DNA from: a virus
Taxonomy: Duplodnaviria; Heunggongvirae; Uroviricota; Caudoviricetes
Direction: 5' to 3' (one strand)
IMG/VR virus record: IMGVR_UViG_2713896791_000021
DNA length: 8,851 bases
Shown: one piece after another, positions 1 to 8,851 of the stretch
Layout: the number at the start of each line of letters is the position of its first letter
Position numbering within the stretch: position 1 is the first letter of the stretch
Notes under the pieces: model-generated
Database searches by the model: none
Told to the model about the DNA's origin: nothing
What the model saw: only the letters and a program-made list of their open reading frames with translations
Made by a program: the position numbers and the translations under genes

Positions 1-19
1 CTAATTGATAAATAAAAAA

Positions 20-1300
20 TTAACTTTTCATCGCTTCGTTATGGGGCATGGTTGGGGCAAACTCGCTTAACTGTGTATTTAACAGCGTTACCTGCGCATT
101 ATTATTTTCTGACATCCATTTCCCGTACACCTGAAACACCATTTGCGCATCTGCATGGCCCATCTGGTTTGCAATGAATGCCGGGTTAGCTCCTGCTGTT
201 AACGACCAGCAGGCATAAGTGTGTCTCGACTGATACGATTTGCGATGGCGGATTCCGGCACGCTTTACCGCTGCGTCCCACATCTGCCTTATTGAGTCAA
301 CGGTAAAATGGTCACCATAATTTTTTACTTTCGCTGACACTTCAGGTTGAAAAACAAAGGTACATTTTTGTTTCTCTGTTCTGCCGAATTCTCTGAGGTG
401 AACATCGATGATATGCTCTTTGCTCAGTCTCGTTAGTGCCATCTGACTCCGGAGAGCGTCGATTGCGGGATTAATAAGGTGAATCACACGATTGGTTCCC
501 GCCTGTGTTTTTGGTACTGTAAAACGGTCTTTTGCCAGATTTCTTCTGATTATCATTGTTCCATTTTTCAGATCTATATCTTCCCATCCAAGCGCACACA
601 GTTCACCAGGGCGAATCCCAGTATAAACGGAAACACACCATAAATTTTTGGCTTGCTGATTTCTGCACGCGTCAATAAGGCGGATAAACTCCTCCCGCGA
701 AAGTGGATCCGGGATGGTTCTCGACTCCTTTAATGGTGAGATCCCCTTAAATGGATTGTTTGCCAGATAACCGTTATCAACACCAAACTGGAACACGGCG
801 TAAAGATTTGTCATGTAATTATTTACGGTAACAGCCGATCTCCCTGGTTGTGTAACAATATAGTTACTTTTGGGGATCTGGTATCCAGTCAGTAACTCTT
901 TACGTACCGCCAGCAATTTTTCTTTATTAATCGATGATGCAAGATTTTTTTCACCGATTATGCTCAGAATATTTTTGATGACGGCACGGTACGTGTTGAG
1001 TGACGTTTTTGCGACTTCAGTTTCTTTCAGTGCCAGAAATTTTTCAGCCAGTTCTTTTATGGTTAAATCTTGTCGGGCCTCACCAAATTTTTCCAGATTG
1101 TGTGAGGCGGGAAACTGTTTTGCATAGTCGAAAGCGCCAGTTTTTATTGCGTAACAAACAGAGGCGCGTAGCTCACCTGCAATGCGCCTGTTTTTTGCTG
1201 TGTCAGGAACCCCAAGATTTTCCCGGACTCTTACACCTTTATAAACAAACCAGATACGTAATTTCCCTCCATGGTTTTCCACGCCTGTCGGATATTTCAT
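20..1300 (-). CDS. int: Phage tyrosine integrase (lambda-family site-specific recombinase)
   Basis: ORF 20..1315 (-), 431 aa. N-terminal arm-binding-like segment (MKYPTGVENHGGKLRIWFVYKGVRVRE); catalytic-domain residues in the expected order (R in VYTGIRPGE, H/R in QSRHTYACW, H in GHAD, nucleophile Y in QVYGKW). Start placed at the second ATG (1298-1300, preceded by GAGAGAAG); the first ATG at 1313-1315 has no SD-like sequence, so the 5' end is uncertain by 15 nt. Confidence 0.9.
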   Translation of the reverse strand: MKYPTGVENHGGKLRIWFVYKGVRVRENLGVPDTAKNRRIAGELRASVCYAIKTGAFDYAKQFPASHNLEKFGEARQDLTIKELAEKFLALKETEVAKTSLNTYRAVIKNILSIIGEKNLASSINKEKLLAVRKELLTGYQIPKSNYIVTQPGRSAVTVNNYMTNLYAVFQFGVDNGYLANNPFKGISPLKESRTIPDPLSREEFIRLIDACRNQQAKNLWCVSVYTGIRPGELCALGWEDIDLKNGTMIIRRNLAKDRFTVPKTQAGTNRVIHLINPAIDALRSQMALTRLSKEHIIDVHLREFGRTEKQKCTFVFQPEVSAKVKNYGDHFTVDSIRQMWDAAVKRAGIRHRKSYQSRHTYACWSLTAGANPAFIANQMGHADAQMVFQVYGKWMSENNNAQVTLLNTQLSEFAPTMPHNEAMKS

Positions 1301-1334
1301 TTCAGCTTCTCTCATTGGTTCGTGTTGCTTTTAG

Positions 1335-1586
1335 TCAAGCAAGATGACGTCTTGGTCTTGCAGATGCCTGGCGCTCAATCCAGCGATCAATTTCTTCCAG
1401 GTTGTAAAAGCATGGACTGTTATCCCATGGCATACCGTCATGAGCGACATGCTTATATTCCCTTCCTTCCATAAACGATTTTTCCCTGGCTTTTTTTAGC
1501 GTTCCCTTTTTGATTCCTTTAAGTGCAATTAACTGCTCTTCGGATACCCATTTGCCAGGAGAGACGATCATGATTACTTCGCTCAT
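1335..1586 (-). CDS. xis: Excisionase (Xis-like, winged-helix DNA-binding protein)
   Basis: ORF 1335..1658 (-). The 83-aa core from ATG 1584-1586 (MSEVIMIVSPGKW...GTLKKAREKSFMEGREYKHV...) has the size and pattern of lambdoid excisionases and sits immediately upstream of int on the same strand. The ORF's first ATG (1656-1658) overlaps the upstream stop as TAATG, so a 107-aa form is also possible. Confidence 0.7.
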   Translation of the reverse strand: MSEVIMIVSPGKWVSEEQLIALKGIKKGTLKKAREKSFMEGREYKHVAHDGMPWDNSPCFYNLEEIDRWIERQASARPRRHLA

Positions 1587-1657
1587 CGATTCTTTATCTC
1601 TTACATCAGATGAACGCCGGTTGCAGAATACCAATTGCAACCGACGACGGTTGAACA

Positions 1658-4075
1658 TTAAAAATCAGCCTGACTCGGGATCAGTTTTTTCCAGATAGCT
1701 GAAACGTATTTTGCCTGATAACGGGCGTCATCAAGTGCATTATGGCGCTCACCTTCGAATGGGATAGCAGTTCTGACATCGAAGTCTATGGCTTTCCCCA
1801 GCTCAACGATTGTGCGTACATCGCGATCGTTGTAGTAACGCCACGGGCAGGGGATCCCCTGCCGTTCGTATGAACGGCGCAAAATCGTGTTGTCGAAGTT
1901 GGCTCCATTTCCCCAGACCTGAACAAAAAATTCACCGGAGTTTTCGTCGATAAATTCCCGCAATTGTAACAGTGCATCATCTAACGGGATTTCATCGGTC
2001 ATAATGGCAGATTGCGCTTCGCGTGATTGCTTAAGCCACCATTTAATGGTGTCCCGATCAATGACTCCGCCAGCAGTTTCCAGATCGATAGTCTTACTAA
2101 ATTCCGGTCCCATATCTCCGGTTTGCGGATCGAAAAATATTGCACCTATTGAGATAATCGGGGCATCAGGATTTTTTCCCATGGTTTTAAGGTCGATCAT
2201 TAGATGGTCACACGTCCTGCTGGTGGATGTGATAACGTGATGACCGTTCACCGTAATTAAGGGATTTGCTGTCTCGCCTGTTTCATTATTGCCATTGGCA
2301 TGTTGATCGCCTTCGGTGCATTGCTTATTCGGGAGCACGGCATTTTCCATTTCCTCCGGATTTTTTTTCCGGGCTTCATCCTGGCTTTCTTCGTTGAATG
2401 TCTCTTGGTAGGTTGCGTCACCCATTACCGCTCCACAATCAGGGCAGTTGCCGCCATCGGTCTGACCACATGTGGTGCAAACTTTTTCTGGTTCTTGTTG
2501 CACTACTGGTTCAGGTTGTTTTGTTTTTGGCTCGTTTTGTAACGCATTTGGGCTGTTTTGTTCCGCTTTATCCTGATTCTGGTCATCATCATCGCGACTC
2601 TGGATCCCCTTCACCCATTTTGGATCATTCGGGTCGCTAATCCCTTCAACAAATTCTCCTCGAGAAGCAGCCAGTAATTTATCTGCATCGACAGGATTTT
2701 TGGGTGGAATGTTTTTCTTGGCTTCATGGAGTTCTGCACGCAGTTTCTGATATTTCGCATCAACAGAATTTATCTGTGGCTGAGCATCCATCGACTGCGT
2801 GTCCTGATTATGTTCAGTTGTATCCGGTTCCACTGCTTCAGTCGTTGCCTGTTCATCTGCCATTGCGCCAGATGGCTGCGGTTTTTCTTCATCATCCTGT
2901 TTTCCTTCTTTTGTTACACGCTGCGGCATCGGGGCAGAGGAGCGACCACAGGCAATATCCACGATTTCCGGATCAGGGGTGGCATGATCGGTTTCAGTCA
3001 GCACCTTATTCAGGTATTCGGTGACACGGTGGGGAGTAGCCTCTATACCAATTGGTGCTTCTTTCACGGACGCAACCACGATGGCGCGGGAGTAATCCTT
3101 GTGGCCCGGCATGGTGATGAATTTGCTGAAAAACACAGAAAATGGCGGTTTATTTTCAGCGATAATTTCCTCAATGCGTTTAGCGTGCGCGGGATGAAGG
3201 TTATAAATATCCACGTCCATTGAACGGGCCAGTACGCCAGTGGCTACGTCACGCGCCACTGACGCATCATCGTGGACAAAACCTTCGCCGCGATCGGTAA
3301 GAATGCCGCCGCCAGCGTTAGCGCCGGATGGCGTGCGGCTGATGCGTGAAACACGATTTCCTTTCATCCACTCTTTTGTAAGCAGACCGCGATCGGTGTA
3401 GTCAGCGCCCAGGTATGCTTCGATAAAAGAGGTCATCAGTCCCAGGTCCGAATTTACGGGGGCGGGGAAAACTTTGTCAGTGTCTCGCACCAGTTTGTAC
3501 AAATCCCGAAGCTCCAGCGGTTCGAGTTGCACTGCTTTATTTGAGATGGCCAGCGCGGTAACGGCGGGAAGTTTTTCATCCTGTGCGTTATGTAATGCGC
3601 GCAGTTTGTCCAGTGAAACGTGCGTGAGCGGTTTTTCGCTGTTGTGTTGCGCCAGCCAGCGAACAGGCAGAATCTGACCTGAAACCGGAAGAAGCATATT
3701 CTCCTCAATCTTAGCCATGTCTTCGCCGTTGACGTTGGTATTGTCAGTACTGGCTGGTTTGTCCGGAACAGAGGGCGCGATAAGTATCATTGTGATACCA
3801 TCTTCTCCGCCTTTTTCGTATCGGTTGCAGAATTCAGTATCAAACACACCTTCCGGTGGAAGGTCATTCACAACGGGTAAATGGACGCGGATGGGTTTTT
3901 TAAAATCCTCTTCGTCAAATCCGGCATCGTCCATTGCAGCAACACCACGTGATATTGCAACCGATAATTTTTTTGCTGTGCGCCAGTAAAAACCACCTTT
4001 AATCCCAAGGCGTTTTCTGACTTTGTCATTTTTGGCTTCGTAATATAGTGCAATTTCTTCTTTATCAGCGTTCAT
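1658..4075 (-). CDS. YdfE/RecE-like large prophage protein with C-terminal DEDDh-type 3'-5' exonuclease domain (Rv2179c-like) and an internal CxxC...CxxC zinc-ribbon motif
   Basis: 805-aa ORF with GAGG 7 nt upstream of ATG 4073-4075. The N-terminal ~400 aa resemble, from memory, the non-catalytic N-terminal part of Rac RecE / Qin YdfE. A central acidic, Q/P-rich low-complexity linker follows. [15 protein letters not shown] is a C-x2-C-x7-C-x2-C knuckle. The C-terminus (...[24 protein letters not shown]...GANFDNTIL...[10 protein letters not shown]) matches the Exo I/II/III layout of DnaQ-like exonucleases. Confidence 0.85.
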
Positions 4076-4167
4076 TGATAAACCTCATAACCATTTTAAG
4101 GATGAACAAATTCCTGCCATTGCTGGCATTTTTAATCCGTTGGTATGGCGTTAATATGGCTGGCGGG

Positions 4168-4356
4168 TTATCCAGCCGGTGTTTCGTTATTCAGGTACAG
4201 CGATACTTTTTTTAACGGGAGGCATTCACCGGGGATTTTTTGTTCGTCCCTTACCTGAATGCAGGATGACTTACTGTAATAAATTCCGGTAATCACATTC
4301 TGCGGCTCACCCGTTATAAGAAAAACGGTCATTATCAGTGCAAACGCTGAAGTCAC
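4168..4356 (-). CDS. ydfD: YdfD-like small prophage protein (Qin ydfD family, reported lysis-related)
   Basis: 62-aa ORF directly downstream of dicB. GTG start (4354-4356) overlaps the dicB stop as GTGA, with GGAG 7 nt upstream; this 4-bp overlap and the gene size match what I recall for K-12 dicB-ydfD. An alternative ATG lies at 4330-4332. Confidence 0.55.
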   Translation of the reverse strand: MTSAFALIMTVFLITGEPQNVITGIYYSKSSCIQVRDEQKIPGECLPLKKVSLYLNNETPAG

Positions 4357-4541
4357 TGCTGTTCTCCGATAATACCAAGTTCAAGAAGGGCAATTCTGGA
4401 AAGTATGGAATTATCATTAAGAAGATAAGGTTCATATTTTCTCATCTTAATGGCATCTTCAGTAAACTCCCGGTTACTGAGCAGAACTCCAATATCAAAA
4501 CAACCTTCAGACGTATTAACGTTTGGTAATAACGTTTCCAT
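4353..4541 (-). CDS. dicB: Cell-division inhibitor DicB (MinC-dependent FtsZ-ring inhibitor)
   Basis: 62-aa product METLLPNVNTSEGCFDIGVLLSNREFTEDAIKMRKYEPYLLNDNSILSRIALLELGIIGEQQ closely resembles K-12 DicB (recalled) and lies downstream of dicF in the expected operon order. The track ORF 4353..4661 extends artificially upstream through the N-run; the true start is ATG 4539-4541. Confidence 0.85.
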   Translation of the reverse strand: METLLPNVNTSEGCFDIGVLLSNREFTEDAIKMRKYEPYLLNDNSILSRIALLELGIIGEQQ

Positions 4542-4550
4542 TATCGCGTC

Positions 4551-4590
4551 NNNNNNNNNNNNNNNNNNNNNNNNNNNNNNNNNNNNNNNN
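4551..4590. other. Assembly gap (run of 40 N)
   Basis: 40 consecutive N characters. The flanks are the 3' side of dicF and the 5' end of dicB, so the true length of the dicF-dicB spacer is unknown. Confidence 0.99.
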
Positions 4591-4607
4591 NNNNNNNNNN
4601 TCACAAA

Positions 4608-4664
4608 ATTCACTTTAAAAAGGGCGGCAGAGCAGTCACGGAGTAAAACTGATACCGCCAAATG
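4608..4664 (-). ncRNA. dicF: DicF small regulatory RNA (Hfq-dependent sRNA targeting ftsZ and other mRNAs)
   Basis: Minus-strand sequence UUUCUGGUGACAUUUGGCGGUAUCAGUUUUACUCCGUGACUGCUCUGCCGCCCUUUUU matches my recollection of DicF at all but about one position. It ends in a GC-rich stem (GGCGG...GCCGCC) plus U-run intrinsic terminator and sits between ydfC and dicB as in Qin. Confidence 0.8.
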
Positions 4665-4926
4665 TCACCAGAAAATTGATAACAGAGGGCGTTGTAGCGG
4701 GGTTGTCACTTAAGTGTATGGTCAACCTGACAACCCGGTGCATTTTCTGGAGCAATGGAGGAAACCCCAGCCATACTTACCGCCGCGCCATTTCGCGGAC
4801 TGCCACAACCGGAAGCGCACGGTCGACGAAAATTTAACGACAGGCTATCTATGAACCAGCTACCTCGCCGTACGCTTTCGCGTTGTGTGCCTGCTTTTAA
4901 CCACGTCAGGCGAGGTGGTTCCTGTT

Positions 4927-4955
4927 ATTCCCCAACAACAAGAAATTTGTATAAT
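4927..4955 (+). promoter_or_regulatory. Candidate sigma70 promoter (perfect -10 TATAAT at 4950-4955, TG immediately upstream, weak -35) pointing toward the 5100..5444 ORF
   Basis: tttgTATAATctgg at 4946-4958, with -35 region tattcc (weak). Flanked by 16-bp direct repeats CCCCAACAAC(A/G)AGAA(A/G) at 4930-4945 and 4964-4979. Confidence 0.3.
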
Positions 4956-5099
4956 CTGGATATCCCCAACAACGAGAAGAGTATGTAACGTGATAGTTGA
5001 GTTCTCAGCAGCAATGTCGGCAATCAAAGAAACTGCGGTAATGGCAAAGGGTATTCTGAATGCAAAACTCAAACTGAGATAAATTCCGCTGTCAGCGAT

Positions 5100-5444
5100 A
5101 TGCTTTCAAAACTTACGTCTGTTCAGTTTGAATGCGTATCGCTCATTGAGATGGTGCGCTCTTATCAGGAAGAAGCCGCATCTCTCAAAGCAAAAATTGC
5201 AGAGATAGAAGACTTTCAGCAACAGGCGGAAGGTTACAAACTTAACAAGCTTGATTCTGGAACTCTTGTGTATTCCAAGAAGCAATTTATAGGCGATACC
5301 GAGATAACAGTGCATCTTTGCCCACAATGTTTTGGAAAAAAGGTAATATCTGTACTGCAACCAATGGAAATAATGCGCTTTGATGCTCATTTTCGTACTT
5401 TTTGCCCCGCTTGCAATAATAAGTTCTGGATGAACTCAAGATAA
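5100..5444 (+). CDS. Hypothetical 114-aa protein, N-terminal coiled-coil plus C-terminal C4 zinc ribbon (CPQC...x17...CPAC); no recognised family
   Basis: ORF on the strand opposite to the dicB operon. Visibly AT-rich with many ATA/CTT/AAA codons compared with its neighbours. The antisense frames are aromatic/hydrophobic junk, while this frame is protein-like (EEAASLKAKIAEIEDFQQQAEG; HLCPQCFGKK...FCPACNNKFW). No convincing SD before ATG 5100. Confidence 0.35.
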   Translation: MLSKLTSVQFECVSLIEMVRSYQEEAASLKAKIAEIEDFQQQAEGYKLNKLDSGTLVYSKKQFIGDTEITVHLCPQCFGKKVISVLQPMEIMRFDAHFRTFCPACNNKFWMNSR

Positions 5445-5559
5445 TTAACCGTTTAAATAAGTTGGGACTATCCAGATTTTTAAAGAACGTGCCGGATGCT
5501 CACCCGTGTCCGGCGCACGCACTCCACCTGACCCGTAGAGAACTCCTTAATTACCAACC

Positions 5560-5799
5560 TTATCCTCGTTGGTTAGCTATTAACGCGGGTATGTAATCAT
5601 TCTGGCAATGCTTAATGCCGCTGCTTTTTCCAAATTGGTGATATCCTGCTCCAGAGCGGACAGATTTTTCAGCCTGCTTAGCCCTGGCTTCATTGGCCCA
5701 TTTCAGATCCTGCGCTGCATTAATTTTCTGGCGCATCCACTCATAAAGTTCATCATCGGTATAGTCTGGCGCGATGATGACGGGTTCTCGTTTATGCAT
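5560..5799 (-). CDS. ydfC: YdfC-like small prophage protein (dicB operon)
   Basis: 79-aa ORF with GAGGAA 5 nt upstream of ATG 5797-5799, in the position of ydfC between ydfB and dicF. Family assignment is by operon position plus vague sequence recollection. Confidence 0.65.
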   Translation of the reverse strand: MHKREPVIIAPDYTDDELYEWMRQKINAAQDLKWANEARAKQAEKSVRSGAGYHQFGKSSGIKHCQNDYIPALIANQRG

Positions 5800-5846
5800 A
5801 CTGATTCCTCGCGGTGCTGTTTCGCTTATCAGCCGTTAGATTTTGC

Positions 5847-5957
5847 CTAACTGGAAAGCGCCTGTTTAAACTCACTGAAGCTGAGAGCCTCTTCGCCTTC
5901 GGCAAGGTCTTCGAAGTATTCTTCGTAAGCCTTTTCCATGATTGTGTCGAAATCCAT
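5847..5957 (-). CDS. ydfB: YdfB-like small acidic protein (dicB operon)
   Basis: Not in the supplied track (too short). Manual translation from ATG 5955-5957 gives MDFDTIMEKAYEEYFEDLAEGEEALSFSEFKQALSS, then TAG (5847-5849). AGGTGA SD sits inside the ydfA 3' end, and ydfA stop and ydfB start are arranged as TGATATG. In-frame upstream GTG (5964-5966) or ATG (5997-5999) could extend it. Confidence 0.65.
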   Translation of the reverse strand: MDFDTIMEKAYEEYFEDLAEGEEALSFSEFKQALSS

Positions 5958-5958
5958 A

Positions 5959-6114
5959 TCACTCACCTGAGTTTCTTTCCAGCCAGCGACGGGCACCATT
6001 TTCGGTTTTAAACGTTTTGCTTTTGGTATACGTCATCGCGGTGAACGTGCCGTCCTGGTTTGGGAACACGCCGTACACCAGAGATTCGTTGCTGCCAAGA
6101 TCGATAGTATCCAT
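5959..6114 (-). CDS. ydfA: YdfA-like protein (DUF1391 family, first gene of dicB operon)
   Basis: 51-aa product MDTIDLGSNESLVYGVFPNQDGTFTAMTYTKSKTFKTENGARRWLERNSGE from ATG 6112-6114, with GAGG 5 nt upstream; near-identical to recalled K-12 YdfA. The upstream ATG of track ORF 5959..6168 has no SD. Confidence 0.75.
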   Translation of the reverse strand: MDTIDLGSNESLVYGVFPNQDGTFTAMTYTKSKTFKTENGARRWLERNSGE

Positions 6115-6195
6115 GCTGACCTCATTTCCCCTTAACGCCGGAGTAGCGGAACTGTTTGCTGAGAACACCGTGCGGTGTCTTGATGAGTGAAATTT

Positions 6196-6231
6196 AGAAT
6201 AACCTAAGGCATATGGTCAAGATTTTTATGT
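6196..6231 (-). promoter_or_regulatory. Candidate dicB-operon promoter (PL analogue): -35 TTGACC, 18-bp spacer, -10 TAAATT, read on the minus strand
   Basis: Minus-strand TTGACC (plus 6226-6231) and TAAATT (plus 6202-6207) lie ~80 nt upstream of the ydfA start. The spacer contains CCTTAGG, the same motif that recurs in the dicA/dicC intergenic region. Confidence 0.35.
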
Positions 6232-6315
6232 AGAAAAACCTAAGTTTTTTGGTGTAAAAAACACAAGTGTTTGAAAGTTTGTGCTTTTTATTACAGGGTG
6301 TGGAGAAAAAAGGGG

Positions 6316-6723
6316 TTATTTGTTTGCGCTTCTTTTGCGAGCTTTAAGTAGTTCTTCAAAAAGTTTGTTGAAATTTTCAACTCGAGCACGCATCTCTGAC
6401 AACAGGGCCTTTTGCTCTGAGTCAGGCAGTGCGTCGAACAGTTGAAGTAACTCTTTTTGATCTTCTGTCAGAATGGCTGGCTGATTATTCGGGATCGGTT
6501 CGCCTGGTTGTTTATCTTCATCCCCAAAAAGAAGCCAAGTCGGTGAGCACTGAAGCGCTTGGCTCAGTGCGAATAATCTTTTCCCCGCCGGCTGTGTTTC
6601 ATCTCTTTCCCATTGAGAAATTGTTACGTGAGCCACTTTGACCAGCTTACCTAATGCGGCCTGAGACAGTTTTAATTTTTTACGCCTATGTAAGAGGCGA
6701 GCACCGAAGGTTTCGTTTTTCAT
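6316..6723 (-). CDS. dicA: Prophage repressor DicA (XRE-family HTH, cI/C2 functional analogue)
   Basis: 135-aa product with HTH (LKLSQAALGKLVKVAHVTISQWERDETQP) and CSPTWLLFGDEDKQP resembling K-12 DicA; divergent from the cro-like gene. There is no SD, and a TAGAAT box ends 8 nt before the ATG, consistent with a leaderless, PRM-like transcript. Confidence 0.9.
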   Translation of the reverse strand: MKNETFGARLLHRRKKLKLSQAALGKLVKVAHVTISQWERDETQPAGKRLFALSQALQCSPTWLLFGDEDKQPGEPIPNNQPAILTEDQKELLQLFDALPDSEQKALLSEMRARVENFNKLFEELLKARKRSANK

Positions 6724-6799
6724 ATTAGGGAATTCTAATTTTTCTTGACTTAGGTTTCTCTACGATCTAGTTTCCTTAGGAAAATCTAAGGAGCTCGAT
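6724..6799. promoter_or_regulatory. Divergent immunity-switch region (OR-like): dicC promoter, dicA promoter and operator-like inverted repeats
   Basis: Plus strand: -35 TTGACT (6745-6750), 17-bp spacer, -10 TAGTTT (6768-6773), then AAGGAG SD (6788-6793) for dicC. Inverted repeat TCCTTAG-N5-CTAAGGA (6773-6791); ATTAG-N6-CTAAT (6724-6739); TTAGG/CCTAA half-sites repeated. Confidence 0.55.
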
Positions 6800-7027
6800 A
6801 TGTTGAAAATTGATGCTATAGCGTTTTTTGGCAGCAAAACAAAGCTTGCCAATGCCGCAGGAGTTAGGTTGGCAAGCATTGCTGCATGGGGGGAACTGGT
6901 TCCTGAAGGTCGCGCGATGCGCCTGCAAGAGGCATCCGGCGGGGAACTTCAGTACGACCCCAAAGTTTATGACGAATATCGTAAGGCAAAGCGGGCGGGG
7001 CGGTTGAACAATGAAAATCACCCCTGA
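6800..7027 (+). CDS. dicC: Cro-like regulator DicC
   Basis: 75-aa product MLKIDAIAFFGSKTKLANAAGVRLASIAAWGELVPEGRAMRLQEASGGELQYDPKVYDEYRKAKRAGRLNNENHP resembles K-12 DicC (recalled). Strong SD AAGGAG 6 nt upstream; divergent from dicA. Confidence 0.85.
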   Translation: MLKIDAIAFFGSKTKLANAAGVRLASIAAWGELVPEGRAMRLQEASGGELQYDPKVYDEYRKAKRAGRLNNENHP

Positions 7028-7562
7028 ACAGGTTTGTGAGGCTCTGGATGCCTGGGTATGTCGACCAGGAATGACACAGGAGCAGGCGACGATATTAATC
7101 ACGGAAGCATTCTGGGCTCTGAAAGAACGCCCGAACATCGATGTTCAACGCGTCACGTTTAATGATGGCGAGGTTGATCAACGGGCGCTGGGCGTTAACC
7201 GGGTGAAGATATTCGAACGCTGGAAAGCTATCGACACCAGGGATAAGCGGGAAAAATTCACGGCGCTGATTCCGGCAATTATGGAGGCTATCCGAATTAG
7301 TGATTTCAGGTTGTATCGTGAGATCAGTGATGGAAAAAGCATTACGTACATGATCGCCGGATTAAACAAAGAATATGGCGATGTGGTGGAGTCCGGGCTG
7401 CTTTTTGCGGATCCAGCTGTTGTGGAACGTGAGACTGACGAGCTTATAGAAAAAGCTATTGCTTTCAAGCATGCGTATCGTCAGCAATATCAATATTACT
7501 TTGCAGATAAACAAATATCTGCCAGGGGTTCGTATGAGTATCGATGCACTACGATGGGCTAA
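7011..7562 (+). CDS. YdaT-like protein (Rac YdaT family; proposed CII-like regulator, also reported as toxic on overexpression)
   Basis: 183-aa ORF directly after the cro-like gene. The motif RWKAIDTRDKREKFTALIPAIMEAIRISDFRL parallels recalled Rac YdaT (RWLKGETKTQREKIQKLIPAILAILPRELRHRL). Overlaps dicC by 17 nt and the next gene by 29 nt. Confidence 0.7.
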   Translation: MKITPEQVCEALDAWVCRPGMTQEQATILITEAFWALKERPNIDVQRVTFNDGEVDQRALGVNRVKIFERWKAIDTRDKREKFTALIPAIMEAIRISDFRLYREISDGKSITYMIAGLNKEYGDVVESGLLFADPAVVERETDELIEKAIAFKHAYRQQYQYYFADKQISARGSYEYRCTTMG

Positions 7563-8574
7563 AAAGGTGAAAACCGGCAGTTCATCCAGTAAGTCTGTAT
7601 TGACCTGGCTTGCTGATATGTGCGGTGCCGATTTGTGTGCATACCCGTCTGTATCTGCACTGGCAGAAGTAACGGAACTGAACAAAAAGACTGTGCAGGA
7701 CAGCTTACGACACCTGATGGAGATTGGGTTAATTGTTGATACCGGTGAGAGAAAAGGCAGAACAAAGCAAATTGTGGTGTACCGACTTATCGGTGTAGAA
7801 GAAAGTGTTGCCGAGCCTGAATACACCCAAAAACGGGTGTCTTTAAAGGTGGGTAAAATTGGTGCTGTTAATAAAAACAGTACCGAAAACGGTTATGTTT
7901 CAGCACAAAAGAGCCCCAAAAACGGAACTCTTTGTTGCATGGAAAATAACCAAAGACACCCAAATTTTCCATCAAAGACACCCAAAAACGGATCACGGAA
8001 CCCAAAGGAACCCAAAGATCTAAACCCCACACATAACGCACGCGAGAGTGCTCCGACCAGTGAGCAGGAAGTTTTGTCGTTACAGGCAGTCCCCCCTGTA
8101 TTCCTGGATGGCCTGAGCGAACCCATCGGAAAATTTCCGATGACCGATAACTGGTATCCGTCACGGGATTTTCGACGACGGGCTGCGTTGTGGGGGATGG
8201 CTTTGCCGGAGACAGAATTCACACCTGCTGAACTTGCCGCATTCCGGGACTACTGGGCAGCGGAGGGGAAAGTGTTTACGCAGGTTCAGTGGGAGCAGAA
8301 ATTCGCCCGTCACGTAAATCACGTCAGGGCGCAGGTTAAACCAGTCAGCAAGGGGGTAAACCATGCAGCAGCACCAGGTGGAACCGCATCACGGGCAGTT
8401 CAGGAAATTCGGGCAGCACGTGAGCAATGGGAACGTGAAAACGGATTTATCAGCGACGGAAACGGCCTGGAAGCTGTGGGAGCTCATGGGGGAGGTTTAT
8501 TCGAACCGCTGGACCCAGAAGAACGGGGCCGCACCTTCGAAGCTCTGGATTGCACAGATTGGCGCGATGACTGA
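7534..8574 (+). CDS. Replication initiator, O-like (N-terminal HTH DNA-binding domain, iteron-encoding linker, C-terminal DnaT-like domain); 3' end as sequenced is probably extended by a frameshift
   Basis: Track ORF 7459..8574; start set at ATG 7534-7536 (MSIDALRWAKK...) with AGGGG 5 nt upstream. N-terminal HTH (SVSALAEVTELNKKTVQDSLRHLMEIGLI); low-complexity K/N/P linker encoded by iteron-like repeats; C-terminal segment FPMTDNWYPSRDFRRRAALWG...FTQVQWEQKFARHV. See the finding on the G5 run at 8352-8356 for the likely true end near 8359. Confidence 0.7.
   Translation: MSIDALRWAKKVKTGSSSSKSVLTWLADMCGADLCAYPSVSALAEVTELNKKTVQDSLRHLMEIGLIVDTGERKGRTKQIVVYRLIGVEESVAEPEYTQKRVSLKVGKIGAVNKNSTENGYVSAQKSPKNGTLCCMENNQRHPNFPSKTPKNGSRNPKEPKDLNPTHNARESAPTSEQEVLSLQAVPPVFLDGLSEPIGKFPMTDNWYPSRDFRRRAALWGMALPETEFTPAELAAFRDYWAAEGKVFTQVQWEQKFARHVNHVRAQVKPVSKGVNHAAAPGGTASRAVQEIRAAREQWERENGFISDGNGLEAVGAHGGGLFEPLDPEERGRTFEALDCTDWRDD
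7914..8017 (+). repeat. Iteron-like direct repeats inside the O-like gene (putative phage replication origin)
   Basis: CCCAAA core at 7915, 7958, 7981, 8001 and 8011. CCCAAAAACGGA occurs twice (7915-7926, 7981-7992), CAAAGACACCCAAA twice (7951-7964, 7973-7986), and GAACCCAAAG is tandem (7998-8007, 8008-8017). Related CCGAAAACGG at 7883-7892. Position inside the initiator gene mirrors lambda ori within O. Confidence 0.5.
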
Positions 8575-8851
8575 GCAGCAAATCCGGCAGGTCTGCCGCC
8601 AGTGCATGGACTGCTGCCGGGCGGGTGAAACATGGCCTCCGGACCTGGCTGAGTTTGTGGCGCTGATTTCGGAAAGCGGGGCCAATCCATTTGGTCTGAC
8701 GGTGGATGCTGTGATGGAGGAGTACCGCCGCTGGCGCAATGAGTCCTGGCGATACGACGGAAGTGATAAGTACCCGTGGTCTCAGCCTGTGCTGTATCAC
8801 ATTTGCCTCGAGATGCGTTCAAAGGGGATTGAACGCCAGATGACCGAAGGG
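8363..8851 (+). CDS. Replication protein P-like helicase loader (5' part; continues beyond window end)
   Basis: Frame open from 8318 to the window end. ATG 8363-8365 is preceded by AGGGGG and a 6-nt spacer. The translation ...AWKLWELMGEVYSNRW...SKLWIAQIGAMTEQQIRQVCRQCMDCCRAGETWPPDLAEFVAL...YPWSQPVLYHICLEMR parallels lambda P (recalled: ...RRQWVLAFRENGITTMEQV...PSPGQFVAWCRE...YPWKSNAHYWLVTNLYQNMR). Alternative starts are ATG 8486 and ATG 8567, the latter overlapping the O-frame stop as ATGACTGA. Confidence 0.55.
   Translation, partial: MQQHQVEPHHGQFRKFGQHVSNGNVKTDLSATETAWKLWELMGEVYSNRWTQKNGAAPSKLWIAQIGAMTEQQIRQVCRQCMDCCRAGETWPPDLAEFVALISESGANPFGLTVDAVMEEYRRWRNESWRYDGSDKYPWSQPVLYHICLEMRSKGIERQMTEG

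Follow-up and report, generated by a model that had tools for sequence, protein, structure and literature searches.

Lysine replaces the metal-binding glutamate of the Exo I motif in a DexA-like exonuclease gene of prophage origin, which lies within an 8,851-nucleotide stretch of tailed-phage DNA (hereafter the window). The explanation we regard as probable is that this residue, Lys630, marks a rare derived missense allele which encodes a dead or crippled nuclease, and which amounts to an ordinary loss-of-function polymorphism in a weakly selected prophage gene. A single GAA-to-AAA transition would have struck the metal-binding Exo I Glu of the DexA-like DEDDh domain, and the exchange of a carboxylate for a positively charged amine would leave the nuclease with little or no activity but with its fold, and probably its binding of nucleic acids, preserved. 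Weak selection on a prophage accessory gene would explain why such an allele is tolerated; the allele would have arisen once and then been passed on by recombination among lambdoid prophages residing at several integration sites.

Domain architecture and the Exo I site

The gene (Table 1) is the full-length counterpart of the one in the ydfE position of Qin-type prophages. A coding sequence 100% identical to it is annotated in 13 complete genomes, and RefSeq carries the same CDS in E. coli O103:H2 12009 under the label 'exonuclease'. Profile matches indicate that the encoded protein is composed of RecE-like N-terminal sequence of about 600 residues, an acidic linker, and a DEDDh domain in the place of the RecE nuclease domain. 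Residues 1-608 align with positions 1-603 of the 877-position NCBIfam RecE equivalog profile, NF007259, with a score of 1021.9 that falls below the cut-off of 1269, and residues 56-187 correspond to Pfam PF06630, the RecE N-terminal region. A RecE equivalog matches over its full length and above the cut-off, the C-terminal 5'-3' nuclease domain included, and the 805-aa protein does not. The CxxC...CxxC motif of the linker may possibly form a zinc ribbon.

The C-terminal domain scores 221 bits against PF16473 (Rv2179c-like), for which the cut-off is 27 (E = 1.2e-65), and the match spans positions 2-177 of the 177-position profile. When the last 184 residues were modelled with AlphaFold2 (pLDDT 90, pTM 0.86), the best Foldseek match was T4 DexA (E = 2e-12), followed by RNase T (5e-09), REXO2, and oligoribonuclease (Orn), which places the domain in the DEDDh (DnaQ-like) class with its RNase H-like alpha/beta fold. 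The DnaQ-like/Rv2179c-like nature of this domain had been proposed in a preliminary description made from the DNA letters, and both the profile and the predicted fold bear it out. Overall, the protein is best classed as a member of PF16473 that is unlikely to be an active enzyme, and not as a RecE equivalog. No PADLOC 2023 model matches the 805-aa protein, and a literature search found no papers under the name PF16473.

The plus strand at the Exo I site reads tttaaggtc, the reverse complement of which, GAC CTT AAA, encodes Asp-Leu-Lys; counted from the ATG at 4075, these codons yield D628 and K630, precisely as the preliminary description had placed them. HMMER pairs the segment lmIDLKTMG with FIIDFETMG of T4 DexA (PDB 8KEL), and the alignments made with the single sequence and with a 37-sequence profile agree. 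For the best 150 representatives drawn from a library of 1.84 billion proteins (clustered at 50% identity), the same column holds Glu in 140, Lys in three, and a gap in seven, so that 143 cover the site. By these alignments, K630 occupies the Glu position in the D-x-E of Exo I, where the description had put it. Its view that Exo II and Exo III are intact likewise stands, with D728, H778, and D783 falling in invariant family columns. The catalytic pentad of the window protein is thus D-K-D-H-D, one short of the five residues of an active DEDDh exonuclease.

Codon 630 is GAA in each of the five close Glu alleles for which the DNA was read, and Lys630 is therefore a single G-to-A transition away, as had also been suggested. 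Four residues alone, K630, V767, A793, and K796, separate the window allele from its nearest Glu alleles. Since none of these introduces a new acidic residue, the lost carboxylate appears uncompensated.

Table 1. Features of the prophage exonuclease gene in the window; positions count from the first letter of the window.
Feature	Position	Strand	Basis
Prophage "exonuclease" gene, 805 aa	1658..4075	-	ORF and annotated CDS WP_000990639.1 (RefSeq, O103:H2 12009)
RecE-like N-terminal region, ~608 residues	2252..4075	-	NCBIfam NF007259 and Pfam PF06630
CxxC...CxxC motif, residues 533-548, in acidic linker	2432..2479	-	Four Cys conserved in long homologues (alignment)
C-terminal DEDDh 3'-5' exonuclease domain, residues 624-795	1691..2206	-	PF16473 (Rv2179c-like)
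Exo I motif, Asp628-Leu-Lys630 in place of Asp-x-Glu	2186..2194	-	HMMER alignments, family columns
Exo II motif GANFDNTIL, Asp728 intact	1880..1906	-	Family column D 146/149
Exo III motif HNALDDA, His778 and Asp783 intact (DEDDh type)	1724..1744	-	Family columns H 143/144, D 141/144
Variant base, A on coding strand (T on +), G in Glu alleles; GAA to AAA	2188	-	Codon table of 12 alleles
Linked synonymous change, Ile640 ATT	2156	-	15/15 Lys alleles read; 0/6 Glu alleles read
Ala767Val	1775..1777	-	Only in the window's own lineage among alleles read
Gln796Lys	1688..1690	-	Only in the window's own lineage among alleles read; column variable across the wider family

Frequency, origin, and genomic context of the Lys allele

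Near homologues of the window protein nearly always read MIDLETMG, with flanks identical to those of the window. Among the 413 family proteins collected, the full DEDHD pentad is present in 328, and 25 have a complete but non-canonical pentad. Within clusters formed at 90% identity, every member that could be read (13) of the cluster containing the window protein has Lys at the site, as do three of 15 in another cluster from E. coli and one of four in a cluster from Klebsiella.

Allele frequencies in 5,426 complete E. coli genomes were obtained with 55-mer queries centred on the variant base; because megablast needs an exact 28-mer as its seed, every match to a 55-mer must contain that base. 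The Lys 55-mer was found at 33 places in 33 genomes, and the Glu 55-mer (GAA) at 6,200 places in 3,948 genomes. About 0.5% of the gene copies in complete E. coli genomes thus carry Lys at a metal-binding Glu, a proportion of relevance to any work on DexA-like prophage exonucleases. The gene family as a whole is found in 4,721 of the 5,426 genomes, with up to nine copies per genome; in O103:H2 12009, six places match the gene, one of them with the Lys 55-mer. The Lys 55-mer occurs in none of 50,697 phage records, and the Glu 55-mer in 20. A single Lys-bearing protein sequence has been seen on 108 contigs.

Judged from these counts, Lys630 is a rare allele, and Glu is the ancestral and almost invariant state. 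The proposal that the whole prophage subfamily may carry Lys does not hold, given the family column, the ratio of 33 Lys to 6,200 Glu places, and the MIDLETMG of homologues. The opposite alternative, a Lys private to this element, is not quite right either: the allele is rare, occurring in 33 of the complete E. coli genomes, but has spread to prophages at four integration sites. Of the description's proposals as a whole, the placement of the residue survives, a family-wide Lys does not, and an inactive or mechanistically altered domain is the likely alternative.

The codon of Ile640 is ATT in all 15 Lys alleles read; it is ATC in the five close Glu alleles, and ATT in none of six Glu alleles. 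That all Lys alleles share this codon, one linked synonymous site set against six Glu alleles read as DNA, suggests a single origin of Lys630 in one G-to-A mutation, which would later have spread by recombination. The prophages that carry the Lys allele have different integrases and occupy four sites, namely rspB (the window and O103:H2 12009), potC, yccA/tusE, and ompW; because the flanking haplotypes differ across these four sites, recombination among lambdoid prophages appears to have moved the allele. Two Lys copies are disrupted by IS elements and one is truncated at its 5′ end, whereas 30 of the 33 complete genomes with the Lys allele have an uninterrupted frame. In two of the Lys-carrying genomes, an intact Glu copy is present at another site. 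An intact frame in 30 of 33 genomes, together with recombination into several prophage types, is the same pattern that a still-functional protein would be expected to leave.

The window is 99.98% identical to O103:H2 12009 to the left of a run of 50 N (4551-4600) and 99.1% identical to its right. The host element in that strain extends over about 24 kb from a truncated ydfJ to rspB, and encodes int, xis, the exonuclease, DUF1482, dicB, a frameshifted ydfC, ydfA, a cI-like repressor, cro, replication genes, paa, hokD, Q, a holin, IS fragments, and a frameshifted nleG7. Several of its genes are pseudogenes, several IS elements are present, and terminase, head, and tail genes are absent from the element in the annotation of O103:H2 12009. 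As such, it is a Qin-type cryptic remnant unable to make virions. The gene order int-xis-exo-DUF1482-dicB suggests that the exonuclease gene belongs to the early-left operon, which would normally be repressed in the lysogen; selection on exonuclease activity should therefore be weak.

Loss of function weighed against other readings

In Klenow fragment, DNA polymerase III epsilon, and RNase T, alanine at the Exo I Asp or Glu leaves a protein that folds and binds but has no activity. Two catalytic metals are coordinated by the DEDDh residues, as seen in RNase T (PMC8943300). Because hydrolysis depends on two Mg2+ ions held by the four acidic residues of the DEDDh set, a loss of activity is expected when one of them is replaced, and we infer from this two-metal mechanism that the Lys630 nuclease is likely catalytically dead or severely crippled.

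Comparison of divergent Glu alleles gives a dN/dS of 0.10, and the domain is under purifying selection. Between the Lys alleles and the nearest Glu allele, the ratio is 0.14-0.30, slightly above the family baseline but not significantly so, with four to nine changes per class and with recombination mixing the Lys and Glu backgrounds. Sporadic active-site changes elsewhere in the family include D-to-N and H-to-Y, which, like E-to-K, are products of G:C-to-A:T transitions. All five of the independent non-Glu cases found at the Exo I site are Lys, which could reflect either mutation bias or a preference for Lys.

Three Lys-bearing family representatives, P0185, P0192, and P0246, have the pentads DKAHD, DKNHG, and DKNGD, and are substituted at three, one, and three of 14 non-catalytic conserved columns, respectively, where most family members have zero or one such substitution. 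The losses in P0192 fall preferentially at catalytic columns (3/5 vs. 1/14; Fisher p = 0.04). The further loss of catalytic and conserved residues in these three proteins is as expected of dead copies that keep decaying, and the pattern would fit mutation-driven inactivation followed by decay, not a maintained Lys subfamily. A search seeded with P0185 for a conserved Lys subfamily returned full-domain relatives of at most 74% identity and no newly found protein with Lys; the closest partial match, P0329, is 90% identical over 75%, with the Exo I site outside the match. No Lys clade conserved over time has emerged, because P0185 has no close Lys relatives and P0112 is the one Lys member of its four-member cluster.

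Two other substitutions were considered as second hits specific to the Lys background, and both were rejected. W679R, at a position that is otherwise invariantly aromatic, is found at 549 places in 542 genomes, ST131 among them, mostly with Glu630, and G644D also occurs in the Glu-bearing cluster P0013. Since both occur with Glu, damaging-looking variants evidently segregate widely in this gene family, and neither marks a decay specific to Lys630.

An alternative that we think unlikely is that the product of the Lys allele, though non-catalytic, is being kept or was selected, or that inactivation is favoured because the nuclease harms its host. Conceivable roles for such a protein, if it still binds 3′ ends or oligomerizes, include protecting ends, acting as a decoy, and poisoning, as a dominant negative, the active paralogues that co-resident prophages make (cf. 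TREX1 D18N). This reading draws on the presence of the allele at four integration sites with the open reading frame intact in nearly all carriers (30/33), on an E-to-K change that has occurred independently at least five times (in the window lineage, Klebsiella P0112, P0185, P0192, and P0246), and on the concentration of the P0192 losses at catalytic columns. Furthermore, DexA-family enzymes form dimers and tetramers in which residues of a partner subunit enter the active site (PMC12153337); because these enzymes oligomerize, mixed oligomers are conceivable in genomes with up to nine copies. Against it stand the rarity of Lys at some 0.5% of copies, the lack of any Lys 55-mer among the 50,697 phage records, the equal damage to P0185 and P0246 at non-catalytic conserved columns, and the failure to find a Lys clade conserved over time in P0185 or P0112. 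The gene order, which points to an early-left operon normally repressed in the lysogen, and a mutation spectrum that matches plain G:C-to-A:T bias also speak against it.

The more specific proposal that the dead nuclease is retained for a function in prophage conflicts, as a dominant-negative or decoy protein that, for example, binds 3′ ends, or joins into assemblies with active paralogous exonucleases from co-resident prophages or incoming phages and poisons them, strikes us as quite improbable. Were it true, Klebsiella and the other lineages with recurrent Glu-to-Lys changes would have taken the same route repeatedly.

It is very improbable that the domain retains nuclease activity through a changed mechanism, in which the Lys amine replaces a metal ion or acts as the general base. 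The fold and the other four DEDDh residues are intact, which counts in its favour, but no conserved Lys-bearing subfamily has been found, the window allele lacks a compensating substitution, and the two-metal DEDDh mechanism requires the Exo I Glu. To our knowledge, an amine is unable to coordinate Mg2+. The chance that Lys630 is an artefact of sequencing, assembly, misaligned residues, or a wrong frame is practically negligible, because 33 independent complete genomes have the same codon and one Lys sequence recurs on 108 contigs, and because the frame is open over 805 codons and the identical residues flanking the site (IDL[E/K]TMG) leave the alignment no ambiguity.

If Lys630 is, as we favour, a loss-of-function allele, its RefSeq labels, 'exonuclease' and '3'-5' exonuclease', call for caution, being attached to an allele that probably lacks such activity. 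The same allele would serve as a ready-made natural catalytic-dead control.

Comparison with known exonucleases

T4 DexA (8KEL/8KEN) is the best match to the window domain both in sequence (E = 2e-07 with the single sequence, 6e-16 with the profile) and in fold (TM 0.77 in Foldseek), and the two share the DEDDh fold. Their first motifs read FIIDFETMG in DexA and LMIDLKTMG in the window, so that DexA has Glu where the window has Lys630. Identity amounts to about 28% over 134 residues; DexA possesses extra loops and is a stand-alone protein of 227 aa. DexA W152, a residue assigned to 5hmC recognition, pairs with Tyr748, and the tetramer-forming D90 with Asp700, while D169, likewise assigned to 5hmC recognition, falls outside the aligned region; an HREX-type homologue would be expected to keep both 5hmC residues and to lack the Asp at D90. 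A figure legend in the DexA paper gives the catalytic residues as 'D7, E12, D119, D191, H186' (PMC12153337). By alignment, the D-x-E Glu of DexA is residue 9, and we treat the 'E12' of the legend as a labelling discrepancy.

The E. coli DexA homologue EcD, or HREX, is reported to digest 5hmC DNA and to give protection from T4 (Kang et al., NAR 2025, PMC12153337), showing that DexA-like genes can act as anti-phage nucleases. EcD and the window protein are both members of one superfamily, the bacterial DexA-like DEDDh exonucleases. EcD and the bacterial homologues examined with it keep every catalytic residue (PMC12153337), whereas the Exo I Glu of the window protein is Lys. EcD is a stand-alone enzyme, in contrast to the window protein, which is a fusion to a RecE N-terminal region encoded in a prophage early operon. 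Because the EcD cloning primer encodes MIDTET (PMC12153337), EcD belongs to another subfamily. When it was sought among the collected homologues, none had Ala at 77-79 in the column aligned with D90.

The window domain is also a strong member of the Pfam family PF16473, whose namesake is Rv2179c of Mycobacterium tuberculosis, described as an RNase T-like 3′ exoribonuclease (PMC10534295). Searches of PDB sequences with the window protein or the profile did not reach Rv2179c, which is too distant.

Residues 1-608 of the window protein match the first 600 positions of the equivalog model for RecE, which is exodeoxyribonuclease VIII of the Rac prophage, and the RecE gene likewise lies beside xis and int in a lambdoid early-left operon. 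The two proteins part at their C-termini, where RecE has a 5'-3' nuclease domain and the window protein a DEDDh 3'-5' domain. Neither recT nor bet accompanies the exonuclease gene in the window or in the gene order of O103:H2 12009.

Closest to the Lys630 allele in kind are altered DEDD exonucleases. Klenow D355A/E357A, Pol III epsilon D12A/E14A, the RNase T D23 and E25 alanine mutants, and TREX1 D18N are folded and bind substrate, yet are inactive, and TREX1 D18N is dominant negative in dimers. All of these were engineered or come from disease, and their biochemistry has been tested, whereas Lys630 is a natural Glu-to-Lys change known from sequence alone; what it shares with the Klenow, Pol III epsilon, RNase T, and TREX1 mutants is the loss of a metal-binding Exo I carboxylate.

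Sequence variation in the DEDDh exonuclease domain

Lysine at the position equivalent to Lys630, where the D-x-E motif of Exo I ordinarily carries glutamate, recurs in other lineages, as represented by three homologous proteins of 752, 641, and 188 aa (P0185, P0192, and P0246, respectively). In these proteins the Exo II aspartate has also given way to alanine or asparagine, and in two of them either the aspartate or the histidine of Exo III is lost. Judged by the residues replaced, they are multi-hit dead forms of the DEDDh domain within otherwise intact open reading frames.

At residue 679, each of the 145 family representatives covering the column has an aromatic side chain. W679R (e.g., entries L002 and H184–H243) occurs at 549 places in 542 complete genomes, ST131 strains among them, and is accompanied in most places by the normal Glu630. 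P0121, a draft-genome protein found on 108 contigs, possesses an exonuclease domain identical to that of the window except for Arg679. Two further substitutions are listed below with the other mapped features.

Features mapped in the window, with strand and remarks
Feature	Position	Strand	Remarks
Q796K	1688–1690	−	Among the alleles read, confined to the window's own lineage
A767V	1775–1777	−	Among the alleles read, confined to the window's own lineage
Trp679 codon	2039–2041	−	Trp in the window; W679R (TGG to AGG) in other alleles
CxxC-x8-CxxC motif	2432–2479	−	Exonuclease residues 533–548
Run of 50 N	4551–4600		Replaces 144 bases of O103:H2 12009 (L001 19382–19525)
DicF antisense sRNA	4622–4673	−	Rfam RF00039; bit score 77 (gathering score 48)

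The legend to Figure 5 of PMC12153337 gives the catalytic residues of phage T4 exonuclease DexA as "D7, E12, …". Since sequence alignment places the D-x-E glutamate at DexA residue 9 (F4-I-I-D7-F-E9), the "E12" of that legend is probably a labelling slip.

The host prophage remnant

In the genome of E. coli O103:H2 12009, the host element (NC_013353.1, about 1,785,700–1,810,100; loci L001 and L022) is a Qin-type remnant of about 24 kb, bounded by a truncated ydfJ and by rspB, and devoid of virion genes. Its cargo includes the adhesin gene paa, hokD, and a frameshifted nleG7; an IS3 insertion occupies the lysis region, and the element holds several further pseudogenes. In the window, dicB is preceded by the DicF sRNA, the arrangement expected of a Qin-type prophage. 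Identity between the window and O103:H2 12009 is 99.98% to the left of the N run versus 99.1% to its right, which points to either a different strain of origin or a recombined immunity region.

Gene architecture and family distribution

The exonuclease gene family has matches in 4,721 of 5,426 complete E. coli genomes, at up to nine places per genome, and our literature search found no functional study of it. The gene at 1658–4075 (minus strand), near which neither recT nor bet is present, encodes a mosaic protein in which an acidic linker joins about 600 RecE-like N-terminal residues to a DEDDh domain of the DexA-like type. The cysteines of the CxxC-x8-CxxC motif in the linker are kept among long homologues, and the motif resembles a small zinc ribbon. 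Whereas RecE carries its own nuclease domain, this protein has the DexA-like DEDDh domain in its place.

Follow-up and report, generated by a model that had tools for sequence, protein, structure and literature searches.

Full-length RecE belongs to the standard tools of cloning, and its N-terminal 600 residues have long been called 'of unknown function'. The locus described here raises the question of what such a region does when it is joined to a different nuclease and has no annealase at its side. The window, by which we mean the whole stretch of 8,851 nucleotides that was analysed, carries a large open reading frame with boundaries identical to those of WP_000990639.1 in RefSeq, and PHROG assigns its product to 607 / 2082, 'exonuclease' (Table 1). 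The gene is common in E. coli prophages and already annotated, and it is functionally unstudied. As the initial annotation had it, xis and int come directly after the large gene: 71 nt separate the exonuclease stop codon from the annotated start of xis (PF06806), and int (PF00589) follows. Together with dicB and the ydfD-like gene, the exonuclease gene forms a cassette that is conserved upstream of three different integrase types and attachment sites (the xis/int modules vary). A scan for promoters and terminators gave nothing exceeding shuffled expectation with a bearing on the exonuclease gene.

Table 1. Features of the exonuclease locus, in window coordinates; residue numbers refer to the product of the exonuclease gene.
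Feature	Position	Strand	Basis or remark
Tyrosine integrase int	20..1315	(-)	Arm-DNA-bind_2 and PF00589 Phage_integrase; Pfam, PHROG, reference annotation
Excisionase xis	1335..1586	(-)	DUF1233 family, PF06806; downstream of the exonuclease gene; Pfam, PHROG, reference annotation
Exonuclease CDS, RecE-type N-terminal region and DEDDh domain	1658..4075	(-)	ATG start; 805 aa plus stop
DEDDh (DnaQ-like) 3'-5' exonuclease domain, residues 624-795	1691..2206	(-)	PF16473, Rv2179c/DexA-like
K630, codon AAA, at the Exo I metal-binding Glu position (DexA E9, DnaQ E14)	2186..2188	(-)	Alignment
Acidic Q/N/P-rich linker, residues 362-620	2216..2992	(-)	Composition, AF2; common to RecE
RecE-matching segment, residues 58-607	2255..3904	(-)	BLASTP, 72% identity to K-12 RecE 50-591
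Zinc-knuckle motif CxxC-x7-CxxC, residues 533-547	2435..2479	(-)	Motif; conserved in RecE and sister variants
Folded RecE-type head, residues 1-361	2993..4075	(-)	Includes PF06630 at 56-187
N-terminal tip, residues 1-57, unlike K-12 RecE	3905..4075	(-)	Part of folded subdomain 1; BLASTP, AF2
DUF1482 / ydfD-like gene	4168..4356	(-)	Conserved cassette with the exonuclease gene
dicB	4353..4541	(-)	Conserved cassette with the exonuclease gene

The window protein belongs to known families and has undergone a domain swap. Its gene is a mosaic RecE-family member of lambdoid prophages, in which the RecE nuclease end and the adjacent recT are replaced by a DEDDh domain. The RecE-like N-terminus that had been proposed initially was recovered both by domain search (PF06630, Exonuc_VIII; E 2e-24, 87 bits against a cut-off of 25) and by comparison with K-12 RecE, the match to which ends in a clean break in BLASTP identity at about residue 607, where the RecE nuclease domain starts. 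The RecE equivalog model of NCBIfam, PRK09709, covers residues 1-608 with its positions 1-603 of 877 and scores 1021.9 bits, below its cut-off of 1269. The likeness to RecE of Rac also extends to the setting: each gene belongs to the early-left operon of its lambdoid prophage and is followed downstream by xis and int. In contrast, the PD-(D/E)XK 5'-3' nuclease of RecE (PF12684, at 615-850 in the K-12 protein) has its place taken by the DEDDh domain in the window protein, which gives no PF12684 match, and recT, ralR and rcbA of Rac are absent at the window locus.

The alignment to K-12 RecE begins only at residue 58, and the tip that precedes it is modelled by AF2 with a pLDDT of 82-98. Three subdomains are predicted within the head, spanning approximately residues 1-103, 115-245 and 255-360. 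A full-length AF2 run with a shallow alignment left the head below a pLDDT of 50 and was uninformative, and a rerun with diverse representatives yielded a confident fold. A fold search of this predicted head against BFVD returned nothing significant, and on the model the head is a confidently folded unit that lacks a structural relative in fold searches. A review likewise leaves the function of the N-terminal RecE head unassigned (PMC11611040).

An acidic linker and a zinc knuckle, which the initial annotation had singled out, are indeed present, but neither sets the protein apart. K-12 RecE carries an acidic linker and the counterpart knuckle CNACGQTGGDNCPDC, and both features are ordinary parts of RecE that fall within the closely matching segment. 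Over residues 371-620 the net charge is -23, and D+E make up 19%. Full-length AF2, with an alignment that is shallow for this stretch, gives the linker low pLDDT and almost no secondary structure beyond two short predicted helices (437-454 and 464-471), which suggests that the linker is probably disordered for most of its length.

The C-terminus had been described as a DEDDh-type 3'-5' exonuclease, and this description stands for the fold but fails for the catalytic motif. PF16473 matches over model positions 2-177 of 177 (E 1.2e-65, 221 bits against a gathering threshold of 27), and the domain is predicted by AF2 with a pLDDT of 80-93. Foldseek of the model places T4 DexA first (2e-11), with RNase T, Orn and REXO2 at 1e-6 to 1e-7 and Cap18 also among the matches, and a phmmer search of the PDB gives DexA as the best match of the domain (8kel, 4e-6). 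The competing assignment that had been named beforehand, a PD-(D/E)XK fold instead of a DEDD fold, was looked for at the C-terminus by Pfam, by BLASTP beyond residue 607 and by Foldseek, and was absent. T4 DexA (8KEL/8KEN) thus shares the DEDDh fold and is the best PDB match by sequence and structure, yet its identity to the window domain is only about 27%, and it stands alone as a protein of 227 aa, has additional loops and comes from a virulent phage, whereas the window domain forms the C-terminus of an 805-aa protein. Rv2179c, the namesake of the PF16473 family, is an RNase, and the substrate of the fused members could therefore be RNA.

DEDD enzymes use the Exo I glutamate to bind their catalytic metals, as DnaQ does with D12 and E14. 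The window domain keeps four of the five catalytic residues (D628, D728, H778 and D783) and has lysine, K630, where glutamate is usual; among homologues, 94 of 96 have glutamate at the equivalent position. DexA is described as having the same catalytic residue set as DnaQ (PMC12153337). The change from glutamate to lysine reverses the charge at a metal-coordinating position and is thus expected to abolish catalysis. The exact 91-mer around the K630 codon occurs in 26 of 3695 records, and the closest reference allele has an additional arginine at the otherwise invariant W679. The K630 domain is found in two different linker backbones, and a second lineage that is only 61% identical (P0337) combines lysine at the Exo I position with alanine in place of the Exo II aspartate. 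The homologue in the induced phage vB_EcoS-640R1 is intact and has the complete DEDDh set.

The gene and int had also been called intact, which is correct at the level of the open reading frames but not for the catalytic glutamate, nor for the prophage in the closest complete genome, which is a 24-kb remnant with all morphogenesis genes missing. From K630 and this remnant state together, the protein encoded by the window copy is probably catalytically dead, and it would represent either a decaying copy or one with a nuclease-independent role. The presence of lysine in two backbones and in a second lineage fits retained nuclease-dead forms better than simple recent decay.

The absence of a recT partner, which had been claimed with the reservation that an annealase gene might have been overlooked, is borne out: RecT, Red-beta, Erf, Rad52-like and Sak4 annealases were not found in any window ORF by Pfam, PHROG or NCBIfam, and the annotation of the entire prophage in a near-identical genome lists none. 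With neither a PD-(D/E)XK nuclease nor an annealase, the classical RecET (SynExo) mechanism is excluded. The initial suggestion of a role other than classical RecET recombination is upheld to this extent only. Phage mEp235 has a standalone homologue, 59% identical to the window domain, within a Rad52-like annealase / SSB / Abc2 module, which leaves room for a role in recombination. This homologue and its counterpart in epsilon34 belong to the DnaQ-like nucleases of about 180 aa that are flanked by Rad52-like annealase, SSB and Abc2 genes, whereas the window gene is fused and these partners are absent (PMC12315714). DnaQ-type nuclease genes that lie sporadically near int, outside Rec modules, were noted in lambdoid phages in 2025 (PMC12315714), and the window gene lies in just such a position.

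The N-terminus had further been called YdfE-like, which does not apply to the YdfE fragment still present in K-12: BLASTP of this fragment against the window N-terminus gives E = 1.8, and homology between the two was rejected. A sister protein from E. albertii (P0189, 807 aa) has a head that matches YdfE at 66% identity, and its own similarity to the window protein (51% identity) runs from residue 243 to the C-terminal end and takes in both knuckle and DEDDh domain; the first approximately 240 residues are unrelated. On these alignments, what K-12 retains of YdfE is the exchanged head of a sister variant, and this variant has everything from residue 243 onwards in common with the window protein. 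The loci agree in their site next to rspB and in the order dicB, ydfD, gene and int, but the K-12 fragment is cut by IS2 and keeps only the unrelated head. The initial statement that the K-12 Qin equivalents are remnants was accurate, as ydfE and intQ are pseudogene remnants at the same chromosomal site.

Of 5426 complete E. coli genomes, 4064 contain DNA of the DEDDh domain, often in several copies and in up to 7, and 1736 contain the RecE nuclease region; the carriers of the DEDDh domain include all major EHEC lineages. Heads are combined with PD-(D/E)XK, DEDDh or RecT domains or with no recognisable nuclease. Among 79 long head-bearing representatives, 13 have the DEDDh domain, 20 the RecE nuclease and 46 neither, although truncated gene calls and fragments may account for many of these 46. 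The DEDDh architecture occurs in 13 clusters at <50% identity, and Ka/Ks is 0.107 for the DEDDh domain (Ks 0.73) versus 0.29 for linker residues 371-620. This divergence, together with purifying selection on the domain, indicates at the sequence level that the RecE head-DEDDh architecture is old and maintained. It had been described as largely uncharacterised, which is true of the fusion itself, about which literature searches on ydfE exonucleases and on Rv2179c in phages found nothing, but not of its relatives DexA and EcD (PMC12153337) or of the DnaQ-type genes near int (PMC12315714).

On balance, we favour as the probable account of the whole a RecE-family mosaic with a DexA-type DEDDh swap and no annealase, in which the family serves to trim DNA ends and the window copy is dead. 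Family-wide, the head and linker would anchor or direct a DNA exonuclease that trims 3' ends and whose polarity and substrate are assumed by homology; that the RecE head provides such targeting is something we infer. Both T4 DexA and EcD are 3'-5' DNA exonucleases (PMC12153337). Trimming in this direction would yield 5' overhangs or blunted ends, and not the 3' tails that an annealase requires, which would explain why the annealase is missing. Phages with the fusion might then rely on host RecBCD/RecA for recombination, like lambdoid phages that have no Rec module. As context, Chi-rich phages that have no Rec modules have been described (PMC12315714), and across 16 kb of the prophage, a partial remnant, the raw count of Chi is 6 sites on one strand.

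Two other accounts deserve weight, both of them unlikely to a similar degree. One is that of a HREX-like prophage defence nuclease, in which the DEDDh domain would degrade superinfecting phage DNA, especially DNA with modified cytosines, from its 3' ends and the head, as an auxiliary domain, would help to target it. Prophages carry the gene very widely, and EcD, a homologue that stands alone in E. coli, reportedly digests 5hmC DNA and protects E. coli against T4 (PMC12153337). On mobile elements, DEDDh exonucleases that carry auxiliary domains can counter phages, sometimes independently of their nuclease activity (PMC13344964). The EcD/'HREX' sequence used here is a close proxy, reconstructed from published primers (PMC12153337) and IMG/VR loci; its 3' end equals the reverse primer except for one base, and its A78 agrees with the paper. 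It belongs to PF16473 like the window domain, to which it is 37% identical over the full domain (E 2e-36, with a shared MID-x-ET start), but it has 189 aa, no RecE head and an intact catalytic glutamate, whereas the window protein has the head and K630. The defence phenotype has been linked to loss of a tetramer-forming Asp (DexA D90), and W152 and D169 have been proposed to recognise 5hmC (PMC12153337). At the D90 and W152 positions the window protein differs from EcD: the D90 position is A78 in EcD and D700 in the window protein, a mapping that is approximate at 27-37% identity, and the W152 position is Trp in EcD and Y748, also aromatic, in the window protein. DexA D169 sits in a DexA loop that the window protein lacks. 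In prophages, exclusion genes usually lie beside the repressor. The window gene lies away from it, in the repressed early-left operon, and its allele is without the catalytic glutamate, both of which argue against defence. A known defence system was rejected, as PADLOC 2.0 has no model matching the exonuclease or the three neighbouring small ORFs.

The other account makes the nuclease domain secondary and takes the head, linker and knuckle as the functional unit, for example in binding DNA ends or a host protein, so that a dead copy would still work. The confident predicted fold of the head, its union with varied C-termini and the recurrence of lysine at Exo I in two lineages and two backbones are in keeping with it, as are 'RecE-2' proteins that have no nuclease domain (PMC12315714) and the finding that full-length RecE, and not the nuclease domain alone, boosts linear-linear recombination (PMC11611040). 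However, the representatives with neither nuclease may in many cases be incomplete, purifying selection is stronger on the DEDDh domain than on the linker, glutamate is nearly universal at the Exo I position, and the fold searches give no clue to a binding function.

A broader version of the same idea, which we consider somewhat less probable still, would make the head, linker and knuckle a new-fold module that recruits interchangeable effectors (PD-(D/E)XK, DEDDh, RecT or none) either to the ends of DNA or to a repair complex of the host, with the dead K630 and P0337 forms kept for a non-catalytic action. Such forms might cap or sequester 3' ends and thereby modulate RecBCD/RecA or block a superinfecting phage. 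Least probable is a nuclease that works despite K630 and trims 3' flaps or ends in RecA/RecBCD-dependent recombination, as T4 DexA does: it has in its favour the standalone homologues in Rec modules of mEp235 and epsilon34 (PMC12315714), the roles reported for DexA in double-strand-break repair and intron homing (PMC12153337) and the full DEDDh set of vB_EcoS-640R1, but the loss of the metal-binding glutamate and the defective prophage speak against it.

What is new here is the K630 allele, the 24-kb remnant state of the prophage in the closest complete genome and the confident head fold that has no structural relative. The window locus itself, an annotated gene for a probably inactive enzyme in a defective prophage, is of small importance. 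What matters more widely is that a RecE head has repeatedly been joined to a nuclease of predicted opposite polarity while the annealase was dropped. The fusion family offers a concrete route to asking what the RecE head does, and E630 versus K630 is a natural pair of presumably active and dead alleles for testing it.

The 805-aa product of ORF 1658-4075(-) is a domain-swapped variant in which two known modules are joined, and it is both widespread and annotated. The gene is genuine, with boundaries identical to those of RefSeq WP_000990639.1 (annotated as 'exonuclease' or '3'-5' exonuclease'). The initial annotation had read from the sequence a RecE-like N-terminus, a linker, a zinc knuckle and a DEDDh C-terminus, and this architecture is largely borne out by Pfam, NCBIfam and AF2 modeling with fold matches. 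The match to the NCBIfam RecE equivalog is limited to residues 1-608 and, at 1022 bits, falls below the cut-off of 1269. The knuckle motif (residues 533-547) falls within a stretch of net charge -23 (residues 371-620). The sole solved structures matched by sequence are those of T4 DexA (8KEL and 8KEN). For the C-terminal domain, modelled by AF2 with pLDDT 80-93, DexA is again the first fold match (2e-11); RNase T, oligoribonuclease, REXO2 and Cap18 come next, and every one of them has a DEDDh fold.

Residues 50-591 of K-12 RecE are 72% identical to residues 58-607 of the window protein, and the similarity ends exactly at the start of the crystallised nuclease domain of RecE. A PD-(D/E)XK domain was looked for in the window protein and is absent, whereas RecE carries one (PF12684, residues 615-850). 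Since RecE also possesses the same knuckle (CNACGQTGGDNCPDC) and an acidic linker, both features were inherited from RecE and represent no novelty. We found no description of the fusion between a RecE head and a DEDDh domain in the literature searched.

When 79 long representatives with the same head were scanned, phmmer detected the DEDDh domain in 13, the RecE nuclease in 20 and neither in 46. One of these, P0311 (703 aa), is a further rearrangement of the RecE-type head, in which the RecE N-terminal region (PF06630) is directly joined to a RecT domain (PF03837) without a nuclease domain. As for K-12 ydfE, its position and its condition as a remnant had been given correctly, but the supposed homology of its surviving fragment to the window N-terminus was rejected (E = 1.8). 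YdfE shares 66% identity with the head of P0189 (E. albertii, 807 aa), which in turn matches the window protein at 51% identity over everything from residue 243 on, knuckle and DEDDh domain included; what remains of ydfE in K-12 is thus the head of a sister variant, truncated by IS2. The architecture is also less rare than initially assumed: of 5426 complete E. coli genomes, 4064 contain DNA encoding the DEDDh domain (seven copies at most in a single genome) and 1736 the RecE nuclease region, so that the DEDDh form is the commoner one and no oddity.

Downstream of the exonuclease gene lie xis (DUF1233) and then int, as had been noted, with the annotated xis starting 71 nt past the stop codon. 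No overlooked annealase gene appeared. The cassette of dicB, DUF1482 (ydfD-like) and exonuclease genes precedes three different integrase modules (rspB, potC and tRNA-Ser sites). The induced phage vB_EcoS-640R1 carries the cassette as well, and in none of these settings does an annealase stand beside it. Comparison of the window and O55:H7 alleles gave a Ks of 0.18 and a Ka/Ks of 0.21 for the whole gene. The head (residues 58-370) has a Ks of 0.004, with five differences and hence no meaningful Ka/Ks, and the DEDDh domain (residues 621-805) a Ks of 0.73 and a Ka/Ks of 0.107. These values show mosaicism and purifying selection.

The window corresponds to the Qin-site prophage that E. coli O103:H2 strain 12009 and its relatives carry beside rspB. 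The impression that the genes are intact does not hold for this copy. Its Exo I motif, MIDLKTMG, has K630 (codon AAA, 2186-2188) at the metal-binding Glu position (E9 of DexA by sequence, E14 of DnaQ). Glu occupies this position in 94 of the 96 homologues having the motif, and the exact 91-mer was found in 26 of 3695 matching records. The window copy is therefore probably nuclease-dead. The only base that differs from the O103:H2 12009 gene lies in codon 679 (2039-2041), where the window has TGG (the family-invariant Trp) and 12009 and close relatives have CGG (Arg), a second damaging change in the reference allele; the window thus derives from a slightly different strain. In 12009 (NC_013353.1, about 1785700-1810034; loci L001 / L036), the prophage is a remnant of approximately 24 kb that contains no head or tail morphogenesis genes; its lysis genes are interrupted by IS3, and an nleG7 pseudogene, paa and hokD are present. 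The simplest reading is that the prophage is decaying and its enzyme inactive. This is complicated by the occurrence of the K630 domain in two different linker backbones and by P0337 (752 aa), a divergent homologue of the same architecture whose domain is 61% identical to that of the window; P0337 combines Lys at the Exo I Glu with Ala at the Exo II Asp (FAN instead of FDN) and is apparently a second nuclease-dead lineage.

We propose that the family enzyme would trim DNA 3' ends, a polarity suggested by homology to the 3'-5' DNA exonuclease DexA of T4 (PMC12153337) and to EcD, its standalone E. coli homologue. The head and linker may tether or target the nuclease, and recombination would be left to the host; an annealase gene may be missing because a 3'-5' nuclease makes no 3' tails for an annealase. 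Lambdoid phages without Rec modules are Chi-rich and rely on host RecBCD, and sporadic DnaQ-type nuclease genes lie outside Rec modules 'very near int' (Genome Research 2025 survey, PMC12315714). In 16 kb of this prophage, six Chi sites share one strand, a raw count that agrees with this class.

A defence nuclease is one rival to end trimming. EcD ('HREX') is reported to digest 5hmC DNA and to protect against T4 (PMC12153337). Its sequence, reconstructed from the primers in that paper (189 aa, N-terminus MIDTET, A78 as stated there), and the window domain share 37% identity, but the EcD phenotype-linked Ala and Trp correspond to D700 and Y748. Alternatively, the function may be non-catalytic and centred on the head, as the apparently dead lineages might suggest, although the DEDDh domain is under purifying selection; the role of this orphan-fold head is the more interesting question and belongs to RecE biology generally. 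An enzyme still active in recombination would fit the 3'-5' nucleases of DnaQ type found inside the Rec modules of lambdoid phages such as epsilon34 (PMC12315714) and the standalone homologue of mEp235 (59% identical, between SSB and Abc2, with a Rad52-like annealase gene immediately upstream of SSB), but suits neither K630 nor the remnant state of the prophage.

Features of the window protein (residues), the window and the O103:H2 12009 prophage locus L001
Feature	Position	Strand	Remark
PF06630 (Exonuc_VIII)	residues 56-187		Pfam
PF16473 (Rv2179c-like 3'-5' exoribonuclease)	residues 624-795		Pfam, E = 1.2e-65
Chi octamer (GCTGGTGG)	2219-2226	(+)	inside exonuclease gene
DUF1482 / ydfD-like gene	4168-4356		downstream of DicF
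dicB	4353-4541		downstream of DicF
DicF small RNA	4622-4673	(-)	Rfam RF00039, 77 bits; upstream of dicB
114-aa ORF	5100-5444	(+)	PHROG 1244 (unknown function); two CxxC pairs (CPQC, CPAC)
ydfC-like ORF	5560-5799	(-)	PHROG 1744 match over positions 1-44 of 68 only
YdaT-family / CII-like gene	7011-7562	(+)	overlaps start of 371-aa protein
371-aa protein, DnaT-like ssDNA-binding domain	within 7011-8574	(+)	annotated replication-initiator position
Chi sites	L001 12562, 23225, 23351, 23409, 25372, 25574	same strand	clustered in nin/Q region

DicF, dicB and the ydfD-like gene follow one another as in the dicBF operon of K-12 Qin. Positions 4551-4600 are 50 consecutive N; the corresponding dicF-dicB spacer of 12009 consists of ordinary bases and is 144 nt long, which makes the window shorter than the genome there. 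The 114-aa ORF, which has no match in Pfam, NCBIfam or PADLOC, lies on the opposite strand within the early-left operon, at the position where Rac has sieB. According to the reference annotation, ydfC is frameshifted, and the DnaT-like protein adjoins replication protein P.

Follow-up and report, generated by a model that had tools for sequence, protein, structure and literature searches.

The window, an 8,851-nt stretch of DNA derived from an E. coli lambdoid prophage, carries on its minus strand (4674..4622) an intact copy of dicF, which encodes the Hfq-dependent small RNA (53 nt) of the dicBF operon found in Qin-type/CP-933-type lambdoid prophages of E. coli. The probability of this reading, with the function carried over from K-12, is estimated at about 0.93. 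DicF was among the first bacterial small RNAs to become known, and its distribution over E. coli prophages is documented; the feature described here is this already known small RNA gene, an ordinary copy with one genuine single-base variant. The gene and its structural parts are as follows:

4622..4674, minus strand: dicF, 53-nt small RNA (G12A allele), identified by the RF00039 match and 52/53 identity to K-12 dicF
4623..4659, minus strand: DicF terminator-type hairpin with a GC-rich stem of 7 bp and an inner stem of 5 bp; minimum-free-energy and centroid structure, -15.9 kcal/mol, in agreement with the Rfam consensus structure
4617..4621, minus strand: five-U run 3' of the hairpin, read from the sequence; in K-12, Rho-independent termination yields the 53-nt form (PMC5069750)

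When the entire window was compared with all 4227 Rfam families (cmscan, Rfam 15), the DicF family RF00039 matched the minus strand at 4673..4622 with a score of 77.0 bits (gathering threshold, 48) and E = 4e-16. The match is full length (model positions 1-52 of 52), its posterior probability is maximal throughout, and it contains zero non-canonical pairs. No other Rfam family was found in the window, including in a permissive scan at E <= 1, and a search for tRNA and tmRNA genes across the window found none. Since DicF is the sole Rfam match even at E <= 1, the match is far beyond chance, and both a chance match and another RNA family are ruled out. The first-pass annotation of this DNA had read the minus-strand sequence as DicF and had set the covariance-model comparison beforehand as its refuting test, and the outcome was a significant full-length match by a wide margin. 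Alignment of the window with the K-12 reference (NC_000913.3 1649382..1649434, Qin region) bore out the same assignment, with 52 of 53 nt identical, including all of DicF positions 13-53. Within the hairpin stem, three of the four substitutions seen among 124 sampled DicF copies preserve pairing (U-A to U-G, U-G to U-A, and G-C to G-U; the sequences were compared by reading). The sequence of the minus strand around dicF reads UUUUCUGGUGACAUUUGGCGGUAUCAGUUUUACUCCGUGACUGCUCUGCCGCCCUUUUUAAAGUG. The span originally assigned to the gene, 4608-4664, does overlap dicF but is shifted by ~10 nt from the true 53-nt RNA: it leaves out the first 10 nt of DicF (UUUCUGGUGA), including part of the motif quoted in that annotation, and extends 9 nt past the U-run. 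In RefSeq, there is no feature on dicF ("none" for all 40 matches listed, and the locus annotation lacks an ncRNA), so a covariance-model scan is needed to detect it.

The neighboring genes on the same strand are those of a dicBF operon:

5959..6114, minus strand: ydfA (DUF1391), first gene of the operon (Pfam PF07151, E 5.3e-27; near-identical to K-12)
5847..5957, minus strand: ydfB homologue, cut by a TCG->TAG stop and ending six codons early (alignment to K-12 ydfB)
5560..5799, minus strand: ydfC homologue, frameshifted by one extra A in an A-run (alignment; RefSeq "ydfC, frameshifted"; phrog_1744 on residues 1-44 only)
4353..4541, minus strand: dicB, encoding a 62-aa division inhibitor (Pfam PF05358 over its full length, E 3.7e-38; RefSeq dicB; 61% identical to K-12 DicB)
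4168..4356, minus strand: DUF1482 gene in the position of K-12 ydfD (Pfam PF07358, phrog_1092, and the RefSeq annotation)
1658-4075, minus strand: 805-aa exonuclease with an N-terminal Exonuc_VIII domain (PF06630) and a C-terminal Rv2179c-like 3'-5' exoribonuclease domain (PF16473, E 1.2e-65)

The gene order on this strand, ydfA-ydfB-ydfC-dicF-dicB followed by a gene in the ydfD position, is that of K-12 Qin, in line with the earlier placement of dicF within a minus-strand operon; the equivalence of the DUF1482 gene to ydfD is by position and phage-record names only. The ydfB and ydfC homologues are damaged, while ydfA, dicF, dicB, and the DUF1482 gene remain intact. The stop codon of dicB overlaps the GTG start codon of the DUF1482 gene (GTGA, 4353-4356), the same as in K-12, an arrangement that suggests translational coupling of these two genes. 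Beyond the exonuclease gene, the minus-strand series continues with excisionase and integrase genes. In the exonuclease itself, ~430 residues between the two domains, many of them acidic or glutamine-/proline-rich, have no Pfam match.

Upstream of the operon lies a control region with the following elements:

6316..6723, minus strand: DicA-like HTH repressor, 135 aa (Pfam HTH_3 and Phage_CI_repr; 61% identical to K-12 DicA over 131 aa)
6800..7027, plus strand: DicC/Cro-like gene, divergent from the repressor gene (Pfam PF14549 P22_Cro, E 3.1e-13)
6191..6220, minus strand: dicBF promoter-like site TTGACC-18-TAAATT with an operator-like site in its spacer (consensus scan; aligns with the TTGACC upstream of K-12 ydfA; function inferred)
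6725..6789, no strand assigned: three TTAG-N6-CTAA operator-like sites between the repressor gene and the cro-like gene (pattern search)

With one mismatch allowed, the TTAG-N6-CTAA pattern occurs six times in the window, and five of the six sites cluster in the two control regions, three in the interval listed above and two near the operon promoter, at 6194-6207 (within the promoter spacer) and 6230-6243. The K-12 operators have the same TTAG-N6-CTAA frame but other central bases. By its sequence, this is a dicBF-type operon presumably controlled by a DicA-type repressor, with a divergent DicC/Cro-type gene and with putative operators at the promoter. Its earlier description as an immunity-region-controlled division-inhibition cassette fits the DicA-like repressor, the P22_Cro gene, the five operator-like sites, and the full-length DicB domain.

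The best matches to the window are in E. coli strains of serotypes O45:H2, O103:H2, and O121, with 5-7 matching places per genome. In comparison to the O45:H2 strain FWSEC0003, there is one mismatch over positions 1-4550 (at 2041) and there are 36 mismatches over positions 4601-8851. All 36 fall within 7061-8020 (the YdaT-like gene and the first part of the replication gene), so the dicF operon is identical to that of FWSEC0003 (4601-7060); this distribution suggests that 7061-8020 is a recombination patch. Parts of the window are shared at 90-95% identity with related prophages and phages (PPompW type, PhiR42_1, and mEp460). A scan of genome contigs with a 52-nt near-exact pattern matched two E. 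coli representatives only and is uninformative on DicF beyond E. coli.

The dicF gene of the Qin cryptic prophage of K-12 (b1574, MG1655) is like the window copy in its hairpin, U-run, 5' flank, 3' spacer, place between ydfC and dicB, and association with a DicA-type repressor. On the other hand, A12, a ~607-nt insertion, and the damaged ydfB and ydfC belong to the window, and Qin has pseudogenes at the positions where the window prophage keeps an integrase, an excisionase, and a full-length exonuclease. The neighboring proteins are far more diverged from K-12 than the RNA is, DicB and the DicA-like repressor each being 61% identical. The stretch 4353-4884 is a mosaic of conservation: dicF, ~65 nt upstream of it, and the spacer (in the FWSEC0003 copy) differ from K-12 by a handful of bases, whereas the protein identity of dicB to K-12 falls to 61% just past the dicB start. 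With ~99% DNA identity for the RNA and its flanks versus 61% identity for the DicB protein, the comparison agrees with selection having acted on the RNA and on the signals for its processing.

Multiple dicBF loci occur across the prophages of pathogenic E. coli (PMC5069750; PMC7873438). The dicF/dicBF copies in EHEC/STEC prophages (CP-933M/O/P of O157:H7, with four copies reported in Sakai and 86-24) represent the same kind of locus, in a large lambdoid prophage of a Shiga-toxin-type lineage. The prophage-encoded, Hfq-dependent small RNAs IpeX (from DLP12) and InvR (from Salmonella SPI-1), similarly to DicF, are horizontally acquired and use the host Hfq and RNase E to act on chromosomal genes (PMC5069750), but their sequences and targets are unrelated to those of DicF.

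The 5' end of K-12 DicF results from an RNase E cut of the polycistronic transcript, whereas Rho-independent termination produces the 3' end of its 53-nt form and RNase III, acting on the full-length transcript, produces that of its 72-nt form (PMC5069750). Sequences corresponding to these signals flank dicF in the window:

4675..4884, minus strand: conserved untranslated 5' flank of dicF, a precursor with an RNase E processing site by K-12 analogy (homology to the K-12 upstream region)
4601..4612, minus strand: visible beginning of a long-range stem (5' arm) immediately downstream of DicF, the likely RNase III site for the 72-nt form (FWSEC0003 sequence)
4551..4600, no strand assigned: run of 50 N replacing 144 nt of the dicF-dicB spacer (FWSEC0003 has 144 nt here, L001 4801-4944)

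The ~65 nt of the 5' flank that adjoin dicF are near-identical to K-12, and the sequence farther upstream is more diverged. Opposite this conserved flank, RefSeq annotates a 77-aa hypothetical protein (WP_071529670.1; 4755-4988, plus strand), an open reading frame that is probably spurious. On the other side of dicF, the FWSEC0003 copy contains a 19-nt inverted repeat (L001 4789-4807/4918-4936) that begins just past the DicF U-run and forms a stem closing the spacer, which is strongly structured (-95.2 kcal/mol, z = -5.4). With the lengths reported for K-12 (PMC5069750), the 3' end of the 72-nt form, 19 nt past nt 53, would fall within the 5' arm of this stem. Both stem arms, along with a dicF-dicB spacing of 174-187 nt, recur in ~100 independent loci. 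The distance from DicF nt 53 to the dicB start is 174 nt in most of the sampled loci but 80 nt in the window (match lengths, 595 versus 501). In FWSEC0003, the 144 nt in place of the N-run make up most of the structured spacer and contain the 3' stem arm, so the putative RNase III stem is mostly hidden in the window. The N-run itself is either a gap in the assembly or masked sequence whose length does not match.

The functional steps of DicF in this prophage (expression, processing, and repression) are inferred by carrying them over from K-12. With the repressor bound, the operon would be silent. On derepression, transcription would begin near 6190 and proceed through ydfA, ydfB, and ydfC and about 1.5 kb to dicF, and RNase E would then make the DicF 5' end. 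The 3' end would be generated either by termination at the hairpin, giving the 53-nt form, or by an RNase III cut in the long downstream stem, giving the 72-nt form. The 3' part of DicF would pair with the ftsZ ribosome-binding site and block FtsZ synthesis, its single-stranded 5' part would pair with xylR and pykA, and the co-transcribed DicB protein would inhibit division independently. That DicF is processed from the ydfABC-dicF-dicB transcript and represses ftsZ as well as further targets, both stated in the first-pass annotation, is established in K-12 (PMC5069750); the ftsZ-pairing part and both flanks are conserved in the window. The hairpin and the U-run, which are typical Hfq-binding parts, are the same as in K-12, where the Hfq dependence of DicF is known (PMC5069750).

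Among the alternative explanations, the one that survives best accepts the window copy as a true dicF but takes it for a silent or decaying relic, which transcription no longer reaches past an insertion and the pseudogenized genes. The insertion and its gene are as follows:

4885..5491, approximate boundaries, no strand assigned: ~607-nt insertion in comparison to K-12 Qin, replacing 46 nt between ydfC and dicF (alignment)
5100-5444, plus strand: 114-aa open reading frame in the insertion (phrog_1244, unknown function)

An insertion with an opposite-strand open reading frame, combined with the damaged ydfB (premature stop) and ydfC (frameshift), means that the transcription reaching dicF could differ from that in K-12. 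This arrangement upstream of dicF is present in only 3 of 110 sampled loci, and a consensus scan of the minus strand between 5100 and 4675 found no separate promoter-like site from which dicF could be transcribed. Because only 3 of the 110 loci carry it upstream of dicF, the 114-aa open reading frame is regarded as a moron-like gene within the early-left operon. Its product, which contains two CxxC motifs, had no match in Pfam or PADLOC when tested as a possible defense or known-function gene. Nevertheless, dicF, its ~210-nt 5' flank, dicB, and the DUF1482 gene are all intact, as are the promoter-like site and the operators. The insertion contains no convincing minus-strand terminator, the sole candidate, at 5098-5086, being a weak hairpin of 5 bp that lacks a proper T-run. 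In addition, the stretch 4601-7060 is identical in another genome, and near-identical copies are present in many O103/O45/O121 strains. A silent relic is considered unlikely, and the preferred reading remains that of an intact dicF with a function carried over from K-12.

Far less probable still is that the element is a mere Rho-independent terminator closing the ydfABC transcript, with no trans-acting role. The GC-rich terminator stem and U-run noticed in the initial reading are real: the hairpin (arms 4659-4653/4629-4623 and 4651-4647/4637-4633) is both the minimum-free-energy and the centroid fold, it is followed by UUUUU at 4621-4617, and together they make up the 3' two-thirds of DicF. 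The folding energy of the hairpin is also unremarkable (z = -1.67; 12 of 200 shuffles fold equally well). However, the 15-nt single-stranded 5' part and the loop, which would be needless for a terminator alone, are kept nearly base for base in comparison to K-12 and over 124 copies, and the same sequence in K-12 represses ftsZ, xylR, and pykA directly through base pairing (PMC5069750).

The only difference from K-12 in the 53 nt of DicF is a G-to-A substitution:

4663, minus strand: variant position, DicF nt 12, A in the window and G in K-12 (alignment); A12 in 17/124 sampled copies; at the center of the predicted 13-bp xylR duplex

The A at this position had been flagged in the first-pass annotation as a difference from K-12; K-12 does carry a G there, and the variant is genuine. 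Among the 124 sampled copies (120 viral-contig loci and three genome loci), position 12 is G in 107 and A in 17 (~14%), and the Rfam consensus has "a" in the corresponding column. A DicF-like 69-mer is present in 4011 of 5426 complete E. coli genomes, in up to 7 places per genome; the 69-mer of the window is an exact best-place match in 121 E. coli records (the >=99% identity band), with one mismatch in most others. A12 is thus a genuine, recurrent minority allele. The N-run close by (4551-4600) might hint at imperfect sequence, but a sequencing or assembly error or a mistaken K-12 base at this position has a practically negligible chance of being the explanation and is refuted by the K-12 alignment, the identical 69-mers in complete genomes, the recurrence of A in 17 of 124 independent copies, and the Rfam consensus.

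K-12 DicF is an Hfq-binding RNA that base-pairs with the ribosome-binding site of ftsZ through its 3' region and with xylR through its 5' end; the 5'-end mutant DicF3 represses neither xylR nor pykA (PMC5069750). Position 12 belongs to the unpaired 5' part, and the ftsZ-pairing 3' part of the window copy is identical to K-12. With G12, DicF nt 5-17 and xylR codons 3-7 (CUAAACGUCACCG) are predicted to form 13 uninterrupted pairs; A12 places an A-C mismatch at the center of this duplex, changing its predicted energy from -20.3 to -14.5 kcal/mol (RNAduplex with the 5' segment). Binding energies were obtained from co-folding partition functions and 5'-segment duplexes, with predicted pairing registers; RNAduplex with full-length DicF was set aside, as it gave unrealistically long duplexes and ignored intramolecular structure. 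With intramolecular structure included, the predicted binding energies are as follows:

xylR: -14.8 kcal/mol with G12, -9.9 kcal/mol with A12
pykA: -12.2 kcal/mol with G12, -9.8 kcal/mol with A12
ftsZ: -7.2 kcal/mol with G12, -6.3 kcal/mol with A12
manX: -4.7 kcal/mol with G12, -4.2 kcal/mol with A12

The predicted loss caused by G12A thus amounts to 5-6 kcal/mol for xylR and about 2.4 kcal/mol for pykA. Of 5408 E. coli genomes, 5386 have an identical xylR site, and this near-invariance means that the target offers no change that would compensate for A12. According to these predictions, G12A would weaken the pairing with xylR and leave the ftsZ-pairing 3' part unaltered. A more far-reaching interpretation, put forward tentatively and on balance doubtful, is that G12A is a target-specificity variant, not a neutral polymorphism, and could uncouple the repression of xylose/pyruvate-kinase metabolism from that of ftsZ.

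As an additional copy of a known gene, this dicF matters little beyond correct annotation. The location of A12 in the predicted seed for the metabolic targets raises a testable question of isoform specificity in multi-copy pathogens. If the interpretation of G12A as a target-specificity variant is true, STEC genomes with several dicF copies would carry functionally different DicF isoforms.

Follow-up and report, generated by a model that had tools for sequence, protein, structure and literature searches.

The window, a stretch of 8,851 nucleotides, belongs to a lambdoid prophage of the Qin/dicB type, of which it covers the early-left region. Genes for integrase, excisionase and exonuclease, a DUF1482 gene, dicB, DicF, ydfC, a DUF1391 gene and a dicA-like repressor gene lie on its minus strand, and cro-like, ydaT-like and replication genes lie on its plus strand. 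Positions 4602-5620 are 100% identical to E. coli O45:H2 FWSEC0003 and 99.9% identical to O103:H2 strain 12009. We focused on a plus-strand open reading frame (ORF) of 114 aa at 5100..5444, which runs from ATG to stop on the strand opposite to the dicB operon. An earlier, sequence-only reading of this DNA had described the ORF in this position and orientation, and both the ORF list and the PGAP annotation bear it out; in the identical genomes the product is hypothetical protein WP_001399959.1.

The left neighbour of the ORF is the DicF sRNA, matched on the minus strand at 4622..4673 by Rfam RF00039 (77 bits, E=4e-16). The DicF 5' end had been placed at 4664, and this match moves it to 4673. 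The right neighbour is a ydfC-like ORF on the minus strand (5560..5799; ORF list and annotation of identical genomes), and PGAP treats ydfC as a frameshifted pseudogene that ends at the K-12-equivalent stop, 5580. The ydfC-like ORF encodes 79 aa; the PGAP frameshift corresponds to 220 nt here versus 219 nt in K-12, a second single-base lesion less than 700 bp from the frameshift described below. Another plus-strand ORF, of 77 aa at 4755-4988, is annotated by PGAP in FWSEC0003 (WP_071529670.1) and absent from the annotation of strain 12009. It gave no match in the PHROG search, overlaps the K-12-conserved stretch upstream of dicF and is probably spurious. Between dicF and dicB, a 50-base run of N at 4551-4600 replaces the 144 nt of the true spacer found in an identical genome (L001 3856-3999), so the two sides of the mask are in truth 94 nt further apart than the coordinates show.

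The AlphaFold model of the 114-aa ORF (pLDDT 93.7) consists of a long helix (residues 2-43) followed by a beta-rich, four-cysteine zinc ribbon. An N-terminal coiled coil and a C-terminal zinc ribbon had been predicted from the letters, and the confident models support a long helix with such a ribbon after it. The spacing first given for the cysteines, x17, needs correction: the pattern is CPQC-x24-CPAC (C74/C77/C102/C105, with codons at 5319-5321, 5328-5330, 5403-5405 and 5412-5414). The ORF had also been called AT-rich relative to its neighbours. Its GC content of 0.397 is indeed below that of the whole window (0.467) and of the immediate flanks (0.53-0.59), but the AT-richness is modest, and dicB with the DUF1482 gene also stands at 0.402.

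The long dicF-ydfC spacer

From the DicF 5' end to the K-12-equivalent ydfC stop, the spacer measures ~906 nt here compared with ~341 nt in a K-12-type strain, an excess of ~565 bp. The sequence-only reading, which took this spacer to be longer than in K-12 Qin, was right on this point. It had suggested an alignment that would reveal any insertion with defined boundaries, and MAFFT and BLASTN comparisons with the K-12-like locus L003 and with L004 located one. Homology to K-12 extends from 4602 to about 4884/4898 and begins again at 5489, and the intervening plus-strand module, at about 4885..5488, occupies ~600 bp where K-12-type Qin prophages have ~30-45 bp. The module comprises an upstream region, two gene fragments and a 3' flank. 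The query region was matched at least partly in 4,319 of 5,426 complete E. coli genomes and the long spacer was present in 59 of the 5,426; the module is therefore missing from about 4,260 of the region-matching genomes. Its absence from K-12 Qin and most dicF-bearing prophages agrees with the earlier suggestion that the ORF might be accessory cargo, a moron.

At the left edge of the module is a 37-nt element (4888..4923, plus strand) that contains a 6-bp hairpin, AACCAC-N10-GTGGTT. BLASTN found 97% matches to this element at L004 2058-2094, L006 2691-2727 and L013 2298-2334. At these other places, in other dicB-type prophages, the element is followed after ~35 nt by an unrelated gene of the ECs_2282 family, also on the opposite strand. 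It may be a promoter or leader shared by morons, or a recombination joint for them. The ECs_2282 family, a putative zinc-binding protein, aligned with the family of the window ORF at an hhalign probability of 46% over 45 columns that covered the cysteine pairs alone.

A perfect TATAAT hexamer on the plus strand at 4950..4955 is a candidate -10 element for a promoter belonging to the gene itself, 35 nt upstream of a GTG codon at 4990. Four of the five loci that bear the module share this hexamer, and across all five the mean column identity is 95% over the 110 nt that precede the GTG. No consensus -35 element accompanies the hexamer, and a consensus scan of 4600-5900 detected no complete sigma-70 promoter. 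RNA folding and the alignment place a strong 11-bp hairpin (5489..5516) precisely at the right-hand junction of the module; it is also conserved in K-12, and no U-run follows it on the plus strand. The flanks of L004, L005 and L006 carry other cargo beside ydfC or ydfA in the form of HigB/HigA-like and RelE/RelB toxin-antitoxin pairs, and the early-left region of these prophages is evidently an accessory-gene hotspot.

A split gene and its intact alleles

JNE131328 has a gene of 171 aa with this position and orientation. DNA alignment with this gene showed that the window lacks one A, with a run of four (A4) at 5064..5067 on the plus strand where intact alleles have five (A5). Upstream of ATG 5100 the homologous frame runs on in a shifted frame as far as GTG 4990, and restoring the missing base produces a 151-aa ORF that begins at this GTG. 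The 114-aa ORF corresponds to residues 38-151 of this ancestral product. As it stands, the window has an N-terminal fragment at 4990..5082 (plus strand), which begins with the GTG and consists of 26 native codons (VIVEFSAAMSAIKETAVMAKGILNAK) and 4 out-of-frame codons before a TAA. This stub of 30 codons ends at 5082, 18 nt before ATG 5100. The ORF that had been taken for a whole gene is thus the remnant left by a frameshift in a 151-aa gene.

The repaired reading is present exactly in three database proteins (P0001, P0005 and P0007), and KFu019 has an annotated, intact 151-aa CDS that starts at the equivalent GTG. The alleles of KFu019 and Ecol_545 differ from the repaired window protein by 1-2 residues and carry 3 synonymous changes. 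Allele-specific searches found this N-terminal variant in 29 E. coli genomes, of which 17 are frameshifted and 12 are of intact length, a class defined by the 77-nt length and read at protein level in two of the 12. The 76-nt A4 form occurs exactly in 16 genomes, and a seventeenth has a form of equal length. Among named serotypes, the A4 allele is found in O103:H2, O45:H2 and O121 STEC. Because the rest of the gene is undamaged, the lesion appears to be recent.

A chance ORF, or a sequencing error in a homopolymer, could in principle create such an arrangement, and the lesion does fall in a homopolymer run. The 16 exact copies of the 76-nt allele and the seventeenth of the same length come from independent complete genomes, however, and this makes an A5 run in these strains unlikely; the ORF also has strong family matches, given below. 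We assign an artefact a negligible probability. The A4 lesion is real and common to a set of near-identical prophages. Programmed frameshifting or transcriptional slippage that would rejoin the two frames is unlikely at the A4 run, which is too short.

The family of the repaired protein is mosaic. P0005 combines the N-terminal 63 residues of the window variant with a different zinc-ribbon domain, and P0003 and P0004 combine a different N-terminus with C-terminal 76 residues identical to those of the window.

Rip1 relatives in other phages

The protein family was identified by profile and structure searches. The 114-aa ORF matched phrog_1244, a PHROG family listed with unknown function, at E=3.5e-38, and its match spans positions 39-147 of the 157 in the profile; for the repaired protein, E was 2.3e-48 and the span 6-147. 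A family profile built from a 56-sequence alignment matched PDB chain 9oox_L, the Rip1 protein, at E=5e-18 (profile 5-152, chain residues 15-160), and single sequences reached the same chain at E=4.9e-6 for the ORF (phmmer) and E=2.8e-7 for the repaired protein. The 9oox entry is a cryo-EM structure of Rip1 of phage HK446 with the T6 small terminase. BLASTP to HK446 gp37 gave 23% identity over 141 aa (E=1e-10). The AlphaFold model of P0004, which shares its C-terminal 76 residues with the window protein, has a pLDDT of 91.4. In Foldseek, P0004 reached TM scores of 0.67/0.75 to the 9oox chains and the window ORF 0.75/0.69, in both cases with prob 1.00; the window ORF superposed on 9oox_M with a TM score of 0.75 over 111 columns. 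For P0004 and the window ORF alike, Foldseek against the PDB found no match beyond the 9oox chains, all others having E>0.2.

A profile search and structure prediction of the 114-aa product had been put forward earlier as a check on the ORF, and their outcome is the Rip1 match of 9oox (E=4.9e-6, TM up to 0.75). The view that the product belongs to no recognisable family and may be undescribed does not survive the phrog_1244 match and the solved Rip1 structure. On these sequence and model comparisons, the window gene is best classified as a diverged member of the already known Rip1 family.

Rip1, or ring interacting pore, was described in 2026 as a prophage defence that consists of one protein, and is reported for phage HK446 and for a Pseudomonas prophage; the following points come from a 2026 review (PMC13434031, section 5) on Patel et al. 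2026 (Nature 651:1060). Rip1 alone is not toxic, and the trigger is the ring-shaped small terminase or portal of the infecting phage. [quoted passage not shown] In the cryo-EM structure, 12 copies of Rip1 surround an 11-mer ring of small terminase and contact it through the C-terminal half of the protein, while the N-terminal part is an amphipathic helix. The N-terminal helices form a membrane pore, as seen in dye release from liposomes, and lysis occurs prematurely, before progeny mature. Homologues of Rip1 are described there as widespread in proteobacterial prophages (PMC13434031). The one-line descriptions of Rip1 in a conference report and a Nature Communications paper are in agreement with this account; the companion Nature paper leaves Rip1 unmentioned.

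Across the 56 aligned sequences, the N-terminal ~100 residues are strongly conserved and the four cysteines are invariant, while the loop between the cysteine pairs and the tail are hypervariable, as expected for a putative target-recognition surface. The close relatives form 84 clusters, nearly all of 150-175 aa, and the wider family has 2,522 representative clusters (E up to 1e-3). Among the best 150 of these 2,522 representatives, nearly all have 145-180 aa and a match that starts at about profile position 1.

Other assignments of the ORF were considered and fell short. Pfam, NCBIfam and PADLOC gave no credible family for it, and in PADLOC-DB v2 (2023), which predates Rip1, the repaired protein had a weak, coiled-coil-type match to a SLATT model (E=0.005) and the ORF had none. 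Weak matches to SLATT_5, DnaJ_CXXCXGXG and TerY_C did not reach the cut-offs and resemble the background that coiled coils or zinc ribbons produce. The JGI label of P0001, 'predicted nuclease with TOPRIM domain', is unsupported by Pfam or the fold search. A DksA/TraR-type regulator was considered for its coiled coil and C4 finger; Pfam zf-dskA_traR gave no match at E up to 1, and no DksA or TraR structure was among the Foldseek matches.

Similar to the window ORF, the homologues lie opposite to their neighbours in all the backbones examined: HK446, HK620/HK630, JBD30 and PhiR29_2. HK446 Rip1 (gp37, YP_007111990.1) is part of the pL operon region, where it has a ral-like gene on one side and N on the other, and shares with the window gene the N-terminal helices, the C-terminal four-cysteine zinc-ribbon domain and the position of a lambdoid phage gene opposite to the early-left operon. 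The two are similar in size (164 aa for HK446 Rip1, 151 aa for the ancestral window gene). They differ in neighbours (ral-like/N in HK446, dicF/ydfC in the window), and the window copy is split by the frameshift and lacks the equivalents of about residues 1-47 of HK446 Rip1. HkaP of HK620/HK630 (NP_112049.1) was found by tblastn at 30% identity (E about 6e-13) and matched 9oox at E=2.4e-10. Its gene, again on the opposite strand, is flanked by cIII and N and, in contrast to the window copy, is intact at 164 aa. Its label, 'putative superinfection exclusion protein', rests on position only, and a literature search for hkaP returned unrelated papers alone. In HK620 the annotated leftward terminator tL1 (L007 3579-3602) lies inside the hkaP coding sequence, on the opposite strand.

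SieB-type exclusion genes are accessory defence genes of the early-left region of lambdoid prophages, a point also made in the HK620 annotation note. SieB is a membrane protein, whereas the window family has a zinc ribbon and no predicted membrane span, and no sequence relation between SieB and this family was found.

Further homologues were present in Pseudomonas Mu-like phages, namely JBD30 gp30, DMS3, D3112 orf25 and MP38 ORF25, with ~25% identity to the window protein. JBD30 gp30 matched 9oox at E=1.5e-19 and is encoded opposite to its neighbours, with the small-terminase-like gp29 on one side and TerL on the other, the location given for Pseudomonas Rip1 in PMC13434031. These homologues differ from the window gene in phage type and in their late-operon location. 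The homologue in PhiR29_2 is on the opposite strand and adjoins cI. The terminase hotspot that holds the Pseudomonas Rip1 homologues is also the site of Tab (JBD26 gp31), a tail assembly blocker encoded by a prophage moron on the minus strand with its own promoter; lysogens express Tab constitutively, and its action on virion morphogenesis proteins comes late (PMC10884400). Tab is unrelated to the window gene: it has 83 aa, blocks tail assembly via the tape-measure protein, needs an anti-Tab partner and, unlike Rip1, has neither a zinc ribbon nor a pore. The Pseudomonas homologues are neither Tab, a different 83-aa protein, nor Zip, which is JBD26 gene 61.

The opposite-strand placements of the homologues in four other backbones, together with the absence of the module from most related prophages, fit the accessory-cargo interpretation. 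They also bear on the proposal that the plus-strand gene mainly modulates the dicB operon, acting on DicF and DicB by convergent transcription or antisense RNA. The gene is indeed convergent with the ydfC-dicF-dicB transcript and sits between ydfC and dicF, and its upstream region is highly conserved. Opposite-strand homologues nonetheless occur in phages that have no dicF (HK446, HK620/HK630, JBD30 and PhiR29_2), the module is missing from about 4,260 of 4,319 region-matching genomes, and conservation across the 2,522 representative clusters is at the amino-acid level, which implies selection on the protein and not on an antisense RNA. We regard modulation of the operon as the main role of the gene as highly improbable. 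Since the same arrangement is found without dicF in HK446, HK620 and JBD30, a dedicated antisense role against dicF/dicB is unlikely, and the convergent arrangement appears from these comparisons to be the usual habit of the family, with no particular tie to dicF.

Predicted consequences of the frameshift

We consider it probable that the 114-aa ORF represents the last three quarters of a Rip1-family defence gene, carried as an opposite-strand moron in the dicB operon and inactivated by a frameshift. The gene sits in this orientation in the early-left (dicB) operon of a Qin-type lambdoid prophage, and deletion of one base, from A5 to A4, has split its 151-aa frame into the 30-codon stub and the 114-aa ORF. 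The remnant would be poorly translated because it has no Shine-Dalgarno sequence; anti-SD pairing is -0.3 kcal/mol before ATG 5100 compared with -3.0 before GTG 4990. Pore function would also be defective, since the N-terminal segment with the highest hydrophobicity and conservation is gone. The 37 missing residues hold 12 invariant or near-invariant positions of the 56-sequence alignment, and hydrophobicity is highest over the first ~25 residues in the repaired protein and in HK446 Rip1 alike. The complete N-terminal helical segment is absent from the window ORF and present in the intact alleles of related genomes. The remnant keeps its zinc ribbon and has lost only a part of the long helix. 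It covers ~111 of the 126 residues that are resolved for the Rip1 chain by cryo-EM, and the whole ring-binding domain falls within its match to that chain. From these sequence features the locus is probably a recently inactivated defence gene. The remnant is otherwise undamaged and is modelled as a well-folded unit; it may have residual or altered activity, for example ring binding without a pore, and ribosomes that finish the upstream stub may reinitiate on the 114-aa frame.

A stronger version of this last point is that the 114-aa product is made and functional, either as a shortened Rip1 that still defends or as a sensor-only, pore-less variant that would cap the rings of terminase or portal. 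The ORF is uninterrupted between its ATG and its stop, has a confident model that superposes on most of the resolved Rip1 chain, and retains all four cysteines and the hypervariable, target-facing loop. The A4 allele is present in 17 genomes of several serotypes, the TATAAT-bearing upstream region is conserved, and with the stub ending 18 nt before the ATG, reinitiation is conceivable. These points must be set against the absence of Shine-Dalgarno pairing before ATG 5100, the loss of the 12 conserved positions and the most hydrophobic segment, and the rarity of truncated forms among the best 150 of the 2,522 representatives. As the lesion is the only difference from the intact alleles, the intact state of the remainder is uninformative on selection. 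We judge a functional 114-aa product to be unlikely and favour an inactivated Rip1 gene.

If the gene has been inactivated, the change need not have been neutral, and the truncated product or the loss of Rip1 might be advantageous in heavily polylysogenic STEC. We think this quite improbable. If it were true, intact Rip1 might abort the induction of co-resident lambdoid or Stx prophages, triggered by their terminase or portal rings, and a pore-less remnant that binds rings could be a decoy or a non-lytic capping inhibitor. Among the genomes listed, the frameshift allele occurs mostly with 6-7 dicF-type places and intact alleles with 1-3, a pattern that may reflect a single ancestral event.

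In RefSeq the ORF is a 'hypothetical' protein that PADLOC v2, Pfam and NCBIfam do not recognise, and a Rip1 assignment would give it a testable function. To a specialist this will be unsurprising since the publication of Rip1, and the window copy is probably inactive. The gene family, with its 2,522 representative clusters, has members in dicB-type, HK-type and Mu-like prophages. For work on dicF, the long spacer of the O103, O45 and O121 STEC prophages would be attributable to cargo and not to DicF biogenesis. Finally, the A4 and A5 alleles, one base apart, would constitute a natural experiment on the conserved N-terminal 37 residues of Rip1.

Follow-up and report, generated by a model that had tools for sequence, protein, structure and literature searches.

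Does the cluster of short repeats inside the initiator gene of a Caudoviricetes virus mark the place where its replication begins? The origins of lambda, P22, L and the Stx phages have been placed inside the initiator gene (PMC8022706, PMC7466680), and a first interpretation of the present locus, made from the letters alone (hereafter the sequence-only reading), suggested the same arrangement for the gene at 7534-8574 of the 8851-bp stretch of virus DNA analyzed here (IMG/VR record IMGVR_UViG_2713896791_000021), which we call the window. Our literature search retrieved no experiments concerning the origin of this family of initiators, nor any concerning Rac oriJ at the sequence level. We find that the region 7819-8016 is probably the iteron array of the replication origin of an E. 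coli prophage, located inside the gene of its own initiator.

Domain organization of the initiator

The protein matches phrog_1032, annotated as 'replication initiation protein' (E 4e-91), and its RefSeq name is 'DnaT-like ssDNA-binding domain-containing protein'. The match of its N-terminal part to the Pfam profile HTH_36 (PF13730, aa 36-67) is weak, with 20.9 bits for a cutoff of 25. Homologues score 30-47 bits, more precisely 30.5 for the Edwardsiella phage EPP-1, whose N-terminal domain is 72-75% identical, and 41-47 for more distant ones. The AlphaFold model of this domain (H3-11, H17-30, H40-47, H51-64, E67-74, E80-85, with block-mean pLDDT of 55-84 across aa 1-90) predicts a three-helix-plus-wing fold. 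A search with the full-length model gave marginal matches to solved winged-helix folds as its nearest neighbours (E ~0.01), one of them the Rep-DNA complex 5kbj of a plasmid.

At the other end of the protein, profile and fold both agree on membership of the DnaT ssDNA-binding domain family (PF17948). The Pfam match covers aa 201-267 (E 2.5e-17, 62.8 bits, cutoff 25), the DnaT chains 6aep, 4ou6 and 9zbt of the PDB match at E 1e-18 to 1e-19, and Foldseek aligns the domain with 6aeq_A at a target-normalised TM of 0.90 and an rmsd of 1.0. The sequence-only reading had located the repeats between an HTH and a C-terminal domain, which is where they lie, in the part encoding the low-confidence segment (pLDDT <50, aa 89-195) that separates the HTH_36 and DnaT matches. 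The linker peptide that it quoted is present in the 7534-8574 reading frame.

The initiator had also been called 'O-like'. This description holds by function and architecture but not by evident kinship, since the protein has no Pfam match to Phage_rep_O (PF04492) at E <= 0.01 and since aligning the N-terminal family to lambda O with hhalign yields a probability of 7.5% (E 0.0047), which does not establish direct homology. The sole link to lambda O consists of weak matches that both have to two PHROGs named 'replication initiation O-like', 678 and 345. The gene that follows the initiator matches the Pfam profile Phage_lambda_P (E 2.2e-9) and phrog_109, 'P-like helicase loader' (E 1.9e-33).

Table 1. 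Features in and around the initiator gene, in window coordinates.
Feature	Position	Strand	Remarks
Initiator gene	7534-8574	+	ORF; 346 aa with, from N to C terminus, a predicted winged helix, a predicted disordered linker and a DnaT-like domain
N-terminal winged-helix DNA-binding domain, aa 1-88 (predicted)	7534-7797	+	AlphaFold model, HTH_36-scoring homologues, fold neighbours
Disordered linker, aa 89-195 (predicted)	7798-8118	+	pLDDT <50, block means 24-33; holds the entire repeat array
Site 1	7819-7844		Dyad ACACCC-AAAAAC-GGGTGT, i.e. ACACCCAAAAACGGGTGT at 7823-7840; AAAGAC-type flank, right arm
Least stable 40-bp stretch in the gene	7840-7879		Between sites 1 and 2; 33-35% G+C; alternative unwinding candidate
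Site 2	7875-7896	+	Degenerate copy AAACAGTACCGAAAACGGTTAT; matrix score 11.8; two mismatches to the 11-mer
Site 3	7908-7929	+	AAAGAGCCCCAAAAACGGAACT; matrix score 26.6; exact 11-mer at 7915
Site 4	7952-7973	+	Variant AAAGACACCCAAATTTTCCATC, starting 22 bp before site 5; matrix score 12.6
Site 5	7974-7995	+	AAAGACACCCAAAAACGGATCA, last canonical iteron; best matrix score, 27.5; exact 11-mer at 7981
Two tandem GGAACCCAAA units	7997-8016	+	Candidate unwinding/loading region by position, extending to ~8035
Module junction	8014-8021		AGATCT at 8016-8021; N-terminal domain and iterons upstream, DnaT-like half downstream
DnaT-like three-helix ssDNA-binding domain, aa 197-267	8122-8334	+	PDB sequence and Foldseek matches
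Lambda-P-like helicase-loader gene, start	8567-8851	+	Overlaps the stop codon of the initiator; continues past the end of the window

The repeats and their arrangement

The repeats reported in this gene were centred on CCCAAA, with at least five copies in 7883-8028. We counted five on the + strand of this interval (7915, 7959, 7981, 8001 and 8011), a density that has a Poisson P of ~3e-7 for its 146 bp, and a sixth copy at 7826. The two strands of the window have 12 copies for 8.0 expected, and six of these are found on one strand within 191 bp. The exact 11-mer CCCAAAAACGG is present in 3 copies when 0.01 are expected, a number reached in 0 of 200 shuffles. The two copies of CCCAAAAACGGA described earlier were recovered at 7915 and 7981, and the tandem GAACCCAAAG at 7998 and 8008. 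A weight matrix trained solely on the six repeats of EPP-1 was used to scan both strands of the window, and its eight top matches all fall within 7819-8025, three of them scoring 25-27.5, whereas the highest score in 100 shuffles was 18.5. In the 25 kb around prophage Sp9 of E. coli O157 Sakai the same matrix identified the array region alone, and the scan revealed no second iteron cluster in either the 8.8-kb window or the 25 kb of Sp9. The shuffle statistics of the 11-mer and of the matrix rule out a chance origin: the repeats are real and far past chance expectation.

The array consists of five 22-bp sites, with the consensus AAAGACACCC-AAAAAC-GG, followed by two tandem units (Table 1). The sites span 177 bp (7819-7995) and their starts (7819, 7875, 7908, 7952 and 7974) are separated by 56, 33, 44 and 22 bp, such that the spacings from site 2 to site 5 are multiples of 11 bp throughout. 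The interval initially delimited, 7883-8028, does contain the cluster, but site 1 lies wholly outside it and site 2 is caught in part, and we have therefore moved the start of the array upstream. Dyad symmetry is full in site 1 only, which scores on both strands (25.3 on +, 18.4 on -), has the exact 11-mer at 7826 and is read TQKR in frame 1; sites 2-5 keep one arm plus AAAACGG. Site 2 is weak and is collinear with an EPP-1 site. Sites 4 and 5 form a variant-then-canonical pair whose order and spacing are kept in relatives, since an AATTTT or GTTTTT variant is the penultimate site, 22 bp ahead of the last one, in EPP-1, L018 and L020-L024. A GATC at 7991-7994 overlaps site 5.

Conservation at the level of DNA

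Repeats in a coding region may be the by-product of a peptide motif, in this case PKNG/PENG, needed in the linker of the protein. Across 11 genes, 36 of the 50 CCC cores are read as (P/T)(K/E)NG, as expected from this explanation, and distant homologues also have PKNG-like peptides in their linkers. However, 14 of the 50 cores are read as xQKR or xRKR, the array in the initiator gene itself has the core in three frames, and the frame of the orthologous last site differs between relatives, with PKNG in the window gene and PQKR or TQKR in EPP-1-type genes. In addition, the repeats of Bcep176, which have a 22-bp period, yield no peptide repeat, and the linker is predicted to be disordered. We dropped the peptide-repeat explanation, which we regard as highly improbable, on reading-frame grounds. 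The degree of divergence leads in the same direction: between these genes, the N-terminal domains are only 35-47% identical at third codon positions, whereas the identity of the site-1 26-mer is 73-88% in 9 of 10 comparisons. Considering the reading in three frames, the change of frame at the last site and the higher identity of site 1, these alignments indicate that the repeats are conserved at the DNA rather than the protein level.

Inheritance of the array with the N-terminal domain

The N-terminal domain is common to EPP-1 and to prophages of Plesiomonas, Edwardsiella and Serratia (69-75% amino acid identity in tblastn). The EPP-1 group has a collinear array of the same iterons and an unrelated C-terminal domain (Phg_2220_C). 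E. coli genes that share the C-terminal half (starting at 8014/8021, with 85-92% nucleotide identity) have DUF1376 or other N-terminal domains, and the one that we checked for repeats, the YdaU of Rac-SA53, lacks the array. The limits of these similarities coincide, as BLAST matches to genes with other N-terminal domains start at query 481 or 488, corresponding to window positions 8014 or 8021, and the similarity to EPP-1 stops at the same AGATCT. As judged by these exchanges of domains and the shared junction, the array and the N-terminal domain are one inherited module. At 35-50% identity, every homologue compared (in Burkholderia, Acinetobacter, Vibrio, Moraxella, Edwardsiella and E. coli phiV10) has a distinct set of 21-24-bp repeats at the corresponding position of the gene.

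These associations also bear on the identity of the protein that binds the repeats. Binding by the initiator is itself a prediction from sequence, and in all the E. coli alleles the initiator gene has a YdaT-like gene next to it, such that the sites could serve another protein, e.g., the YdaT/CII-like product of this neighbour or a factor from the host. Yet, the array accompanies the N-terminal domain in phages in which the genes upstream are not the same (EPP-1, Bcep176, AP22, Vibrio phage Her and phiV10), and the recognition helix of the initiator tracks the iteron half-site, with DRKTVLA found together with GTCCC and N(K/V)KTVQ(D/S)S with CACCC. Moreover, we identified neither a DnaA box (TTWTNCACA) nor an IHF consensus at 7400-8700. 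Another binding protein thus seems quite unlikely, and the initiator is the predicted ligand.

Distribution and variation of the alleles

Full-length alleles were found in 907 of 5426 complete E. coli genomes. The carriers of the module include prophage Sp9 of O157 Sakai, in which the gene is 97.9% identical and the array is present, and the PPompW prophages that host Stx2a phages. The module has relatives in Enterobacter, Klebsiella, Salmonella, Edwardsiella and Proteobacteria at a greater distance. Sp9 scored positive for circularisation and replication in a previous study (PMC2669165, Table 2), which is indirect evidence in favour of an origin; the 'replication' score was a qPCR of circular forms, and circular Sp9 showed no increase after mitomycin C (PMC2669165).

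Purifying selection on the sites is not demonstrable among E. coli alleles, whose ~98% identity leaves too little variation. Site 4 is invariant in the comparison with Sakai Sp9 and across four other aligned E. coli alleles. Substitutions occur within sites 1-3, and some alleles have a 66-bp deletion, with its left end-point in site 3, that removes two sites. These substitutions and the deletion suggest either that not all sites are strongly constrained or that the prophages are decaying. Alternatively, the array could be neutral low-complexity DNA that arose by slippage and unequal recombination in such a decaying prophage. The alleles lacking 10 bp (strain 7_15_5C, in which one tandem GGAACCCAAA copy is gone) or 66 bp are of the type expected from such processes, and the PPompW prophages have been described as defective (PMC8112680). 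However, the array is collinear and conserved across genera in which synonymous sites are nearly saturated, it is present in an isolated phage, EPP-1, and its frequency among complete E. coli genomes is that given above. Neutral decay is a very improbable source of the array, and a function in replication initiation remains our preferred explanation.

DNA stability and flanking signals

Lambdoid origins have an AT-rich unwinding tract next to the last iteron, and the window allele has no clear one: 7980-8040 is of average stability (dG of -54 to -59, for a gene mean of -55.6). The top strand is A+C-rich in this part, with base counts of A20 C15 G5 T3 over 7994-8036. The least stable 40 bp of the gene are instead at 7840-7879 (nearest-neighbour dG of -47.3, for a window mean of -54.1 and sd of 4.0; minimum at gene nt 310, z = 2.5), and the least stable DNA near the gene is an AT-rich segment just upstream of it, at 7476-7525 (dG -44.4, z ~2.4). 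We found no sigma-70-like promoter or intrinsic terminator at 6600-8851. Rfam has no match in the array region; its sole match in the window is DicF, at 4622-4673. We also considered an origin of the iteron-plasmid type (RepA/pi/RepE), which was set aside given the absence of DnaA boxes at 7400-8700 and the nature of the flanking repeats, which are C/A-rich 10-mers and not AT-rich 13-mers.

The location of the least stable DNA at 7476-7525, and not at the flank of the iterons, would fit a different role for the repeats, in which they bind the initiator for autoregulation, copy control or handcuffing, and in which unwinding and initiation take place elsewhere, e.g., at 7476-7525 or beyond the window. 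Plasmid iterons have such control roles (reviewed in PMC4980987 and PMC6090056). On the other side, lambda (our control) and the relatives EPP-1, L018, Edno5 and Bcep176 all have the 40-mer of lowest stability in the gene right behind the final iteron, the recombining module has its limit just past the array, and the matrix scan described above revealed no second iteron cluster. We consider a purely regulatory array unlikely, and an origin at the array remains the more probable reading.

A candidate origin and its mode of action

The proposal that iterons in the linker-coding part mark the probable origin, following the logic of lambda O, fits the comparative evidence. It is supported by the co-inheritance with the N-terminal domain, the conservation of the DNA across frames, the lineage-specific repeats found throughout the family, and the P-like loader gene downstream. 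We infer initiator binding, unwinding, helicase loading and origin activity, which would proceed as follows. The N-terminal winged helix would bind the five 22-bp sites, site 1 as a full dyad, and the bound initiators may assemble a nucleoprotein complex akin to the lambda 'O-some'. This could destabilise the adjacent DNA, most likely the A+C-rich tandem repeats after site 5 (7996 to ~8035) or, alternatively, the stretch with 33-35% G+C at 7840-7879. Finally, the C-terminal DnaT-like domain and the P-like product of the following gene would jointly recruit the host DnaB.

Comparison with known systems

Several features of lambdoid origins are found in this locus, namely a mid-gene cluster of repeats on one strand, its location in the linker, its inheritance within a specificity module, and a loader gene downstream; the AT-rich unwinding tract adjoining the last iteron is missing. 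In line with ori-lambda and its Stx-phage counterparts (six-iteron variants), the array is in the middle of the gene, where the linker between the domains is encoded. The likeness to the iterons of lambda that had been noticed earlier extends to the sequence: lambda has tccctcaaaacgaggga and a caaattggggg variant, for acacccaaaaacgggtgt and a cccaaatttt variant here, such that both arrays present a C-rich arm, an A-tract with AAAACG, a G-rich arm, and one AAATT-type variant site. In both, the N-terminal domain and the iterons constitute the specificity module, the C-terminal half goes together with a P-type loader encoded directly downstream, and the number of iterons differs between alleles, as it does in lambda and Stx phages (PMC7466680). 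Unlike lambda O, the window initiator is not a Phage_rep_O protein and its C-terminal domain is DnaT-like. The four sites of lambda start 20-24 bp apart, whereas those of the window are spread over 177 bp with a full dyad only in site 1, and the window allele has no marked AT-rich tract after its last site.

The origins in gene 18 of P22 and L are also similar, in that distantly related origin-binding initiators have their own repeats in the coding region. In these phages the specificity of replication changes hands as one entire module (PMC8022706). Their repeats have other sequences, e.g., TGTCCAACGGA in phage L, and their initiator is paired with a DnaB-type helicase, unlike the P-type loader found here.

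Among initiators, the closest structural neighbours of the modelled N-terminal winged helix are those of RepA_N plasmids (staphylococcal RepA-DNA complexes, 5kbj/4pql). RepA_N plasmids carry iterons within the rep coding sequence. However, the similarity in fold is marginal (E ~0.01 at 17-19% identity), neither the host range nor the C-terminal domains are the same, and these are plasmids, not phages.

The C-terminal three-helix domain is shared with E. coli DnaT (primosomal protein I) and with YdaU of Rac, and has 54-57% identity to solved DnaT domains; the C-terminal half of the Rac-SA53 ydaU is ~90% identical in DNA. Yet DnaT lacks the iteron-binding winged helix and acts in PriA-dependent restart, and in YdaU the N-terminal domain is of the DUF1376 type and the array is missing.

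On the basis of these sequence comparisons, the array likely belongs to the known lambdoid kind of origin inside the initiator gene. A more speculative possibility, which we consider doubtful, is that it represents an uncharacterised class of lambdoid replicon that combines a winged helix, an origin-bearing linker and a DnaT-type domain. A single polypeptide would then recognise the origin, capture the melted C/A-rich tandem repeats in place of a classical AT-rich element, and hand over to P-DnaB. In that case, the link between helix and half-site (TVLA-GTCCC, TVQxS-CACCC) might allow origin specificity to be read across thousands of prophages.

The candidate array leaves the understanding of lambdoid replication unchanged. 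It offers an example of predicted DNA-binding sites written in the coding region of a disordered linker, where they can be read in any frame. The replication module is common among E. coli prophages, and the candidate location of its origin provides a target for studies of prophage replication, of the in-situ amplification of flanking virulence genes, and of the incompatibility of co-resident prophages.

Gene content of the window

The window spans the early region of a lambdoid prophage of E. coli (see table), in which an excisionase and a large ORF with an exonuclease are also encoded. Its replication gene shares 98% identity with that of the PPompW prophages and 97.9% with ECs_1768 of the O157 Sakai prophage Sp9. 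Of 5426 complete E. coli genomes, 907 carry a full-length allele. No 25-mers are common to Sp9 and the integrase end of the window, which is thus a mosaic relative and not Sp9 itself. The initiator starts 29 bp within the 3' end of the YdaT-like gene (7534-7562) and its stop codon (8572-8574) is overlapped by the P-like gene, which suggests translational coupling along the operon. The DicF RNA is the cell-division inhibitor of Qin/Rac-type prophages.

Features of the window and of the repeat array
Feature	Position	Strand	Remark
Integrase	20-1315	minus
Run of exactly 50 N	4551-4600		Assembly gap or masked stretch directly upstream of DicF; ORFs spanning it are unreliable
DicF antisense sRNA	4622-4673	-	Rfam RF00039, 77 bits (gathering score 48)
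DicA/CI-like repressor	6316-6723	minus
P22-Cro-like gene	6800-7027
YdaT-like gene	7011-7562
Replication protein (initiator)	7534-8574		346 aa
Repeat sites 1 to 5	starts 7819, 7875, 7908, 7952, 7974		22 bp each
Inverted repeat, perfect, 9 bp	7939-7947 / 7964-7972		ATGGAAAAT / ATTTTCCAT; right arm overlaps variant site 4
Two GGAACCCAAA units	7997-8016		Follow site 5
Lambda-P-like loader gene	8567 onward		Start only in window

A repeat array within the initiator gene

The sequence-only reading placed an iteron cluster at 7883-8028, with at least five copies of a CCCAAA-centred repeat, including two of CCCAAAAACGGA and a tandem GAACCCAAAG. All are there (five CCCAAA; CCCAAAAACGGA at 7915 and 7981; GAACCCAAAG at 7998 and 8008), but the array is larger, and site 1 lies outside that interval. 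Site 1 is the sole full dyad (ACACCC-AAAAAC-GGGTGT), and sites 2 to 5 follow at start-to-start spacings of 33, 44 and 22 bp, every one a multiple of 11 bp. Chance is excluded as the source of the repeats: with the expectation taken from a window-wide shuffle, five CCCAAA within 146 bp have a Poisson P of ~3e-7, and the exact 11-mer CCCAAAAACGG occurs 3 times against 0.01 expected. A weight matrix trained solely on the six repeats of the Edwardsiella phage EPP-1 placed its eight top-scoring matches, over both strands of the whole window, inside 7819-8025, and in 25 kb around Sp9 it matched essentially only the replication gene. By visual inspection, A-run/T-run arms similar to those of the inverted repeat flank the penultimate site in the relatives L016 and L018, the latter a Kluyvera prophage.

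Studies of lambda, Stx phages, P22 and L describe each origin as an iteron array within the initiator gene, with specificity swapped as a module (PMC7466680, PMC8022706). The annotated lambda iterons (tccctcaaaacgaggga, with one caaattggggg variant) occupy in gene O the relative position that the array has in its own gene, and the likeness in flavour proposed by the sequence-only reading is correct. The label "O-like" describes how the protein probably works, by analogy with lambda O, rather than a demonstrated family membership. The window protein has no match to Pfam Phage_rep_O; its C-terminal half is DnaT-like, unlike that of lambda O. Profile comparison neither joins nor separates the two proteins, the sole link being shared weak matches to two "O-like" PHROGs.

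Domain architecture and co-inheritance

Pfam assigns aa 201-267 to a DnaT ssDNA-binding domain; aa 36-67 match HTH_36 below its threshold, which homologues of this N-terminal domain exceed. An AlphaFold model based on 26 sequences gives a winged-helix domain (aa 1-88) and a confident DnaT-like three-helix domain (target-normalised TM of 0.9 to solved DnaT structures), joined by a linker (aa 89-195; pLDDT ~25-33). The DNA encoding this disordered linker holds the array in full, as the sequence-only reading had proposed for a low-complexity linker, and the peptide it quoted is present in the translation.

In EPP-1 and in prophages of Plesiomonas, Edwardsiella and Serratia, the N-terminal domain is 69-75% identical to the window's (tblastn), and the same iterons recur in collinear order, the AATTTT variant again next to last and 22 bp ahead of the final site. 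Their C-terminal domain, Phg_2220_C, is unrelated to that of the window. Prophages of Scandinavium, Enterobacter and Kluyvera combine the array with a DnaT-type C-terminal domain. Conversely, E. coli genes 85-92% DNA-identical in the C-terminal half (from 8014 or 8021) have a different N-terminal domain, DUF1376 (Rac YdaU) or one of two others, and the one such gene checked for repeats, Rac-SA53 YdaU, has no such array. What is passed on as a unit is therefore the N-terminal domain together with the array, up to an AGATCT at 8016-8021. Neutral slippage DNA, contradicted by this conservation across genera, is a very improbable account of the repeats; that they are sites for another protein is also quite unlikely.

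AGATCT lies at the domain-swap junction in the window (8014-8021), L001 (~2984-2990) and L002 (~2494-2500), in three architectures (wHTH+DnaT, wHTH+Phg_2220_C, DUF1376+DnaT). It has the look of a site where modules for replication specificity and for loader interaction have repeatedly recombined.

Constraint and allelic variation

The DNA repeats could be a by-product of a peptide repeat, which the frame data contradict and which we regard as highly improbable. All three frames are used to read the CCC core within the window gene; across 11 genes, 36 cores read (P/T)(K/E)NG and 14 read xQKR or xRKR, and the orthologous last site reads TPKNG in the window and PQKR or TQKR in the EPP-1 group. 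The 22-bp-period repeats of Burkholderia Bcep176 yield no peptide repeat. Identity at third codon positions in the N-terminal domain is just 35-47% among the compared genes; for the site 1 26-mer it is 73-88% in 9 of 10 comparisons. As read from these alignments, constraint acts on the DNA, not the protein.

Among E. coli alleles it is sites 1-3 that bear the substitutions; sites 4-5, the tandem units and the junction do not vary, either against Sp9 or in the four other alleles aligned. The 22 differences between 7534-8574 and Sp9 (L029, 15235-16275) are unevenly spread: 1 in the 285-bp N-terminal domain, 7 in 7838-7935 (sites 1-3), none in 7936-8089 and 14 elsewhere. This pattern suggests that the distal pair, sites 4-5, is the core of the array; in lambda, the two AT-proximal iterons are reported as the core in work cited by PMC7466680. 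Natural alleles (L027, L028) from E. coli and, by database name, Shigella dysenteriae carry an exact 66-bp in-frame deletion between both CCCAAAAACGGA copies (7915-7980). Allele L012 has lost one GGAACCCAAA unit by a 10-bp slip (7997-8006), the frameshift making it an annotated pseudogene.

A probable replication origin

Taken from sequence comparison, the array is probably a replication origin embedded in the initiator gene, in support of the sequence-only reading but with revised limits. The winged-helix domains would bind the five sites, probably as a dimer at the site 1 dyad, with sites 2-5 at mutual multiples of 11 bp. The complex would bend and stress the A-tract-rich DNA, neighbouring DNA would open, and the DnaT-like domain and the P-like protein would recruit DnaB. 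The last iteron is followed directly by the least stable 40-mer of the whole gene in lambda (the control) and in EPP-1, the Kluyvera prophage, Edno5 and Bcep176. The window differs: the homologous stretch, 7996-8035 (top strand A20 C15 G5 T3), has only average stability, so that the unwinding site is an inferred one, and the least stable stretch of the gene is 7840-7879, between sites 1 and 2. A role of the repeats in control only, with initiation elsewhere, is unlikely. The least stable DNA near the gene, 7476-7525 (40-mer dG -44.4, z ~2.4), lies where the YdaT-like gene ends, just ahead of the initiator start codon, and could be a simple translation-initiation region or an alternative unwinding site.

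The late functions of PPompW prophages are described as defective (PMC8112680). The positive score of Sp9 for circularisation and replication came from qPCR of circular forms, of which there were fewer in mitomycin C-treated than in untreated cells (PMC2669165).

Repeats across the wider family

Each homologue at 35-50% identity has repeats of its own, located at gene nt 260-500: Bcep176 has a 22-bp AACAGTCCCAAA unit, Acinetobacter AP22 a AATGAACCCAAA unit, Moraxella Mcat8 a 21-bp unit, and Vibrio phage Her, phiV10 and Edno5 have units of 24 bp. Short tandem repeats of a second class (AACCAGTCATAT x3 or AGAACCAGTCAT x2) follow the iterons in phiV10 (gene nt 409-445), Her (470-495) and Edno5 (370-410), matching the position of the two GGAACCCAAA units, and may be a conserved post-iteron element.

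Lambdoid origins inside initiator genes are a well-known kind, of which the window probably provides a new example, useful and tidy if unsurprising. Where the recognition helix is DRKTVLA(G/N), the iterons are GTCCC..GGGAC, both in Enterobacter/Scandinavium prophages and in Burkholderia and Pandoraea; where it is N(K/V)KTVQ(D/S)S, they are CACCC..GGGTG (loci L016, L017, L019, L004, L025 and L026 compared with the window, L001 and L020). That the half-site tracks the recognition helix is only suggestive, because few lineages lie behind it; if true, the pairing may be a readable specificity code.
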